DNA of 64,000 nt. Source: Candidatus Obscuribacteraceae bacterium. GTDB lineage: Bacteria; Cyanobacteriota; Vampirovibrionia; Obscuribacterales; Obscuribacteraceae. A program made the translations under genes and the position numbers. Within the stretch, counting starts at the first letter, position 1. The number at the start of each line of letters is the position of its first letter. The stretch is from NCBI GenBank assembly GCA_044229845.1, contig JBGASG010000004.1, forward strand, positions 352,001 through 416,000. Direction: 5' to 3'. The notes beneath the pieces were generated by a model, which saw only the letters and a list, made by a program, of their open reading frames with translations, searched no databases and was not told the DNA's origin. Shown here in pieces: positions 1 to 64,000 of this stretch.

Positions 1-207
1 GCGCCTGCACACGTGCCTGAGCAAGCGAGTGAAGATCGCGCACGGTGCGTTTAAAAGAAAAGCCGCCATGAGCCAAGCGCCGCGGTCGAGCGATCTTGAC
101 GCCTTTACGACGCTCATAATCGCCGACGTCGGGCCGCTGAAACCGGCGGTGTAGACGGTCAGGCACAGTGCTGGGGGTAGCTGTCATGCCCGCCAATTTA
201 ACACGGA

Positions 208-226
208 AATGAAAACCATTTTCATT
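208..226. promoter_or_regulatory. Fur-box-like palindrome AATGAAAA-CCA-TTTTCATT
   Basis: Perfect 8-3-8 inverted repeat in an AT-rich intergenic stretch; the core TGAAAAC-C-ATTTTCA resembles the 7-1-7 Fur consensus TGATAAT-N-ATTATCA. Confidence 0.55.
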
Positions 227-422
227 CCTTGGAATTATCTAAATAGATCGCGGGAGGGGGCGGTCAGTTTATCCCCAGCCTCAGACTACGGGGAAGCTAT
301 CCCCCCGGTGGGGTCCAGCCAAATCTGAATTGCCGGCAATACTTGCCGATGCCCAATCAATGAATATCCGGCTGCACTATTAGTGGTGGCAGCCAGTACA
401 TCTGAGCTATAATTAAGGTGAG

Positions 423-761
423 GTGAAGCGTGTGAGAGTTCCCAGACACCGCTGGCTGCCTATAGTCACGCTGCTTTTAGCGTGGCAGATACTGGCATGG
501 CAACTTCCGCACTTCGCCAACTCCACTCCCAACTGCATCAAACAAATCCAGCAGCCGATTCTCACCGCCGCTGGACATGCAGCCTTTTCGCTGGCTGAAT
601 CCAAGCCGAGCGACTTGAAAAACGGCGACGCCGGCAAATGGCTGGTCAGCAGCACTGCGGCATTCGCCCATCATCCGGAAATCGAGCATGTCTGTCATGC
701 CGCCACTATCGCTTTCGGCATCACACGCATCTGGTTGATGCACCGCGCACTTCTGCTCTGA
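423..761 (+). CDS. Small hypothetical protein with N-terminal hydrophobic segment
   Basis: AAGGTGAGG upstream of the GTG; hydrophobic WLPIVTLLLAWQILAW; His-rich C-terminal part. Confidence 0.5.
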   Translation: MKRVRVPRHRWLPIVTLLLAWQILAWQLPHFANSTPNCIKQIQQPILTAAGHAAFSLAESKPSDLKNGDAGKWLVSSTAAFAHHPEIEHVCHAATIAFGITRIWLMHRALLL

Positions 762-897
762 CAACCGATACACGCAAGGTATCTGAAGGAATCCGAGACT
801 ACACTTTGTTTGTGGCAGTTCCGGCGCCGCCATGCGCGGGCCGACGCAAGCAGCAAGGTGTGGCACCGCAGAGCAGCAGTGCAGACAGGAGCTGTCC

Positions 898-1077
898 ATG
901 AGAAAACAGATGGCAAATCAAGGAAGAGCCACGTGGTTAGGCGTGGGCGCATTTCTGGTCATACTGTCCACGCTGTACTTCTTCACTCACGATGCGATCT
1001 TCAGCGGGGTGATTGGATTTGTGTTCGGCATCGGCATGTTCGATCTGACGCTTATCTTGAGCAACCCGGACTCCTGA
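898..1077 (+). CDS. Small two-TM membrane protein
   Basis: AGGAG RBS before ATG 898; two hydrophobic helices. Confidence 0.6.
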   Translation: MRKQMANQGRATWLGVGAFLVILSTLYFFTHDAIFSGVIGFVFGIGMFDLTLILSNPDS

Positions 1078-1132
1078 ACGAAACCCTGCGTCACGAAAGA
1101 CGTCGGAATCCCACAACAGAAGAGAATTGCTT

Positions 1133-3130
1133 ATGCACGAACTCGTGTTGATCCACGATTTGGTCGTAGTCTGGCTTGCGGCGCTCGTCGCCGGCGCTAT
1201 CTGCGTGCGCCTGAAGATGCCTCCGATCGCCGGTTATGTAATCGCCGGCATATTCGTGGGTCCTTTCGGCTTCAAGCTGGTGAGCGGCGCCGAGCAGGTG
1301 CACGTGCTGGCCGAGATTGGAGTTGCGCTTCTACTCTTCGCACTGGGTGTTGAAATTTCGCTGCGCAAAATATTGTCGGCCGCCAGAAAAGTCGTGGTGG
1401 CGGCCGCATTGCAAATCGCCATCACCGTGCTGGTGGCGGCGCTCATTAGCCTGGCAACGGGATTGGCTACTAAAGTCTTGCCGTCCATCGTGCTCGGTTT
1501 CATTTGCGCACTGTCCAGCACAGCCGTCGTCACCAAACTGCTTGTCGACCGCGGCGAAACCGAAACCGTTCACGCCCGCGTTCTCGTTCCGCTGCTTCTC
1601 ATGCAAGACCTCGTTTTGATTCCTGTGGTTGTCCTTTTGCCCGTCATCAAAGATCTGAGCGACGCCAGTTTCTTCCACATCGCTCACGCCTTCGGCAAAG
1701 CCGCTTTGCTGATTGCGTTTGTCGGCATCACTGCCACTTACTTCGTGCCGCGGCTGCTCAAAGCCGTGACGCGCACCAATTCTCGCGAACTGTTTCTTCT
1801 GACCATCATTTCGCTCTGCATGTCGGTGGCGCTGCTCAGCAATATGCTGGGCGTCTCCCTGGCACTGGGCGCATTCCTGGCCGGCATCATGATCAGCGAA
1901 CAGCCTTACGGCCATCAGGCTTTAGCAGACATCATGCCGGTCCGGGATCTTTTTGCGACAGTGTTTTTCGTATCGATCGGCATGCTGCTCGATCCGATGT
2001 TCGTCGTCCATCATCCTTTTATGGTGATTGCGTTCACCCTGATCTTGATCTTCGGCAAAGCCATCATTGGCGCGCTGGCCGCTTACTATGCCACGCGCAG
2101 CTGGTGGAGTTCCGTACTGGTGGGCGCCGGACTGGCACAGATGGGCGAATTCTCCTTTGTCCTGGCGACACTGGCCAACCAGCAAGCTCTGCTCAGCCCG
2201 GACGCCTACAACCTGTTTTTCGCAGGCGCGGTTGTGACTCTGGTGCTTTCGCCGCTGGTGATTGCCGCCACCCCCGAACTTCTGCCGCGCATTCCATATT
2301 TCAGGTTACTACGTCACGCCGGCCCGGAAAAAACCACCACCGCCGGACAGACCAAGATCAAAGATCACGTCATCCTGTGCGGCTATGGGCGCATGGGAAG
2401 AAACATCGCCCTCAGCCTGCAGGCATTCCAGCTGCCACTGGTGGTGGTCGAAACCCGCGGCGAGACTATTGAGGAACTGGGGCTGATGGGTATTCGCCAC
2501 ATCTATGGCGACGCCATGAGTCCGCACGTTCTGCTCAAAGCGGGTTTGAGTCAGGCGAAATGCGTTGTCGTCGCGGTTCCCGATCCGATCGTTGCGCTCA
2601 ACATCGTGGCGTTTGCACGCAAACAAAATGCCGGCGCCGTGATTATCGCGCGCATCAATAATCTCGAAAGCGCCGACGGTTTTGGTGAAGCGGGCGCCGA
2701 CGCCGTGATACAGCCCGAGCTGGAAGGCGGCATCGAAGCCACTCGTCTGGCGCTCACCGCTCTGGGCAGACCAGCGGAAGAAACTTTAGAGGCCGTGCGA
2801 GACATTCGCCGGCGCGAGCACCTGATCTTCGAAAAAGCGCTGCGCGATGCTGCCCCGCAGCCGCTCGAGAGTCAGGCGGGATCTTGGTTTGTCTACGACG
2901 CCGGCGAGGCGGAGAGTATTCAGGACATGGATATTCGCAAGCGCACCGGAGCTACAGTGCTGGCAATCAAGCGCGGACAAGCGCTCTCATCCCATCCAGA
3001 CCCGGCATTTCTCCTGCAGAAAGACGACCAGCTTTACGTAGCCGGCAAGGAAAATCAGCTTGAGAAGTTCCAGAGCACTTATCAGGTGCAACGCTTCTGT
3101 CCGATCACACCGGAAGCAGAAGCGATGTAG
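1133..3130 (+). CDS. CPA2/Kef-type cation:proton antiporter with TrkA-N and TrkA-C domains
   Basis: Multi-TM N-terminal domain (LAEIGVALLLFALGVE, ALSSTAVV, LLLMQD); RCK motif HVILCGYGRMG; C-terminal IRKRTGATVLAIKR. Confidence 0.93.
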   Translation: MHELVLIHDLVVVWLAALVAGAICVRLKMPPIAGYVIAGIFVGPFGFKLVSGAEQVHVLAEIGVALLLFALGVEISLRKILSAARKVVVAAALQIAITVLVAALISLATGLATKVLPSIVLGFICALSSTAVVTKLLVDRGETETVHARVLVPLLLMQDLVLIPVVVLLPVIKDLSDASFFHIAHAFGKAALLIAFVGITATYFVPRLLKAVTRTNSRELFLLTIISLCMSVALLSNMLGVSLALGAFLAGIMISEQPYGHQALADIMPVRDLFATVFFVSIGMLLDPMFVVHHPFMVIAFTLILIFGKAIIGALAAYYATRSWWSSVLVGAGLAQMGEFSFVLATLANQQALLSPDAYNLFFAGAVVTLVLSPLVIAATPELLPRIPYFRLLRHAGPEKTTTAGQTKIKDHVILCGYGRMGRNIALSLQAFQLPLVVVETRGETIEELGLMGIRHIYGDAMSPHVLLKAGLSQAKCVVVAVPDPIVALNIVAFARKQNAGAVIIARINNLESADGFGEAGADAVIQPELEGGIEATRLALTALGRPAEETLEAVRDIRRREHLIFEKALRDAAPQPLESQAGSWFVYDAGEAESIQDMDIRKRTGATVLAIKRGQALSSHPDPAFLLQKDDQLYVAGKENQLEKFQSTYQVQRFCPITPEAEAM

Positions 3131-3151
3131 CCATGCGTTCGCAGTTTCTCC

Positions 3152-4195
3152 CTACCAGACTTGCTTGTCGCGCAGTTGCTTGTTGATGTCGCGCGACAGA
3201 TCCGACAGCTGTTGGTGGAGCACCCGCGACTGGTCATAGGTGAGCATGCCGCTGGAGTTGCTGCGCAAACGGGCTTCCAGATTGGCGATTTGCTGTTCTT
3301 TCGAAAGCAGCATATTGGCTTCGCTGGGTGTTAGCTTGCCGGACTTGATGCCTGAGTAGATACGCTGCTTGAGCAATGACTGTTGCTCGTTGACACCGTT
3401 GCCCTGACGCCATTTTTCCCAGTCGCGTCTCTTGCCGCGTCCGTGGCCGCCCCAGTTGGAAGCCGATGCGCGCGCACGCTGTTCGCCGCTGCTGATTGCC
3501 GTGCTGATTTGCGTTTCCAGCAAGTTGAGCTGGTTGAGAATCTCATTTTGTTCGTCGTAGGAGAGACGCCCATCGGCTGTCATTTGCGACTGCTTGATGC
3601 TGACTTGAGTCAACTGATTGCGCAGATTTGCCGATTCGCCTGGATTGAGATAACCGGAGACGACGCCTTGCTCGATGCGCGAGTCAAGTTCGGCGCGCTT
3701 TGCATCGAGGTGCGCAATTCGCTCTTGCTGCCGGCCGCCGCCGTTAGGTCCGCCGTATTTGCGGAACCAGTCGCCATGCCTGGCCGTGCCGGTGCCGACG
3801 GTGGTGGCGTTGGTCAAATATGTCTGCAGCTTCTGCGTCAACCGTGTTAACTCGTCCAGCAAATGCTGGGTTTCCATGTTGTCGAGCTGACCATCCATAA
3901 GATACTGACCTTCCAGTCCAGCAATCTGGTTGAGGTCAGCACGCAAGTCAGACTCTTCTTGCGGTGACAGTTGTCCTGATGTGACACCGGCTTGAATCTC
4001 TTGCTCCAACTGAGCTTGCCGGGTATTGATGTTGGTCTTGATGACATTTTGCGTGGCCGGGTTCACGGTCGATTTAGAAGCGCCGAGAAACGACCGCATC
4101 ATGCTTTCGAAGTCACCAGCCTGGGCTGCAAGCGGCGAACTAATCAAGCAGCAAAGCGACAACAAAATCGCTTTCTTACCGAATCCATTATTCAT
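3152..4195 (-). CDS. Secreted helical-repeat hypothetical protein (three ~65-aa repeats)
   Basis: Signal peptide ending AQA; repeats IQAGVTSGQLSPQE / IEQGVVSGYLNPGE / IYSGIKSGKLTPSE. Confidence 0.85.
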   Translation of the reverse strand: MNNGFGKKAILLSLCCLISSPLAAQAGDFESMMRSFLGASKSTVNPATQNVIKTNINTRQAQLEQEIQAGVTSGQLSPQEESDLRADLNQIAGLEGQYLMDGQLDNMETQHLLDELTRLTQKLQTYLTNATTVGTGTARHGDWFRKYGGPNGGGRQQERIAHLDAKRAELDSRIEQGVVSGYLNPGESANLRNQLTQVSIKQSQMTADGRLSYDEQNEILNQLNLLETQISTAISSGEQRARASASNWGGHGRGKRRDWEKWRQGNGVNEQQSLLKQRIYSGIKSGKLTPSEANMLLSKEQQIANLEARLRSNSSGMLTYDQSRVLHQQLSDLSRDINKQLRDKQVW

Positions 4196-4332
4196 ATGCA
4201 TATCCTTGATAAGCAGCATTCCGAGAGGCTTGCAATGTTACCAATATGCACGCGCTTTTTTATCTGTGCCACTGGCGGTATGTGGTTTACTTATGCGATT
4301 CAAATCCGCTCGATAGCCTTGAGGTGCACAAG

Positions 4333-4809
4333 ATGGTCAAAGCAATTCCAGACGGCGCCCATACTCTCACTCCCTATCTGATCTGCAGAGACGCAGGCAA
4401 GGCCATTGATTTCTATGTCAAGGCTTTCGGCGCCAAAGAAATCGATCGCATGCAGGGCGACGACGGCAAAATCATGCACTCGACCTTGCAAATCGGCAAC
4501 TCGCAATTGTATGTCGCGGATGAATGCCCCGAGTACGGCTTTGTCTCGCCGCTTGAATACAAAGGTTCTCCGGTCGGACTGCATCTTTATTTTGAAGATG
4601 TAGATCAAGCCTGGAATCGTGCCACCAAAGCTGGTGCGCAGATCAAAATGCCCCTCGCCGACATGTTCTGGGGCGACCGCTACGGCAAATTGACCGACCC
4701 GTTCGGTCATGAATGGTCACTGGCCACACACAAAGAAGATCTCACCGACGCGCAAATCAAAGAGCGCGGCGAGAAGTTCATGAAAGAATTTGCGGGCGCC
4801 AACAAATAA
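4333..4809 (+). CDS. VOC/glyoxalase (PhnB-like) family protein
   Basis: TLTPYL...AIDFYVKAFGAKE, DMFWGDRYGKLTDPFGHEW; GAGG RBS. Confidence 0.92.
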   Translation: MVKAIPDGAHTLTPYLICRDAGKAIDFYVKAFGAKEIDRMQGDDGKIMHSTLQIGNSQLYVADECPEYGFVSPLEYKGSPVGLHLYFEDVDQAWNRATKAGAQIKMPLADMFWGDRYGKLTDPFGHEWSLATHKEDLTDAQIKERGEKFMKEFAGANK

Positions 4810-4834
4810 TTGGCATTTGCAACCTGTGCAGTCG

Positions 4835-4866
4835 TGCGGGCGAGTTTTTCTCGCCCGCATTTTTTT
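4835..4866 (+). terminator. Rho-independent terminator
   Basis: TGCGGGCGAG/CTCGCCCGCA 10-bp stem followed by a T7 tract. Confidence 0.9.
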
Positions 4867-4880
4867 GCACATTATTCAAA

Positions 4881-5597
4881 CTAGTTAGCCATAAACCAGA
4901 GGTCGCGCTTCGCTTCAACCAGTTGGTCGAACCACTCCAGCATCGACTCCATCAAATCAAGCGTCCACTCCGAGAAATCGATCTCGTTCAAGTGACCCTT
5001 TTTCGTTATGTCCTCGGCCCACTCGTGTTGTTTCTTTATGGCGGCGCGCAGCGCCTTCACCTCATCAAGACTGAGGTAGGCGTAATAGCTCCAGCCCGTG
5101 TCGATTGATTCACCGAACAGCGGCCGACCTTCAATCAGGTAATTCATCAGAGTCACGGTTTGTTCGTCGAATCGTTTCTCAAACGACTCCATAAATTCCC
5201 AGAAGCCGTTCATCTTCCAGACACTCGATTCCGTATCCAGCATGTCGGGCTGATCGAACTCCGCCAGCATCTTCGCAGCCAGCACGTGTGACATGTTTTC
5301 AACTTGCGTTCCTGCTAGCGGCACGCCTTCGAAAATCGCGGCGCGCACGTGATCTTTTGCCGAGTGCAGATTGGTTTCCTCGTCGTCATCACCGTCATCG
5401 AACTCCAACTCAGCGTCACCCTCATCTGATTCGGCATCCGCATCGGAGTCTGCATCATCGTCTTCATCGGACTCCAGCTCACCCAACATCTCTTCGAGAT
5501 CTTTGACAATCTTTTGAGCGGCCTTTTCGTTTTTGCTGCCGAACAAGGCAAACATCTTTGCTTTGTCGAACCCGTAGATTTCAGGTCGCAACGACAT
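4881..5597 (-). CDS. Acidic hypothetical protein with an internal D/E tract
   Basis: AGGAGG RBS; long ORF; D/E-rich segment of about 35 aa. Confidence 0.8.
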   Translation of the reverse strand: MSLRPEIYGFDKAKMFALFGSKNEKAAQKIVKDLEEMLGELESDEDDDADSDADAESDEGDAELEFDDGDDDEETNLHSAKDHVRAAIFEGVPLAGTQVENMSHVLAAKMLAEFDQPDMLDTESSVWKMNGFWEFMESFEKRFDEQTVTLMNYLIEGRPLFGESIDTGWSYYAYLSLDEVKALRAAIKKQHEWAEDITKKGHLNEIDFSEWTLDLMESMLEWFDQLVEAKRDLWFMAN

Positions 5598-5716
5598 GCT
5601 GGTCACCTCCTGTCAGAGGTCAAGATTATATGGCTGTAGAGGTGCGCCAGCGGGCAAACTATAAGTGATTTTGCAATACAAACATATGCTAAACTGCATC
5701 CTTGAAAGCCAAGCCA

Positions 5717-8200
5717 ATGCCAGAAGAAAAGATAGTCGTTACCGTGATTGGCGCCGGCAAGATAGGTTTGCCCCTTGCTTGCCAATTTGCTGCGCGCGGC
5801 GCGCAGGTAATCGCTTGCGACGTGCGCAAAGACGTCGTGAAATCTATAAATCGCGGCCGGTCGCCAATTGAAGAGCCCGGCATCGCCGAGGTACTTAAGA
5901 AAGCTGTTGATGCCGGCCGCTTGTCGGCAACTAGTGATACACCAAAAGCGGTATCAGAAAGCGACGTCGTCGTGGTGGTTGTACCAATTCCTTTGACTGC
6001 CAGCAACGAAGCCGATATTTCGGTCGTGGAAGATGTGACAGCGTCTATCGCCAAAGGACTGAAAGCCGGCACGCTCGTTTCCTACGAAACAACCTTGCCT
6101 GTCGGCACCACGCGCAACCTGGCACGAATTCTCGAGACCACCGGGCTGGTCGCCGGCCAAGATTTCGACCTGGCGTTCTCGCCTGAACGCGTGAAGAGCA
6201 ACATGGTCATGCAACGACTGGCGGAACATCCGAAAGTCGTGGGCGGCGTCAACGACCGCTCCGCCGACCGGGCCGAAGAGTTTTACTCGAAGTACCTGGG
6301 CGCTCCGGTTATCAACGTAGATTCGCTGGAAGCAGCTGAATTCGTCAAGCTCGCCGGGGTCGCCTTCCGCGACGTCAACATCGCACTGGCAAATGAACTG
6401 GCTCGCTACGCCGACGCTATCGGGGTCGATGCCGAACTGATTATCAAAGCCGCCAATACCGATGGCGAGGCAGCCCTGCTGCGTCCAGGCATCGGCGTCG
6501 GCGGATATCGATCGCCTGTCTATCCGCACTTCCTGATTAATGATGCCGACAATCGCGGGATACCCTGCGAGTTGCCCGCCATCAGCCGCGCCATCAACGA
6601 CACGCAACCCAGCTACTTTTTGGACCGTGTGGAAGAAACCTGGAAAAGCCTCAAGGGACAGAGTGTCTTGATGCTGGGATTGGGTTTTAGGCCGCAGGTG
6701 AAGGACAGCTCCAATTCCCCGGCTTTCAAATTGCGCGACGAGCTGAAACGGCGCGGCGCGACGCCTTATGTACAGGATGCTCTCTATACCGACGAAGAAT
6801 TGCGCGAACAGGGATTTGCCACCTGGGAATCCAACTCGCTACCGCCCGTGGTGATTCTGGTCACGGCGCATGATGAGTTCAAACAGATGAAACCAGCCAA
6901 GCTGGCGGCACGCGGCTGCGAAGTATTGGTCGACGGACGCAATGCATTTTCCCATGCCGATGCCTGCAAGAGCGGCTTGATTTACATCGGAGTCGGGCGC
7001 AGCTACGGCATCGACGACAACAATGTCCACAACCGTCCTATTCCATTGACGCGGCCTCTGGTAGCATCGCGCGAGTCGGCCGCGGCTGTATCAGTGATCA
7101 GATCCGGCTCACTCGTGCAAGGTCCGCAAGTAGCCCTGTTAGAAAAAGAATTCAGCGACTACGTCGGCGCCGGCTATGCGTGTGCCGTTTCTTCCGGCAC
7201 GTCCGGTCTGCACCTGGCGCTGCTTTCCTGCGGCATCGGACCCGGCGATGAAGTGATCACGGTCAGCTACAGCGGTGTCGCGCCGGCCAACGCCATTCGT
7301 TATTGCGGCGCCATTCCGGTATTCATTGATGTGGAGCCCGATACGTTCAACATCAACACCGACCAGATCGAAGAGGCGATCACCGAGAAGACCAAAGCCA
7401 TACTGTGCGTACACCAGATGGGCATGCCCTGCGATCTGACCAAACTGCTCGCGCTGGCCCGGCGCAACAAACTGCGCGTCGTCGAAGGCGCCGCCGGCGC
7501 CACCGGCAGCGAGATTTTACTTTACCGTCAATGGCAGCGCATCGGGCGACCGCACGGCGATGTGGCTTGCTTCTCGTTTCACCCGCGCAACCTGGTCACC
7601 ACCGGCGATGGCGGCATGATCACCACCGAGAACGGGGATATCGATCGACTCTGCCGGCTCTGGCGGGATCACGGCACCAACGAACTCGGGCACCACGACT
7701 CGATGGGCTTCAATTACAGATTGACGGATGTATTGGGAGCAATCGGGCGCATACAACTGCAACGACTGCCGGCGCAGGTCGTTCGACGTCGCCAGCAAGC
7801 CGAGCGTTATCACGAATTGCTGCGCTGCATCGAAGGTGTCAACCTGCCGCGCGAGCCTGAATGGGCGCGCAGCAACTGGCAAAGCTACTGCATTACTTTC
7901 GCCAGCGAGCAGCTGCGCGATGCAGTCCAGGCGCATCTTACCGACTTGAAGGTCGAAACGCGTCCGGGCATCAGCTGTATTCACCGCGCCCCGGCCTACA
8001 CGCAGGAGTTGTGGCGGTGCGCCGGAGAGACGATCGAGTCATCAGCTGCGGCAGCGTCTAAACGCCTGAAACAAAGCGAACAATCTCAAGATCGCGGTTT
8101 GATCTTGCCGCTCTTCGATAATCTGTCCGATGCAGATATGCGACGGGTCGCCGACGCCATCGGCAGTGTGGTATCAAAACACGCTCTGGCCAAACTGTAA
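5717..8200 (+). CDS. Fusion of a UDP-glucose/GDP-mannose dehydrogenase-family domain and a DegT/DnrJ/EryC1/StrS aminotransferase-family domain; catalytic residues substituted in both
   Basis: GAGKIG, FSPERV, RDVNIALANE, LVDGRN; then AVSSGTSGLHLAL, IGPGDEVI, VHQMG, GFNYRLTD, LILPLF. Confidence 0.92.
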   Translation: MPEEKIVVTVIGAGKIGLPLACQFAARGAQVIACDVRKDVVKSINRGRSPIEEPGIAEVLKKAVDAGRLSATSDTPKAVSESDVVVVVVPIPLTASNEADISVVEDVTASIAKGLKAGTLVSYETTLPVGTTRNLARILETTGLVAGQDFDLAFSPERVKSNMVMQRLAEHPKVVGGVNDRSADRAEEFYSKYLGAPVINVDSLEAAEFVKLAGVAFRDVNIALANELARYADAIGVDAELIIKAANTDGEAALLRPGIGVGGYRSPVYPHFLINDADNRGIPCELPAISRAINDTQPSYFLDRVEETWKSLKGQSVLMLGLGFRPQVKDSSNSPAFKLRDELKRRGATPYVQDALYTDEELREQGFATWESNSLPPVVILVTAHDEFKQMKPAKLAARGCEVLVDGRNAFSHADACKSGLIYIGVGRSYGIDDNNVHNRPIPLTRPLVASRESAAAVSVIRSGSLVQGPQVALLEKEFSDYVGAGYACAVSSGTSGLHLALLSCGIGPGDEVITVSYSGVAPANAIRYCGAIPVFIDVEPDTFNINTDQIEEAITEKTKAILCVHQMGMPCDLTKLLALARRNKLRVVEGAAGATGSEILLYRQWQRIGRPHGDVACFSFHPRNLVTTGDGGMITTENGDIDRLCRLWRDHGTNELGHHDSMGFNYRLTDVLGAIGRIQLQRLPAQVVRRRQQAERYHELLRCIEGVNLPREPEWARSNWQSYCITFASEQLRDAVQAHLTDLKVETRPGISCIHRAPAYTQELWRCAGETIESSAAAASKRLKQSEQSQDRGLILPLFDNLSDADMRRVADAIGSVVSKHALAKL

Positions 8201-8210
8201 TGGCGAAGCT

Positions 8211-8642
8211 ATGACAATTCCGAAACGCCTTGTTTACCTGATTCTGTTAGCTTTGCTGGCGATAAATCTGCCGCTCGCAGCGCGCGAGTTTCGCCTGTTT
8301 CGCACCGAGACTGATCTTGTCAGTCTGATAGACACGCGTCTCGCCCCGGTGATATCGCAGTTGCCGGCGTACGGTGAAATCGGCTACCAGTTCGACCCCC
8401 GCGCTCAACCAGATGGCTCAACCGCAGGCACACTCTATTCCGTGCGCCCGATGCCCAACCACGACACGCTGGTCAATTTCACCATCGTGCAGTTTGCGCT
8501 GGCGCCGCGCATTCTCGTCAACTCCACTGACTGCCCGCAGGTGGTCGGATGCTTTAACGAGCCAATGCCCAAGCTGGGCAACTCGCGGCTGCCGGTCAAA
8601 GACTTCGGCAACGGCATCTGCCTGATACAGAAAGGGAAGTGA
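8211..8642 (+). CDS. Hypothetical membrane-anchored protein
   Basis: ATG 10 nt after the upstream stop; N-terminal TM; QFALAPRIL. Confidence 0.75.
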   Translation: MTIPKRLVYLILLALLAINLPLAAREFRLFRTETDLVSLIDTRLAPVISQLPAYGEIGYQFDPRAQPDGSTAGTLYSVRPMPNHDTLVNFTIVQFALAPRILVNSTDCPQVVGCFNEPMPKLGNSRLPVKDFGNGICLIQKGK

Positions 8643-8645
8643 CCT

Positions 8646-10034
8646 GTGCTCGGCGTGCTCAGCATCATTCTGTCGACCATCTTGGGCTATTTGCTGGTGG
8701 CGCATCTGGTGCCGATGCCTGCGGGATTTTTCCGGCACTTATTAAGACTTTCGCTCGGCAGCGGAGTCGGATTGGGCATTCTGTCAGCGGCGTTTTTCAT
8801 CTTGCGTGCCGCCGGTCTGACGGCACCGCCTGCCGCGTGGGTTTCTTTACTGGCTCTGGCTGTGGCAAGTGCGGTGCTGTTTGCCCGACGGCCCTTTCCC
8901 CGATCTTTTGTTTTGCAGCCGCAATCGCAGCGCGAAGATAAGTTTCTCGTCGGCTGCGCCTGCGTCTGCACGGTTCTAGGTTTCATCATCAACATCGCCA
9001 TTTTTGCGCCCGCTATCTGGGCCCGCCCCTCTGGCGATTTCGATGCTCTGGCGGTTTGGAATCTGCGGGCTCGTTTCCTGACTCTCACTGACACAGAGCA
9101 CTTCCGCGATGCCTTTTCGCCGGACCTGATATACGCACATACTGATTACCCCTTGCTCATACCCGGCAGCATCGCTCAGATGTGGTCACTGTCCGGTGAC
9201 TTCTGGTGGCTGACACCAATGCTGGTGGCAGCGGTATTTTTCCTGGCTATGCCCAGCGTCATGCTCGCCAGCTTCTCCTGCCTGAGGCGCCATTTTCAGG
9301 GTTGTGTTGCGGCATTAGCAACTCTGGGCGGCTTCGGGTATTCGATGTTGGCCGCAGCTCAATACGCCGATGTGCCTATGTCATTCTTCGTGGCCGGCAC
9401 TATTTGCAGTGTCTATTTAGGATTTTCCGCCGGCAGCACTCGTCCGTTTGCGATGGCGGGACTGTGCGCGGGCTTGGCGGCCTGGACCAAGAATGAAGGC
9501 TACGCGTTTTGTCTGGTTGCCCTAACCACAATTATGGCGGCGATCGTCGCGGTGCGCGGCGAGGCGTGCAAGCGGCGTCTGCTGATGCTCGGCAGTGGTG
9601 CGGCGGCAATATTGTGGGTTGTGGTTATCTTTAAACTGTTCTTCGCCGGTCCCGGGGATCCGGTCATGGCCAATGCACCCACGATGGCCCAGCGGTTTCA
9701 CGATCAGGAACGAGTGCTTTACACTGCCACGTCATTTGCGGTATCCGCGCCGACATTCCTGCATTGGCTCGTATTTCCTCTGTTTCCTCTCCTGGCGGCA
9801 CTGCCGTTTGTGGGAGTCGATCTGCGCCGGGGCAACGGCGTGACGGCGATTATCGCAGCGGTCATAGTCTGCCTGATGGTGCCCGCCTACTTCATCGCCT
9901 ACATCGCCTCGCCCTACAACCTGCACTGGCTGGTGGCGTTCTCGGTAGATCGACTGTTCATGCAAATCTGGCCGGCGGCGCTCATGGTCTTATTGCTGAT
10001 TATGAAACCACCGACGCGGTCGACGGTTCAATAA
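8646..10034 (+). CDS. Polytopic GT-C (ArnT/GT39-like) glycosyltransferase
   Basis: Many TM helices; DALAVWNLRARF, HTDYPLL, YADVP, WTKNEG motifs. Confidence 0.75.
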   Translation: MLGVLSIILSTILGYLLVAHLVPMPAGFFRHLLRLSLGSGVGLGILSAAFFILRAAGLTAPPAAWVSLLALAVASAVLFARRPFPRSFVLQPQSQREDKFLVGCACVCTVLGFIINIAIFAPAIWARPSGDFDALAVWNLRARFLTLTDTEHFRDAFSPDLIYAHTDYPLLIPGSIAQMWSLSGDFWWLTPMLVAAVFFLAMPSVMLASFSCLRRHFQGCVAALATLGGFGYSMLAAAQYADVPMSFFVAGTICSVYLGFSAGSTRPFAMAGLCAGLAAWTKNEGYAFCLVALTTIMAAIVAVRGEACKRRLLMLGSGAAAILWVVVIFKLFFAGPGDPVMANAPTMAQRFHDQERVLYTATSFAVSAPTFLHWLVFPLFPLLAALPFVGVDLRRGNGVTAIIAAVIVCLMVPAYFIAYIASPYNLHWLVAFSVDRLFMQIWPAALMVLLLIMKPPTRSTVQ

Positions 10035-10267
10035 ACGCGGCGGCGGCAGACGGCACAGAAGACGCGCAGCCCATTGGGTTTGTAGAAACGCACTTCGTAC
10101 CAGGTGCGGTCGCGCGCCATATATAAGCGTTCGTCGGCAACACCGCGATAAGCGATGTGCACCTTGTCGCTGCAACAAGGAATCTCGACGTCGGCAGCGG
10201 CGTCGTCCCGTTTCTTCAAGCGAAATTTTTTCAACTGGGCAAGGGCGCGCTTCAGGTCTTCGTTCAT
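10028..10267 (-). CDS. Small Cys-containing protein (CC...CxxC)
   Basis: Start overlaps the kinase stop (ATGA); IPCCSD and FCAVCRR. Confidence 0.7.
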   Translation of the reverse strand: MNEDLKRALAQLKKFRLKKRDDAAADVEIPCCSDKVHIAYRGVADERLYMARDRTWYEVRFYKPNGLRVFCAVCRRRVY

Positions 10268-11724
10268 GACCGCTGAGACACCTGCACTTTGACGGGCAGC
10301 CGCACCGTGAACGTGGACCCCTTGCCGGGAGCCGAGTCTACTTCCACCACGCCGTGATGGCGGGCAATAATTTCGCGGGTAATCGCCAGCCCCAGTCCGG
10401 TACCGCCGCCGGTGCGCGTCCGCGCTTTGTCGGCGCGATAGAAACGCTCGAAGATGTGCGGCAAATCGGAGGGATCGATGCCCGGGCCGTTGTCTTGGAT
10501 GGTGACTTCGACGATGTCCGGCTCCAGCACTTTGGTGGCCACCGTGACGGTGCCACCACCAGGGGTGTAGTTGACGGCATTGGTTAATAGATTGACGAAA
10601 GCACGCTGCAACTGAATGCTCTTGCCGCTGACCATCAGCCCCTCGGCGGAGACGAGATCTTGAATGGCTGTGGATTTCTTCTGCGCCTGCGGGCGGATTT
10701 GATCCATCGCATCGTTGAGAATGTCGCTCAGCCTCACCTCTTCCTGCCAGTCTTGCGTGATGCCGGCATCAAGACGGGTGATGTCGAGCAAATCGCGCAG
10801 CAGGCTGGTCTGGCGGTCAACGAGATTTTCCAGCGAGTGCAGGAATTGTTTGCGCAAATCGGGATCTTCCGCGGCGCCGGCTTGTAGCGCTTCGACCACA
10901 GAGCCGATGGCCATGGTCGGCGTTTTCAGTTCGTGGCTGGCGTTGGCGATGAACTCCTGGCGCAGTCTTTCCTCTTCGCGCAAGCGTCCGATCATTTGAT
11001 TGAATGACAAACCCAGTTCGCTGATCTCATCCTGCCGGCGCACCGGCACGAATACCGAAATATCCCCGGACTTGGCAATCTGGCGCGCCATATCGCTCAT
11101 CTCGCGCAGCGGACGAGTCATTCTGCGCGCCACCCATATGCTGATCAAAGCAGTGGCTATCAAAGTAGCGAAGGTCAATTCAAGAAACACAATCAGGTCA
11201 CGATTGACACGCTGGTTGATGTCAGTCAGTGGTACCCCAACGCGAATTACGCCCCCGGTCTGCCCCGAAGAACGCACTGGATATGCCACATACAGCCACT
11301 CGGTCTTTTTCAGGTTGCGGCGATAGTTGGCGGCGATACCAGCCAACGCGTCTTGAATTTCCGGTTGATTGGAGATGTTCTCTCCTTCGCGCAGCGGCTT
11401 GTGTCCTGAGTCTGCGACAACTTTGCCGTTGCTGTTCACAACCGTGATTGCCAGATTGAGTTTGCTGGCATGCCGATAAACAGCGCGTCTGATGCGTTCG
11501 GTAGCCTGCTCGGAATCGAGCTGCATGTCATTGTCGATTTCAAGCGCTAAGTGCACCGCTTCGACTTCCAGACCGTTGCGCAGGTCTTTGATCGACTCGG
11601 CTTTGATGGTTACCAACGCCCAAACGGTAACGCAGGTGAGCGCAAAGGTGACTACTAACAAGTAGGTAACCAGCAGTTGGTTTGCCAGACTTCGTGATAG
11701 CCAGCGATATATCCGTTCGAACAA
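10264..11724 (-). CDS. Membrane sensor histidine kinase (HAMP, HisKA, HATPase)
   Basis: FIANASHELKTP H-box; NLLTNAVNY, DNGPGI, IFERFYR, GTGLGL. Confidence 0.95.
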   Translation of the reverse strand: MFERIYRWLSRSLANQLLVTYLLVVTFALTCVTVWALVTIKAESIKDLRNGLEVEAVHLALEIDNDMQLDSEQATERIRRAVYRHASKLNLAITVVNSNGKVVADSGHKPLREGENISNQPEIQDALAGIAANYRRNLKKTEWLYVAYPVRSSGQTGGVIRVGVPLTDINQRVNRDLIVFLELTFATLIATALISIWVARRMTRPLREMSDMARQIAKSGDISVFVPVRRQDEISELGLSFNQMIGRLREEERLRQEFIANASHELKTPTMAIGSVVEALQAGAAEDPDLRKQFLHSLENLVDRQTSLLRDLLDITRLDAGITQDWQEEVRLSDILNDAMDQIRPQAQKKSTAIQDLVSAEGLMVSGKSIQLQRAFVNLLTNAVNYTPGGGTVTVATKVLEPDIVEVTIQDNGPGIDPSDLPHIFERFYRADKARTRTGGGTGLGLAITREIIARHHGVVEVDSAPGKGSTFTVRLPVKVQVSQRS

Positions 11725-11934
11725 AATCCGCGCCCTGCTTGCAGTTCATGGCATCCTAACATGTCCAAATATAACAAGGAAGTCTGCAGCAGGCGGCGCA
11801 TTCGCCCGCTTGCAACGTGGATTAAACAAATTGGAGCTATAGTGTGATTAACTATGCCAAGGCGCATATAATGTGTTCCGCTGGGGCTCGCAACATGCAC
11901 ATGAGACCAGCAACCCGAAGGAGGTCCGCGTCAA

Positions 11935-12258
11935 ATGTCTAGTGTGGCAAACGTTACCGACGCAACGTTCGAGCAAGAGGTACTCAAGGCTGAGGTGCCG
12001 GTGCTCGTCGACTTCTGGGCTCCGTGGTGCGGTCCATGTAAAGCCGTCGCGCCAGTCGTCGAAGATCTTTCCAAAGAGTATGAAGGCCGCTTGAAGGTCG
12101 TAAAGCTCAACACCGATGAGAATCCGAAAACCGCCCAGGCTTACACGATTCGTGGTATCCCAAGTCTGTATCTCTTCAAGAGCGGTCAAGTCGTTGAGCA
12201 AGTCGTCGGCGCCGTGCCGAAGTCGACCCTGGCTAACGCCATCAACAAGCACCTTTAA
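11935..12258 (+). CDS. trxA: Thioredoxin
   Basis: [31 protein letters not shown]. Confidence 0.96.
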
Positions 12259-12285
12259 GCCGCGACTACCCGCCTGGGTTTCGTC

Positions 12286-12723
12286 ATGAAGCAAGTCCTG
12301 ATTGCAGCTGTCGCATGCCTGCTGATTGGCGGCTGTGGTGGCGACACGCCCACATCTACATCTGAGTCGACGTCTGCATCTACGCCCACATCTGAGTCCA
12401 CGAGCGGCGTCACCCATGTCACGGACGCCACCTTCGAACGCGAGGTGCTCAAGGCTGACGGTCCGGTGCTCGTCGATTTCTGGGCTCCGTGGTGCGGTCC
12501 CTGTCGAGCCATGGCGCCCACTGTCGAGGAGATCTCGCGGGACTATGCCGGTCGCGTCAAGGTCGTGAAGCTCAACACCGACGAGAATCCCCAGAGCGCC
12601 CAGAAATACCAGATTCGCGGCATTCCCAGCCTCTATCTATTCAAAGATGGTGAGGTCGTGGAGCAGGTCGTGGGAGCCGTGCCGAAGGCGACGCTGGCGG
12701 CGGTCCTGGACAAGCATCTATAA
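12286..12723 (+). CDS. Thioredoxin with predicted lipoprotein signal and S/T linker
   Basis: [17 protein letters not shown] lipobox-like; [19 protein letters not shown] linker; WCGPC. Confidence 0.9.
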
Positions 12724-12829
12724 GCCTACCCAGACACCGGGATTCCCCCGCTGTCCGCGCAGAGCAACCAGGATATACTGGGTGTTCAAAGGCTGATGCC
12801 TGCTCATAACCCTGGTTGGACTGCATCTT

Positions 12830-13348
12830 ATGAAAGAAGTATTGATCGCCTTTATCGTCGCCCTTGTGATTGGCGCTGCCATGAATGGATTGGGCATGTC
12901 CTTCTTTCTAGAGAAGCCGTCCACGCCGCCCCAGACAAGCTCTGCCAATCCAGCAGGATCCGATGACACAACCGGAGTCGTAACCGACGAATCCGATGAT
13001 TCGTCAGAGAGCTCATCCGGTCAGAATCATGTCAGCGAAACCGATCAGGACAAATTCGCATCGGAGGTGCTGCAGGCATCCAAACCAGTATTGGTGGACT
13101 TCTACGCCGATTGGTGTGGTCCCTGCAAGCAAATGTCGCCCGTCATTGAGAAACTTGCCAATCAGTACGATGGACGCCTGCAGGTCTACAAAGTAAACAT
13201 AGACAAGAACCCCAAGCTCGTTGCAAAGTACAACATCCAAAGCATCCCGACATTCATCATTTACAAGAATGGCGCCTCGGTGGAGAACTTTGCCGGCTCG
13301 ATGCCGCGGACAGAGCTGGCCGCCGCCATCGACAAGCACATCAACTAA
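12830..13348 (+). CDS. Thioredoxin with N-terminal membrane anchor
   Basis: Hydrophobic N-terminus, S/D-rich linker, FYADWCGPCK, IQSIPT. Confidence 0.9.
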   Translation: MKEVLIAFIVALVIGAAMNGLGMSFFLEKPSTPPQTSSANPAGSDDTTGVVTDESDDSSESSSGQNHVSETDQDKFASEVLQASKPVLVDFYADWCGPCKQMSPVIEKLANQYDGRLQVYKVNIDKNPKLVAKYNIQSIPTFIIYKNGASVENFAGSMPRTELAAAIDKHIN

Positions 13349-13483
13349 GTAGAAACTCGGCAGTATTTACCCTGTTTTCTTCACGGACTGTTTCCCAGTG
13401 CCGTGGAGTGATCCCAGTCGCTAAAATATCGTTTATTATTGAACAGGACAGGAAACGGGCGCCCCGGGACGCTTTTCGCCACA

Positions 13484-13759
13484 ATGAAGGACCTGCTCAT
13501 CACTCTAGGCTTAGGAATTGTGCTCAGCTGCGCGCTGGGCAGCTTGCTCTACTGGCTCAGCGGCACGAAGGAAGAAGAGAGCAACTTTGGTGTTGGCTGT
13601 GCAGGTGTCAGACCGGGCATTATGGGCGTCGACAAACGAGATTTCAAAATTCCGCCGATGAACGCCGCTGATGGTGCGGTTAATCATGGGTACGCCACTG
13701 ACGTTCTGTCAGGATCGGCGCCAACCAACGTCCGCTATCCAGTGAATGGCGTTTGGTAA
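13484..13759 (+). CDS. Small membrane-anchored hypothetical protein
   Basis: MKDLLITLGLGIVLSCALGSLLYW; co-oriented between trx3 and the FtsH-like gene. Confidence 0.6.
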   Translation: MKDLLITLGLGIVLSCALGSLLYWLSGTKEEESNFGVGCAGVRPGIMGVDKRDFKIPPMNAADGAVNHGYATDVLSGSAPTNVRYPVNGVW

Positions 13760-13808
13760 AGCAACACGCGGGGCCACGGTGCCCTAGAAACAGGAGCTCG
13801 AACGAAGC

Positions 13809-16800
13809 ATGTTAAAGAACTGGGCCAGATGGACTCTTCTCCTTTTGTGGATGGTGTTGCTGGTAGCGACCGTCACATTCTGGAACCCGTTCACTTCGCT
13901 GCCGGCGCTACTTAAGTTTTCGGTACTGCAGGTAGTGGCAGCCGTCATATTCGGCGGCTTCATGATCATGATGCAGTTCTACATCTTGATGGTAATCCTC
14001 TTCCCGATGCCGCAGCGTGCCGACGCAAAAGCACCGAAGAGCCTCGGGCTGAAAATATTTCCGTGGATGTTCAAGAAGACGCAGATCAATCCCAAGGCAC
14101 CGCAATTGCTCAAGGATTTGATCGGCAACGAACCTGCAAAGGTGGAAATCAAAGAAGTGATCGACATGATCGCGCATCCAGATCGATATGCCGCTTCTGG
14201 AGCTGAAGTGCCTAAGGGCATGCTCTTCATCGGACCACCCGGCGTTGGCAAAACTCTGTTTGCACGCGCCATTGCCAACGAAGTTGGAATTCCATTTTAT
14301 GTCGTCGAAGGGTCCAACCTGAGCGGCTTGTTTTTTGGCTTGGGCGTGATCAAGCTCAAGACCTTGTTTGGTCGATTGAAACGCCATAACAAAGCGATCT
14401 TGTTCATCGACGAAATTGATTCGATGGGCGCGAGACGCAGATCCGACTCGGGTATGGGCGCTCAGTCCGACATGAATATGACGCTGAATACATTGCTCAC
14501 CGAGATGGACGGCTTTGGTAGCTCTGCGAACCTTCTGGTGATCGGTGCCACCAATAACGATGCCATCTTAGACCCTGCTTTGATGCGTGCCGGTCGCATG
14601 GATAGGCGCATCTATTTCCAGACACCCTCTCCCGAAGAGCGTCAAGAACTGTTCAAGTATTACCTCAGTAAGGTGGTATACGACCGCAACATAGATCTGG
14701 TGGAGCTTTCCGATCTGACATCTGGTTTCTCGCATGCCGACATTGCCAATATCGTCAATGAAGCGGCTCTGATCAGTCAGCGTCCAAGCGGTCCCCAGCA
14801 AGTCACCACAGATACAGCTAAGCAAGCTCTGGACCGTGTCTCCGTGGGACTGGAACGCTCTTTGATCGGCTCGGGCGTCGAGTTGATCACAGGAGATCCA
14901 ACAGTCAAGTTAGCCGATGTAGTCGGCATCGACGACATCAAACCAGAAGTCACTGAGATTATCGACTTCTTGAGGCAAGGCGATCACTTGAGAAAAATAG
15001 GCGCCAAGCTTCCCAAAGGCGTCCTCCTAATCGGTCCTCCCGGTGTTGGCAAAACCATGTTAGCCAAGGCCATCGCTAACGAGGCTGGAGTGCCGTTCTA
15101 TGGATTGTCCGCGCCTTACATGCTCAGTATGTTTAAGGGTGAAGGTGCAGGCCGGATTCGAGCCCTCTACGCGCAAGCCAGAAAAAGTCCCGCTGCAATC
15201 ATTTTCATTGATGAAATCGACTCCATTGGCGGTGGCAGACAGGAAGTTCAGGGCATGGGCAACCAGCGCACCGAAGAACTCAATCAGATGCTTGTAGAAC
15301 TCGATGGCATAGGACGCAGCAACGTTATTACGATCGGTGCAACCAACCGCGAGCAAGAGCTGGATTCAGCATTTAGCCGCGCCGGACGCTTCGACCGAAA
15401 GGTGTACATCGGACTGCCAGACTCCGAGTCTCGCAAGAAAATTCTCCAGAGCTACTTGAAGAAGATCAAGATTGCGGCGGAGCCCGATCTCGACAAACTT
15501 TCCAAGGACACAGTGAACTTCTCTGGAGCAGACATCGCTGCCGCAGTGAATGAAGCGGCGATACTAGCTGTTCGAGAGAAAAAGGACCACGTTGAAGAAA
15601 AGCATCTTGAGGAGGCTGTGGAAAAAATCTCAGTCACAGCCGGCAACAAGATGAACACAAGCGGCATCAACCTGGCCCGGGTTCCAGATATCGATGTGAA
15701 GCTCGAGCACATCAAAGGTATGGATGAGGCAAAGGCCGAAGCAGCTGAAGTTGTGGCCTTGCTGAAGAACGCTCATCTTGTCCAGCAGAGCGGGCTAAAG
15801 GCTCCCAAAGGAATCCTGCTGGTGGGTCCGCCCGGAACGGGCAAAACTATGCTAGCCAAGGCGATTGCCAACGAGGCTGGTGTGCCATTTTACGCCCTGA
15901 CGGGCAGTGACTTTGTTCAGGTGTGGGTCGGCTTGGGAGCCCAGCGAATTCGTGCTGTGTATGAGCAAGCGCGGCGCAGCGGCAAACCCGCGATTGTATT
16001 CATCGACGAAATAGATGCTCTCGGTCACGCTCGTGGGATCGACCAGGGTGCTGGCGGGAAACAAGAGCACAACCAGACCCTCAATCAGTTTCTCACCGAA
16101 CTTGATGGATTCGGAAAGCACAAAGTGCTCACCATTGGTGCCACAAACAACCCGCAGCTCCTCGACCGCGCTTTGCTGCGACCAGGTAGATTCGACCGAC
16201 GTATCGAGGTACCGCTTCCCAATATGGAAGGTCGCGAAGCAATTTTGCAGCACTATCTCGGAAAGCTAAAGATGTCGGCTGGCGTTAATCTTCTGGAAAT
16301 CGCTCGCATGACGGTATTTCAGTCTGGCGCAGATCTGGCAAATATTGCCAACGAAGCTGGACTGATTGCGATTCGGGAAGGAAGGCTCGACATCAACCAG
16401 AGGGATCTCATCGAAGCAATTCAGCGGGTCAACTTCGGCATTTCACGCAGCCAAAACATCGTCCTCGAAGAACTGTGGGCAACGGCCTATCACGAAGCTG
16501 GACACGCTATGGTTTCGTACTTTAGAGACAAGCGCACCCGGATACAGATCATCACTATCGTCCCGACCGGCAGGGCGCTGGGTTATATGTGGCACGTCGA
16601 TAAGGACGATCTGTTCCACCACTCGCCCAACAAGCACGAGCTGCTAGTCGACATGGAAATATCGCTCGGCGGTTATGCAGCTGAAAACCTGCATCAAGAA
16701 ACAACCACAGCTGGAGTGAGCAGCGACTTGACTAACGTCGGGCGCATCGCACGCCAGATGGTCCGCGAGTGGGGTATGGGCTCCTTCAAGTTCAACGTTG

Positions 16801-17288
16801 ATCATGCGTTTTCGGATGAATTTAACTATGGTGCCAGCGGACAGGGAATTGGAATCTCAGACCAAACAGCACGGGAACTGGAGCTTGAAATGAAACAGCT
16901 GGTGGACGGCTGTTTGAAAAACGTCGAACAGCTTTTGAGAGCTAAGCGCAAGGAACTCGATCAGATCGCTCATGCTCTCGTGGAGAAGGAAACACTCTTC
17001 TACCGCGACCTGGTGGCGATCCTGGAACCGCATCGCAGCGACTCGGACGTGGAGCACGAAATCGCAACTCTCGCAGAACGCAAATTGGTGGGCAAGAAAC
17101 GCGAGATCAGCTTTGATCTGGTGAAAGGCCTTGGATTGGTCAGTGGAGGCGGAAGCAGCTCTCCCGCTGGCAAGCCGACCAGTTCGCCGGGTGCAGATTC
17201 CGGCGGGCTTGGCACCGTAGGTGGTGAAGGTGGTCCGCTGGGTTCACCGGAGAATAATCGCGATGCGGGTCCCGAAGGCGATCACTAG
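13809..17288 (+). CDS. FtsH-like membrane zinc protease with three tandem AAA+ domains and an M41 peptidase domain
   Basis: Two N-terminal TMs; Walker A at 14232, 15033 and 15825; three FIDEID Walker B motifs; three SRH motifs; AYHEAGH at 16491. Confidence 0.93.
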   Translation: MLKNWARWTLLLLWMVLLVATVTFWNPFTSLPALLKFSVLQVVAAVIFGGFMIMMQFYILMVILFPMPQRADAKAPKSLGLKIFPWMFKKTQINPKAPQLLKDLIGNEPAKVEIKEVIDMIAHPDRYAASGAEVPKGMLFIGPPGVGKTLFARAIANEVGIPFYVVEGSNLSGLFFGLGVIKLKTLFGRLKRHNKAILFIDEIDSMGARRRSDSGMGAQSDMNMTLNTLLTEMDGFGSSANLLVIGATNNDAILDPALMRAGRMDRRIYFQTPSPEERQELFKYYLSKVVYDRNIDLVELSDLTSGFSHADIANIVNEAALISQRPSGPQQVTTDTAKQALDRVSVGLERSLIGSGVELITGDPTVKLADVVGIDDIKPEVTEIIDFLRQGDHLRKIGAKLPKGVLLIGPPGVGKTMLAKAIANEAGVPFYGLSAPYMLSMFKGEGAGRIRALYAQARKSPAAIIFIDEIDSIGGGRQEVQGMGNQRTEELNQMLVELDGIGRSNVITIGATNREQELDSAFSRAGRFDRKVYIGLPDSESRKKILQSYLKKIKIAAEPDLDKLSKDTVNFSGADIAAAVNEAAILAVREKKDHVEEKHLEEAVEKISVTAGNKMNTSGINLARVPDIDVKLEHIKGMDEAKAEAAEVVALLKNAHLVQQSGLKAPKGILLVGPPGTGKTMLAKAIANEAGVPFYALTGSDFVQVWVGLGAQRIRAVYEQARRSGKPAIVFIDEIDALGHARGIDQGAGGKQEHNQTLNQFLTELDGFGKHKVLTIGATNNPQLLDRALLRPGRFDRRIEVPLPNMEGREAILQHYLGKLKMSAGVNLLEIARMTVFQSGADLANIANEAGLIAIREGRLDINQRDLIEAIQRVNFGISRSQNIVLEELWATAYHEAGHAMVSYFRDKRTRIQIITIVPTGRALGYMWHVDKDDLFHHSPNKHELLVDMEISLGGYAAENLHQETTTAGVSSDLTNVGRIARQMVREWGMGSFKFNVDHAFSDEFNYGASGQGIGISDQTARELELEMKQLVDGCLKNVEQLLRAKRKELDQIAHALVEKETLFYRDLVAILEPHRSDSDVEHEIATLAERKLVGKKREISFDLVKGLGLVSGGGSSSPAGKPTSSPGADSGGLGTVGGEGGPLGSPENNRDAGPEGDH

Positions 17289-17320
17289 GCAGCACAAGCA
17301 AGGATTGCCCATCAAGCGAT

Positions 17321-18358
17321 CTATGGGTTAAACGCAAACAAGAACGTCATCAGAAAATTGAAGGTGACGTGACAGATGAGCGTTGTCGTCGTGTTCGTGT
17401 AGCGACGCAGGATACCCATTAGCGTCGACCAACCGGCAACCTGAAGAATCAAGATTGGTGCGTGCTGGAATTGCGCGTGCAAGATACCGTGCATGATGGC
17501 GGCTGGAAGGATGCCCAGGGCGGGTTGGACCGCACCACGCATCAGGACTTCTTCGCCCACTCCTGCGCATAGGGCAGTCGACAAAGCTAAAAGCGCTGAC
17601 GGGGCGGCACCACCCCCGGTATCAAAGGCACCGAGATTGTAGTTGGTCAATTTGCCCTCCATACCACCCTGCAATGAATGTGTATAAAGCGACCAAGCAT
17701 AGTCGTAGGCGAAGGTTCCGATAACTGCCAACAAAGCCACTCCGATCTGCCATCCTTGAGGCTTCTCCAGCCCCAGGCGCGCCAACGCCTGTTGAGGGTT
17801 GCGTGTGACCATGATGCCGATGCCGCACGCTGCCAGTCCGATCAAAGCGATGCCGTTGTAGACGAGAAGCTGATCAGGAGTCACTGGAATCGGCAGGGGA
17901 AAGCTGGGAATGCCGAAATCCTGCGCTTCAGTACCCGCCAGCATGTAGCAGAAGACGCAGACATAGACCCAGAGCGAGTACATGTGGGGTATGGATTCTT
18001 TGACGAAAATCCGCTCGGCGAGGAGGGATTCCACGGCACTTTTCTTCTGCTTCAAGGCGACAAAAACTCGTCCGCCTATTATTTGGTTGGCGACCGTAAG
18101 GACATAGGAAACAGCTTCACGGAAGGGCTTAAACAATACGACAAAGCTGAGAGCAGTAGCAGTAATCAGCATTGCCTGTTGCCAGGCCGTGTAAGTCGAT
18201 TCCTTTTCAGACCCGATTGAGACCGCCGTCACGGCGCAACCAAAGGTACATACGCCGATGGTGACCCGGATAATCCACTCAAAAACCTTGCTGCGATAGG
18301 ATCCATGAGCAATCAGGGCAAATATGCAGCAGATGAAGATGGCGACCAGTTCGTCCAA
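17321..18358 (-). CDS. CPBP (Rce1/CAAX-like) intramembrane glutamic protease
   Basis: GEEVLMRG, HGILH, HVTFN motifs in a polytopic protein. Confidence 0.88.
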   Translation of the reverse strand: MDELVAIFICCIFALIAHGSYRSKVFEWIIRVTIGVCTFGCAVTAVSIGSEKESTYTAWQQAMLITATALSFVVLFKPFREAVSYVLTVANQIIGGRVFVALKQKKSAVESLLAERIFVKESIPHMYSLWVYVCVFCYMLAGTEAQDFGIPSFPLPIPVTPDQLLVYNGIALIGLAACGIGIMVTRNPQQALARLGLEKPQGWQIGVALLAVIGTFAYDYAWSLYTHSLQGGMEGKLTNYNLGAFDTGGGAAPSALLALSTALCAGVGEEVLMRGAVQPALGILPAAIMHGILHAQFQHAPILILQVAGWSTLMGILRRYTNTTTTLICHVTFNFLMTFLFAFNP

Positions 18359-18517
18359 AGAAAGTACCTAAAACCTGTATTGAATTAGTATTATCACGGT
18401 TTTTTAATCTGTATGCTTCGTGATATTATATTGTCAAGACATGGTCGGGTACATAGTCTTTACGATAGTCTCAGAGACGCCCGATCGATAGAAGAAGTCC
18501 AAGAACGGAGGTTACAT

Positions 18518-18733
18518 ATGCGTCGCAAAAATGTCCTGGCAGCAGCGCTTGCAGGAGCATTCGGTGTGACCATTACAGCAGCTCTGGCAAACCCACTCCT
18601 GGGACCAGTTACTGCTCCGATGGTCGGCAAAGCTGCCATTGTCCCAGTCCAAACAGTACCAGTACAAACAAAACTCTTGAACGTGTATCGCGAAGTGCGG
18701 AGCTTCTGGCTCTCCAGAGGCATCGTCCGCTAA
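18518..18733 (+). CDS. Small exported or membrane peptide (71 aa)
   Basis: GGAGG RBS, signal-like N-terminus, own terminator. Confidence 0.7.
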   Translation: MRRKNVLAAALAGAFGVTITAALANPLLGPVTAPMVGKAAIVPVQTVPVQTKLLNVYREVRSFWLSRGIVR

Positions 18734-18768
18734 GACGCCCAAAATACCGTTTGCTTCGGACTTCTATG

Positions 18769-18796
18769 AGGCCGCTCGTTAGGGCGGCCTTCTTTC
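18769..18796 (+). terminator. Rho-independent terminator
   Basis: AGGCCGC/GCGGCCT stem followed by TCTTTC. Confidence 0.65.
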
Positions 18797-19024
18797 TGCC
18801 CGGTTTTATTACCTTATATCGTATATAAGCGACATCGCTCGCCGGCTCGCCCGCTCATCCAGACGTCACCAGAGACTCCGAAAAGCCCTTATACGCAATA
18901 CGCATAAAACGCCCATCCGTTTTATACGCACTGCGCATAAAGCCGGTTTGCGAGCAAAACCGGCACCACCTGCAGTGCCTGACGGCATATAACCCGCATA
19001 TAAAATAGATCGCTGAGGCTACGG

Positions 19025-19333
19025 TTACGGCTGCTTGGTGATGCGCACGACGACTTCGTCGGGACCAGCCAGGTTGAGCCTTTCGCGAGCCAGGCGCTCG
19101 ATGCCGCTCGAGGAGCGGTAGTTTTTGAGCCCATCGCGCAATTCTTTGTTGATTTGCTGCGCCTGCACCTGTCCGCGCTCCAGAGCGCCCTGCTGTTGAT
19201 GCAGGAAGACCTGCCGCTCAACGGAGCCTATGATCGACTTGCCGGCGTGGAAGATAGCCAGCACGGTCACAGCCATGATCATGAATTCGCCTAAGGCTTT
19301 CGGCTTCGTCACAGAGGTACCTCGCGGCTCCAT
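19025..19333 (-). CDS. Septum formation initiator (FtsB/DivIC/FtsL-like) protein
   Basis: TM, coiled coil and IERLARERLNLAGPDE. Confidence 0.85.
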   Translation of the reverse strand: MEPRGTSVTKPKALGEFMIMAVTVLAIFHAGKSIIGSVERQVFLHQQQGALERGQVQAQQINKELRDGLKNYRSSSGIERLARERLNLAGPDEVVVRITKQP

Positions 19334-19418
19334 ACTAGTTGATGCACAGCAGCGCGTCCAGTACGCGCCGTTAAAGCGTTAAGCGGGCAGACTGACGACG
19401 GCCGCAAGCACAGGCGGC

Positions 19419-20609
19419 TCAGCTGCAAACCCGAGTCAGGTACTGATGCAGCGAATGCCAAGCCGAGTTTCCCTGGCGTTGGCGGCGCCAGCTTTTGTGA
19501 ACGGGGAAGCTTCCTGGGGGCAAGATCTGAGAAGGTCGACGACTCTTCACGTGTTCTCCGGACGAAAACTCAAGCATGGTGCCGTCCCGCCCGTAAAAAC
19601 GGAATCCGCAAAGTTGCCCAGTGCCACCATGGTCGGTGCCCTGGCAAGCCACCTTCGTGGCCATGCGGAAGCCGTCACGGCTGAAGAATGCAGTGATGTA
19701 CTTATCCCGGCAGAAGTGCATGGCAGCCATGCGTCGCTCGACGTGGAAGCCATGGATCAGGTCGACAGCGAAGAATTGCCCGTCTTGCGTGTGCAGATAG
19801 AAACAGCCGAGTGGATCGACGGTCATGGACACACCGCTGGCGCGCACGCGTCCTTCCTGGTCGCGCACCACCACCCCGTGGCGATCGGCTTCTCCACGGC
19901 TGTGCGTGCGTCCGTGCGAGTCGGTGCGCACAAAAGACTCCAGTTTGCCGCCAGCCGAATAGCGCAGCCAGAGCGTCTCTCCGCGAGCCGAGCGTACCTC
20001 CGTCACGCGTCCCAGAACATCTTTGGTGATGAAACCGCCGCACGCAAAACTTTCCACCCGCTGTCCGTCGGGCATCAGCTCTACATGCGCCGGCAGTGCA
20101 GCAAAGCCGGTTTCTTTACCGGCATCCGGTCCGAAATACGAAACGGCGACGCCGTCGTCCGACTCGTCAGCGGCATGGGTTTCGACATCATCGAATCCAA
20201 GTCCGGATTCAAACTCGAATTCGCAGTCCTCGCCATTCTCGCCATCGTGGTCGTCGTAGGGCGCTTGCTGCAGGAGGAACTCCCGCATGCGGGCGAGCAA
20301 CGCCGGCGGGCGCCCCGTGGGTTGCGCCGTGGCGATAGCGGTGGCAGTCATGGCCGCCGCCGTATCCACGAGAACCGTTCCGTTGACAGCGGCAGTCGCG
20401 CCGGACACTCCTGCTTCGCCTTCGCCGCCGGCTGCGCGCGTCGGTGAAAAATCGACATCAGGCGGCAGCGGCACTGGGTGTTCGAAAGTGACGATGGTTA
20501 GATTATCTGGTGATAATGGTGGCAAGTTTTGGTCGCACGGCAGATTGCCACGGACTAAGCCGCGACGCGTGTGTCGAGGTGCTTTCCCTGCCTGTATGAG
20601 ATTCTCCAC
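19419..20609 (-). CDS. Hypothetical protein: acidic disordered N-terminus, beta-rich C-terminal domain
   Basis: Long ORF in a co-oriented gene run; YD-like segment DVLGRVTEV. Confidence 0.7.
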   Translation of the reverse strand: MENLIQAGKAPRHTRRGLVRGNLPCDQNLPPLSPDNLTIVTFEHPVPLPPDVDFSPTRAAGGEGEAGVSGATAAVNGTVLVDTAAAMTATAIATAQPTGRPPALLARMREFLLQQAPYDDHDGENGEDCEFEFESGLGFDDVETHAADESDDGVAVSYFGPDAGKETGFAALPAHVELMPDGQRVESFACGGFITKDVLGRVTEVRSARGETLWLRYSAGGKLESFVRTDSHGRTHSRGEADRHGVVVRDQEGRVRASGVSMTVDPLGCFYLHTQDGQFFAVDLIHGFHVERRMAAMHFCRDKYITAFFSRDGFRMATKVACQGTDHGGTGQLCGFRFYGRDGTMLEFSSGEHVKSRRPSQILPPGSFPVHKSWRRQRQGNSAWHSLHQYLTRVCS

Positions 20610-20656
20610 GAATCAGCCCGCCATCAGCTGTCCAGAGTCCTCATGATACTAACACG

Positions 20657-22276
20657 CTATTTGGTTTTTCGGTTCCATTCTTCAATAGAATTTCGGGTTT
20701 CAACCGTGAGCCAGCCGCGCACTTGCAGTGACTCCGCCATGCGTAAACCTGAAGTTCGTTCGTCGTAGATAGCGACCTGGAACTGCGCCATGGTTATGCG
20801 ACCTTGCGCTAGTAGTGTCTCTCCCAGTTTCAGCGACGCCAGTTCTTGCGGCTGCACATAACCGGCGTTGAGAATCAGTTTTTCCACCGGAATATTGGGC
20901 GCCAGTTGCATCTGCGCTTGCAGCGCCTTCACTTCCAGAGAGCCGATGAATTGCGCGGCTTCCATGAGTTGGATGATGCGCGGCACCGGTATTTTGACTT
21001 CGGCACGCGGGGCATAGAGGTCGCGCTCTGTAAATACGAATTCTTCTTTCTTCGGCTCGCTGAGCTTCTTCTTCATTGCCGGCTTGGCAGGAATCTCGAC
21101 TTTGTCGAAACGCGGCACGGCATCGCCGGCGGCCAGCGGTGACGGCAGATCAATCGGGATTTCGGTATCGGCCGCCGGTAGTGGCGCGGTTGGTGGCGTG
21201 CCGATCGACGGATCGTAGGCGACAAACTCGGCGGTGATGTGCTCGTGCGTCGGCGGGCTGGTATCCACTTCGGAGCCGATCGGCAGCCGGCGCTCTTCCG
21301 CGGCCGGTGCAGCCGTTTCCGGGATGGTCGGCAGTGGTGGCGTGATTGGTGGCACCGCTTCGGCGGGAGCCTGGTCGCCACCATTGGCGGAGGCAGCTTC
21401 GAATGCCAGGTCGGCGAGCGGCGGCAGAGGCGGGGTGGGCGTTTCCGCAGCAGCGGGCGCCGGCACTTCTTCGACTGCCGGCGCGACAGGCACGGGTGGA
21501 AGTTCCACCGGCGGCGGCGGTTCCATCGGGATTTCCACTGGTGCTTCGACCGGTGGCGGTGGCAGCGGAGTAGCTTCGACCGGAGCTGGAGCCGGGATTT
21601 CGGCTGCTGCAGCTGGAACCGGAGCAGGGGTCGGCTCGGCCGGTTCGGCGACCGGCGCCACGGGAGTGGGCGGCTTAGGCGGCGCAGTCGGCGTGCCAAG
21701 CGATGGAATGACAGGTTTGGGAGGCGTTACACCCTCGGCGAGAGCCGGCTTCGCGGCTTCGGCAGCAGCGGCGGCCGCGGCGGCAGCGGCTTTGATATCG
21801 GCGACCGAAACAGCCGGCACGCCCGTGACTGTGTCTTCTTGCGAGACTTCCGGTCTGGCCACTTCGGGCGTCTCGAACAACCAGCGGCGCACAACCACCA
21901 GGTCGTGACTCAAGCGCAGACGCGGTTTGCGCAGAATAAACCCGGCATTGAGAAGAGTGTTGTATTCGTTTTTGGCTTCGCGCACCTTGCGGTCGCGGAG
22001 AAACTTTCTTACTTTGCGCAGGTAGGCGGCAATCACGCTGCTCGAGCTGGATTGAGCGCGGATTCCCAACAGTTCGTAGTAATTGGCCTTGTTGCTCGGC
22101 CCGTCGGTTTTGTCTTCCGGCGGCGGCAGCAAATCAGGGAAAAGGTGCGACAGCTCCCTGACGGAAGTAAATGAGCCTATCTTGTCTTTCAGGTTCCAGC
22201 TTTGTCGTAAAGCGGCGCAAAGAACTTGTGATTCAAGTTCGACGCGGTTTACGGGACCTGCCCCTTTTGCCTGCAT
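20657..22276 (-). CDS. J-domain-like N-terminus, Pro/Ala linker and MshEN-like C-terminal repeats
   Basis: NYYELLGI without HPD; KLGETLLAQGRITMAQFQVAI, RMAESLQVRGWL. Confidence 0.8.
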   Translation of the reverse strand: MQAKGAGPVNRVELESQVLCAALRQSWNLKDKIGSFTSVRELSHLFPDLLPPPEDKTDGPSNKANYYELLGIRAQSSSSSVIAAYLRKVRKFLRDRKVREAKNEYNTLLNAGFILRKPRLRLSHDLVVVRRWLFETPEVARPEVSQEDTVTGVPAVSVADIKAAAAAAAAAAEAAKPALAEGVTPPKPVIPSLGTPTAPPKPPTPVAPVAEPAEPTPAPVPAAAAEIPAPAPVEATPLPPPPVEAPVEIPMEPPPPVELPPVPVAPAVEEVPAPAAAETPTPPLPPLADLAFEAASANGGDQAPAEAVPPITPPLPTIPETAAPAAEERRLPIGSEVDTSPPTHEHITAEFVAYDPSIGTPPTAPLPAADTEIPIDLPSPLAAGDAVPRFDKVEIPAKPAMKKKLSEPKKEEFVFTERDLYAPRAEVKIPVPRIIQLMEAAQFIGSLEVKALQAQMQLAPNIPVEKLILNAGYVQPQELASLKLGETLLAQGRITMAQFQVAIYDERTSGLRMAESLQVRGWLTVETRNSIEEWNRKTK

Positions 22277-22366
22277 ATCTGGGCTTCGCTTTCCTAATTG
22301 CCAACTGAACTCAAGGTGTGACTCGCCTATTGGCGCGCCCCATTACTAAGATACCCCTCGCGCGGA

Positions 22367-22807
22367 TTATTTATTGTCATTGAGGAGATGGAAAGTAATA
22401 TCCGTCTCGCCAATTTTTATTTTGTCACCGGATGTGAGCAAAATGCGCTTTTGAACCGGTTGTTCGTTAAGTAGTGTGCCGTTGGTCGAACCCAGGTCCT
22501 CAAGCCAGAATTTGTCTTGCTCGAAAGTTACCCAGGCGTGATAACGCGATACAAAGAGGTCGTCCAGAAGGACAATCTGATTGGCGGGATCACGACCGAT
22601 GCGCACCCAGCGAGTAGTGATCGGCAGTTTCCGATTTTCAGCTTCGATAGAAAGCTCCGCCATGAGAGGGATCGCCTCGCTGGCGTACTGCTGTGAGAAA
22701 CCGCAGCAGACGCCGGACTCTGGAACATCCTCTCCGCAGGCCGGACAGATGGTCTTTTTATCGGAACCTTTACTGGTCATGCCAACCGAACTAGTGTGTA
22801 CAGTCAC
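22367..22807 (-). CDS. FHA-domain protein with N-terminal Cys cluster (alternative start 22780)
   Basis: IGRDPAN, VSRYHA, DLGSTNGT; CPACG...VCC. Confidence 0.9.
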   Translation of the reverse strand: MTVHTSSVGMTSKGSDKKTICPACGEDVPESGVCCGFSQQYASEAIPLMAELSIEAENRKLPITTRWVRIGRDPANQIVLLDDLFVSRYHAWVTFEQDKFWLEDLGSTNGTLLNEQPVQKRILLTSGDKIKIGETDITFHLLNDNK

Positions 22808-22911
22808 AAGACATTATAGCGGTTTATGCAGTCCGCTAAAAAGCTCAAAAGGCGCTAGCCAAGCGGCATTCCGCTTGCAGGCGAGCGTTGGGCAGACCCG
22901 GTGGGATCGAA

Positions 22912-23250
22912 TCAGGTGGCAGTGTTGACTGAAGACTCTGCGCTTTCCGCAGATTCTTCTGTGGTTTGAACATCGCGCTTCTTCGTCTGGAAGCAATATG
23001 CGCAGTACACAGGTCTATATCCTTTCGGCTGGAAAGGAACCCGCGTCGGCACACCACACTCGGCGCAGCTGACTTCGGCTGCACGACTTGCGTCTTCGCC
23101 GTTTCGCTGAATGCGCATCAGCAATCGGCAGTTGGGGCAACGCTTAGGCTCGTTGACGAGCCCCTTGGTGGAGAAAAAGTCTTGTTCGCCGGCTGAAAAA
23201 ATGAAGGTCTTATTGCAGTCGCGGCACGTTAGGTTTTTGTCGTCGAACAT
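22912..23250 (-). CDS. Double zinc-ribbon (CxxC-x17-CxxC type) protein
   Basis: LTCRDC...GEQDFF...PKRCPNC; CAECG...VPFQP...VYCAYC. Confidence 0.92.
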   Translation of the reverse strand: MFDDKNLTCRDCNKTFIFSAGEQDFFSTKGLVNEPKRCPNCRLLMRIQRNGEDASRAAEVSCAECGVPTRVPFQPKGYRPVYCAYCFQTKKRDVQTTEESAESAESSVNTAT

Positions 23251-23453
23251 TCTGCTGGATACCTTGAAAAGCGGACTACAAATGTCAACATTCGCGCAGG
23301 GACGGGGTTGCCCCAGTGATTATTGTCGACATTTGTAGCCATGCTATCACGCCAAGTCCCAGTCTGGAAGGTTTTCGCCTCTGGACTCGGGGAAATCGTG
23401 ACTAATGTAGGATTCGCCCATTAGGGGTTTTCCCCACATGCCAAGCACGCCTC

Positions 23454-24437
23454 CTATCCGGGTATTCGCTTACGCGGCGCCCTTGCATAAACACCGGCAT
23501 CGAGCGCGACTGCTTGACCGCAAAAATGGGCAGCAGCCGCCACCATAGCAGCATTGTCGGTGCAGAGCGACATCTTAGGATAGAAAACCGGCACTTTTGC
23601 CGAGTCACTCAACCGCTTACGCAGGGCTGAGTTCGCCGCCACACCGCCAGCCAGCACTATCGCCGGCGCGGCCGTTTCTGCTTGCGCTTTGATGGTCTTC
23701 TTGACCAGGACACGCGTCACGGCGTCCTGAAAGGACGCGCAGAGATCTTCTAAAGGCAGCGGCGGCGAAAGTTTCTCGCAGGTGCGCAGAACCGCAGTCT
23801 TCAGTCCGCTGAAGCTGAAATCGTAGCCGGCCACCACCCCTTCAGGAAACGGGAAGGCTGTTGGGTTTCCCTGTTGGGCCAGTTTGTCGACCAGTGGTCC
23901 GCCCGGATACCCCAGCCCCAGCAGCCTGGCGACCTTGTCGTACGCTTCTCCGGCGGCATCATCCAGGGTCTGCCCGAGAATCTTGCCTTGTCCATAACCT
24001 TCGAAGTGAATGATTTGCGTATGCCCGCCGCTGACAAGCAGCGCGATGAAAGGCGGTTGCAGGTCGGTATCAATGAAATTGGCGCAGACATGAGCCAGAA
24101 GGTGGTCGACAGCAACCAGCGGTTTGTCGTAGACGAACGCCATGGCTTTGGCTACGGAAAGCCCCGCCAACAGCGTGCCGATCAGTCCCGGTCCAGCGGT
24201 ATAGGCGATGCCGTCCAGGCTGTCGGGTGCCAGACCGGACTCAGCGAGACTTTCGGCGACGATTTCATTCACCGTCTCGAGATGCTGACGGGCCGCCACT
24301 TCCGGCACGACACCGCCGAATTTCTTGTGGGTCTCAATCTGGGAGACGACCTTGCTGGAGAGCACTTTTCGACCATCAGCGACGACGGCGGCGGCGGTTT
24401 CGTCGCAGCTGGTTTCAATTGCCAAAAAAGTGCCCAT
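23454..24437 (-). CDS. tsaD: tRNA N6-threonylcarbamoyltransferase complex subunit TsaD
   Basis: LAIETSCDETAAA, GGVVPEVAARQH, LLVSGGHT, DDAAGEAYDK, CTDNAAMV. Confidence 0.97.
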   Translation of the reverse strand: MGTFLAIETSCDETAAAVVADGRKVLSSKVVSQIETHKKFGGVVPEVAARQHLETVNEIVAESLAESGLAPDSLDGIAYTAGPGLIGTLLAGLSVAKAMAFVYDKPLVAVDHLLAHVCANFIDTDLQPPFIALLVSGGHTQIIHFEGYGQGKILGQTLDDAAGEAYDKVARLLGLGYPGGPLVDKLAQQGNPTAFPFPEGVVAGYDFSFSGLKTAVLRTCEKLSPPLPLEDLCASFQDAVTRVLVKKTIKAQAETAAPAIVLAGGVAANSALRKRLSDSAKVPVFYPKMSLCTDNAAMVAAAAHFCGQAVALDAGVYARAPRKRIPG

Positions 24438-24513
24438 AATTTTGCTCTCCGTGGAACATTGTATTGGGTAGCGAGCGCCGCTTTCCGACCGGGTTCTCAG
24501 GACTTGATTTCTA

Positions 24514-24542
24514 TTGACAATTACCCTTAAAAACCGTACGAT
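24514..24542 (+). promoter_or_regulatory. Sigma70-type promoter for the secreted-protein trio
   Basis: TTGACA-17 nt-TACGAT. Confidence 0.7.
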
Positions 24543-24632
24543 TAGCGTGCGGCTAGTGTCGCTACTGCGCCGCCTTACTAAACAAACGAAAAACGCCCTC
24601 CCAGCCCAAACCCTTCCACAGGTGTTTTTGCT

Positions 24633-25235
24633 ATGAAAAAGCTTTCCCAAGTCGGCCTTCTGGTAGCTGTCTCGCTGTGTCTGACCGTGCCCGCGGCGCG
24701 CGCAGACTGGGACGATTTCGTGAACACGCCCACTATTTCGGGTGAAGCTAGCATCGATGGCAGCGGCAATGTCAGCGGTTCCGTCAGTGCGGAATTCGGC
24801 AGCGGCTCCGGTGCCACAGCCGGATTCGGCAACGGTTCGGGCAGCGGCGGCGGTGGTGGCGGCGGCGGCGGTGGCGTCGGACAGGCTGCCACCGGGGATG
24901 GTGCTAACACAACCGACACCAGCGGACAGGGCACCGACAACCAGTACGTCCATCTCAACGACTATGGGCAGCAGTTGATCGAAGCGCCGGCTCGCAACAA
25001 GAGCAACTACACGTCGCAAAATCAGTATCAACAACTGACCGAGGGCAACGAGACCAGCACCGAGCTGATGGCCCCCGAATCGGTTTCGGGCAGACCGATC
25101 CCATCTGGCTCATTCAAACTCGGCTTCCCGGGTCGCACCGGCGGCGTCGCGCCGACCAACATGAATCCGTGGCAGGGAACTATTGCTCCACCTTGCAGCA
25201 CCACTTCGTGCGATTTCAACGTCGTCGATCTCTAA
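24633..25235 (+). CDS. Secreted Gly-rich hypothetical protein (paralog 1)
   Basis: Signal peptide ending ARA; poly-Gly; AATGDGANTT, ETSTELMAPESVS. Confidence 0.85.
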   Translation: MKKLSQVGLLVAVSLCLTVPAARADWDDFVNTPTISGEASIDGSGNVSGSVSAEFGSGSGATAGFGNGSGSGGGGGGGGGGVGQAATGDGANTTDTSGQGTDNQYVHLNDYGQQLIEAPARNKSNYTSQNQYQQLTEGNETSTELMAPESVSGRPIPSGSFKLGFPGRTGGVAPTNMNPWQGTIAPPCSTTSCDFNVVDL

Positions 25236-25849
25236 TGAAGAAATCCGTTCTCACTTCCGCTTCGCTGATTGCCTTCGTTCTGTGCACGCCGCTAGTGAAG
25301 GCGCAGAATGCCGGCACCGCCGCGACGGGTGATGGCGCCAACACCACACAAACTACGTTTCAGAACAACGGCGCCACGCAAGTGAAGCACGACAACAGCG
25401 CCTTCGACCGGTCTCAACCACTGGGCACCGGACAGGGCGTCGGCAAGGACACGAAGTCGACAAAAACAAAAGACTATCTGGAAAATTCTGAGAATGGAGG
25501 ACTGCCTGAGACTTCTACTAAATTGATGGCTCCAGATTCGGTCAGCCCGAAGCCAATCGGCAGACAGGCTCAGACTCTCGGCTTTCAGAAAGGCATCGAC
25601 GAAGAGTACAAAGGCCCATATCAAACGTCCGGTGCATCCGGCGGCACGCTGCCGTACACGTCGACGGGCGCAGTGGATATCGATATCATCGGCGGCGGCT
25701 CCAGTGGCGGCGGCGTTGATGGCGTTCCGGACGGCGTTCCGGCTTCGCAATGGAAATCCAATAAATCTCAATGGGGCTCATATCAAAACGATGATGCAGC
25801 GCCGACCTACGGATTGGAGGATTCATACGGTTTCATCGGTGACGATTGA
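25235..25849 (+). CDS. Secreted hypothetical protein (paralog 2)
   Basis: TAATG coupling; signal peptide; AATGDGANTT, ETSTKLMAPDSVS. Confidence 0.85.
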   Translation: MKKSVLTSASLIAFVLCTPLVKAQNAGTAATGDGANTTQTTFQNNGATQVKHDNSAFDRSQPLGTGQGVGKDTKSTKTKDYLENSENGGLPETSTKLMAPDSVSPKPIGRQAQTLGFQKGIDEEYKGPYQTSGASGGTLPYTSTGAVDIDIIGGGSSGGGVDGVPDGVPASQWKSNKSQWGSYQNDDAAPTYGLEDSYGFIGDD

Positions 25850-25866
25850 TCAGTCAGAGGATTCGC

Positions 25867-26439
25867 ATGATGTTCAAAAAATTACTAGTAGTTATGGCTG
25901 TCAGCCTGGCAATGGCACCGGCTTGCTACGCCCAGGGTGATGTGAACGGCTGGGCCGACACCGGCGACCAGGGCATTCAGCACGACACCGGTCCGACACC
26001 GGGCAATCTCAACAACATAAATGAGAACCCCGATGCCGACAAAACGCGTACCGGCGGTGATGGAGATGCTCGCGTCGGCGGTTACGGTGAAAACAACGGC
26101 ATCGATATCAAGCCGCTCGATCTGCCCGGTCAGGCCAGCAATGGCGGTCCGGACGGCGGGGTCGGTTCAGGCGCGGCAACCGGCATGCCGATTCTCGGGA
26201 CTTTCGTTGCTCCCAACAACCTGGCTTTGAGAAACAACGGCTGGCGTCGCCTGCCGGAAACACGCCTGGACAGTTTCGTCAAAGAATCCGGCTACAACGA
26301 CATGATCTATGGTGATGAAGGGACCGACGGCCCGCCGCCGTATGACGACTTCCTATATATTAATGACGGTATCACCTCCGGCGGTCTGACCACCGGACAC
26401 CCAAGCGATGCGCCGTCTGCCTGGGGCTGGCCCAACTAG
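25867..26439 (+). CDS. Secreted Gly/Asp/Asn-rich hypothetical protein
   Basis: GAGG RBS; signal peptide; ADTGDQG, LPETRLDSFV, YGDEG, GLTTGH. Confidence 0.85.
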   Translation: MMFKKLLVVMAVSLAMAPACYAQGDVNGWADTGDQGIQHDTGPTPGNLNNINENPDADKTRTGGDGDARVGGYGENNGIDIKPLDLPGQASNGGPDGGVGSGAATGMPILGTFVAPNNLALRNNGWRRLPETRLDSFVKESGYNDMIYGDEGTDGPPPYDDFLYINDGITSGGLTTGHPSDAPSAWGWPN

Positions 26440-26657
26440 ACCCACCGCACTAAGCAGTCCAATCCATCATGCAAAATCCACACGGGCGAACTCAGGTTCG
26501 CCCGTCTCTTTACTGCCACTCGGTACGACAACGCAGCGTTGCACCACATATGGTGCAGGGCGCTCTAGCGCCGAAGAGCCCCGCGGCACGCGCGGCTACA
26601 TTACAGATCGGATGCCAACACGATAAAATGGCTCAACCTTTTAATGGGGGCTATTCG

Positions 26658-27050
26658 ATGTTCCAGGTCATCTCTACTGACAAGGCGCCGCAAGCTGTCG
26701 GTCCTTATTCGCAAGCTGTGATCGCGAACGGTTTTGTCTTCCTTTCAGGACAAATTCCGCTCGACCCGGCCACCGGCACCATCGTCGATGGCTCGATTGC
26801 CGATCAAACAAGGCGAGTGCTCAACAATTTGTCTTCGGTTTTAAAAAGTGTCGGCACCGATCTCGATGCAGTCGTAAAAACAACAGTCTTCATGAAAGAC
26901 CTCGGGCAGTTCGACGAAATGAACAAGACGTACGCTGAATTTTTCACCGGCAACAAGCCGGCCCGCGCGACGGTCGAAGTTTCAAAATTGCCGAAAGGCG
27001 CTAACATCGAAATCGAAGCAATCGCTCTGATCAAAGACTCGCCCAACTAA
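26658..27050 (+). CDS. ridA: RidA/YjgF family enamine/imine deaminase
   Basis: APQAVGPYSQA, FLSGQIPLDP, PARATVEV, IEIEAIA. Confidence 0.93.
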   Translation: MFQVISTDKAPQAVGPYSQAVIANGFVFLSGQIPLDPATGTIVDGSIADQTRRVLNNLSSVLKSVGTDLDAVVKTTVFMKDLGQFDEMNKTYAEFFTGNKPARATVEVSKLPKGANIEIEAIALIKDSPN

Positions 27051-27076
27051 CCAGACAGCATTGAGTCGCAACAAAA

Positions 27077-27664
27077 TTGGACGTCCAGTACCTCCCACTT
27101 CACATTTGCGCCGTTCTGGTAGCCTCGATTGCCGTCTACACCGACGTGCGCACGCGCAAGATACCAAATAAGCTGACATTTCCGGCAGCATTCCTGGGTC
27201 TGATTCTCAGCATTATCTGGTATGCCTACAGCTCGACTCTCGGGCTCTGGCCTGCCATCGTAGCTGGTGCACTGCATTCGGTGCTCGGCTGGTTTGCTGG
27301 CGTTGTGCCGATGACCATCATCAAAATCTTTCTGCGTCAGATGGGACACGGCGACACCAAACTGATGGCAGCCATCGGCGCCTTCGTTGGACCGAAGACT
27401 CTCTTCATCATTTTTCTGTACTACAGTTTTTGCTACGGACTGTATGCGATTTTCGCCATCGGCAAGGTGTTTCCGTGGATGCAAGTGTTGATGTCGCAAG
27501 AAGCCGATCGCGCCGGCATCAGTGAAAACATGCCGGACGTCGACTTCAAGGAAGTGACCAAGGCCCGCAAGCAATTGATTCCCGTCGCACCGTTCATTTG
27601 GGGCGGCACAATACTTGGACTCTTGCTCGAACTGCCGACTGAAGCTCTTTTGGGAATTAAGTAG
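27077..27664 (+). CDS. cpaA: A24 prepilin peptidase (CpaA/TadV-like)
   Basis: YTDVRTRKIPN, MGHGDTKL, IPVAPFI; adjacent to the Tad genes. Confidence 0.85.
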   Translation: MDVQYLPLHICAVLVASIAVYTDVRTRKIPNKLTFPAAFLGLILSIIWYAYSSTLGLWPAIVAGALHSVLGWFAGVVPMTIIKIFLRQMGHGDTKLMAAIGAFVGPKTLFIIFLYYSFCYGLYAIFAIGKVFPWMQVLMSQEADRAGISENMPDVDFKEVTKARKQLIPVAPFIWGGTILGLLLELPTEALLGIK

Positions 27665-28040
27665 AGCGCGTCCGGATGACGACCTGATCGCCTTCCACTG
27701 TGCCGGTTTCCTTCAGCACTCCCGCCGGCAACTCCAGACAACTGCGCGCACTCAAAAAGTTTCTTGAAAGCTGCCCAGGTTCTATCGAATGAACGAGTCC
27801 GACCACCTTGTAATGTTTGTCCATGAACAGTGCATCGATAGCGTACTGCATGCCGATCATGTGAATCGCGGAGCAGGGATCTATCAAAAGACCCTCGCCC
27901 GCGGGGAGCGAAGTGGTGCCTAAAAGACCGCGCATACGCCCGACGAAGTCATTGGCGACGCGAGTATTTTCAGCCAGCATGACGTCACGAGATTCGTTGT
28001 AGAACGAAACACGATCGCCCGATTTGAGCTTTGTCGCCAC
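27657..28040 (-). CDS. DUF192 family protein
   Basis: RMRGLLG, GLLIDPCSAIHM, LELPAG. Confidence 0.9.
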   Translation of the reverse strand: MATKLKSGDRVSFYNESRDVMLAENTRVANDFVGRMRGLLGTTSLPAGEGLLIDPCSAIHMIGMQYAIDALFMDKHYKVVGLVHSIEPGQLSRNFLSARSCLELPAGVLKETGTVEGDQVVIRTRST

Positions 28041-28050
28041 CTGCGGCTAT

Positions 28051-28971
28051 CTACTTGGTACCGAACACAGGTCCCAGTGCCTGCATGATTGTGATGACGG
28101 CTGGTCCAAGCATTGGGCAGAGAATCAGAGGCATAACGAAGAGCATGATTACCGGCACCATTTTGACTGGTACTTTCGATGCTTCTTCTTCTTTCTTACG
28201 CTTCATCTTGTCGCGCAGCGCGATTGCTTGCTGCTTGAGCGGATAGCTGATGTCCGAACCTTTCGATTCTGCGGCGATCAATGAAGAGCAGATCTGCGCC
28301 AGTTCTTCTACACCGCAGCGATCTCCCATGTCTTTGAGAGCTACCGGCACCGGCTTCGCGAATACTTTCACGTCCTGCAGCATCTGAGTGATTTCAGCTG
28401 AAAGAATCGGGCAGGACTCGACGACTTCCTGAGACACTTTCTGCATACACATGAGCAAGCCGAGACCGGCTTGTGCGCAAACGATCAAAAGATCGATGAC
28501 GGTGGGAAGTTCGTTGACCAGCTTGTTCTGGCGCTTTCTCACCCGACCGGCCAGGAAGAAGTTGGGCATCAACCACGACACGGCAACGGCTGGAACGATC
28601 AGCAATACTTTGAAGATTTCGCCGCCCGACGAGATCAAGATGGACAGGGCGAGACCGATGGCCATGATCGCCTTGATACCGATGAATGTCGCCATGTGCT
28701 CCGGAGTCCGGTAGTTGGCGTACATCATCAAGTCTTGCGTACGTTGGTCCACCAGGTTGGGGAACATCTTCAGTACGCTGTCCCCGACCGCTTTCGAGGT
28801 ACTGAGAATCACCGATTCTTTCGGTGCTTCAGCGGCCTGGTTAGTTTCCTTCTTGCGCGGTCTGACACGCACACCATACGCATCGAAGTGTTCTTTGTAG
28901 AGCGGTATGTAGAGCATCAGTCCTACCAATACCACCAACCCGAATGCTAAAAAACCCGCAACAGCTGTCAT
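28051..28971 (-). CDS. tadC: Tad pilus inner-membrane platform protein TadC (T2SSF domain)
   Basis: ELPTVIDLLIVCAQAGLGL, EEASKVPVKMVP; follows tadB. Confidence 0.9.
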   Translation of the reverse strand: MTAVAGFLAFGLVVLVGLMLYIPLYKEHFDAYGVRVRPRKKETNQAAEAPKESVILSTSKAVGDSVLKMFPNLVDQRTQDLMMYANYRTPEHMATFIGIKAIMAIGLALSILISSGGEIFKVLLIVPAVAVSWLMPNFFLAGRVRKRQNKLVNELPTVIDLLIVCAQAGLGLLMCMQKVSQEVVESCPILSAEITQMLQDVKVFAKPVPVALKDMGDRCGVEELAQICSSLIAAESKGSDISYPLKQQAIALRDKMKRKKEEEASKVPVKMVPVIMLFVMPLILCPMLGPAVITIMQALGPVFGTK

Positions 28972-28980
28972 AGGATTTGC

Positions 28981-29922
28981 TTACACCTCGAACGTCGTCA
29001 TTTTCAATAGAATCCAGAATCCCAGAAATTCCCACATGATCATGGCAAGGAAGACCAGGCGCGCGATCGGGTGATTCAAGAAGGGAGTGATGTATCCCGG
29101 TGTCATCAGGTAGGTCATTGCTGTAATGAAGTACGGCAGACAACCGATGAACACGGCAGTTGCTTTACCTTGTGCAGTCAGTGCTGCCAGGAAGTCGCGC
29201 AGACGGAATCTTTCACGAATCGCTTCGGCGATTACGGCTACGACGTCTGCCAAGTTTGCACCAACGTCCTGGCTGATGAAGATAGCTTGCGTCAACAGTT
29301 TGAAGTCGGGGGTACGAATACGCGTCGACATCTCGTGCATCACTTCTCTGAACGGTTTGCCGAGCTGCAGCGAAACCAGCGAGCGGCGGAACTCAGAGCG
29401 GATGGGATCGGGCGCTGTTTCAGCCAGAAGCTTGAAACACTCGACGACCGGCGAACCGGCTTTCAGAGAAGACACCATCGATTCCAGAACTTGCGGCAGC
29501 TGCGAAGTCATCTTCGCTTGCCGTTGTTTGACCAGGTGCTTGACGTAGAACACGAAGCCCCAGGCTCCCAGTGCTGGTCCCAGGAAAAGCGACGCCCACA
29601 TCAATTCCGGTGCCTGGAACCAGGCGAGGATGAACATGCCGACGGTGGTGCCGATGGCGGCCATCACCCAGCGTCCTTTCATCTTGTCGTACTGAGATTC
29701 GAGTCCGGCTTGCGCCAGCAATTTGCCGAGGTAGTCGCTGCGCTCTTGCAAGAAGATCGATGCACTGGTGTCGACCAGGCTCGCTTCCTTCTCGGCAATC
29801 CGGCGCTGCTGTTTACCTAGGCGGTTTAGTTCTTCAGTGTAGCCCTGGCGTCCGACCAGCCATGCAACTGTCAGACAGCCAATAATTGAGATGCCGCCAA
29901 AAACTAACCACAGTGTGTCCAT
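28981..29922 (-). CDS. tadB: Tad pilus inner-membrane platform protein TadB
   Basis: QLPQVLESMVSSLKAG, GANLADV, ALTAQGK. Confidence 0.9.
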   Translation of the reverse strand: MDTLWLVFGGISIIGCLTVAWLVGRQGYTEELNRLGKQQRRIAEKEASLVDTSASIFLQERSDYLGKLLAQAGLESQYDKMKGRWVMAAIGTTVGMFILAWFQAPELMWASLFLGPALGAWGFVFYVKHLVKQRQAKMTSQLPQVLESMVSSLKAGSPVVECFKLLAETAPDPIRSEFRRSLVSLQLGKPFREVMHEMSTRIRTPDFKLLTQAIFISQDVGANLADVVAVIAEAIRERFRLRDFLAALTAQGKATAVFIGCLPYFITAMTYLMTPGYITPFLNHPIARLVFLAMIMWEFLGFWILLKMTTFEV

Positions 29923-29994
29923 TCAATTACTCGCTCGTTTATATGGATGAGGGCGGCGCTTTTAACGCCGCCCAATTTCTGATTTTCTTTTTGA

Positions 29995-31602
29995 TTACCG
30001 CAGCCATTCCAGCTTGAACGGAATCGCTTCTTGTTCGATTTGTTCGAGGAACTTGGGCGGCAAACCGGAACCAACGTGACGGCATTTGAAAAATCCGCGT
30101 GGGTCACGACCTTCCCGCTCTAAGTGGAAGAGAGTCGAGATCGCGATGATGTCGCCTTCCATCCCGGTGATTTCCGAGACTTCAGTGACGCGACGGGTAC
30201 CGTCTTCCAGACGTCGAATCTGAATGATCAATTGAATAGCTGATGCGATCAGTTCGCGCGCTGCTTTCGCAGGCATGTCCATACCGCCCATCAGAATCAT
30301 GTTCTCGAGACGCTTCGTGCAGTCGCGTGGTGAGTTGGCGTGAATGGTGGTCATTGAACCAGAGTGACCTGTGTTCATAGCCTGCAACATGTCGAACGCT
30401 TCTTCACCCCGGCATTCTCCCATGATGATGCGGTCGGGGCGCATACGAAGTGTGTTGATGACGAGCTGACGTTGTGTGATTTGACCCTTGCCTTCAATGT
30501 TTGGCGGGCGGGTTTCCATGCGCACCCAGTGCTCGTGTTGCAAGCGCAATTCGGCTGCGTCTTCGATGGTAATGATGCGTTCGCGGGGGTTGATGTGAGC
30601 GGAAAGAGCGTTGAGCAGCGTTGTTTTACCGGAGCCTGTACCACCAGAGATGATGATGTTGATCCGGGCTTTCACGCAGGTCTTCAGCACTTCAGCCATC
30701 TGCAGCGACATAGCGCCTTTCTCGACCAATTGACCGAGAGACATGATCGTCGTACCGAAGCATCGGATTGTCACCGTCGCTCCGTCGATCGATACTGGCG
30801 GGATGGTGGCGTTCACACGTGAACCGTTCGGCAAACGGGCGTCAACCATTGGCGAGTTATCGTCAAGACGTCTGCCCAGGGGCTGAATGATCTTGTCGAT
30901 TGTCTGGCGCAGGTGGCGGTCGTTTTCAAATTGCACCGTCGTTTTTTCAAGACGACCGTGGCGTTCTACATAAATCATGGTCGGCGAGTTGACGCAAATA
31001 TCGCCGATGGACGGGTCTCTCAGTAGAGGACCAAGAGGACCGAATCCGAAGATTTCGTCCAGCACGTTTTGCAGCAAGATACCTTTTTCCATCATGGTCA
31101 AAGGCGCCGGATCGCTGTTGACGATTTCACGGATACGGGCACGCACCTGGGCTTGCGTATCTTCGGAAATCTGGGTCAAACGCGACGTATCCAACTCGCG
31201 GCGCAACTGGTCGATGATCAATTTTTCGCGTTCACGAATCAGAGCCAGGTTGGCTTGAAACTTGCTGGCGTCCTGAGCGTTGGGATCGTGTACCGACTGC
31301 TCATAGTCATCGCGGCGGTCGATGCGTTCGATGTCCGCCTTGCTGACGCCCGGACCTTCCTTAGCGACGGCAGCACCCTGTCCCCCACTGGCGACGCCGG
31401 TTTGCTGACCCTGACCTGCTACGCCCGACGCCGGACCGCGTCCTTGCACGCCGGCTGACTGCTGTTGTCCTTGCAGTCCTGCACCTTGCTGCTGGCTGGG
31501 CGCCACTTCGCCGCCCCCCTGCCGCTGCCGGACAAGCTGACCCATCAAAGAAGATGCCTGTCTAGACGGTAATTGCGCGTCTTTATTTTGGTCGTCGGAC
31601 AT
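29995..31602 (-). CDS. cpaF: Tad pilus assembly ATPase CpaF/TadA
   Basis: [35 protein letters not shown]-rich N-terminal extension. Confidence 0.96.
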
Positions 31603-31622
31603 GTGAATTTACCCCGTGAGAC

Positions 31623-32831
31623 TTACTTCTTTTTGGAACCAAAGATGGCCGGGAACTTGAATCCACCGCCACCACCACCGGCGGCAGCGCCCTTGTCGCT
31701 GTCCTTCGTGGTGAGCAGAAGCTGTTCACCACCGGTGATGCGCTTAGCCAGCGATTCCAGTGCCTTACCGAGCGCGGTGTGTCCAGGAGCGATTTGACCC
31801 TGGTTGTTGACCCACTTGGCAGTCTTCGGATCGTTGGGGATTTCATGGAATACGGAATAGTTGAGGTTGGCCCGGCACTCGCTCAGCACGTCCTGCGGCA
31901 ACCATTCGGATCTGTTGATGGTGAGCAGCAGTTTTTCCTGGTTGTAGTGAGCTTTAAATGTATCCAGGCACTTACGGGCGTTCAAAATCGCCGCCCAGTT
32001 GTACTCGGTGAGGACCATGACATGATCCGCCAGGTCGAGAGTCGCAATGGCGCGCTCGTCCAGGAGGTTTTTCGGCAGGTCGACAACGGTATAGCGGAAC
32101 TCTTGTTTTGCTGTATAAAGGATCTCTTGCACCTGGGCTGCATAGATGTCCCCGATGTCTTCCAGTTCGGGCGGGGCAGCGAGAATGCTCAACTTGTCAT
32201 CGTACTTGGTCATCAGGTTGCGCAAGTACGTGGCATCAAAGTTGGTGTGCGAGAAGTCGATGGTGCTCAAGCTGAAGGATGGCTCCAGGTTGAGGTAGTG
32301 CGAAATCATACCGAACTGCAAGTCGAGGTCGACGATGCAGGTCTCACCGAATTTGCCCAGATAACCAGCCAGGTTGGTGCAGATGGTGGTGGCGCCAATG
32401 CCACCAGTGGGCGAGAAGATAGCGATAACTTTGCCGGATGCTGTGGACACCGACTCGCTCTGGTGCTTGAGCAAGATGCTCTGCACGGCGGCCGGCAAAT
32501 CTGTACGCCAGCGCTCGGCGTCCAGGAAGTCGCTGGCGCCCAGGCGGTAAGCCGTACGAATCAGTTCCGGATCCGGAACTTCGTAGCTGACAAAGAAATA
32601 GAGCTGTGGGAATGCTTCCCGCAGCTCAGCAAGTAATGACAGTCCGCGGACCGGGGCCGGGCTAAGTTCAATCCAGACAAGCTTGGGATGCAAGCTTCCG
32701 ATTTGTTCTCTAGCCATACCGCCGGAGACGGTTGAGATCAGCGCCAACGATGGCTGGCTGTGAATCAAGTCTTCGATGGTCTGACGCTTATCGAGACCGG
32801 CGTCGCATACAAGCAGCGTAGTCAGTTTCAT
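31623..32831 (-). CDS. cpaE: CpaE/TadZ (pseudo-receiver plus MinD/ParA-like domain)
   Basis: FSPTGGIGATT, VDLDLQFG, VVDLP, IPND. Confidence 0.9.
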   Translation of the reverse strand: MKLTTLLVCDAGLDKRQTIEDLIHSQPSLALISTVSGGMAREQIGSLHPKLVWIELSPAPVRGLSLLAELREAFPQLYFFVSYEVPDPELIRTAYRLGASDFLDAERWRTDLPAAVQSILLKHQSESVSTASGKVIAIFSPTGGIGATTICTNLAGYLGKFGETCIVDLDLQFGMISHYLNLEPSFSLSTIDFSHTNFDATYLRNLMTKYDDKLSILAAPPELEDIGDIYAAQVQEILYTAKQEFRYTVVDLPKNLLDERAIATLDLADHVMVLTEYNWAAILNARKCLDTFKAHYNQEKLLLTINRSEWLPQDVLSECRANLNYSVFHEIPNDPKTAKWVNNQGQIAPGHTALGKALESLAKRITGGEQLLLTTKDSDKGAAAGGGGGGFKFPAIFGSKKK

Positions 32832-33086
32832 GACAGTGCAAATCCCCTAAAAATTGGTCCAACGTCTTCGAGAAAGAATACTTATCGAGAGGTCTATCTA
32901 GTGAGTTGTACCCACTAGGTTTAACTATTCAAGCAGTTTGTCTAAGGACTGTAACGTGTTTCGGGCTTTTATCGGGAAGGAAGCTTTCGCGAGGCTCAGA
33001 GGGTTGGAGGCTCTCGGAGCCTGTCGGAAGCTTGGTCCAGGGGGAAATATGGGAGAGATTCGAGAGGTTTAGGGTCTGAGGACTGA

Positions 33087-33113
33087 AAGGGGGCGGGGCT
33101 AACCCCGCCCCTT
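33087..33113 (-). terminator. Hairpin/terminator after cpaB copy 1
   Basis: GGGGCGGGG-CTAA-CCCCGCCCC stem-loop, followed by TTT on the minus strand. Confidence 0.7.
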
Positions 33114-33138
33114 ACAGTTTCATATCGGCGTGTGCTTC

Positions 33139-34089
33139 TTAGCCTTGCGGTACCGAGAGCACTTCTTTCTTGCCGCCGGACCAGAGCTCGATTTCATGCA
33201 TCGGCGGTGGTTGCGGGGGCAGAGCGCCCATGCCGGGTCCCGGAGCCATTCCGCCGGAGGGACCAGGTCCCGGAAGCGGGGGCGGGGGCAGAGGCGACGG
33301 AGGCAAAACGGCCAACTCTGGTGGCTTTTGCGGTTTCGGGAAGAGCGTTGTTACGTCAACCACGGCCACGGGGGTATGGTCTTTGTCGTTACGCAGCGAG
33401 AGGTAAAGCTGACCGGCTTTGATAGCTTTGACCAACTTTGCCGAATCTTCCGGTGAGACCGAAACTGTTACCGAGGAAGCCGGCTGAGCGCCAGCAGCGC
33501 CAGCTTGCTTTTGGAAGACCTGACCGACGGCGATCACTTCCACATCCGACATGACCGGTGCGACTTTGGTTTCGGCACCAGCTCCGACGGAGCAGAGAAC
33601 GTCGACGTGCGAACCAGGAGCGATGAATCCAGCAACGCCGGTGTTGGTGTCAACAGCGAACGTGATGGCTCTCATGCCTTCCTTGATTTTGCCTTCGAAT
33701 CCAGTTTGCTGGATGCTGGCATGCTTCAGGTGACCGCTAAGTAGGACGGTTCCTTGAGCGATGTTGACGGCAGCGTAGCTACCGGCAGCCATCGATTGCG
33801 AGCTGATCGCGCTTTCCGGCACTTTGGAAGTCTGGATAGATGCTTCTTCCAGGTCATCCGGTGCAATCAGTGCGCCTTCAGCAATATCCTTAGCCGCTTT
33901 TACGATGGTTGTTTTCTGGTTTTTTTCAGCTTCAATGCGGGACAGCAATTCTTGGTTCTTGTTTTCGCTGTCGCTCATTTTGTTCATGACCAGCATCGTC
34001 ACCACGACTGCCAAGCCAAGGATGATGATGAGCATCAGCATTGGAGGCATTCTGGAGAGGCTAAGAAATAACGAACGGAAAGGATTCAT
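33139..34089 (-). CDS. cpaB: Flp pilus assembly protein CpaB, copy 1
   Basis: SAF-like KAAKDIAEG; GMRAITFAVD, GVAGFIAPGSHVDV, LSLRN; start MNPF chosen by alignment with copy 2 (alternative 34095). Confidence 0.93.
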   Translation of the reverse strand: MNPFRSLFLSLSRMPPMLMLIIILGLAVVVTMLVMNKMSDSENKNQELLSRIEAEKNQKTTIVKAAKDIAEGALIAPDDLEEASIQTSKVPESAISSQSMAAGSYAAVNIAQGTVLLSGHLKHASIQQTGFEGKIKEGMRAITFAVDTNTGVAGFIAPGSHVDVLCSVGAGAETKVAPVMSDVEVIAVGQVFQKQAGAAGAQPASSVTVSVSPEDSAKLVKAIKAGQLYLSLRNDKDHTPVAVVDVTTLFPKPQKPPELAVLPPSPLPPPPLPGPGPSGGMAPGPGMGALPPQPPPMHEIELWSGGKKEVLSVPQG

Positions 34090-34404
34090 GTTCATTACCC
34101 CTATTAGTAACGAGAGAAAGATTAACCAGTTACTATTAACGCATATTGGTTAGTTGAGGACAATGATTTCTTGCCCTGCGGAACGCCGTTTCAAAGCGTC
34201 TTGAGAATCTTTTTCTGCTGTCAACTTATCGGCAACTCGCCGTCCTATCTGAAAAGCAGACTGCGCAAGGCTTTGATTTGATGAGCATGTCAACTGCTGA
34301 GGCTGTTTTTGACCGCTTTCCAAGCAATTAAAAATGCCAGTGCGTAACGCATGTTCGTTACAATGAAAGTGCAGTGCATTTGTCAAGGAACCCATGAGAA
34401 CCTG

Positions 34405-35346
34405 ATGGCTACTGAATCCAAGCCACTTGAGATTACAAAAGCTCTGCAGCATTTAGTTTCAGTTGGCAAGGACGGCTGGTGGCCTTATAACGCCGATCAA
34501 ACCGCATACAGCATTGAGGCGACCGCATATGCACTGATTGCATTGCGCCAGAACGCTGACGTGGTCAACAAGTCTGTTGACTTTCTGATATCGGCGCAAT
34601 TGGATTCCGGTGGTTGGGGCACCACACCTGGGGTCGCCGAGTGGGACTACACCACATATCTAGCGCTCTTCGCTTTGAACGTGGCCAGACGCCAACATCC
34701 CGCCATCGTGACGCGCACCGCATCAGCGTGCGCAAAAGCTCACGACCTCTTGCTCGATGGTCGCACGGAATTTTTGACACCGGCCGGCCGCGTCTTTTTT
34801 CTCATGTGGAGCGGTCCCAGTTATGACTATGCGCGCGGCTGGCCGTGGATGGCAAAAACATTTCACTGGGTCGAACCGACCTGCCTAGCTTTATTAGCCA
34901 TTGACGCATCTGAAATTGCCGGCAAGAAACTTTTGAAGGCCGCCGATCACGCACGCGCATATCTGGCTGAGGTCAGTTGTGTCGATGGTGGATGGAACTA
35001 CGGCAACAGAATTGTGCTGGGAGCGCCGGTGCCACCAATGGCGGTCAACACCGCGCAAGGCATTCTCGCCCTGCAAGCTCAGCCGCAAGGCGCACTGGTA
35101 GCCAGCGCACTCGCTTATCTCGATCGCGCCGACAACGAATTCATGAGCATCGTCGAAACCGCCTGGTCCGCTCTGGCTCGCGATGCGGTCGGCAGACCCA
35201 GCGACAAACAGCGCGAAAGACTGGCGAGTCATCAAGCCGAAGACGGCAGTTTCTCGCACAACATCATGGCTTCAGCGATGGCCGCCATCGCCTGCGGCAT
35301 CCCCGAAAACGGTAACCCATTCAAATTTGCAAGTGCACGCTCATGA
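34405..35346 (+). CDS. Prenyltransferase/squalene-cyclase-like repeat protein
   Basis: QLDSGGWG, DGGWNYGN, QAEDGSF repeats; WVEPTCLALLA. Confidence 0.8.
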   Translation: MATESKPLEITKALQHLVSVGKDGWWPYNADQTAYSIEATAYALIALRQNADVVNKSVDFLISAQLDSGGWGTTPGVAEWDYTTYLALFALNVARRQHPAIVTRTASACAKAHDLLLDGRTEFLTPAGRVFFLMWSGPSYDYARGWPWMAKTFHWVEPTCLALLAIDASEIAGKKLLKAADHARAYLAEVSCVDGGWNYGNRIVLGAPVPPMAVNTAQGILALQAQPQGALVASALAYLDRADNEFMSIVETAWSALARDAVGRPSDKQRERLASHQAEDGSFSHNIMASAMAAIACGIPENGNPFKFASARS

Positions 35347-36440
35347 ACGACGACGACAAGAAAAGCGACGATAAAAGGAGCAACTCCAACGACGGCACCA
35401 CGCGCCGCTCTTTTCTGGCTGCGGCTTCCGCCGCATTCGCCATGGGCTCGCTCGCATCATGCGGCACCGATGACCCCGCCACCAACAAATTGAAAGCGAC
35501 TGCCGAGCAGGCTTCCGGAAAGTTTCCAGGACCGTCGCGCGTCGCGCTGGTGCATTGCGAAAATTACAAAGAAGATGTCTTCCAGCTCATCAAGCCGCAT
35601 TTAGAGAAACTACAGCTGCCTGACTTGAAAAACAAAACAGCAGTCCTCAAGATCAATATGGTTGAGTTCCGAGAAGGCAAGCCCATCTTCACCAATCCCG
35701 TCGTCGTGCGCGGCGCCATCGAACTGGTAAAACATCTTGGTGCCCGAGATATTGTCGTCGGCGAAGGACCCGGCCACATGCGGGATACACAATATCTCTT
35801 GCAAGCCACCGGTGTCGGAGATCTATTAAAAGGAATGGGAATTCGTTTTGTCGATCTCAATCTAGATGAGCTTGAAAAGGTCGAGTTAGCGCACTCATTC
35901 AGCAAACTCGATCACTTCATGCTGCCGCGCACCGTCGCTAAAGCGGACGCATTGATTTCGGTGCCCAAACTCAAGACGCACCACTGGGTGGGCATTACCG
36001 CCTCGATGAAAAACCTGTTCGGCATTGTACCGGGCCGCCATTACGGTTGGCCGAAAAACATTTTGCACTGGCACGGCATCGACGAATGCATCCTCGATCT
36101 CAACCGGCTGCGCCGTCCCACCTTCGCCGTCGTCGATGGTGTCGTGGCTATGGAAGGTGATGGGCCGCTGAACGGCGTCGCCAAAGAAACCAAGGTCGTC
36201 GTTGTCGGCAACGATGTAGCCGCCGTCGATGCCACTTGCGCCCGCATCATGCAGCTGCCCGATCTGGACAAGATCAAATATCTGCGCGTCGCCGGCGAAT
36301 GCATCGGCAACACCGCCGTGGACAAAATCGAACTGATCGGTACGCCACTGAATGCAGTGGCGCAGAAATTCGAACTGCCGGCCTGCCTGCAGCCAGGCGG
36401 TATTATGGCCCACATCAAAGTCGGCGAGCTGGACAGCTAG
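35343..36440 (+). CDS. DUF362 domain protein with Tat lipoprotein signal
   Basis: TRRSFL...LASC; LKINMV, PKLKTHH, MKNLFG, MEGDGP. Confidence 0.9.
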   Translation: MNDDDKKSDDKRSNSNDGTTRRSFLAAASAAFAMGSLASCGTDDPATNKLKATAEQASGKFPGPSRVALVHCENYKEDVFQLIKPHLEKLQLPDLKNKTAVLKINMVEFREGKPIFTNPVVVRGAIELVKHLGARDIVVGEGPGHMRDTQYLLQATGVGDLLKGMGIRFVDLNLDELEKVELAHSFSKLDHFMLPRTVAKADALISVPKLKTHHWVGITASMKNLFGIVPGRHYGWPKNILHWHGIDECILDLNRLRRPTFAVVDGVVAMEGDGPLNGVAKETKVVVVGNDVAAVDATCARIMQLPDLDKIKYLRVAGECIGNTAVDKIELIGTPLNAVAQKFELPACLQPGGIMAHIKVGELDS

Positions 36441-36455
36441 CGCTGCAGCCGATCT

Positions 36456-38063
36456 CTACTCCCACTCGATGGTGGCAGGTGGTTTCGACGTGATGTCGTA
36501 CACCACTCGGTTGATGCCGGGCACCTCATTAACGATGCGCCGCGATATGATCTCCAGCAAGTCGTAGGGCAGGCGCGCCCAGTCGGCGGTCATGCCGTCC
36601 TCGCTGGTGACGGCGCGAATCACACAAGTGTTTTGATAGGTTCGCTGGTCTCCCATCACTCCAACAGATTTTGTTGGAAGCAAGACCGCGAATATCTGCC
36701 ACACGCTTCGGTAGAGCTTATGCGCCTTCACTTCTTCGCGCACGATCCAGTCGGCTTCCCGCAATGTCTTCAGCGATTCTTTGGTGACCTCACCGAGCAC
36801 TCTAATGGCCAGCCCCGGTCCCGGGAAGGGATGGCGAACGCGAATGCCTTCCGGCACTCCCAACTCGGCCGCCACGCGTCGTACTTCGTCTTTGAAAAGC
36901 TTGGCAAACGGCTCAATCAGCTTGAACTGCAGATCGGGCGGCAAGCCTCCCACGTTGTGGTGCGACTTGATTTTCACAGCCACTCGTTCGCCGGTTTTCG
37001 GGTCGACCTGCACACCGGATGACTCGATAACATCAGGATACAGCGTGCCCTGTCCGAGGAAGTCGAAGGGACCGAGCCGTTTCGCTTCTTCTTCGAAAAC
37101 GCGGATGAACTGGGCGCCGATAATCTTGCGTTTCTCCTCGGGATCGACAACACCCTGAAGTTTCTCCACAAAGCGATCGCGGGCCTTCACGAATTCCACT
37201 TTGATGTGAAACTCGCGATCGAAGATGTCTACCAGCCATTCCGGTTCGTTCTTGCGCATGAAACCCTGGTCGACGAGCACGCAAGTAAGCTGATCGCCGA
37301 TTGCTTTATGCAAAAGAAACGCCAGAGTCGAACTGTCGACACCACCGGATAGAGCCAGGAGAACTTTTTTCTTGCCGACACGCCCGCGTATCTCTTCGAT
37401 CTGCTCTTCGATAAACTGAGCCATCGTCCATCTTTGCGGCGACTTGCAGATATCGACAACAAAGTTGCGGATTATCTGCTGCCCGCCGACGGTGTGCACC
37501 ACTTCCGGGTGAAATTGCACACCGTACATGTCCCGCTCCTCATCAGCGATCGCAGCGGTGGGCGTGTCCATCGTCCGTGCCACCACCTGAAACCCGGGCG
37601 GTAGCTGCACCACACTGTCGCCATGACTCATCCAGCTGTCGATGCCCGGATCGAGTCCATTAAAGAGCTTTCCATGATGAACGATCGTCAAAAGCGCTCG
37701 CCCGAACTCCCGCACTTTCGCCGGCTCTACGATACCGCCAAGTTCCTGCCCCATCAACTGCATGCCGTAGCAAACGCCAAGCACCGGCAACCCCAACTTA
37801 TATATATTAGGATCCGGTTTGGGGGCGTTCTCTTCGTAAACGCTGCTCGGGCCGCCCGACAGAATGATGCCCAGCGGGTTCAGGCGCTTCAGCTCATCAG
37901 CGCTGATGTGATACGGCAAAAGCTCGGAGAATGTGTTGCACTCCCGTACCCGCCGGGCAATCAACTGCGAATATTGAGACCCGAAGTCGAGGATGGCGAT
38001 CGAATCTTTCAATGCATTGTCCTTGAGATTCGACACGGAGCGAGCCTTTTGCGTCGTAGTCAA
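36456..38063 (-). CDS. guaA: GMP synthase (glutamine-hydrolysing)
   Basis: [47 protein letters not shown]. Confidence 0.98.
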
Positions 38064-38104
38064 AGGTTGGTTCTCCCAGGTTAGTCCTTGGAGCCAATTT
38101 TAAG

Positions 38105-38644
38105 TCAACTGACGTGCCTTGACGAGTAATTGCAAACGAGATCCCGTCTGGATCTTGCTTGGGCGGCGATGAATCTGTTGTTATCCAGTGCCAGCCGATC
38201 CAATATATCGCAGCCGATCGACTCATTGGCGACCAGCGAGTTGCGCACTTCGTCGCTCTCAGCGAGCGCCAGTTGGCGCAGCACCACGTACGGTGTCACG
38301 TTGCTGGCCGCCAGCTGGGCATTGTGCCGGGCGGCCAGCTGCGCGTTATACCGGTCCGCCAGCTGCGCGCTGTATCTTTCTCGGGCGTGGCGCGCCCGCG
38401 CCTGACGCCGGGCCGCCCGTTCAGCCTGACGGCGGACATCCAGATCAGCGTCAATATCAAGTGCCATAAGCGCGTTATCGTTGTTGCCGACTAGGCTCAT
38501 CAACACAGTCAGGGCTCGCACCGGCAAAAGAAGCAGCTTGCCGGCGAACTCAAACAACAGCTCCGCCACTTCCAGCGCGAATTCGAAATCCGCGTTGCGG
38601 TCTTCGTTGCTCTCGGGCGGCGCTTGTACTGCTATCGGAAACAT
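38105..38644 (-). CDS. Hypothetical protein with helical (LRV/HEAT-like) C-terminal repeats
   Basis: AGGAGA RBS; RYSAQLA/RYNAQLA/RHNAQLA repeats; LRQLALAESDEVR, LDRLALDNNRFI. Confidence 0.75.
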   Translation of the reverse strand: MFPIAVQAPPESNEDRNADFEFALEVAELLFEFAGKLLLLPVRALTVLMSLVGNNDNALMALDIDADLDVRRQAERAARRQARARHARERYSAQLADRYNAQLAARHNAQLAASNVTPYVVLRQLALAESDEVRNSLVANESIGCDILDRLALDNNRFIAAQARSRRDLVCNYSSRHVS

Positions 38645-38701
38645 TCTTCTTCTCCTCTTCTCTCTTTCGTCTCTCTCTGGTTCTGCTTTGGCTTGCCTCA
38701 G

Positions 38702-38716
38702 TAGACCGGTCGTCTA
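38702..38716. promoter_or_regulatory. Putative TetR operator TAGACCGGTCGTCTA
   Basis: Exact reverse complement of the site at 40394-40408. Confidence 0.8.
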
Positions 38717-38742
38717 CTTCCTGCCAGCAAAAAACGCCGCAT

Positions 38743-38823
38743 CTACTCGACCACTAGTTCCAGGTCTTCGTTGCGGTTGCGCATTTTGTAGTCGGCGGGG
38801 GCTTGCACTGCTACAGGAAACAT
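38743..38823 (-). pseudogene. 26-aa mini-ORF duplicating the N-terminus of the 38105-38644 gene (truncated copy or leader peptide)
   Basis: MFPVAVQAPADYKMRNRNEDLELVVE* versus MFPIAVQAPPESNEDRNADFEFALE. Confidence 0.7.
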
Positions 38824-38844
38824 CTTCACTTCACATCCATTTAG

Positions 38845-38859
38845 TAGACCGGTCGCCTA
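38845..38859. promoter_or_regulatory. Putative TetR operator TAGACCGGTCGCCTA
   Basis: One mismatch to the 38702 site. Confidence 0.75.
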
Positions 38860-38923
38860 GTTCTTCTCAAAAAAAATTGTCCGGCGCCCAGTTCGTTTCT
38901 CATCCGTTCAATTCGATGCAAGA

Positions 38924-38952
38924 ATAGTAGACCAGTCGTCTAGTGCTGTCAA
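38924..38952 (-). promoter_or_regulatory. Sigma70 promoter overlapped by a TetR operator (38928-38942)
   Basis: Minus strand TTGACA-GCACTAGACGACTGGTC (17 nt)-TACTAT. Confidence 0.8.
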
Positions 38953-39004
38953 CCGCTCGCCAGGTTAAGGCCGGCTCACCTTAGCTCAGTCCCTGCACGA
39001 AGCG

Positions 39005-39092
39005 CGGTTTTGTCACATCAGAGGGCTTCATTTGTGACAAATCGAGGGTGCGGAGCCGGTTTTGTCACATTCGAGGGCTTCGTCTGTGACAA
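39005..39092. repeat. Two direct copies (52-bp period) of TTGTCACA-N15-TGTGACAA
   Basis: CGGTTTTGTCACATCAGAGGGCTTCATTTGTGACAA and CGGTTTTGTCACATTCGAGGGCTTCGTCTGTGACAA. Confidence 0.85.
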
Positions 39093-39318
39093 CACCAGGA
39101 GGGAGTGCGCGCTAACCATATATATGGATATGCGAGAGCATATAGATGCATGCAACAGCGATGGGCGGAGCTTGCGCTCCGCCCATCATTCGATATTCGC
39201 CTTCCACAAGCGGCTCTCTGGTTGCTTCGTACTCGGTTTCCTTCCAGCGTCCTAGGAGGAAATCAGGACATAGCCTCTTACAGTCAGCGTCATCGAAGGT
39301 CTAGTCTCAGTCTCTTTC

Positions 39319-40266
39319 TTAGCCTTGCGGCACTGTCAGAACCTCCTTCTTGCTGCCCGTCCACAACTCGATCTCATGCTGCGGTGGTTGCACCTGCGGC
39401 AGGACACCATTGGTCATGGGCGCCAGACCCGATTGCTGGTTGCCGAAGCCTGGCGGCACCGGCGGCGGCAGATCGGGAACCAGAGCAATTTGCGGTTGCA
39501 CAACTGGTTTGGGGAAGAGCGAAGTCACATCAACCACAGCCACCGGTGTGTGATCTTTGTCGCTACGCAGAGAGAGATAAAGCTGTCCAGCCTTGATCGA
39601 CTTGACGAGCTTTGCCGATTGCTCCGGCGAAACCGACACCGTCACTGAAGACGCAGGCTGTGAGCCGGCGCTTCCCACCTGCTTCTGATAGACCTGACCG
39701 ACGGCGATCACTTCCACATCCGACATCACAGGCGCCACTTTCGTATCGGCACCGGCTCCGACGGAGCAAAGCACATCGACGTGCGAACCGGGAGCAACAA
39801 ATCCGGCCACACCAGTATTGGTATCAACGGCAAAAGTGATGGCACGCATGCCGTCTTTGATTTTGCCTTCGAAACCGCCAGTATGCATACCGATAGCCGC
39901 TCTCAGATGTCCACTCAAAATCACAGTTCCCTGAGAAATCGGAACGGCGGCATAACTGCCTTGTGCCAGCGACGCGCTGCCGATAGCACTTTCCGGTACT
40001 TTGAGAGTCTGGATTTGAGATTCTTCCAGGTCATCCGCCGCAATCAGAGAGCCTTCGGAGATGTCCTTGGCTGTTCGAACTATGGTGGTCTTCTGGTTTT
40101 TCTCCCTGTCGATCTGTTCAAGAAGCGCTGCGTTTTGATTCGCAGTTTGATTCATTTGATTCATGACCAACATGGTGACGACTACCGCCAATCCCAGGAT
40201 CACCATCAGCATCAGCATTGGCGGCATGCGGGAAAGGGATAGGAACAACGAACGAAACGGATTCAT
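39319..40266 (-). CDS. cpaB: Flp pilus assembly protein CpaB, copy 2
   Basis: End-to-end paralog of 33139-34089. Confidence 0.93.
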   Translation of the reverse strand: MNPFRSLFLSLSRMPPMLMLMVILGLAVVVTMLVMNQMNQTANQNAALLEQIDREKNQKTTIVRTAKDISEGSLIAADDLEESQIQTLKVPESAIGSASLAQGSYAAVPISQGTVILSGHLRAAIGMHTGGFEGKIKDGMRAITFAVDTNTGVAGFVAPGSHVDVLCSVGAGADTKVAPVMSDVEVIAVGQVYQKQVGSAGSQPASSVTVSVSPEQSAKLVKSIKAGQLYLSLRSDKDHTPVAVVDVTSLFPKPVVQPQIALVPDLPPPVPPGFGNQQSGLAPMTNGVLPQVQPPQHEIELWTGSKKEVLTVPQG

Positions 40267-40393
40267 GTCTCATTACCTCGGAGGTAACGAGCGAAAGACT
40301 AACCACCCACCATAGAAACACCATCCGAAATTTCTCGCTTGCCCCAAACAATTTTCTGCTTGCATTTATGACTCTTGTGTTACACTGTTGCCC

Positions 40394-40408
40394 TAGACGA
40401 CCGGTCTA
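40394..40408. promoter_or_regulatory. Putative TetR auto-operator TAGACGACCGGTCTA
   Basis: Near-palindrome just downstream of the extended -10 TGTTACACT and upstream of tetR; resembles the NemR box TAGACC-N4-GGTCTA. Confidence 0.8.
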
Positions 40409-40431
40409 GTAGACACCAGGAACCAGCCGCC

Positions 40432-41046
40432 ATGCCTAAAACAGCCACCCGCGAAAACACCAAATACCTGCTCATAGAGACCGGTATCGACATCATGGTC
40501 GAGAAGGGCTACAACGCCACCGGACTTTCCGAGGTGTTGAGTGCCGCCGGTGTGCCCAAGGGTTCTTTTTATTACTACTTCCAGAGCAAGGAAGACTTCG
40601 GGCTCAACATCATCAATTACTTCGACGAACGCTACGTCAGCCAGCTGGACCAGATTCTCAACGACAAGTCGATGACGCCTCTCGACCGCATGTATAAGTA
40701 CGTCGCCGACACGATCACCAAAGCGCAAGAGCGCCATTGCAGCCGAGGCTGTCTATTAGCCAATCTCAGCCAGGAAATGGCGGATCAAAACGAGCTTTTT
40801 CGGTCGCGTCTTTCCGAAATCATGACCAAGCGCAGCGAGAAGTTCGCACGCTGCCTGCAAGAAGCCAAGGACGTCGGTCAGGTGCCGGCGGACGTTTGCG
40901 TTAATATGTGCGCCGAGTTTTTCCTTTGCGCTTTCGAAGGCGCGCTGATGCGCTCCAAAACCATGAAAGATCCAAAGCCACTGCAGATGGTGCAGGAGGC
41001 GTTCTTTGATGTAATGCTCGGACTGGACCCGCACTGCAACGGCTGA
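40432..41046 (+). CDS. TetR-family regulator, NemR/AcuR-like
   Basis: GYNATGLSEVLSAAGVPKGSFYYYFQSKEDFG HTH; RGCLLANLSQEMA; FEGALMRSK. Confidence 0.92.
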   Translation: MPKTATRENTKYLLIETGIDIMVEKGYNATGLSEVLSAAGVPKGSFYYYFQSKEDFGLNIINYFDERYVSQLDQILNDKSMTPLDRMYKYVADTITKAQERHCSRGCLLANLSQEMADQNELFRSRLSEIMTKRSEKFARCLQEAKDVGQVPADVCVNMCAEFFLCAFEGALMRSKTMKDPKPLQMVQEAFFDVMLGLDPHCNG

Positions 41047-41188
41047 CATAAAAATCTGCGAAGAGCGCGGCACTGCGTTCTGCCTGCGCCGTACCGCGCC
41101 TGCTTCGCCTGTGTGCAACCGCGACGCGCACCGCCGAGTAGAGGAAGGCATTCCTCTCGACGGCTAACGTCGCATTGCACAGAACCCG

Positions 41189-42844
41189 CTATCTCTGCTG
41201 CACAGCCGGTTCCCGCACCGGTCGCGGTGCCGGCAATTGCTCCGGCGGTCGCGGTGCCGTTTCGTTTATCTGGCGCGGTGCCGGAGCTGGTTCTGGTTTC
41301 GTCACCGGGTGTTCGGGCTTGTCGCCCTCCGGCGGCTTCGCCTGGTGCTGCAACGCGTGGCGGAAGCGCCCCCATCCGGTCTCGTTGTTCACTAGCTGCG
41401 CGCGGTATTCGCGTTGCACGTGGGCATCGGTGCCCTCACGCAAGTCGCGTCCCGGCAGGAAAACCGAATATCCGCCCAACTGCGCATAGCTGCCGTGTCC
41501 GAAGTAATCGCCCACCAGTTGCTTGCGTTTGGCAAGAACGTCTTCGGCACTGGCTTTTAGTGACCCGTCCGCGTCCTTGATCTTGCCGTCGTCAATCGCT
41601 TTCACTACTTTCTGCGTGAAGTCTTTGAGGTCGTACTTGTCGCCTTTGGCGCTCATGAAGAGAAACAAGAATCCGCCCCCGCCGCCGCCGTAGGTCTCGG
41701 TGTCATCGATGACATCTTCGATGGCGGCGCGATTCTTCTCGTCCTTCAACACGTCGCACATCTTGTCGCCAAATTTGTCCAGGCTGCCGCGGAAGCCCTC
41801 GTACTCCTTGACACTCATGTGAGCGAGAGTTTTGATCGGCACTTTGGCAGGATTGTCGATGCCGAAGTACGACAAGACTTTGCTGATTGCATCAGCGGCC
41901 GCTTGCTTGTCGCGATTGGACTTGATGAAATCGCGCGCTACCTCTTCACCGGTCATCTTCGGATTGGCGAAGATGTGCTCGAGCGGCATGGTCAGCTCCT
42001 GCCCGGCAATGTGCTCGGTCTCCGCCGATGCCACCACGTTTTTGGTGACATCCTTCACTTCGTGGACGACACCGTTTTGCGACATCAGACAGCAATCGAA
42101 ATCGAGCACATCGAGACTCTGACGATTGATCGACTTCAACCCATTGCGCAATGCCTTCGCAAACTCAGGCACCGTCGCGCTTCCCGTATCACCGGTCAGC
42201 CCGAGATTGCCGTTGCCGTGCGAATCGAGCAAGAGCCCCAGCTGCTTCGCGTCGAATCGCTTGCCGGTAAAGGTCAGCAAATCTTCGGTGTCTTTAGCCA
42301 GCCCCACCGATTTTGCCGATTCCAACCAGGTCATTTTGCCGTCTTTGATCAGCCAACGATCTAGATAGTGTCCATCCGGTTGCCCGCTGGCAAAAGCTTC
42401 CGGCGACTGGTAGTCCGGCATGGCCGCCTGCACCACCAGTGACACCGGCTTGTCTTTAGTCTTTTCGGCAAGTTTATGCAGCTCAGCCATGCGCGCTTCC
42501 ACGCCATAGCCCGAGCCGTAATCGGTCGTCAGATTAATCGCGAAAGTCCAGTCTGTCTTCTCCCTCGACAGCCCCTGCTTCACTGCTTCCCAGGTCCGCG
42601 ACAGCGCATCGACTGTATCGGATTTCTTGACGCGCTCAAAAAGAGTTCTAAGTGATGACTGTGCTTCATCACTCAACCGCAGCAATGCATGTTGGGCATC
42701 GTCCAGGGTGGGCGGGGTGAAATCCAACACCTTCGCGCCATCCCAATCTAGGTTTTTAGGAGCCTCGCCTTTATTTGCGCGAGCCATTACATCATCCGGC
42801 GCCTCTACTTTCGCCGGACGGGGGTATGTTTCTAATTCCGCCAT
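41189..42844 (-). CDS. Clostripain-related (C11) cysteine peptidase
   Basis: DWTFAINL, LLDSHGNG (His), LDFDCCLM (Cys), VVASAETE. Confidence 0.82.
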   Translation of the reverse strand: MAELETYPRPAKVEAPDDVMARANKGEAPKNLDWDGAKVLDFTPPTLDDAQHALLRLSDEAQSSLRTLFERVKKSDTVDALSRTWEAVKQGLSREKTDWTFAINLTTDYGSGYGVEARMAELHKLAEKTKDKPVSLVVQAAMPDYQSPEAFASGQPDGHYLDRWLIKDGKMTWLESAKSVGLAKDTEDLLTFTGKRFDAKQLGLLLDSHGNGNLGLTGDTGSATVPEFAKALRNGLKSINRQSLDVLDFDCCLMSQNGVVHEVKDVTKNVVASAETEHIAGQELTMPLEHIFANPKMTGEEVARDFIKSNRDKQAAADAISKVLSYFGIDNPAKVPIKTLAHMSVKEYEGFRGSLDKFGDKMCDVLKDEKNRAAIEDVIDDTETYGGGGGGFLFLFMSAKGDKYDLKDFTQKVVKAIDDGKIKDADGSLKASAEDVLAKRKQLVGDYFGHGSYAQLGGYSVFLPGRDLREGTDAHVQREYRAQLVNNETGWGRFRHALQHQAKPPEGDKPEHPVTKPEPAPAPRQINETAPRPPEQLPAPRPVREPAVQQR

Positions 42845-42974
42845 ATACGCGCACTAGCCTCCGTTCGCTCGGTGCCAGCCCGCGATGGCGAGTAATTGTT
42901 GCAGGTCTTTCACAAACAACATGAGAGGAACGTGCCTTCAGTGGGGTTTTTCCCACAAAAATTTCTCGGTGTCT

Positions 42975-44249
42975 CTATGCCTCAGCCGGTGCGGCTTCCA
43001 GAGACGGCGGCGGCGCTTCGAGCTCAGGCAATTTGTCGGTCAAAAACGAAAACAGCGCACCCATGGCAAACGCCAGCAATAGCAGGAAGTTTGGATTAAC
43101 CAAACCACCTTTCAAGAGGTAGAAGTAATGCACCGGCACATAGATAGGAATCATGCAAAGCAGTGTGCCGACAATTATGGACAGGGTGAGAAACGCCTGG
43201 CGGCGCTGATTGGCAGCCATAAACAGCGCTACCAGACCGGGAGTCGCCAGCACGACATCGTAGTCGTGGCAGTGCCAGGCAGTCACCAGCCCAACCGGCA
43301 CTGCCACCACCAGTGCCGCATAGTACGGGTTGTCCAGGCGACGGGCTTTGTTGCCAGCGAAAAGGCAGGCGCCGAAGGCCAATAGAGCCGCCGCCAACGC
43401 ACCGTATTTGGTGACCGGTGCATCAATGCCGAAAATCAACCCCAATTGTCCACGCACCGTCGGATTGATAACCGACTGCATAAGATCGGCGCTGGCAGGA
43501 TCGAGCACCAGATGTACATAGTTTTGGTAACCGACGATGCCGAAGGTGACCAGCGAGAGCACAGTCATGATCGCGGTCACAGCGGCCAAGCCGGCGATCA
43601 GTCGCCACTGGCGGGCAGCCAGAAAGAAGAGCGCCATCGGCAAGAGTTCTTGCGGTTTCAAGATGAGCAAACCCAGGAAAGCGCCGGCAGTGAAGCGTTT
43701 CCCCTGACGAAAAGACGCGTATGAGAGCATCAAACCAAGCAGCATCAAAGTGGCCGGCTGAGCAATGCGCAACGCCTCGAACGCCGGTCCGAAGGAAACT
43801 ACGGCTGCCACCAGCCACCCCACCCCGACGGCCGGCACGTCAAACTCGCGCTTCATCAGATAAATAGACGCCAGCAATGCCGATACCAGCATGCCCATCC
43901 AGCCGAAGAAAGCCAGCGCAGGCGGAAAGAGCGCGATGGGCAAAAAATACAGCGCCGCCGGTGGTGGCACAAACATGGCCAGCGGGCGCTGCAAGTCAGG
44001 GTGCAGCGTGCGCTCAACCAGGAGCAGCGAGGCGGTGTCATAGACTTCCGCCGCGCGCCCCTGGGCAATCAGGCGGGCAGCCCCGTGATACTGCGGGAAG
44101 TCATTGAGCGTGCCGAAAGCCGCTTTGCAGGAAAGCACAATGATGTAGGCGCTCAGCGCAATCGACAGCAGCGCAGCGCAGACAGAGACTCCGATGCGCA
44201 CGGCGGCAAAGACGGAAGAACGCGGTTTTTCTCCAGGCAGATCGACCAT
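42975..44249 (-). CDS. GT87/DUF2029-like membrane glycosyltransferase
   Basis: DFPQYH, FVPPP, LILKPQ, HDYD motifs; polytopic. Confidence 0.8.
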   Translation of the reverse strand: MVDLPGEKPRSSVFAAVRIGVSVCAALLSIALSAYIIVLSCKAAFGTLNDFPQYHGAARLIAQGRAAEVYDTASLLLVERTLHPDLQRPLAMFVPPPAALYFLPIALFPPALAFFGWMGMLVSALLASIYLMKREFDVPAVGVGWLVAAVVSFGPAFEALRIAQPATLMLLGLMLSYASFRQGKRFTAGAFLGLLILKPQELLPMALFFLAARQWRLIAGLAAVTAIMTVLSLVTFGIVGYQNYVHLVLDPASADLMQSVINPTVRGQLGLIFGIDAPVTKYGALAAALLAFGACLFAGNKARRLDNPYYAALVVAVPVGLVTAWHCHDYDVVLATPGLVALFMAANQRRQAFLTLSIIVGTLLCMIPIYVPVHYFYLLKGGLVNPNFLLLLAFAMGALFSFLTDKLPELEAPPPSLEAAPAEA

Positions 44250-44410
44250 GAGCACATTATATAGACCCCCAGGTCGATCATCTCCGCGCGCAGTACTAAC
44301 TTGCTTAGTAGACACAATCATCAAAAAAGGAGCCGGCAGACACAAAGATAGCGCCAGTGCTACCCAGGTCTGCCGGCGAATGAAGTGGTGCAGTGTTACC
44401 CCGCGAAACT

Positions 44411-47116
44411 TTACGACGCGAAGGTACCGGCCATCGCCAGCGAGGCGTTGTCCGGGTGCATGTGCCGGCGAATGGCGGCATTCACCTGGTCGACGGTGAC
44501 GGCGCTCATCTTGACGGCGTAGTCGTCCATCGAGGCAAGGTCAATCCCGCGCGCCGCGTACTCGCTCAGCTCGTGGGCAACACCCCAGAAGCTTGCCAGC
44601 CGCAGCTGGAAGGTTCCGATGGCGCGTCCCGCTTCGCGATCCAGTTCTGCCTGCGTGATGCCGCCGTCCAGGAACTCCCGCCAGATCGTGCGGGTGAGGC
44701 CGACCGCCTTGTCCACGTTTGCCGGGTTGACCGACAAGCTGATGGAGAAGGGCGCGCCCCGGAAGCTGTCCCAGAAGCTGCTGTAGACGCCGTAAGTCAG
44801 ACCTTCTTCGACCCGCAAGCGCGAGCCGAGACGTCCGAGCATGGTGTCGCCGCCGAAGATGGCGTTGCCGAGGGTGGCGGCATCGTAGTCCGCATCGTTG
44901 ACATCGAGGTCGCCCGGGTGACCCAGCGCGATATCGACGCTCGACTTGTCGACCATCGGAATCCGCACCGTCCGCGGTGCCAGGAGCACCGGCGCATCTT
45001 CCGGCAAAGCAATCGCCGGACCGCCGGTCCAATCGCCGAACGCCTGCTCCACATGCTGCACCGCAGCCTCGACATCGACGTCGCCGACGACGGCGACCAC
45101 GGTGGCGGAGGGCACGTACGTGCGTGTGTGGAAGCCGCGCAGAGCGGCGACGTCCATGCGATCGAGATGCTGCGTCAGCTCATCGTGCGAAGGCACGAAG
45201 TAGAGAGCATCCGGACCGTAGGCGACGCGCGTCAGAGCCGTCGCGGCTACCGAGCCCGGCGAGTTCTTGCCGTGCTGATAGCTGGCCCGCATCTGGCGCT
45301 TGATCGTCTCCAGGTCGCCGTCGTTGAACGTCGGATGGCGCAGCACGTGAGCCAGCAGCTTGAGCAGCTGCGGCACATCGCCACTGGGCACCATCTCGCC
45401 CATCACGGTCTTGCCGGGGCGCACCCACGGACGCAGCGAGCCGGTGACGCCGAGCAAGCGCAATTGGCTTGCCAGCTGCGACTTGCTGAGGTCTTCACTG
45501 CCCATGGGCAACATGTCGGCGACGATGTCCGACAGGTTGACCGCGTCGCGAGGATCCAGATAGTTGCCCGTCTTGACGTAGACGTTCACCGCCGCGGCGC
45601 CCGAGCCCTCGAACGGCAACGCCACCACGGTCAGCCCATTGGGCAGCACCTTCTGGACGATGCGCGGTGCGAAGTTCGTGCGCGTGATCGGCAGCTTCTC
45701 CAGCTCGACCGGGCGTTTCGCCCGCGACTTGCGGACGCGACGCTGCGGTTTCTTGCCGGTAGCAGCTGCAGCACCACTGGCGGTGGCGTCTTCGGCCGCA
45801 TCGACGACGATCTCGGCCTCGACCTGCTCCTGCTCGGGCACGAGAATGCCGACGGTGCGGTTCTTCTCCTGGAAGTAGGTGCGAGCAACACGCTGCACGT
45901 CTTCCGCGGTGACGGCGTCGAACTTGTCGTCGTAGTCCACGAGCCAGCGCCAGGTGGAATGGGCTTCGGCGCCGCCGAGGGTGAACGCCATGCGCGCGGC
46001 ATCGGCCCTGACGAGCACGGTGCCTTTGCGGTTGGCGATCTTGATCGCGGACAGTTCCTCGTCCGATACCAGCTCGGTCTGCAGCCGCTCGATCTCGCGC
46101 CGCACCGCCTGCTCGACTGCGTCGGTAGAGGCGTCGGCACCGACGTCGGCGCTGACCGTGAAGAGCCCGGGATCTTTGAGCTCGTCACAGCTGGCGTAGA
46201 CGCGGCTCACCAGCCCGGTCTCGAAAAGCTGCTTGTAGAGCCGCGAGTCGGGCTGATACGAACTGCCGAGAATGCTGGACAGCATGTTGAGCGCGTAGAT
46301 GTCCGCGTGGGACGTGCTGGGCGTGTGGAAGCCCATCGACACCATGCGCACGTTGCCGGCCAAACCCAGCTTGAAGCGGCGTTCGCCCTTCTGCTCCGGT
46401 TCGACCGTGTAGATCTTCGGCAAGTCCTGCGGCGAGCGCGCAATCTTGCCGAAGTACTTGTCGATCAGGTACAGCGTCTCGAGGCTGTCGAAGTCGCCGC
46501 TCACCACCAGCGTGGCGTTGTTCGGCCAGTAGTGCAGGTTGTAGAAGTCGCTGAGCGCCGAAACCGGCATGCCTTCGACGTCCGACACCCAGCCGATCGT
46601 ATCGTGACGATAGGGATGCGCCTGGAAGGCGGTCGCGTACATAGCCTGACGCATGGCGCCGCCGGCATAGTTTTCGCGCTGCTCCAGTTCGTTGCGCACC
46701 ACCGTCATTTCCGAGTCGAGGTCCGCCTGGCGCAGGCGCAGATTGCGCATGCGGTCAGACTCCAGCTTCAGCACCAGCTCCAGATAGCTGGAGGGCACCA
46801 GCTCGTGATAGATGGTGCGGTCGTACCAGGTGTTGGCATTCGTGCTCGCGCCAATCGGCGCCAGCATGATGTCGAGGCTGTTTCCCTTGTCGGGGTTGAA
46901 CTTCTTCGTGCCCTTGAACATCATGTGCTCGAGCAGATGCGCGATGCCGGTCACTCCGAGACCTTCATTGCGACTGCCGACCTTGTAGACGACCAGCACC
47001 TCGACCACGGGTCGCGAGCGGTCTTCTTGCAGGACAACTTTCAGTCCATTGGGCCACGTGAACTCCGTGCACCCAAAAGCCGGTTCGCCCTGGCGAATGT
47101 TAAGCTGCTTTCGCAT
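44411..47116 (-). CDS. M16 (pitrilysin-family) zinc protease, two-lobed
   Basis: GIAHLLEHMMFKGT (HxxEH), NANTWYDRT, YWPNNATLVVSGD, RLRVEEGLTYG. Confidence 0.95.
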   Translation of the reverse strand: MRKQLNIRQGEPAFGCTEFTWPNGLKVVLQEDRSRPVVEVLVVYKVGSRNEGLGVTGIAHLLEHMMFKGTKKFNPDKGNSLDIMLAPIGASTNANTWYDRTIYHELVPSSYLELVLKLESDRMRNLRLRQADLDSEMTVVRNELEQRENYAGGAMRQAMYATAFQAHPYRHDTIGWVSDVEGMPVSALSDFYNLHYWPNNATLVVSGDFDSLETLYLIDKYFGKIARSPQDLPKIYTVEPEQKGERRFKLGLAGNVRMVSMGFHTPSTSHADIYALNMLSSILGSSYQPDSRLYKQLFETGLVSRVYASCDELKDPGLFTVSADVGADASTDAVEQAVRREIERLQTELVSDEELSAIKIANRKGTVLVRADAARMAFTLGGAEAHSTWRWLVDYDDKFDAVTAEDVQRVARTYFQEKNRTVGILVPEQEQVEAEIVVDAAEDATASGAAAATGKKPQRRVRKSRAKRPVELEKLPITRTNFAPRIVQKVLPNGLTVVALPFEGSGAAAVNVYVKTGNYLDPRDAVNLSDIVADMLPMGSEDLSKSQLASQLRLLGVTGSLRPWVRPGKTVMGEMVPSGDVPQLLKLLAHVLRHPTFNDGDLETIKRQMRASYQHGKNSPGSVAATALTRVAYGPDALYFVPSHDELTQHLDRMDVAALRGFHTRTYVPSATVVAVVGDVDVEAAVQHVEQAFGDWTGGPAIALPEDAPVLLAPRTVRIPMVDKSSVDIALGHPGDLDVNDADYDAATLGNAIFGGDTMLGRLGSRLRVEEGLTYGVYSSFWDSFRGAPFSISLSVNPANVDKAVGLTRTIWREFLDGGITQAELDREAGRAIGTFQLRLASFWGVAHELSEYAARGIDLASMDDYAVKMSAVTVDQVNAAIRRHMHPDNASLAMAGTFAS

Positions 47117-47562
47117 TACTAAGTTTCCTCAACAGGTGACGCGTTCTGCGTCGGGAAACACGCGCCGGTGGCGCGTGCGGTGAAACCCTGGAGTCCATAG
47201 TCCGAGCAAGCGAGCCAATTCGTTCGCCTTTTTGCGGCGAAAGAACGTGCGTGAGCAGTGGCGGTTGATGTCGCTTTTGCTGTTTGCGCTAACTCGAATA
47301 TGGGGTGGTCCAGGGTGTACCAGAGACTAGAAACTTGGCACTGCGCAAACAAGAGAGAAGCGGTGGCTGCGGCACCACATTTGGTTTCTCACTGGTAATC
47401 AATGCCTAATTTGCCGCGTAAACATTGGCGATGTTCGCAAAGCTTGACATGCGCGCGCGTGACGGGCGGCGTTCGGGGGTGCTCATTCGCCTCTTAGGGC
47501 AAATCAACACTAGTGTTGAAATCAAGAGGAAGGACTGTCGGCATCAGCTGCCGGCCGTCGCC

Positions 47563-48741
47563 TCAGCCGCGAATTTTGTCGAGCGCCATACACAGCGCAT
47601 CGACGTCTTCCGGCTTGTTGAAATAACCGAAACTGACGCGCACAGCGCCCGTATCCAGCGTGCCCAGCGCCAGGTGCGCCGCCTGCGCGCAATGCAATCC
47701 GGAGCGCGCCGCCATGCCATAATCAGACTCCAGGAGCGACGCCACCATATCTGGTGCGACGTTGGGCAACCGGAAAGAAACGGTCGCTACGCGCTTGGCG
47801 TCGAAAGCACCCAGTATCTCCAACCAGGGACGAGTACCCGCCCAGTCGAGAAACCGCTTCAGCAGCTGCTGTTCTTTTTCGGTCAACACGGCGAAACCGC
47901 CCTGCTGCCCGATCCAGTGCGCAGCGGCTCCCAGTCCCGCGATCGCGGGTCCGTTCGGTGTGCCGACTTCGTAGCGGTCAGGCAACTCTTCCGGCATGGT
48001 CAAATCTTCCGAATGCGAGCCGGTGCCGCCGGCGATAATCGGCTCCAGTCTCAAATCGGGCGAGGCATATAAAAGACCGACGCCGGGCGGACCCATTAAG
48101 CCTTTGTGTCCGGAAGCGCACCAGGCCGCCACACCGAGAGCATCGGCGCTGAAAGGCAGACGCCCGGCCGTTTGCGCCGCATCAACGACCAGCGGCACTT
48201 TATTGGCTTGACAAATGGTTGAGACCAGACGCAGGTCGACGATTTCGCCAGTCACGTTGCTGGCTTCACTCATAATGCAAAGTTTGGGTTTTTCGCGCAA
48301 TAGCGCCGAGGTCAGATCGTGCAAATCGACCACAGACCAGGGTTTGTAGGGCAGAGTGTGCACCTTCAACCCGATCTGATTCTGCAACTGCGTGAGCGGT
48401 CGCATCACCGCATTGTGCTCGAGAGCCGATACCACAACCGAGTCACCCGGCTCCAATTTGAATCCCTTGATGACCATGTTGAGCGAATATGTGCAGCCAG
48501 GGGTGAAAATCAGGCGCTCCGGATGTTTCGCCCCCAAAAGATCCGCAATCAGGACCCGCGAGTTGTGAATCGCGCGCGCCGCCTGCATGGCAAACTGGTG
48601 CGCACCGCGCCCGGGGTTGCCGGCTTCGCGCAAAAAGTGCGAATGCGCGGCATAAACATCCTCCGGTTTCGGAAGGGTGGTTGCCGCGTTATCAAGATAA
48701 ATCCGCCGCTGCTGCATGACCGATGCGAAGATGATACCCAC
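47563..48741 (-). CDS. Cysteine desulfurase-family class V PLP enzyme (alternative start 48717)
   Basis: IYLDNAATT, GNPGRG, EHNAV, VDAAQ, SGHKGL, RSGLHCA. Confidence 0.93.
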   Translation of the reverse strand: MGIIFASVMQQRRIYLDNAATTLPKPEDVYAAHSHFLREAGNPGRGAHQFAMQAARAIHNSRVLIADLLGAKHPERLIFTPGCTYSLNMVIKGFKLEPGDSVVVSALEHNAVMRPLTQLQNQIGLKVHTLPYKPWSVVDLHDLTSALLREKPKLCIMSEASNVTGEIVDLRLVSTICQANKVPLVVDAAQTAGRLPFSADALGVAAWCASGHKGLMGPPGVGLLYASPDLRLEPIIAGGTGSHSEDLTMPEELPDRYEVGTPNGPAIAGLGAAAHWIGQQGGFAVLTEKEQQLLKRFLDWAGTRPWLEILGAFDAKRVATVSFRLPNVAPDMVASLLESDYGMAARSGLHCAQAAHLALGTLDTGAVRVSFGYFNKPEDVDALCMALDKIRG

Positions 48742-48818
48742 TGGAAACAGGCGCCAACGCCGCTTGGCGAGCCAGTCAGACGCTATGCTAGCATTTCTTC
48801 CAGGCAGAAGGTTTTCTT

Positions 48819-49379
48819 ATGGCAAGCGAAAAATTACTCGCGCGAGATGAGACGCTAAAGCTCTTGTTTTCAACCGGCGAAAACCTGTCCATCTTGCGCG
48901 CCATTCGCGACGTCCGTCTACCTGACTGCTGGCTGGCCGGCGGCGCCGTACGCAATACCGTCTGGCGAGAGATTTTCGGCGAAGCCTGTCGTCTGGGCAT
49001 TAAAGATTTCGATGTCGCATTTTTTGACAAAGATGCCGACCGCTCGGTTGAGGCACGCGCCCGCGAGATTCTCGAAAAAGAGTTCCCTCACCACAAATTC
49101 GATGTGAAAAACCAGGCCAGCTTCGGCGTCTGGCGCGACGGCCACTTTGTTTTCACCAGCTGCGAAGACGGTATAGCCCATTGGCTGCATACAGCTACCG
49201 CAGTCGGCGTGCGGCTGAATGCCGACGACGAGATCGAGATATTTCAACCTTATGGTCTCGACGACCTTTTTCAGGGCGTGGTGCGCCCGACTCCCGAACA
49301 AGTGGGCAAAGAAGCGGCGCTTTCCAAACGCGATCAGTTCTTGTCCGGCTGTCCGGCTTTGAAATCCGTGGATGCCTGA
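48819..49379 (+). CDS. Nucleotidyltransferase-family protein (DUF925-like)
   Basis: WLAGGAVRNTVW, KDFDVAFFD, VKNQA, PYGLDDLF. Confidence 0.85.
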   Translation: MASEKLLARDETLKLLFSTGENLSILRAIRDVRLPDCWLAGGAVRNTVWREIFGEACRLGIKDFDVAFFDKDADRSVEARAREILEKEFPHHKFDVKNQASFGVWRDGHFVFTSCEDGIAHWLHTATAVGVRLNADDEIEIFQPYGLDDLFQGVVRPTPEQVGKEAALSKRDQFLSGCPALKSVDA

Positions 49380-49399
49380 TTAAAGGAGGAACCCTGCGC

Positions 49400-51586
49400 A
49401 TGCCCCAACCCGCGCATTGCAGAAGAACCGAAATGGCGATGGCACTATCGGTGGCGCTTGTGGCTGCACTTTGTCAAACCAGCTGCACCATGCAACTGCC
49501 CAGCGCGGAAGAAACTGTGGAGAACGTGCCCGTCTTCGCCGTCACCGGCACTACAGGCGGTGCGCTGCCCATATTCAAGCAGGTGGAACATCTCAGTCCC
49601 GCCGAGCGCGTGACGCCGCTGCGCGAGTTCTACAACGCCGCTGCCGACCCGGTCGTCAAACAGAAAGCCGCATATGTCCTGGCGCGCGCTCTGCAGGCGC
49701 GCGGCGGCAACGCTGAACTTACCGAAGCAGTAACCTTGTTCGGTGTTGCTGCGCAATACAAACCGCTCTGGGAGCGCTCGCAGTGGCATGTGTCTGAATG
49801 CGCCATCAGACTCAATGACGAAAAGACCGCCCGCCAGGCCTTCGAGTCCCTGGTGTCCAAATCTCCCGATGAAACCATGAAAGCCGCAGCTCAGTACGGC
49901 CTGGCTCAGTCATTCTTGCGCACCAGCGATGCCGAGAAAGCCGCCGCCGACCTGGCTAAACTGCGCAAGATGGCGCCCACCAGTCAGTACGCCATCGGCA
50001 GCCTCTATTATCTGGGCGAGATGGCGCTGTCCGGCGATAAACAAGACGACGGCATCGCGCTCTTTCGGCAATATCTGGCAGCCAGTCCTGATGGGCGTTT
50101 CGCCGGCGAGATCATGAAACGGCTGAAGACTCTGCCTGGCTTCACCGCCACCACCGACGATCACAATCTCTTCGCCTCGGTGTGCTATGCAGTCGGTGAC
50201 TACTCAGGCGCGCTGCGCGAATGGCAGGCGGCCGGCAACAACAAAGTCTGGTTCAAGCAAGCGATCGCCTTGATCCGCTCGAAGCGCGTCAAAGAAGCGC
50301 AGTCTGTGCTGCTGGCAGGCATGAAAGCGCATCCCGATGATGACGCGGTGGTGCCGGCAGCAACTTTGCTCGCCAAGTATCTGACCAGAGCGGAAGCCAT
50401 CGAGATGTGGCGCGCCGTCCTCACTTCCTGCCCCAAACACAACGATGCGGCACTCTATAATCTGGCGTACCGCACAGATGAGCTCAGTTATTACAACGAC
50501 ATCTTGCGCACGCATCCGACCTCCGCGTTCGCTCCGGAGTCGGCCTGGTGGCTGACCTGGAACCAGATCAAAGGCGGTCATACACAGCAGGCGTTGACCA
50601 TGGCCCAAGCTGGACTGCAGCAGTATCCGGAAACCAAAGCCGGTCCGCGATTTGCTTTCTGGTGCGGCAAACTGGAAGAGCGCCTTGGACACAAAGACCT
50701 GGCGCGTGCCGCCTACCAGGCGGCTGCCGATCGTTTTCCAGCTAATTATTACGGGCACCGTTCGAAAGCACGTCTGTCCGCACTGAACGGCAAGTCTGAC
50801 CGAGGCTGGTCTACACGCCCGGCACGCGACATGCAGCTGTACGCAGCGGCACTGGACGCCACAAGCGACTGGACATGGCCGGAGCCGCCGGAGCTGGTTT
50901 CTTACGAAGCAATCGCCCGCACTGCCGGTCCGACGATTGCCACATTGACTGAATTACGCCAGTGGGAAGAGGCATTCCAGCTGCTTCCTAAAGAAACGAT
51001 GCCGCTTCTGCGCTCGTTCTATTACGCCAAACTCAATCTGCCTCTGGAATCTATCAATGAAGTGAGCGGCAAAATGCAAGGCGCGCCGCACAATGCACCA
51101 CCCTGGAAAATGTCGTTCCCGCTCTTATATGCGCGCATCGTCAATCGAGAAGCAGCCGTCAAGCATGTGGACCCGCTCCTGGCCCAGGGGCTGATTCGCG
51201 AGGAATCGCGCTACAACGCGCAGGCGCTCAGCAGCTCGCACGCGATTGGATTGATGCAGCTCTTGCCCGGCACCGCCTATGGTGTGGCCAAACGATTGGG
51301 CGTCAAGCTCAGCAGCAATGCCGATATTCACAAACCGGAGAACAACATCAAGCTGGGAGTCGATTACATGAGCTACGTGCTGCAGAGGCAGGGTGGCAAC
51401 GCACTGCTGGCAGTGGCAAGTTACAACGGCGGACCGAATGCCGTGGCACACTGGACGCAGACCTTCGGCACAGCCGATATGGATCTGTTCGTCGAGCAGA
51501 TACCTTACACGGAGACTCGAGACTACGTCCGCAAAGTGTTCAGCAGTTACTGGAACTACGAATCGGTTTATCAGGGCGGCAGCTAG
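49400..51586 (+). CDS. Soluble lytic transglycosylase with TPR-like N-terminal region
   Basis: AAGGAGG RBS; LIREESRY, AIGLMQL, ASYNGG, IPYTETRDYV. Confidence 0.93.
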   Translation: MPQPAHCRRTEMAMALSVALVAALCQTSCTMQLPSAEETVENVPVFAVTGTTGGALPIFKQVEHLSPAERVTPLREFYNAAADPVVKQKAAYVLARALQARGGNAELTEAVTLFGVAAQYKPLWERSQWHVSECAIRLNDEKTARQAFESLVSKSPDETMKAAAQYGLAQSFLRTSDAEKAAADLAKLRKMAPTSQYAIGSLYYLGEMALSGDKQDDGIALFRQYLAASPDGRFAGEIMKRLKTLPGFTATTDDHNLFASVCYAVGDYSGALREWQAAGNNKVWFKQAIALIRSKRVKEAQSVLLAGMKAHPDDDAVVPAATLLAKYLTRAEAIEMWRAVLTSCPKHNDAALYNLAYRTDELSYYNDILRTHPTSAFAPESAWWLTWNQIKGGHTQQALTMAQAGLQQYPETKAGPRFAFWCGKLEERLGHKDLARAAYQAAADRFPANYYGHRSKARLSALNGKSDRGWSTRPARDMQLYAAALDATSDWTWPEPPELVSYEAIARTAGPTIATLTELRQWEEAFQLLPKETMPLLRSFYYAKLNLPLESINEVSGKMQGAPHNAPPWKMSFPLLYARIVNREAAVKHVDPLLAQGLIREESRYNAQALSSSHAIGLMQLLPGTAYGVAKRLGVKLSSNADIHKPENNIKLGVDYMSYVLQRQGGNALLAVASYNGGPNAVAHWTQTFGTADMDLFVEQIPYTETRDYVRKVFSSYWNYESVYQGGS

Positions 51587-51628
51587 CGCCCAGACGACTA
51601 TGCCTTGTTTCTTGCCTGATACTAAATA

Positions 51629-51865
51629 CTATGTTTCGCCGAGAGCCGGCTCGTCGTGGGCCTTTTCGGCCGCATCGCCCACATCGGCTATACCGAACAA
51701 CGACTTCCAGAAACCGCCCTTCTGCGCCCGATTGGCGGTGCGGCTGGCGGAGTCGTCAGCACCGCGGTCCGGTGCATTTTTCGGCAATGACTTACCGCAG
51801 GTGGCACACACCGTCTTGGAAGCCGGAGAGCGAAATTGACAACGAGGGCAGATTTGGTAGTACAT
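51629..51865 (-). CDS. Small zinc-ribbon protein
   Basis: CPRC...CATCG; GGFWKSLFG. Confidence 0.7.
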   Translation of the reverse strand: MYYQICPRCQFRSPASKTVCATCGKSLPKNAPDRGADDSASRTANRAQKGGFWKSLFGIADVGDAAEKAHDEPALGET

Positions 51866-51999
51866 ATATTTCAGATACCCTACCCGGGAAAATATCAACC
51901 TGGAGGGCTGCCGACACGCGCACCCCGCCAATTATCATTGTGCCATCGGATTGTTAGACTCGTGTTAAAAACGTGGAAAGCACAGGCAAACTCTGACAT

Positions 52000-52221
52000 A
52001 TGCCGCGTCTGATACTTACCTTTGAAACGACGTTCCAGGTCATGTCTGCCGATCAAATGCTGCGTGACAAGTTTCAGATCCGACCGACGCCCACGCCCTC
52101 AGGTTTGTCACAATCGATTTGCGGCGTCTCGCTTGAAATCCTGAACCACGCCGACAAAGAGGCGATTCTTGAAAAGCTTTCCGGGCACGGGTTGATACCA
52201 TCGGGAGTGCACGAGGTTTAA
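52000..52221 (+). CDS. DUF3343-like small protein
   Basis: ILTFETTFQVM, PTPSGLSQSICGVSL. Confidence 0.75.
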   Translation: MPRLILTFETTFQVMSADQMLRDKFQIRPTPTPSGLSQSICGVSLEILNHADKEAILEKLSGHGLIPSGVHEV

Positions 52222-52239
52222 CCAAACCGGAACCGACCG

Positions 52240-52279
52240 GTCTATGCAGCGACACCGCCAACGGTATCGCTGCATAGAC
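52240..52279. repeat. 18-bp inverted repeat (one mismatch, 4-nt loop)
   Basis: GTCTATGCAGCGACACCG-CCAA-CGGTATCGCTGCATAGAC. Confidence 0.85.
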
Positions 52280-52897
52280 AATAGTCAGCACGATCTATAT
52301 AGCCCTTTTGAAGCGGAATACACGCGAATGCATGCAAGCTCAGCCGTGCGAGCGGTCTGCTCCGCTCATCCGGTTGGGCCGCTTCGCGAGTTTCACACGT
52401 CCATAGGTCGGCCCCGGTCGACGCGCACCGGATTTGGTGCTGGCCGGCATGGAGAGAAAAAATCGCTAGCGGCCGTGAACATTAGACGCCGCTCACTCTT
52501 CTGCGCATCATCCCCACCCTACTGACTCCTGCAGTGACTCACATCGCAATCAGGGACACGCTTTCCGTCCCAGGCACCGGCAAGTCGCTCTCCCTTGCAG
52601 GGCGTTTCAGCGCACGTAACAGAGGCTTGCTGTTGCCAGACGCCCCTTGGCATCATGATGGCACATCTCCTTCCCCTCGTTTCTCCAGGTTCCCGCACCA
52701 GACTAGCTCTCCTCGGCTCCCGCCCCGCCCCGCAAAGCGCGCCCAGCGCCGCGCCGCAACGCCCGCCGCCGAATGCCGGCGATCCACCGCATACCGCGCC
52801 CCGAGCAGACCCGGCCGTTTCGGGAGGAAATCGCGGCCACTCTCGCAGCCGATGCACGGTTCACCAACCCCCAAACCATTTTTCTGGAGCGATCTGC

Positions 52898-54085
52898 ATG
52901 TCTCATCGCAACCTCGCAAACGATAGCCGGCTCGATCCGATTGAGCAGCGCATCATCATGTTGGCTCGTCACGAACGCACCATTGCCTGGGAAACGCCTC
53001 TCACCCGCCGCGCTGCCCGTAAGCGTCGACGCCACAGCCTGCGCATCATGGAGTCGGTCCGAATTCATCCGGCAGCAGCCGAGGAGATCTGGTCCGCCCG
53101 GCAATGCGGCAATACGTTGGTGGCGCGGCGCGCGCTGCGCCTGTTCCAGTCCGCCGACCGGTCAGCGCTGTGGCGCAGTCGGGCGCTCTACCTGGTCAGT
53201 GAATTGCGTCGACGCAAGATGCCTGCGACGTCGCTCGAACTGCTGCAGTGGATCTTCCTCTACGATGCCGATTCGGTGCCGACCGTCGGGATGCACTGCC
53301 GGGGGTGCATCGACGATCAAGATCGCCGCCACGCGCTTACGCCTGTGTCCATCGACCTCTGGCGAGCGCAGCGCGTCGCCATCCTGGCAGCGTCCTGGCG
53401 ACTGCGGTACCCACACATTGATGCTGTGCTGCTGACGGCCGAACGCAGTTTCGACGAGTTCGAGATGCTTGCCGATTTCGAGTCCCAGCATCCGCAGTCG
53501 TTCGCTCTCATCCTGACCGCGGTCGGCGCCTACTTTAATGCACTGCTCCTGCCGAAGGACTTGCAGCAGTACAGCATCGCCGCCGGCGAACTGCTCGTAG
53601 TCGCGGCGCACCGCGCCCTGCGATGCGCCGCTCAGGCGGGCGACTTCCGCTCACCGGGTTCGCTGCTTACCGAACTGTTGATGCACTGGACCGCGGAGCT
53701 CTTCGATCAGCTCGACTTCGCAGACATCAAACATCTGGTGATGTTGTGGTTGGCCCTCACCGGGGCAAACACCGACACACCACCACAGGAGTTCACCACC
53801 ATCATGTCGCAGACCAATCGCCTGTTCGCCGACGACGAGAACGGCACCGGCAGCGAGAACGCCAACAACTCCACCTTGGTCCGCCGCGAGTACGAACCCG
53901 AGTACGGCATGCCGCACCGTGATGAGTACGACCGCGAGAGCGAAACCCTGACCTACAAGTACCGCCTCAGCAATGACGGCACGTCTCGCCTGCGCTTCAC
54001 GGGCGACAGCTTGGAGCGCGACCACACCGTCAGACGCCGCCGCGACCGGCGGGCTGTGCGCAGCAGCAAGGGCTACTACTGCTGA
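52898..54085 (+). CDS. Orphan protein A (paralog of 56121-57092), fused in frame to an Arg-rich peptide
   Basis: GGAG RBS; shared ELLQWI, CxxC and W..RY motifs. Confidence 0.75.
   Translation: MSHRNLANDSRLDPIEQRIIMLARHERTIAWETPLTRRAARKRRRHSLRIMESVRIHPAAAEEIWSARQCGNTLVARRALRLFQSADRSALWRSRALYLVSELRRRKMPATSLELLQWIFLYDADSVPTVGMHCRGCIDDQDRRHALTPVSIDLWRAQRVAILAASWRLRYPHIDAVLLTAERSFDEFEMLADFESQHPQSFALILTAVGAYFNALLLPKDLQQYSIAAGELLVVAAHRALRCAAQAGDFRSPGSLLTELLMHWTAELFDQLDFADIKHLVMLWLALTGANTDTPPQEFTTIMSQTNRLFADDENGTGSENANNSTLVRREYEPEYGMPHRDEYDRESETLTYKYRLSNDGTSRLRFTGDSLERDHTVRRRRDRRAVRSSKGYYC
53804..54085 (+). CDS. Nested in-frame small Arg-rich protein (93 aa)
   Basis: Own AGGAG RBS; MSQTNRLFADDENGTG and RRRDRRAVRSSKGY match the 54242 ORF. 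Confidence 0.6.
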   Translation: MSQTNRLFADDENGTGSENANNSTLVRREYEPEYGMPHRDEYDRESETLTYKYRLSNDGTSRLRFTGDSLERDHTVRRRRDRRAVRSSKGYYC

Positions 54086-54241
54086 GGCTGAAAGTACAAC
54101 AATTATGAACAGGCCCGCAGCAGCCGCACATCTGGCGCAGCTCCGATGTCGTTCGCCGCCTTTCGGCAGGCGCTCGGCAGTCCAGCTGATTTGGAACCGA
54201 CCGCATTTTCGTCCACACCACAAGGCAGGAGAAACTTCACC

Positions 54242-54457
54242 ATGTCGCACACCATCCGGTACGCCTTCGACGACAACACCACCGGCGACGACTTCGGCAC
54301 CGCGAACGACGGCGAGATCTTCGAGGACGCGCCGAGGACGTCCCGCATCGGTCTGCCGCGGGCGTTCCGCAACGTCCGGAACCGGGCGCGCGACCAGGCA
54401 GTCAACCGCCGCCGCGACCGCAGGGCGGCCCAGCGGCGCAAGGGCTACGGCCGCTAG
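54242..54457 (+). CDS. Small Arg-rich protein (71 aa)
   Basis: AGGAG RBS; MSHTIRYAFDDNTTG...RRRDRRAAQRRKGYGR. Confidence 0.75.
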   Translation: MSHTIRYAFDDNTTGDDFGTANDGEIFEDAPRTSRIGLPRAFRNVRNRARDQAVNRRRDRRAAQRRKGYGR

Positions 54458-54536
54458 CCGACCGGCACCACAGGCAGTGCGCGGACCCTCAGCCGGCTCG
54501 CGCACTGCCGTCTCGAGTCACATGGACGGAAGAAAC

Positions 54537-54962
54537 ATGAGCAAGAAAAACGTCGCCCGTGCTGTTCTAGTAATCTTCGCGCTGTGCTGCATCGGCGCGT
54601 TCGCCGCCGGGGTAGCCCTGTCGGAACGGCAGAACTTCTGGATACCGGGTCTCGCCCTCACCCTTCTGGCGGTGGCGCCCGTACTCGGCATGCGCTACCA
54701 GATCCACAAAATGCGCCCCAATCCCTCATCCGAGCAAATGACGGTCAACGTCGGATCAGAGGGACTGACGGGAGACATCTGCCTGGTCTTCCTCTGCCAA
54801 TTCGCCGGATGGTGTTACGTCCTCATTCCAGCGGTGGTTGCCGTGGTGGCTTTCATCGCCGTGATCGCCGTCTTGATCAGAGGGTCGGCATACCTGATCA
54901 ACAGGTTGACCGGTGACGACCAGGCGCCGCCGCAGCCAACATCCTCAGGGGAGAACACGTGA
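54537..54962 (+). CDS. Small multi-TM membrane protein
   Basis: Three to four hydrophobic segments; stop overlaps the next start (GTGA). Confidence 0.7.
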   Translation: MSKKNVARAVLVIFALCCIGAFAAGVALSERQNFWIPGLALTLLAVAPVLGMRYQIHKMRPNPSSEQMTVNVGSEGLTGDICLVFLCQFAGWCYVLIPAVVAVVAFIAVIAVLIRGSAYLINRLTGDDQAPPQPTSSGENT

Positions 54963-55687
54963 GCACCGACAACGCCCTGCGCTACGTCGACTTCAAAGAA
55001 GAGACCCTGATCGTGCCGGACGGCGTAGCCACCATCTTCGTCGAACGCGCCCCTCGCCTGCGGCAGGTGGTGCTGCCCGACTCGCTGACCTTTGCTCGGC
55101 TGGCGGGCTGCCCGCAGCTTGCCGAGTTGCCGCTGCCGCCGGCGCTCAAGGACCTGCACCTGATCGACTGCCCGGCACTGCCGGCGGTGCAGTTGCCGAC
55201 GACCCTCGAGGTGCTGTCTCTGGTCGACTGCCCGGCGCTACCCGCCGACGAGCTGCCGGCGTCGCTGTTCCGCCTGTCGCTGGGCGGTTTCTCCGCGTCG
55301 ACCCTGCCCGCTCTGCCGCCCCACCTCACCGACTTGATCATCTCCAACTGGCCAAATCTGCAAGCGGTGACGCCGTCTCCCAGGCTGGAGACCCTGCACC
55401 TGCACCGGTGCCCGCAGGTCGCGCAGATCACAGCGCCGCCGACGGTTACCGAGTTGTGGGCAGATAAGTGCCCGCAGCTTGCTGCAGTCACCCTGCCCGA
55501 TGCGCTGCAATATCTGCAGTGCATCGACTGCCCCAGCCTCGCCTGCGTCCGCCTGCCCTCCACGGTGCTCTCCGCGCGCCTGGACCCGCACATCGCCGTC
55601 GAGATTCACAACCACCGCCTGACTGTCGAGGTGACGGTCTCGCTCGACGGCGTCACTCTCGTCGACAGAGATCACCTTTTGCTCTGA
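54959..55687 (+). CDS. Leucine-rich repeat protein (LxxLxLxxCPxL type)
   Basis: Repeats LKDLHLIDCPAL, LEVLSLVDCPAL, LETLHLHRCPQV, LQYLQCIDCPSL; GGAG RBS. Confidence 0.85.
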   Translation: MSTDNALRYVDFKEETLIVPDGVATIFVERAPRLRQVVLPDSLTFARLAGCPQLAELPLPPALKDLHLIDCPALPAVQLPTTLEVLSLVDCPALPADELPASLFRLSLGGFSASTLPALPPHLTDLIISNWPNLQAVTPSPRLETLHLHRCPQVAQITAPPTVTELWADKCPQLAAVTLPDALQYLQCIDCPSLACVRLPSTVLSARLDPHIAVEIHNHRLTVEVTVSLDGVTLVDRDHLLL

Positions 55688-55733
55688 GTACCTGCCGCCC
55701 CACAGGTAACTCTACTTCCCGGGAGCCACCGCG

Positions 55734-56099
55734 ATGAGCTACCTCATCTTCGACGACAAGGACATGCAGAGGGCGACCATCCCCGCGCATGCAACAGAAC
55801 GCATCCGTGCAATTGCACGGTTTTACGACGTCACGCCTGGCAGCGCCCAGCTCCTGGACAACCTCTGCTCCCGGCGCGCGGCGGCTGACGATGTTGTGTC
55901 GCAGTGCGCACTGGCGGTGATTCGTTTGCTGCTGGTGACGCGCCGCGATCTGGATTGGTCGCATCGCTGCCTGGTCACCGCCGGTCGACTGGTCGAACTG
56001 CGCCGCGTCAGGCTGGCGCGCGACCTGATCGTGCATGCCAACGCCGCCCTGGTAGTCGACACCCCGCAGCGCATCGACCACGTTCCGCCATTCGACTGA
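55734..56099 (+). CDS. Hypothetical protein
   Basis: GGAG RBS; fits the operon spacing. Confidence 0.6.
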   Translation: MSYLIFDDKDMQRATIPAHATERIRAIARFYDVTPGSAQLLDNLCSRRAAADDVVSQCALAVIRLLLVTRRDLDWSHRCLVTAGRLVELRRVRLARDLIVHANAALVVDTPQRIDHVPPFD

Positions 56100-56120
56100 G
56101 GAATCTGCACGGAGTTGATC

Positions 56121-57092
56121 ATGACTCAGCCCTCTTCCATTTTGCCGCGCGCGGCAACCGACGGCATGCGCTCGCTGCTGCTGCCGGGCTCGTTCACCAA
56201 CGCCTGGCTGCCCTGGCCGCACCAGCAGTTGATCATCGACATGGTGCCGGAGCGGCGCAGCGTCTGGGAGAAGAAGCGCGCCCGGCGCATCGCGGTTCGC
56301 CATCGGCTGCACATCGACACGGCCTACGAACTCTGGCAGGCTCGCCAGAACGCCGCCACTGCGCCGCTGTCTCGCCGCACGCTGCGATGCTTCGCTCGTG
56401 GCGAAACTTCGCAGCAGTGGATCGACCAGGCACTGCAGCTGGTGCCTCTCTTGCGCGAGGCGCACCTGCACCGCAGCGCTTTCGAGTTGCTGCAGTGGAT
56501 TGTCGGCGCCGATCAGCTCTTCAAGTCCTGCGGCTGCCCGGATAACAGCGGTTTCTGCCAGACTTGCTTGCTCGGCGAGTCGCCCCGCACCGAGCATGCC
56601 CTCAGGCAAGAAACGTGCCATCACTGGCAGCAGCGCGAGGCTGAGCTCTTGCGCACAGCCTGGGAACGCCGCTACCACTTCACAGACGCCCTGCTGGAGT
56701 TGCAGGCGGTGGACCGCGCCCGGTGGCAGATGCTCGCCGCTCTCGAAGAGTGCGATCCGCTGGTGTTTCAGGCGGTGCTCACCGCCTTGCAGGGCGCCGA
56801 CGACGCGCTGGCACTGCCGGCTCGGCTGCGCCAGTGGGGGATGGTGCCTGCAGAAGAACTGGCGATCGCCGCCGCCAGGGTGCGTCACATCAGCCGACGC
56901 GGCGGCTGCGACCGAATATTCTTCGGCACGCAGTACATGATCTCGCAAATGCTCCTGGAGAAGGCCACGCAGGTCTTGATGTTCACCGAGTCGCTCGACC
57001 CGGCGGCGACAGGGGTGCTCGCCGACGCGGTCCACTGGGCGGCCTGGCAGCTTTTCTCCAACGCGTTGGACGCGTTGGAGGACGGCAACTGA
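56121..57092 (+). CDS. Orphan protein B (paralog of the 52898 ORF), Cys-rich centre
   Basis: GGAG RBS; FELLQWI, CGCPDNSGFCQTC, AWERRYH. Confidence 0.78.
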   Translation: MTQPSSILPRAATDGMRSLLLPGSFTNAWLPWPHQQLIIDMVPERRSVWEKKRARRIAVRHRLHIDTAYELWQARQNAATAPLSRRTLRCFARGETSQQWIDQALQLVPLLREAHLHRSAFELLQWIVGADQLFKSCGCPDNSGFCQTCLLGESPRTEHALRQETCHHWQQREAELLRTAWERRYHFTDALLELQAVDRARWQMLAALEECDPLVFQAVLTALQGADDALALPARLRQWGMVPAEELAIAAARVRHISRRGGCDRIFFGTQYMISQMLLEKATQVLMFTESLDPAATGVLADAVHWAAWQLFSNALDALEDGN

Positions 57093-57117
57093 TCCAACGA
57101 ACACACGCGGAGGAGAC

Positions 57118-57681
57118 ATGTTCCAGCCACCATCAGGAGATACCTCCAACACAACCTATCCGACGATCAAAAACGCCTGGGACATGCTCCAGGCCGGCAC
57201 CGCTCTCGACGATGTCCGCTGGGTCCTGGAGTGGGCTCTCGTTCAGTGCCGGGGGCGCAACAACGGCAAATACACCGCAGAGGAGTACTGGATCCAGGTC
57301 GGGCTGGCAGATAGCATCGGCAGGCAGAGCAACACGCGGTCGGCGTGCACGATGCTCTTGCTGGCACTGGTGCAGGTCAGTGCGGAGCTCGGCGAAACCC
57401 ACGTCCTCAGTGGTCTCGCCATGCTCGAACTGTCCTGGACTTACGCGGGACTGGGTCGATTCGCGCCGGCGCGCGCCCTCATGGATGAAGGGCTGCGCAT
57501 ACTGGAGAAGTCAGCCGCTGTCGGCTGCGACTACAGCACCCAGCGCATTGGCGGCTGGATCAAGTCGTTCGGCCGGCATGCCGCTGTAATCGCCAAGGAG
57601 GCGCCCGAGCCGAAAGAGTGGCGCGGACTCGACCACTGGATACAGACAACCGTAGAGGAAGCCTGGGCAAGGCGCTCCTGA
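57118..57681 (+). CDS. TPR-like helical hypothetical protein
   Basis: GGAGG RBS; LGETHVLSGLAMLELSWTYAGLGRFAPARALMDEGLRILEK resembles a TPR. Confidence 0.65.
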   Translation: MFQPPSGDTSNTTYPTIKNAWDMLQAGTALDDVRWVLEWALVQCRGRNNGKYTAEEYWIQVGLADSIGRQSNTRSACTMLLLALVQVSAELGETHVLSGLAMLELSWTYAGLGRFAPARALMDEGLRILEKSAAVGCDYSTQRIGGWIKSFGRHAAVIAKEAPEPKEWRGLDHWIQTTVEEAWARRS

Positions 57682-57748
57682 CGGCGATCGCCGGCGGTGC
57701 CCACCAGTGCCACCACTGGTGACGGCACCGCAGTTGGACGGGAGACAC

Positions 57749-58105
57749 ATGTACGAACCACCGCCGTACGAAGGAGGACTCCTGATCACCGCAGAGTCCA
57801 CCTTCCTGTTCGGGCTCACCGTGCGCCCGCAACAATGCAGCCGTCTGCCAAGGCGAGAACGACGTCGCATGGAGCGCCAACGCACTAGCGCCGAAGAAGA
57901 CTGGCAATCGCAGTGGCGGTCGCAATGGCGGTCGCGGCGGGAGAGTCCCTGGCAGTCTTCGTGGATGTCGCTGTGGCAATCGCACTGGCAGTTGCTGCAG
58001 CAGTCGCAGTGGCAGTCGCTGCAACGGTCGCCTCGGCAGACACAACGGCAGTCTCAGCGACAGTCGCAATGGCGCCTTGAGTGGTTGCGTCGACATCAAG
58101 AATGA
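57749..58105 (+). CDS. Tetrapeptide-repeat (SQW[Q/R]) protein
   Basis: GGAG RBS; degenerate 12-bp tandem repeat at about 57902-58085. Confidence 0.55.
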   Translation: MYEPPPYEGGLLITAESTFLFGLTVRPQQCSRLPRRERRRMERQRTSAEEDWQSQWRSQWRSRRESPWQSSWMSLWQSHWQLLQQSQWQSLQRSPRQTQRQSQRQSQWRLEWLRRHQE

Positions 58106-58395
58106 ACCAGCACTTCCTGTGGTGGCAGCTCTGCCGCCGCCACAGGAACCTCACCCCACTCTAAAATCCCAGCTCTACTATTGCACTTAGTTTATCTAGA
58201 GTCGGCAAACCATCCTCATACACTCGATCCAAGCCGGCAATACTTGACAATTCAGCGCTTCTGCGTACAATAGAGCAGCGCTTGTAAAAGAACCCGCGAA
58301 CCCGCCCCGCATCAGCGCCAGACGTCACCTGTCGTACGTCTGTAATTACCATTTTGCCTGAGGCACCATCACCGTCGATGGTGGCATAACTTACT

Positions 58396-59337
58396 ATGGG
58401 ATTTCTTGGAGACGCAGCCGGCTTCGTCGGCGACAAGGCTGAAGACGCCGGTGGTTTCGTCGCCGACACAGCTAGTGATGTCAAAAATGTGGTCACCGAC
58501 GACATAGCGCCGACCGGACTGGAAGTGTTCCGGACAGCCGCCTGGGCAGGCAGCGAGATGCTCGCCTCACCGGTCAACCATTCGGCTCACATGCTTTCAT
58601 CAATAACCGGCAAGGACGTGCCCGAACTTCACCTCGTCGGCAAGTCCGACACGGTCAATGCCGTCGAAGATAAGCTGGCACCGGTGCTCAACGCGGTCAA
58701 CTACGTCGACAACTTGAAAGACGAGTTCACTCAAGCCACCGCCTACGCTGCTGTGCAGCAGACCGTCGACGGCGTCTCGCAGCTCACCAACAAGGTCGCC
58801 GGCACCGAACTTATACCGCACGTCGATATCATCGAAAAACCGGAAGCCGCCGAAAAATGGTCGCCGGAGTGGCTCGTCCAACAGGGCGGACTGGCTGTCG
58901 GCACCGCCGCACCGATCTTGCTGGGCGGCAGCACCATCGCGGCTCGCCTCGGTCCGCGTGCCATGGCTCTTGCCGGCGTCGAAGTGACCGCGGAAAGCAG
59001 CGCCGGCGTGCAGCTGGCAACGAAAGTAGCCGGCAGCGCGCCCGTTAGTTTCGGCTACAACTTCTTCATGCGCCCATCGGCGCAGGGCGAGAATTTCTGG
59101 GAATCACGGCTCACCAACGGCTCCATCGGCGCGTTTCTTTCAGGCGGACAGACCGCCCTGCGCACCAGCACCAACTTGCTGAACGGATTTACCGGCGAAG
59201 CGGTCCACACAGCTGTCGACACCAATGCCCGCACGGCGCTCAAAGGCGAAGGTCTGGCGTCACCGGAAGATTACGTGCAGGGCGGCTTCAGCAAGGCGGC
59301 ATCCACAGCCAACTCCGCAGTGTCCGGCGACGGTTAG
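58396..59337 (+). CDS. Ala/Gly-rich hypothetical protein
   Basis: Long ORF; upstream TTGACA-16 nt-TACAAT at 58244-58271; N-terminal duplication DAAGFVGDKA/DAGGFVADTA. Confidence 0.8.
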   Translation: MGFLGDAAGFVGDKAEDAGGFVADTASDVKNVVTDDIAPTGLEVFRTAAWAGSEMLASPVNHSAHMLSSITGKDVPELHLVGKSDTVNAVEDKLAPVLNAVNYVDNLKDEFTQATAYAAVQQTVDGVSQLTNKVAGTELIPHVDIIEKPEAAEKWSPEWLVQQGGLAVGTAAPILLGGSTIAARLGPRAMALAGVEVTAESSAGVQLATKVAGSAPVSFGYNFFMRPSAQGENFWESRLTNGSIGAFLSGGQTALRTSTNLLNGFTGEAVHTAVDTNARTALKGEGLASPEDYVQGGFSKAASTANSAVSGDG

Positions 59338-59338
59338 T

Positions 59339-59392
59339 AGGGTTGCGATAACCCATCATTTTCGAGGTAAAAAGATGGGTTATCGCAACCCT
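59339..59392. repeat. Perfect 19-bp inverted repeat with 16-nt spacer (REP/MITE-like)
   Basis: AGGGTTGCGATAACCCATC...GATGGGTTATCGCAACCCT. Confidence 0.9.
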
Positions 59393-59892
59393 TGGCAACG
59401 CGCGCCTCGCCTTGGAGTGTCCCTCGCAGTTCGGGCGAGTAGCACGCACGGTGGTTACATATAAATTGCAGTATTTATAATTTCTATATGTCCACGTACA
59501 GCGCTCACCGCGGACATAAATCCCAATACCAGTGCCGCTCCTCAGGTCGCGCCGGCCACTTCGCTAACCGAGCCACCTAGCGCAGATAACGAAGGTCGCG
59601 CTCGCCACCAGGCTTAATTCAGTGTGGCATTTACGAAGTCAAGCGCACATCTTGAGCGTGCTTTTATTTACCCAGCCTGCATCAGCACAGCCTCTTCTCA
59701 TAGTTTCAGGAACCTCTTTCCATAACCGTCCTCACTGGGTTCTCACCGTCTAAAAGTTTGCTCCCTACAGCCGCAGGGTTTCTCCAGCGCCATCGTATAT
59801 GGTGCACGGCTGGAAGACGGTTCGAAAGAGTGGATGGAACGCGCTCATCCTCAGCCTAGCGCGAGCAACCTTCGCAACAGGAAACCTGAAAC

Positions 59893-61434
59893 ATGCGAAA
59901 ACTCAAAATGGCGGCTATGGCCCTGCTTCTGGCAGCCGCTGGTGCGCTCCTCACGTCGCAGACCTTCGCCCAAGCCCAGACGCCTGCCGCCGCCGCTCCC
60001 GAAAGCGTCGTCGCGTCGGACAACCTGGTGGTCGCCGAGCCGGCCAGCAAGGTCGACCTCACCGTCTACGGCAACTCCTACGCGCAGATTCAAGAGTCGC
60101 GCACGGTGAAGCTGAAGGCGGGCAAAAACCGCGTGCAACTGAACGGCATCGCCCAGCGCTACCGTCAGGACAGCCTGCGCATCATCGAAGCGCACGGTCC
60201 CTCCAAGCTGGCGTACCTGGGCGCCAACTACCAGCCCGCCAACCTGACCACCGAACGCCTCCTGGCGCTCTCGGTCGGCAAGGAGATCACAGCTCGCCGG
60301 TTCACGACCGACGGCTTGCAGGCGGTGACCGGGACGCTGCAGAGCGTCAACGGCAACTCACTGGTGCTCACATCCGGAGGCAAGACCGAACTGGTCTCCG
60401 CCGCCGACGTGACGCTTTTGACCACGCCTGAAGGTCTCTCGAACACGGCTTCGCTCGTGGTCGATGTGACCGTCGCCACCGCCGGTGCCTACACGCTCGA
60501 CTTCATCTACGAGACGGAAGGCATCACCTGGTCGGCGAAGCACACGCTCGTCTACGACGACACCACCTCGACCGTGAAGAGCTGGGAGACCAGCGTCTTC
60601 CTCGTCAACGAGAGCGGCACCAACTTCAAGAACGCCACGCTGCGCCTGCTCTCCGGCGCCGTGGCTGGTGACGAAGGCGGTCCCGGCGGCATGTACGAGC
60701 GCGCTGCGGCGGCTCGGGTCCAATCGCTCGCGGACAGTGCGGCCACCGTCGAAAACGTTGGCGACCAGAAGGTCTTCGAGATTCCCGGCACCGTCGATCT
60801 GGGCGCCGGTCAGTCCCGACAGATCCCGCTTTTCACGGGCAACGACGTGCCGGTCAAGCAGGCTTACGCGGTGGGCAATGCGTCCAGCCGCTACGGCTAC
60901 ACGACCGACCGCAAGCAGAACGCCACCATCCGTCTGACGGTGGAAAACTGCGACAAGTACCATCTCGGCAAGCCGCTGCCCGCGGGCGCCGTCAAAGTCT
61001 ACCAGTTCAACTCTGCCAAGAAACTGCAACTGGTGGGCTCGACGCATGTCTCCGACAAGGCAACTGATGAAATCTTCGACCTCAACATCGGCACGTCTTC
61101 CGACGTGAAGTGGGAGTTGAAGTACGTCGGCGCCAAAGACGTCGAGGACGCGGCCGCAACGCAAGGCGCAACGCAACAGGGCACTCGTCCCAACGGCGCG
61201 GCCCCGCAGCAGGACAACACTCCCAAGTTCGAGGATCGCACCTACGAACTGGTGGTGTACAACTACAAAACCGATCGGGGCGTCACCGCCAAGATCGAAA
61301 TGCAGGTTCCGGCCAAGCAAGAGCTGGAGCCGTTCTGGAGCCGCCCGCGCGCTGACCGTGCGGAAGCCTCCGTCGACGTCGCGAAGAGCGACAAGAAGTC
61401 GGTGCGCATCACGGTGCGCGTCCAGGTGCGCTAA
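59893..61434 (+). CDS. Secreted DUF4139/DUF4140-domain protein
   Basis: Signal peptide; DLTVYGN...IQESR, VNESGTNF.NATLRLLSG, GKPLPAGAVKVY. Confidence 0.85.
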   Translation: MRKLKMAAMALLLAAAGALLTSQTFAQAQTPAAAAPESVVASDNLVVAEPASKVDLTVYGNSYAQIQESRTVKLKAGKNRVQLNGIAQRYRQDSLRIIEAHGPSKLAYLGANYQPANLTTERLLALSVGKEITARRFTTDGLQAVTGTLQSVNGNSLVLTSGGKTELVSAADVTLLTTPEGLSNTASLVVDVTVATAGAYTLDFIYETEGITWSAKHTLVYDDTTSTVKSWETSVFLVNESGTNFKNATLRLLSGAVAGDEGGPGGMYERAAAARVQSLADSAATVENVGDQKVFEIPGTVDLGAGQSRQIPLFTGNDVPVKQAYAVGNASSRYGYTTDRKQNATIRLTVENCDKYHLGKPLPAGAVKVYQFNSAKKLQLVGSTHVSDKATDEIFDLNIGTSSDVKWELKYVGAKDVEDAAATQGATQQGTRPNGAAPQQDNTPKFEDRTYELVVYNYKTDRGVTAKIEMQVPAKQELEPFWSRPRADRAEASVDVAKSDKKSVRITVRVQVR

Positions 61435-61478
61435 GCGCGCCGCAACAACCGATGAACGGCGCTCCGCGTCGCTCATCC

Positions 61479-61553
61479 GGGTGCTCTGACGAAAACGGTT
61501 GACTGACGAAACGGAATCACGTCCGCGTCATCAACCGGTAGAGTCAGGCACCC
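61479..61553 (+). ncRNA. Candidate structured RNA (long bulged hairpin)
   Basis: Nested pairings GGGTGC/GCACCC, CTGAC/GTCAG, CGGTTGA/TCAACCG, TGACG/CGTCA, CGGA/TCCG; family not recognised. Confidence 0.35.
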
Positions 61554-61592
61554 ACACCTCCGGACGGCCCCTCGCGCCCGGAGGTGTTTTTT
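61554..61592 (+). terminator. Rho-independent terminator
   Basis: ACACCTCCGG/CCGGAGGTGT stem followed by a T tract. Confidence 0.85.
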
Positions 61593-61700
61593 GATTTCCC
61601 TAGCTTCTATCTGCCATAGTATTTCAAGGACAAAGAAACCGCGCCGGATCGGCGGCACCATCCGTGGTGCACACCGATCCGGCGACAGTTTCTTGCCTGG

Positions 61701-64000
61701 TCACTTCTCGTCGCGGGTGTACTTGAAGTAGGCCCAGGCGCCCGTCAGCACCACGATGGCGGCACCGAGGAAGCTGAGGAAGCGCAGCACGTCGCTGGCT
61801 CCGCGCATATCCAGCCAGAGCAGCTTGCCGATCAGCGCGATGCACAGCAAGAGCCCGGCCGAGCGCACGAAGTACTCACGGAAAGCGAAGCCGATCACCA
61901 GCAGCAACGCCCCCTCAATCGCCCACGCCACGGTAGTGCCCGTCAGCGAAAGCAACGCAGGAGCCGTCACAGCCATGAGCACCGCCGGCAGTAGGGCGTA
62001 CGCCTCACGTGCCACGGGGGTTTCAGCTTCGGCAGCCGGCAACTGCGCGCCGACCAGCCCCGCCTGCCCATCGGTCACCGTCAGGAAACGGTAGCCGAGC
62101 CCGACCAGGGCGAGCAGCGCGGCAACACCGCCGTTAGCCAGCCAGGTCCAGGCGACCTCGTTGGCGAAAGCGTTGCCGATGCCGAACAGCGCGATGCCGA
62201 AGCCGACCGCTCCGAGATAGCGCAGCACCTTGACGCGCAGCAAGAGCCCTGCCACCGCCAGCAGTGTCGCCTGCACCGCCAGTTGCAGCACCGGCAGCAT
62301 GCTATCGGCGTGGTGCACGCAAAGCGTGAAGCCGTACATCAACACCGCGGTGGCGATGAAGTAAGCTTCCGACCGCGTCTGCACCTGTGTGTCGGTCGCC
62401 GGCCCGAGCCGGTAGATAAGACCGGCACCCAGCCCGATGGCAGCCAGCAAAGCCACCACGGGCAGACCGACCTCAGCAAAGCCGGTCAGGGCGACCAGCA
62501 CCGCACCGACGAAGAACGCGAACGCTCCGTTGGCAAACACCTGCCGCGGCGGCAGGAAGCTGACCGCCAGGAGCGCCAGCGCCTGCAGCCCCCAGACCAG
62601 GGGCAGCCACGCCGTCGGCACGTCGAGGAAGCCGACCACACCGGTGAGCGCCAGCGCCGCGCACAGGTAGCCGTGCCCGAACCACTGCTCGCTTTCCCGC
62701 CGCTCGAACCGCGCCACCTGGTAGAGCCCGTAACAGCCGGCGAAGGCGCCCGCCGCCACCAGACCAATCAGCGAACGCGCCGGAATCGCCAGACCGACCA
62801 GGTCGAAGGTGCGCTCGGAGGGGAACTCGAAGAGAGCCAGGTGCCCCACGCAGAGCGCCGACAGCACCGCCGCGAAGTAACGCAGCACCGGCATGCCGGT
62901 GCGCTTTCCGATCGCCGTCAGCGCCGCCGCCTCCAGGAGCCAGACCGCCGCCACAGCCTGTCCATCCAGCTTGAGCGGGACACAGGCAGTGACGAATTGC
63001 AGCCCCAGCACCAGCACCACTGAAGAAACCAACTTGTCGCGCCGATTGTAGAGAGGCACGGACAGCAGGTAGGCGATGCCCACGCCGAGCAGAAACACCC
63101 AGCGCAGCTCGGGGAACACGGACCCCATCTGGAACATCGTCGGAACGATGAACGCGGCGGCATTCGCGATCATCACGGCGATGATGGTGCTGCGCCGCGT
63201 GTTGCCGGCTTCGTCGCCGCCACTGAGCAGGAAGCCGATCAGGTTGAAAGCCAGCCAGTAGACGGCCAGGAACGCCCCGCAGAGCGTCAGACCGGCAGTG
63301 GCGGTGGCGGTCGATGCCATCACCTGCGGCTGGGTGAAGATGAGAAACGTCGCGTACGACGCCGCCGCGCCCACCGCGTAGACGGTGTACCAGCGCATGC
63401 GCACAGTGGACAGCACCAGCCCTGTGAGAATCAGCGCCGACGCCACCACGGAGAAGAGGCTCACCGTGCTCAGCGAAAGCGTCACGAAGGACAGCACCAC
63501 CGACAAGAGCGCAATCGGTTCGCTGCGCCGCCAGACCGCATGCAGTCCGGCTGCCAGCGCCAGCGAGAGCATGGCAATCGAGCTGGGCAAGGCGCCCTCG
63601 ATCACCCGCAAGCTCTCGATGTGGTGCGCGGCGTAGAACATGAATTGACCGACGGCGTAACCGACGGCCACGAGCGCCTGGCTCCACCAGCCGATCTTTT
63701 CGTCGCGCGACCAGCGGTCGCCGAAGAAGATCAGCCCGGCAGCGGTCAAGCCGAGCGCCGCCAGCTTGATCTCGGCACCGATGTACGAGTAGGCGAGCAT
63801 GGCGCCCCAGACGAGGGCGATGGCGAGCAGCAGCGCGCCGCCGGTGGCCATGCCGTACTTGCCGAACCACTTCTCGAATGCCAGCCAGGCATCGCGGATG
63901 GAGGTGTCGGGCACGCGCGGCTGGTCGCCAGGGGCATCGCCGCCATCCGGGGTTGACACCGGCGGCGGTGGCGCCGGCAAGGGGGTTGGCTTGGGGGCGG
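61701..64000 (-). CDS. DUF2339-like predicted polytopic membrane protein (5' end probably outside the window)
   Basis: FEKWFGKYG, many TMs, C-terminal GKLLWLDM...RFLSFLGAA; frame open to the window edge. Confidence 0.85.
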   Translation of the reverse strand, partial: APKPTPLPAPPPPVSTPDGGDAPGDQPRVPDTSIRDAWLAFEKWFGKYGMATGGALLLAIALVWGAMLAYSYIGAEIKLAALGLTAAGLIFFGDRWSRDEKIGWWSQALVAVGYAVGQFMFYAAHHIESLRVIEGALPSSIAMLSLALAAGLHAVWRRSEPIALLSVVLSFVTLSLSTVSLFSVVASALILTGLVLSTVRMRWYTVYAVGAAASYATFLIFTQPQVMASTATATAGLTLCGAFLAVYWLAFNLIGFLLSGGDEAGNTRRSTIIAVMIANAAAFIVPTMFQMGSVFPELRWVFLLGVGIAYLLSVPLYNRRDKLVSSVVLVLGLQFVTACVPLKLDGQAVAAVWLLEAAALTAIGKRTGMPVLRYFAAVLSALCVGHLALFEFPSERTFDLVGLAIPARSLIGLVAAGAFAGCYGLYQVARFERRESEQWFGHGYLCAALALTGVVGFLDVPTAWLPLVWGLQALALLAVSFLPPRQVFANGAFAFFVGAVLVALTGFAEVGLPVVALLAAIGLGAGLIYRLGPATDTQVQTRSEAYFIATAVLMYGFTLCVHHADSMLPVLQLAVQATLLAVAGLLLRVKVLRYLGAVGFGIALFGIGNAFANEVAWTWLANGGVAALLALVGLGYRFLTVTDGQAGLVGAQLPAAEAETPVAREAYALLPAVLMAVTAPALLSLTGTTVAWAIEGALLLVIGFAFREYFVRSAGLLLCIALIGKLLWLDMRGASDVLRFLSFLGAAIVVLTGAWAYFKYTRDEK

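Follow-up and report, generated by a model that had tools for sequence, protein, structure and literature searches.

A dehydrogenase–DegT aminotransferase fusion lacking key catalytic residues of both halves is under purifying selection in a genus of Obscuribacteraceae

The window, a 64,000-nucleotide stretch of a Candidatus Obscuribacteraceae contig (JBGASG010000004.1), encodes a fusion of a nucleotide-sugar dehydrogenase-like half and a DegT aminotransferase-like half in which key catalytic residues of both enzyme folds have been replaced. Since these residues are lost and the pathway partners of the family were not found, yet the gene is strongly conserved, the protein probably has a new, non-catalytic job. 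It may well be an orphaned double pseudoenzyme, with a dehydrogenase half that would bind NAD(H)/UDP-sugar and a PLP-less half that would be structural. The frame is unbroken from ATG 5717 to TAA 8198–8200 (827 residues), and Pfam recognizes both halves in it (UDPG_MGDP_dh_N at residues 8–185, the central domain at 205–295, the C-terminal domain at 318–412 and DegT_DnrJ_EryC1 at 451–815), in agreement with the first-pass annotation, which had described one uninterrupted fused ORF. The dehydrogenase half matches TIGR03026 with 333 bits (cut-off 189.8); the DegT half matches PF01041 with 311 bits and falls under the cut-off of every NCBIfam aminotransferase model. The AlphaFold2 model (pLDDT 94, pTM 0.84) confidently predicts native folds for both halves, which were matched by Foldseek to 4r16 (TMt 0.90) and 3dr4 (TMt 0.94), respectively.

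Table 1. Features of the fusion gene and its surroundings (window coordinates)
Feature	Position	Strand	Basis or remark
NDP-sugar dehydrogenase-like + DegT aminotransferase-like fusion gene, 827 aa	5717..8200	+	Frame, Pfam, NCBIfam, AlphaFold2, Foldseek
Dehydrogenase half, aa 1–430	5717..7006	+	Residue alignment; dN/dS 0.026
Linker, 10 aa	7007..7036	+	Against G001: 7 non-synonymous, 1 synonymous differences
DegT-fold half, aa 441–827	7037..8197	+	PLP pocket eroded, fold kept; dN/dS 0.033
Arg265 (CGA) in place of the nucleophilic Cys	6509..6511	+	Structure alignment, codon reading
Gly591 (GGC) in place of the EDAA Asp	7487..7489	+	Structure alignment, codon reading
Asn625 (AAC) in place of the Schiff-base Lys	7589..7591	+	Structure alignment, codon reading
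Two-gene module: 143-aa protein and 462-aa GT-C-like membrane protein	8211..10034	+	Outside the finding; not found in G001
110-bp intergenic region, shared with a divergent 241-aa gene	5607..5716	.	2/110 differences to G001

In alignments with solved structures, the GGHC cysteine of 4r16 and Cap5O falls on Arg265, the EDAA Asp, which binds the PLP ring nitrogen, on Gly591, and K186 of perosamine synthase on Asn625; the same Lys is Ala in the K186A mutant 3dr4. The Arg, Gly and Asn codons that had been read at these positions are thus confirmed as replacements of Cys, Asp and Lys. Position 265 is Arg in 8/8 members of the dead clade and Cys in 103/103 intact fusions and 126/126 aligned stand-alone homologues; position 591 is Asp in 103/103 intact fusions and 59/59 representatives, and position 625 is Lys in 103/103 intact fusions. 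The Schiff-base Lys is kept in 159 of 160 locus matches, the one exception being a 98%-identical copy of the dead fusion. The PLP pocket of the DegT half carries W465S (7109), F520G (7274), T523P, D591G, C594G and K625N, and Gly520 in 7/8 dead-clade sequences removes the stacking aromatic. In the dehydrogenase half H264Y, T266S/A and M215V accompany the loss of Cys; these three, with W465S, T523P and C594G, are additional to what the first-pass annotation had listed. Kept in this half are G12/G14/G17, D35, T126, P156-E157-R158, E208, K211, R218, N226, G262-G263, R325 and D406-G-R408, and K15 and Y269 also remain; K211, E157 and T126 are the equivalents of Lys204, Glu141 and Thr118. None of the 34 tabulated dehydrogenase positions, which mostly belong to NAD- and UDP-binding motifs, has changed in either dead lineage (the second is described below), and H622, R624 and the S-S-G-T phosphate cup of the DegT half are retained in the window lineage. 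Of the 14 near-invariant columns that all eight clade members have lost, 7 are among the 22 catalytic-motif columns (expected 1.6, p = 0.0002), which take just 12 of 265 pooled departures in 103 intact proteins, so the earlier statement that losses concentrate on catalytic positions stands. As in pseudoenzymes, an enzyme fold is found without its catalytic residues, and purifying selection on it was found on one genome pair.

Sequencing error, listed as an alternative by the first-pass annotation, was ruled out by an independent DNA run (X13, which is not flagged as a possible source), whose contigs span 5844–6841 and 6914–8121 and match letter for letter (0 differences), and by the congener G001, which has the same three substitutions with CGG instead of CGA for Arg265. 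Recoding or editing was also ruled out, as CGA, GGC and AAC are ordinary sense codons and the Arg codon of G001 is a synonymous one. Between the window's genome (G000) and G001, dN/dS for the whole gene is 0.041 at dS 0.32 (Sd 165, Nd 24, p about 1e-71 against neutrality), with 0.026 for the dehydrogenase and 0.033 for the DegT half, and falls within what 22 nearby genes show (median about 0.02). The value comes from this one pair, because genome and metagenome scans gave just one 98% copy. The linker is the sole unconstrained part of the fusion. No stop codons or frameshifts occur in the eight dead-clade sequences, at identities down to 89%. The low dN/dS in both halves indicates, at the level of sequence, that the dead fusion is not a pseudogene. 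The check proposed earlier, whether orthologs share the substitutions under purifying selection, thus came out in favour of repurposing rather than random decay, in line with losses common to eight sequences and with their catalytic concentration.

Sequence comparison places the fusion in an old, widespread and mostly intact family. Of 113 full-length fusion sequences, 103 retain Cys, Asp and Lys and have the same architecture at 47–73% identity (the nearest intact relatives, P0004 and P0005, at 72–73%), and eight, including that of the window, are 89–100% identical and share the loss of all three. Half-dead or split copies were not found: identity was at most 60% in the best 120 shorter matches, and Cys was present in every aligned dehydrogenase. 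No truncated dead form was found, nor an active fusion copy in the window's own genome. General decay of the sugar enzymes of that genome was ruled out, as four other DegT paralogues have Asp and Lys and UGDH has Cys; the DegT half is 36–38% identical to the intact paralogues. Searches of open-access papers turned up none that describes this fusion, intact or dead.

A second lineage (P0051/P0127) has lost Cys and Lys, and the tree indicates that this loss was independent of that in the window's clade (AU test, p = 0.0008). The two lineages have five lost sites in common (expected 1.7, p = 0.015), and the W465S change is identical in both; the second carries Ser at 265, an S-P-E-R-V-K-S loop and D100N, and H622–K625 is entirely gone. 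In the tree, an LG+G4 quick search on 45 hand-chosen rows (dead rows, nearest matches and a spread of others), both lie inside one 14-row clade with three Obscuribacterales genomes, and no dead lineage occurs among the other sampled fusions. The exact placement of P0051 is soft because of its long stem (0.7). Neither the mostly intact family nor this second lineage was part of the first-pass annotation.

Intact fusions (in G013, G020, G308 and G310) are found in a cassette with a Gfo oxidase, hexapeptide acyltransferases, a second DegT protein and, directly upstream, an SDR. The logic of this double-amination cassette is presumably like that of the Psychrobacter cryohalolentis triacetamido-arabinose enzymes. 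The SDR, with a best PDB match to 8vr2, which we take to be a C4 oxidase/decarboxylase, occurs in 4 of 104 family genomes, the same four that carry an intact fusion; 0 of 2 dead-gene genomes have it. Cassette partners (SDR, acyltransferases) were not found in the window's genus, which is to be read as not found rather than as proven absent because its genomes are 88–89% complete. The dead gene is located among unrelated genes, with no new pathway genes around it and no regulator or target gene linked to it.

In the reading we favour, that of a non-catalytic double pseudoenzyme, the ancestor, judged from the intact relatives, would have belonged to an amino-sugar cassette and joined a nucleotide-sugar C6 dehydrogenase to an aminotransferase of the C4 type. 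At the sequence level, both the nucleophilic Cys and the PLP site disappeared in one burst along a single branch, and the G000–G001 pair shows ordinary purifying selection since then. Published work also fits this reading: Cys260 is invariant and acts as the covalent catalyst (PMC4794789), and mutants with Ala in place of Cys are inactive or very slow on UDP-Glc (PMC3265891). The dehydrogenase half would be the working part: its residues for coenzyme and UDP binding are fixed, so that NAD(H) and/or a UDP-sugar would still be bound, and Arg265 beside Lys211 may hold the C6 carboxylate of a uronic acid where Cys attacked. The DegT half would no longer bind PLP and may serve in dimerisation or interaction. 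Most likely the protein would act in envelope glycan synthesis, sensing or buffering nucleotide sugars or redox state, with a target other than the adjacent GT-C protein. Instead of sensing, its conservation could also stem from upkeep of the fold or from a new catalytic activity, as K211, E157, T126, K15 and Y269 remain. After the split of P0001 and P0003, near-invariant losses number 0/98 in the dehydrogenase and 7/80 in the DegT half (p = 0.003, 95% cut-off); this asymmetry, which comes from a single protein pair, loses significance when the cut-off is raised to 99% (0/64 versus 1/47) and is absent from the G000–G001 dN/dS (0.026 versus 0.033).

An alternative, which is unlikely, is a neo-enzyme whose dehydrogenase half has gained a two-electron reaction that does not need the Cys, with the DegT half kept as a structural appendage. 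The reaction could be a single oxidation or an epimerisation, or a UDP-uronate held by Arg265/Lys211 could be oxidatively decarboxylated. The retention of K211, E157, T126 and the entire NAD site in 8/8 sequences, the absence of further near-invariant losses in this half after the P0001/P0003 split, and the change of M215V, Y217F, H264Y, C265R and T266S/A as a block, like active-site remodelling, would fit such an enzyme, as would the partial chemistry of UGDH without its Cys: C260A still oxidises the hydrated aldehyde (PMC3265891). However, C260A is inactive on UDP-Glc and C276A is very slow (PMC3265891), the gene stands without new pathway genes, and Ser at 265 together with other changes in the second lineage argues against a common new site.

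We consider it quite improbable that the clade's intact fusion was already a structural or interaction protein, maybe forming rings or filaments, and that this ligand-free role alone kept the gene after pathway loss. The confinement of two independent dead lineages to one 14-row clade, the equal dN/dS constraint in both halves and the failure to find half-dead or truncated dead forms are consistent with it, but the clade count is biased because the dead proteins were the focus of the searches, and such a role leaves the contrast between fully retained NAD/UDP-binding residues and drifting PLP-site loops unexplained. The dehydrogenase and DegT folds both form dimers. In a more elaborate scheme, which is speculative and rather unlikely, a hidden second function of the clade that needs neither site would have been exposed twice: both lineages, with the cassette lost, would have shed Cys, Lys and Trp465 and kept the 827-aa chain, and in the window's genus Arg in place of the nucleophile would have created a UDP-uronate/NAD(H) receptor and the dimer folds ligand-controlled rings or filaments, giving a stand-alone nucleotide-sugar sensor without an active paralogue.

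The first-pass annotation had proposed a sensor or scaffold serving the downstream GT-C glycosyltransferase, which is very unlikely and already largely refuted. In G000 the 143-aa gene is co-oriented with the fusion and 10 bp away, the adjacency is independently seen in X13 contig 8118–9489, and the 462-aa protein does look GT-C-like (PMT_2 on 17–31% of members among its Atlas look-alikes). However, window positions 8201–10026 are missing at the dead-gene locus of G001 (blastn break), neither downstream protein was found in that genome (89% complete), and the dead gene is kept there under the same selection. Among the 103 other genomes of the host's taxonomic family, five have a GT-C homologue and five a fusion with zero overlap, and in L201 the small-ORF/GT-C pair follows a different gene, without a fusion.

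An incipient pseudogene, a slowly decaying relic or a sequencing error is highly improbable. The narrow distribution (dead form in 2 of 401 genomes of the host's class), the partner genes not found, the drifting PLP-site loops and the sparse RNA point that way: runs X15, X17 and X18 contain 8–13% of the words and a few 150–250-base contigs in the gene and its neighbours, and three RNA studies gave five short identical contigs within the gene, with a depth of 2–3, which may be DNA carry-over. Against this stand the 165 synonymous versus 24 non-synonymous differences, the frame open in eight sequences, the identical X13 DNA and the conserved upstream region, which differs from G001 at 2/110 positions versus 26% at the fusion's synonymous sites. 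This region probably holds the promoter(s); no sigma-70-like consensus was found in it, and promoter/terminator and Rfam scans gave nothing beyond chance. Of the 103 other family genomes, 13 carry a homologue of the divergent 241-aa gene, and only that of G001 adjoins a fusion.

It is scarcely credible that the ancestral reactions still run through substitute residues, as in ColD/E1, which have a catalytic His at the Lys position and bind PMP (PMC8987622), since, although DegT-fold dehydratases without Lys are active (PMC8987622; bioRxiv 2021.09.04.459008) and H622, R624 and the phosphate cup are kept, residue 625 is Asn, the Asp, Trp465 and the stacking aromatic are lost too, the SDR to supply the keto-sugar was not found and the second lineage lacks H622–K625.

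Compared with NDP-sugar dehydrogenases (UDP-Glc/GDP-Man/UDP-ManNAc; WecC/Cap5O, P. horikoshii 4r16, CalS8), the fusion is alike in its three Pfam domains, fold, Rossmann motif and Lys204/Glu141 equivalents, and differs in Arg at the Cys260 equivalent and in the added DegT domain. It has the same fold as DegT/DnrJ/EryC1/StrS aminotransferases (perosamine synthase, ArnB, PseC, Psychrobacter Pcryo_0618; TMt 0.93–0.95) but lacks their Schiff-base Lys and EDAA Asp and carries W465S and F520G. The 3-dehydratases ColD, E1 and SpnQ share the fold and the absence of the catalytic Lys, whereas the fusion has Asn rather than His and an eroded cofactor pocket. From the 103 intact fusions it is set apart by the absence of catalytic residues. 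The pseudoenzymes antizyme inhibitor, plant PDX1.2 and trypanosome prozyme likewise keep an enzyme fold under selection without catalytic residues, and each regulates an active paralogue beside it; in contrast, no active orthologue was found in the window's genome, and two unrelated dead folds are joined in one chain.

Dead fusions are labelled 'nucleotide sugar dehydrogenase' or 'perosamine synthetase' in databases, which would lead pathway reconstructions to credit their genomes with two activities that they probably lack. With intact relatives at 72% and a dead clade under measured purifying selection, the family offers a clean natural experiment on the origin of pseudoenzymes in bacteria, to which the convergent second dead lineage and a partner gene that tracks catalysis are added. 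The protein is soluble and has a confident model, which makes direct tests easy; if UDP-sugars are bound, bacteria would have a nucleotide-sugar sensor of a new kind, here in a genus of uncultured, non-photosynthetic relatives of cyanobacteria.

The parent dehydrogenases form a large subfamily with a rearranged active site, to which none of the 11 closest solved structures belongs; at the Y10, T83, N208, D264 and K320 equivalents they have K15, V/A91, M215, Y269 and R325. The window protein lacks the Asn208 and Asp264 equivalents (V215, Y269), and because the intact parent subfamily lacks them as well (M215, Y269), these two residues alone are no sign of a dead enzyme.

Pfam assigned three UDP-glucose/GDP-mannose dehydrogenase domains to residues 8–412 of the fusion protein and a DegT_DnrJ_EryC1 domain to residues 451–815, and its AlphaFold2 model (pLDDT 94) has the native fold in both halves. 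The codons of the C265R, D591G and K625N substitutions were as reported in the first-pass annotation; alignments to solved structures place residue 265 at the GGHC cysteine, residue 591 at the EDAA aspartate and residue 625 at Lys186 of perosamine synthase. Judged by sequence, the protein falls outside both active families and would work most like a pseudoenzyme, and a real, narrow-range double pseudoenzyme is a well-supported reading. No description of the fusion or its dead form was found in the literature searched (subscription journals and supplements lay outside coverage).

The dehydrogenase–DegT fusion is an old family with mostly intact members; a protein search gave 107 matches of ∼720–860 aa covering most of the query. 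In the family alignment (113 sequences, each 790 aa or longer, with cluster members added, sorted by motif), Cys265, Asp591, Lys625 and Trp465 were all present, without exception, in 103 fusions. All three losses were common to eight (P0001; P0002; P0122–P0126, 97–99% identity; P0003, 89.6%), and two (P0051 and P0127, 98% identical to each other) had Cys replaced by Ser and H-P-R-K by D-A-H-S, together with W465S, the Asp being kept. None of the 113 was dead in a single half. The Cys was found in 126/126 aligned stand-alone dehydrogenase homologues (128 supplied), and the Lys in 159 of 160 loci with DegT matches. The closest intact relatives of the window protein are P0004 and P0005 (72–73% identity). 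Fusions occur in 6 of 401 class genomes sampled, every one within the family: dead in the window's own genome (G000) and a congener (G001), intact in G013, G020, G308 and G310.

P0051 and P0127 indicate that the doubly dead fusion arose a second time independently. In a tree of 45 rows chosen from 118 (LG+G4, quick search), P0001 and P0003 formed a full-support group with intact P0004, P0005 and P0006, apart from P0051/P0127, which has a long stem at P0051, and constraining the four dead rows to one group was rejected (AU p = 0.0008). Both dead lineages lie inside one 14-row clade with G013, G308 and G310. They have lost sites 16, 265, 465, 594 and 625 in common (expected 1.7, p = 0.015), the change at 465 being identical.

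Canonical catalytic residues have been lost from both halves, with losses concentrated in motifs. The intact fusions define 192 columns with conservation of 95% or more, of which 14 were lost in all eight members of the window's dead clade (intact proteins: median of 2 departures, maximum 10). Catalytic motifs (22 columns) account for seven of the 14, against 1.6 expected (p = 0.0002), and for nine once the PLP loops, picked partly after data inspection, are added; the others are mostly mild (M16I, I88V, Y217F, E330D). Losses after the P0001/P0003 split number 0/98 in the dehydrogenase half and 7/80 in the DegT half (p = 0.003, 95% cut-off), a difference that is gone at a 99% cut-off (0/64 vs 1/47). 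Fixed in both dead lineages are the Rossmann glycines, D35, T126, S-P-E-R, E208, K211, R218, N226, G262-G263, R325 and D-G-R.

We consider it an evenly balanced proposition that neither ancestral reaction, dehydrogenase or aminotransferase, still runs, with the dehydrogenase half binding NAD(H) and UDP-sugar and the DegT half PLP-free and structural. The bound ligand would perhaps be a uronate, gripped by Arg265 and Lys211. Passages of two papers describe Cys260 as the covalent catalyst, invariant in 229 NDP-sugar dehydrogenases (PMC4794789), C260A as oxidising hydrated aldehyde and inactive on UDP-Glc, and human C276A as very slow (PMC3265891). A new Cys-independent reaction in the dehydrogenase half is improbable, with some room left to it by the parent subfamily, whose own chemistry we only infer because its site already departs from the textbook one: in intact members the textbook Tyr10 is K, Thr83 is V/A, Asn208 is M, Asp264 is Y and Lys320 is R. 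Among 89 scorable 50%-cluster representatives, Tyr269 occurs without Asn in 77 and Asn without Tyr in 12, and the subfamily chemistry may differ from that of standard UGDH. That the fusion moonlights with no ligand bound is a slightly poorer prospect.

The parent dehydrogenase of window positions 5717–7006 belongs, with homologues P0113–P0121 and P0130–P0397, to this large subfamily, which has the motif GGHC-T/I-PVYP. Its rearranged site co-varies (Lys/Arg in place of Tyr10, a hydrophobic residue for Thr83, Met/Thr/Gly for Asn208, Tyr for Asp264 and Arg for Lys320), the Cys being kept. The motif was not seen in three alignments covering the four closest solved structures judged; the Y10K change in PDB 2y0d was engineered.

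An SDR partner appears to be co-absent with the dead fusion. An SDR with 57–100% identity to that of G013 lies directly upstream of the fusion in 4 of 104 family genomes, exactly the four with intact fusions, and no close SDR was found in G000 or G001 (best match 34–35%); no p-value is attached, as kin genomes are not independent. The gene order in G013 is Gfo oxidase, hexapeptide acyltransferase, SDR, fusion and second acyltransferase, and in G308 and G310 a second DegT precedes the SDR. Nothing close to the cassette acyltransferases or Gfo protein was found in G000; the genomes are 66–91% complete, and missing partner genes are therefore 'not found'. The best PDB match of the SDR is 8vr2, presumably the C4 oxidase/decarboxylase of the triacetamido-arabinose pathway, whose number adjoins the entry of the Psychrobacter Pcryo_0618 aminotransferase. 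The part of PMC8040287 concerned gives this sugar's name and no more.

The first-pass annotation had proposed a repurposed sensor or scaffold serving the downstream GT-C glycosyltransferase. This service was not borne out and is very improbable: G001 carries the dead gene, its match to the window (93.6%) stops at base 8200 and resumes at 10027, and it lacks the two intervening genes, which a search of G001 did not find elsewhere either; in five other family genomes GT-C occurs, never together with the fusion. In G000 the adjacency is genuine but dispensable, and the dead fusion is independent of GT-C. The two-gene module, termed mobile, recurs as a pair after a different gene in genome G144 (locus L201); its 462-aa protein resembles PMT_2-bearing clusters and had no match in the Pfam search.

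The dead fusion is under purifying selection. Comparison of its G000 and G001 copies gave dS 0.32 and dN/dS 0.041 (one genome pair; synonymous differences 165, non-synonymous 24), and because both genomes carry the dead form, dN/dS reports selection on the dead protein. The ratio is 0.026 for the dehydrogenase half and 0.033 for the DegT half, and a 10-aa linker is the sole unconstrained part. For 22 neighbouring genes dN/dS was 0 to 0.195 (median ∼0.02; 34 ORFs compared, 10 shadow frames at 0.5–10 and one likely paralogue match excluded), and the 110 bp upstream of the fusion gene differ at 2 sites. An incipient pseudogene fails on these values. A relic or error is scarcely credible given the same dN/dS and contigs of an independent DNA run (X13, which carries no mark as a possible source), which cover all three substituted codons with no differences. 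A gene copy at locus L031 is 98% identical to the fusion gene. Retained normal activity is the least credible reading, as Asn625 does not match the His that replaces Lys in DegT-fold dehydratases, according to parts of PMC8987622 and bioRxiv 2021.09.04.459008.

Elsewhere in G000 (C8:525385–527595, minus strand), the intact UGDH and the UXS-like SDR behind it share one 771-aa frame: compared with G001, 114 bp are missing in frame, a deletion that takes out the UGDH C-terminus and SDR Rossmann glycine motif and is a candidate lesion or assembly artefact. Within the window, the FtsH-like protease is strongly conserved (dN/dS 0.006), the histidine kinase is family-wide (91 of 104 family genomes), and among the 103 other family genomes, 13 have a homologue of the acidic protein.

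Features of the window around the fusion gene
Feature	Position	Strand	Remark
355-aa secreted-looking protein, three repeats of 'SG.L...E...L' helical unit	3152-4219	-	no Pfam match
241-aa acidic protein, divergent from fusion	4881-5606	-	no Pfam match
Fusion gene, 827 aa, one open frame	5717-8200	+	ORF and Pfam
Two-gene module, 143-aa protein and GT-C-like membrane protein	8211-10034	+	
Histidine kinase, divergent from thioredoxin genes	10264-11724		
Tandem array of three thioredoxin genes, two of them extended N-terminally (signal or lipoprotein-like)	11935-13348	+	
FtsH-like M41 protease, three AAA domains, one 1159-aa chain	13809-17288	+

Follow-up and report, generated by a model that had tools for sequence, protein, structure and literature searches.

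A membrane-anchored FtsH-family protease with three AAA modules in a single chain, conserved across the order Obscuribacterales

Canonical members of the FtsH family, including FtsH, YME1 and AFG3L2 (MEROPS M41; PDB 3kds, 6az0, 7wi4, 7zbh), combine two N-terminal transmembrane helices, an AAA module with SRH and ISS, and a C-terminal M41 domain with HExxH and Asp, with one AAA module for each M41 domain. The window, a stretch of 64,000 nucleotides from a Candidatus Obscuribacteraceae bacterium, encodes a protein with three, and the question is whether such a gene is genuine and how its product might assemble. The open reading frame specifies a membrane-anchored FtsH-family protease whose AAA motor is triplicated within one chain, with the following parts:

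13809..17288, plus strand: triple-AAA FtsH open reading frame (P0001), 1159 aa
13818..13883, plus strand: transmembrane helix 1, about aa 4-25, from hydropathy and a model helix
13923..14000, plus strand: transmembrane helix 2, about aa 39-64, from hydropathy and a model helix
14001..14102, plus strand: family-specific membrane-to-motor linker, aa 65-98; F65-G106 distance the same in 120/120 homologues
14103..14849, plus strand: AAA module 1, aa 99-347
14850..14900, plus strand: module 1-2 linker, near-constant, 33-35 residues between anchors
14901..15638, plus strand: AAA module 2, aa 365-610
15639..15692, plus strand: module 2-3 linker, 35 residues between anchors in 120/120 homologues
15693..16439, plus strand: AAA module 3, aa 629-877
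16470..17033, plus strand: M41 zinc protease domain, aa 888-1075; PF01434 E 4e-42
17049..17285, plus strand: Gly/Ser/Pro-rich C-terminal tail, poorly conserved (mean conservation 0.30)

The initial annotation had described two N-terminal transmembrane helices, three AAA modules and a single M41 domain, and had called this architecture atypical for an AAA protease. All of these elements were found by Pfam, hydropathy and model helices, and the architecture is indeed atypical. The Pfam scan that it had proposed returned AAA three times, AAA_lid_3 three times and Peptidase_M41 once, while TIGR01241 (FtsH) scored 1057 bits summed over three stretches, against a cut-off of 600. The Walker A motifs start at residues 142, 409 and 673, in agreement with the reported spacing of 801 and 792 nt, and the Walker B, SRH Arg-finger, HEAGH and GG..AE motifs and the three pore loops are present as described. 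Prototypical FtsH carries a periplasmic domain between its helices, according to PMC10850787. This domain is missing from the triple-AAA protein, where the loop between the helices is about 13 residues long and the W25-G49 distance is the same in 120/120 homologues; FtsH_ext was absent among the 25 best Pfam matches of the reading frame.

The triple-AAA FtsH is a single-copy gene kept across the Obscuribacterales, an order of non-photosynthetic relatives of the Cyanobacteria. In the census, which was based on an N-terminal marker, the gene was recognized in 99 of 107 genomes of the order and in none of the 294 genomes from elsewhere in the class. Among the matches listed there are 120 full-length clusters (64-100% identity, that of the window included). 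The automated annotation labels the family either "AAA family ATPase" or "FtsH". The host genome encodes two single-AAA FtsHs as well, and module 3 together with the M41 domain is 40-42% identical to the canonical FtsHs of the order. In trees of the separate modules, an analysis that the initial annotation had called for, each module forms one clade that takes in both families of the order, and the modules stand apart from the FtsHs of the host; when the trees are rooted on CDC48, its D1 and D2 fall outside the FtsH-derived modules.

Could such a chain have been produced by an assembly chimera, or by a recent and unstable duplication? The gene is frameshifted in six of the 99 genomes, which would speak for this, but in 87 it is one open frame of at least 1022 aa and in the remaining six it ends at a contig end. 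A split-gene reading of the breaks in G006, G010, G051, G106, G002 and G313 was rejected, since they lie within domains, at differing places, and resemble sequencing indels. Pairwise identity between the modules is 42-48%, so the assembly is neither collapsed nor duplicated. Four DNA runs from four studies, any of which may be the source of the window DNA, cover the gene, three with single spanning contigs that show no differences and the fourth with two overlapping contigs. The chimera that the initial annotation had allowed for is ruled out by the marker in 99/107 genomes, the monophyly of each module and the spanning contigs, and artifact or instability of either kind is extremely improbable. 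Contigs from RNA libraries (four runs, three studies) include stretches of each of the three modules and of the upstream genes, with DNA carry-over possible. An apparent transfer to Actinobacteria was rejected, as the sequence with that title (L028) is the same contig as one from the window's own family (G008).

The residue counts that follow were taken over the 120 full-length homologues, with the functions of pore loop 1 and the ISS Phe transferred from YME1 as described in 10.1101/189316. Walker A and B, sensor-1 and both Arg fingers are retained in 119-120/120 in all three modules: K148, D201/E202, N249, R260/R263 and the ISS residue F236 of module 1 are invariant, as are K415, N513 and R524/R527 of module 2 (E469 in 119/120) and the entire catalytic set of module 3. 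The protease residues H895, E896 and H899 (HEAGH, 895-899) and D973 are likewise found in 120/120. The pore loops do differ between modules, as the initial annotation had claimed, with the refinement that a fixed aromatic residue occurs in module 3 alone. Compared with the aromatic-hydrophobic-Gly pore loop 1 of canonical FtsH, module 3 has Trp706 in 119/120, together with an ISS Phe in 119/120. Module 2 has a variable loop 1, aromatic in 83/120 by pattern match, a loop 2 that is mostly five residues shorter, and an ISS Phe in 17/120 (missing in 103/120). The first residue of loop 1 in module 1 is Ile in 87, Phe in 32 and Val in one, with no aromatic at either pore-loop position in 52/120. Pairing ISS residues with their acceptor pockets did not discriminate, the acceptor Phe residues being invariant in all modules.

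One reading of these differences is a hexamer whose working ring on the protease is closed by module 3 alone; modules 1 and 2 would then be loose or transient tiers, whether as a spacer, as a holder of substrate or as a regulator gated by nucleotide. The variable loops and missing ISS Phe of module 2 and the non-aromatic loops of module 1 are compatible with this, as is the decay of distal modules in other lineages (see below). However, modules 1 and 2 retain the Walker B Glu, sensor-1 and the trans-acting Arg fingers, and the degree of conservation is the same in module 1 as in module 3 (115/251 versus 117/246 positions conserved at 95% or more). This argues for closed, hydrolysing interfaces, and we regard loose tiers as unlikely.

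Structure prediction speaks to how the modules are placed. Residues 361-876 of the model (modules 2 and 3) superpose on single chains of p97, Cdc48 and Rix7 over about 470-498 residues with rmsd 3.4-5.2 A, and residues 631-1079 superpose on Yme1 over 430 residues with rmsd 3.2 A; across structures of the canonical family, module 3 with the protease does so over 420-430 residues at the same rmsd. A separate model of modules 1 and 2 matches a p97 protomer with a query TM-score of 0.78 (rmsd 3.8 A, 540 columns) and Cdc48 8uaa_E over 486 residues (rmsd 3.4 A). Both neighbouring module pairs are thus predicted to be placed like D1 over D2 of p97, and module 3 is predicted to pack onto the protease as in FtsH, in models with an AlphaFold pTM of 0.55 (full model) and 0.63 (modules 1 and 2) and linkers of low confidence. 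The p97-like arrangement may be an echo of AlphaFold's training data. A two-copy complex prediction of residues 103-602 scored 0.00 and counts for neither assembly. The linker between modules 2 and 3 aligns with the one that joins membrane and AAA module in a canonical FtsH. This suggests that the chain comes into each repeat on its membrane side and exits on its protease side, so that head-to-tail fusion would stack the modules. By common anchors the linkers measure 21 and 22 residues, against 14 in a CDC48 homologue, which leaves slack for other packings.

The initial annotation had offered two assemblies, a three-tier ring and a dimer forming one pseudo-hexameric ring, 1-2-3-1'-2'-3', with two protease domains. 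In favour of the dimer, three divides six, heteromeric rings with unequal subunits exist, dynein is a covalently linked AAA ring, and P0136 and P0137 each carry six AAA modules in one chain that lacks an M41 domain; the linkers, moreover, are of fixed length and 7-8 residues longer than that of the CDC48 homologue. The intact Arg fingers fit a mixed ring equally well. Nevertheless, two M41 domains cannot make a six-fold protease disk, yet the domain is complete; stacked geometry was modelled at both junctions; the fixed Trp pore loop would occupy only two of six positions; and one relative (P0124) has linkers of 13 residues, another (P0123) four modules.

In other FtsH lineages, tandem-AAA forms arose repeatedly, with two, three or four modules and with the broken ones mostly on the membrane side. 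A count over 40 other M41 proteins with several AAA modules gave an intact catalytic set in 39/40 protease-proximal modules versus 38/48 more distal ones (Fisher p 0.01, with rows that are not independent and one miss that is an alignment gap). A dead tier would be tolerable in a stack, but in a mixed ring it would disable its neighbour too, and decay of the distal modules therefore favours the stack. P0123, a single sequence cluster with four AAA modules before one M41 domain, also counts for the stack, because four does not divide six. P0122, a distant triple relative, used as a query against 300 other genomes of the phylum, gave no match at E 1e-125 (two candidates scored per genome). On the modelled p97-like junctions, the whole M41 domain, the four-module relative and the membrane-side decay, the three-tier ring is favoured over the dimer, which we consider quite unlikely. 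The probable assembly is a hexamer whose modules 1, 2 and 3 each build an ATPase ring, the three of them stacked above a single ring of protease domains.

A stack of this kind would have partial parallels. In p97/Cdc48/VAT, NVL/Rix7 and Drg1, tandem AAA modules have the D1-over-D2 geometry predicted here, and their pore loops are unequal; the triple-AAA FtsH differs from these type II proteins in its three tiers, membrane anchor and fused protease, and in having no N domain. TIGR01243 scored 739.6 bits against the reading frame, under its cut-off of 802.65. In p97, according to PMC5543420, aromatic pore residues occur in D2 only, which parallels the unequal loops between tiers here and was counted for the stack. 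The "FtsH ternary" proteins of MoxR-vWA conflict systems also have tandem FtsH-type AAA copies in one bacterial chain, two in number with the first inactive (Kaur et al. 2020, PMC7159879). The section on them describes no protease or transmembrane segment and places them in a conflict-system operon beside MoxR and vWA genes, whereas the protein described here has three intact modules, an M41 domain, and thioredoxins and a small transmembrane gene as neighbours.

Chloroplast Ycf2/Orf2971-FtsHi would be the model for a different function, a membrane pulling motor for translocation or complex disassembly with proteolysis secondary. The missing periplasmic domain and the extra motor capacity would suit this role, and Orf2971-type proteins are similarly FtsH-derived and membrane-bound, with two AAA domains in some green algae, as PMC9421593 describes. 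The same paper reports that they have lost M41 and have a very long N-terminus and a heteromeric complex, and in FtsHi/Ycf2 pseudo-proteases the zinc site is lost or degenerate. Here the protease is intact, with zinc ligands and catalytic Glu invariant, and a chiefly pulling function is very unlikely.

Upstream of the triple-AAA gene is a conserved cluster of thioredoxin genes, followed by a gene for a small membrane protein:

11935..12258, plus strand: cytoplasmic TrxA-like thioredoxin, first gene of the same-strand cluster
12286..12723, plus strand: second thioredoxin, with an N-terminal hydrophobic leader
12830..13348, plus strand: signal-anchored thioredoxin-like protein
13484..13759, plus strand: small single-TM protein, 91 aa

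All 23 orthologous loci examined have a gene of thioredoxin fold upstream, with CxxC often degenerate in relatives, and in 21/23 a similar small gene precedes the FtsH start by 7-99 nt. Ten members of the small protein's family matched no Pfam family (best E 0.27), and a search of 11600-17500 for sigma-70 promoters and terminators gave no more than expected by chance (2 vs 4.1; 5 vs 5.5). Gene order hints at a possible connection with thiol redox control.

In the mechanism that we propose, three stacked rings with up to 18 ATP sites would lie between the membrane and one M41 ring of six sites. Judging from sequence, module 1, with its conserved bulky hydrophobic pore loop, may serve as the entry ring, gripping hydrophobic segments at the membrane; module 2 would hydrolyse ATP with a weak grip, as relay or spacer; and module 3, with its fixed Trp loop and ISS Phe, may be the ring that feeds the protease. 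The likely job of the protease would be to pull out and degrade proteins that resist unfolding and that sit in the membrane or are anchored to it, a specialist role beside the host's two ordinary FtsHs. More tentatively, and with the balance against the picture as a whole, one can imagine a three-storey machine in which membrane proteins are extracted from the bilayer by a hydrophobic-grip ring, shielded in a relay ring and passed to the fused zinc protease by a ring with Trp loops, with the single-TM partner replacing the periplasmic domain and the membrane-anchored thioredoxins joining in. Such a machine would perform a bacterial p97-plus-protease dislocation in one chain, and FtsH motors would be extendable storey by storey, to two, three and four modules in several gains.

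The three-motor design is a variant of FtsH undescribed in the papers searched. A text search of the FtsH review PMC9020784 found no mention of tandem, two or multiple AAA modules, or of Melainabacteria. The initial annotation would have been overtaken by an earlier characterization of this architecture; none was found in the literature searched, which left aside subscription journals, supplements and a 2018 survey by Shao et al., reportedly of 6,028 FtsH sequences, which could mention such forms. ClpAP and ClpCP feed a protease chamber through more than one AAA ring, but they belong to another AAA clade, are soluble, and use two rings and a separate serine protease; to our knowledge, protein-threading AAA machines known so far are built of one ring or two, and each of the 60 best PDB sequence matches covers two modules at most. 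As FtsH is considered a weak unfoldase, a triple motor kept in single copy in nearly a whole order points to a demanding class of substrates. The natural series of one, two, three and four modules before the same protease provides a test of what an extra ring adds, be it force, grip, processivity or channel length, and makes the coordination between rings directly testable, while the triple-AAA FtsH itself serves as an order-level marker for the Obscuribacterales.

The open reading frame at 13809-17288 (+) encodes, on translation of the window, a 1159-aa protein (P0001) in which a Pfam scan identifies three copies each of the AAA domain and the AAA lid together with a single M41 peptidase, in agreement with the initial annotation, which had described three AAA modules with a single M41 domain and whose named motifs and module spacings are all present. 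The modules, numbered from the N-terminus, share 42-48% pairwise identity and follow two transmembrane (TM) helices:

aa ~4-25, plus strand: TM helix 1 of P0001, from hydropathy and the model
aa ~39-64, plus strand: TM helix 2 of P0001, from hydropathy and the model

The loop between these helices is only about 13 residues long; hence, the protein lacks the periplasmic domain that prototypical FtsH has. Coverage of the module junctions, a check raised by the same annotation, comes from single contigs that span the gene unchanged in three of four DNA runs, which are possible sources of the window's DNA, so that the contigs are not fully independent; that the gene is an artefact is extremely improbable.

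One relative, at 99% identity, is labelled Candidatus Obscuribacterales, and most named close homologues are from Obscuribacterales. Using residues 1-119 as a specific marker in genomes of the class, we found matches in 99 of 107 genomes of two families of this order, with one gene per genome; among 294 genomes from the remaining families of the class, there was no match. A single open frame of at least 1022 aa from the N-terminus is present in 87 of the 99; in six the gene runs off the contig end, and six carry frameshifts at differing places inside domains. One record labelled Actinobacteria (L028) is the same contig as G008, which is placed in the window's family, and the label is probably an error.

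Across 120 sequences (P0001 and 119 of the 120 listed matches, the window's own cluster excluded), none of the three modules shows any variation in the Walker A Lys, the Walker B Asp, the sensor-1 Asn or either Arg finger, and the Walker B Glu is invariant in modules 1 and 3 (119/120 in module 2). The M41 residues H895, E896, H899 and D973 are likewise invariant, and a motor that no longer degrades its substrates is very improbable. The substrate-facing parts, in contrast, differ between modules. Module 3 carries a pore loop 1 Trp and an ISS Phe, each in 119 of 120, and its pore loop 2 does not vary in length. Module 1 also has a pore loop 2 of constant length and the ISS Phe (120/120), but its pore loop 1 begins with Ile (87), Phe (32) or Val (1), followed by Met, Phe, Tyr or Leu. 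In module 2, pattern matching gives an aromatic pore loop 1 in 83 of 120, and about 20 sequences have a shortened version of this loop; pore loop 2 is usually five residues shorter, and only 17 of 120 retain the ISS Phe. In YME1, substrate is gripped by the aromatic residue of the pore loop, and the ISS Phe provides the coupling between neighbours (10.1101/189316). We consider it unlikely that module 3 alone forms a working ring. In P0077, P0086 and P0095 (3/120), the module 2 pore loops resemble those of module 3, with 70-80% local identity to each protein's own module 3, suggesting gene conversion.

In two trees of the separate modules, an analysis also proposed at the outset, the copies of module 1 from both families form one clade with strong support, as do those of module 2 and those of module 3, indicating that the triplication is older than the radiation of the order. 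Rather than joining the two ordinary one-module FtsHs that the host genome additionally encodes, the modules group with those of other multi-module FtsHs (P0122, P0123, P0127 and P0133; support 95-97). Of these, P0122 is possibly a distant orthologue: the IQ-TREE tree unites its first module with module 1 (support 91) and its third with module 3 (support 90), although the faster tree places the first module elsewhere.

Other multi-AAA M41 proteins occur among the best 150 representatives at 50% identity, a sample and not a census, in which 149 were classified besides the family's own. These include 32 proteins with two full modules and M41, six with three (one cluster named Thermoleophilaceae), one with four, and two in which the complete AAA-M41 unit occurs twice in the same chain (P0128 and P0129, the first M41 of P0129 being without HExxH); M41-less chains of three to six modules also occur. 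Of 40 multi-AAA M41 proteins from this list, 39 keep an intact catalytic set in the last module; of the 48 earlier modules, 38 do. In the trees, P0124, P0126/P0134, P0143, P0153 and others have modules that cluster by protein or lineage, which indicates repeated and independent duplication. The large, mostly TM-bearing chains P0130, P0136, P0137, P0151, P0155, P0156, P0157, P0208 and P0225 (one cluster named Marinobacter) have five or six classic AAA modules without M41; a chain of six modules might close a ring by itself or build three double tiers. One genome with the triple form, G024, also encodes a distinct FtsH in which two AAA modules precede a single M41 (L021, contig C35, 2391-5735, +); it is 35% identical to P0001, and its modules fall outside the triple family in the trees. 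A CDC48/VAT-type two-module ATPase is found in another Obscuribacterales genome (L022, G014:C49), with no such match in the window's genome.

In an AlphaFold model covering residues 1-1100 (pLDDT 76.7, pTM 0.55), modules 2 and 3 superpose on p97/Cdc48/Rix7 protomers with an rmsd of 3.4-5.2 A over ~470-498 residues, and module 3 with M41 superposes on FtsH/Yme1 with 3.2 A over 420-430 residues. A separate model of modules 1 and 2 (pLDDT 83.1, pTM 0.63) matches a p97 protomer with a TM-score of 0.78, and its fit to Cdc48 extends across 486 residues with 3.4 A. Since both models match p97/Cdc48-type protomers, both junctions, 1-2 and 2-3, are predicted to be stacked, a prediction to which the presence of p97 in the training data may have contributed in part. 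The models have low confidence in the linkers. The linkers are almost fixed in length, and between the same anchors they are 7-8 residues longer than in a CDC48 homologue; the p97 linker is described as a functional element in its own right (PMC4730245). By alignment, the counterpart of the 2-3 linker in canonical FtsH is the membrane-to-AAA linker, and the repeat unit is therefore linker plus module. Of the two assemblies envisaged initially, a three-tier ring is favoured, with both junctions modelled as stacked, and a dimer forming a mixed ring is unlikely.

The gene is the last of a same-strand cluster, in the order trxA, a second thioredoxin or fasciclin-like gene, a signal-anchored thioredoxin-like gene, a small single-TM gene and FtsH. 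In the window the neighbours are:

11935-13348, plus strand: three tandem thioredoxin genes
13484-13759, plus strand: small single-TM protein of no recognised family, conserved, directly before the FtsH gene
17321-18358, minus strand: Rce1-like CAAX-family intramembrane protease gene, convergent, 33 nt from the FtsH stop

A single-TM gene of 75-105 aa sits 7-99 nt before the FtsH start in 21 of 23 loci, and the N-terminal anchor of its product resembles that of the upstream thioredoxin-like protein. In relatives, the anchored thioredoxin-like protein often has no intact CxxC, and a fasciclin-like gene (a label read from the translation, as in the cluster order) joins the cluster. We infer co-transcription of the cluster and physical partnership of its products. 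The Rce1-like gene was seen in only 7 of the 25 orthologous loci, which for the most part extended 1.5 kb to either side. Elsewhere in the window, translation reveals an 832-aa ORF (5702-8200, +) resembling a fusion of a nucleotide-sugar dehydrogenase with a DegT-type aminotransferase, and three tandem low-complexity, secreted-looking proteins of ~200 aa with short motifs in common (24633-26439, +).

Compared with FtsH, the protein has the TM, AAA and M41 parts but neither the single module nor the periplasmic domain, and we therefore class it as a variant of FtsH. The nearest published forms are conflict-system proteins with two FtsH AAA domains, the first module dead (PMC7159879), and Orf2971 of algae, which has two AAA domains but lacks a protease (PMC9421593); PMC8047818 describes the canonical form only. 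In the literature searched we found no description of a three-module FtsH. The triple-AAA FtsH is a real, conserved variant that is apparently undescribed. Beyond the architecture, conservation and intact sites observed here, P0001 probably assembles as a hexamer, with three ATPase rings, predicted to be stacked, on an M41 ring. It can be likened to an FtsH with a p97-type multi-tier motor, the tiers here coming from predicted models. By analogy with p97, where aromatic pore loops are used in D2 only (PMC5543420), the modules may divide the labour: module 1 would act as entry grip, module 2 as relay and module 3 as feeder. The enzyme may serve to extract and degrade stable membrane proteins.
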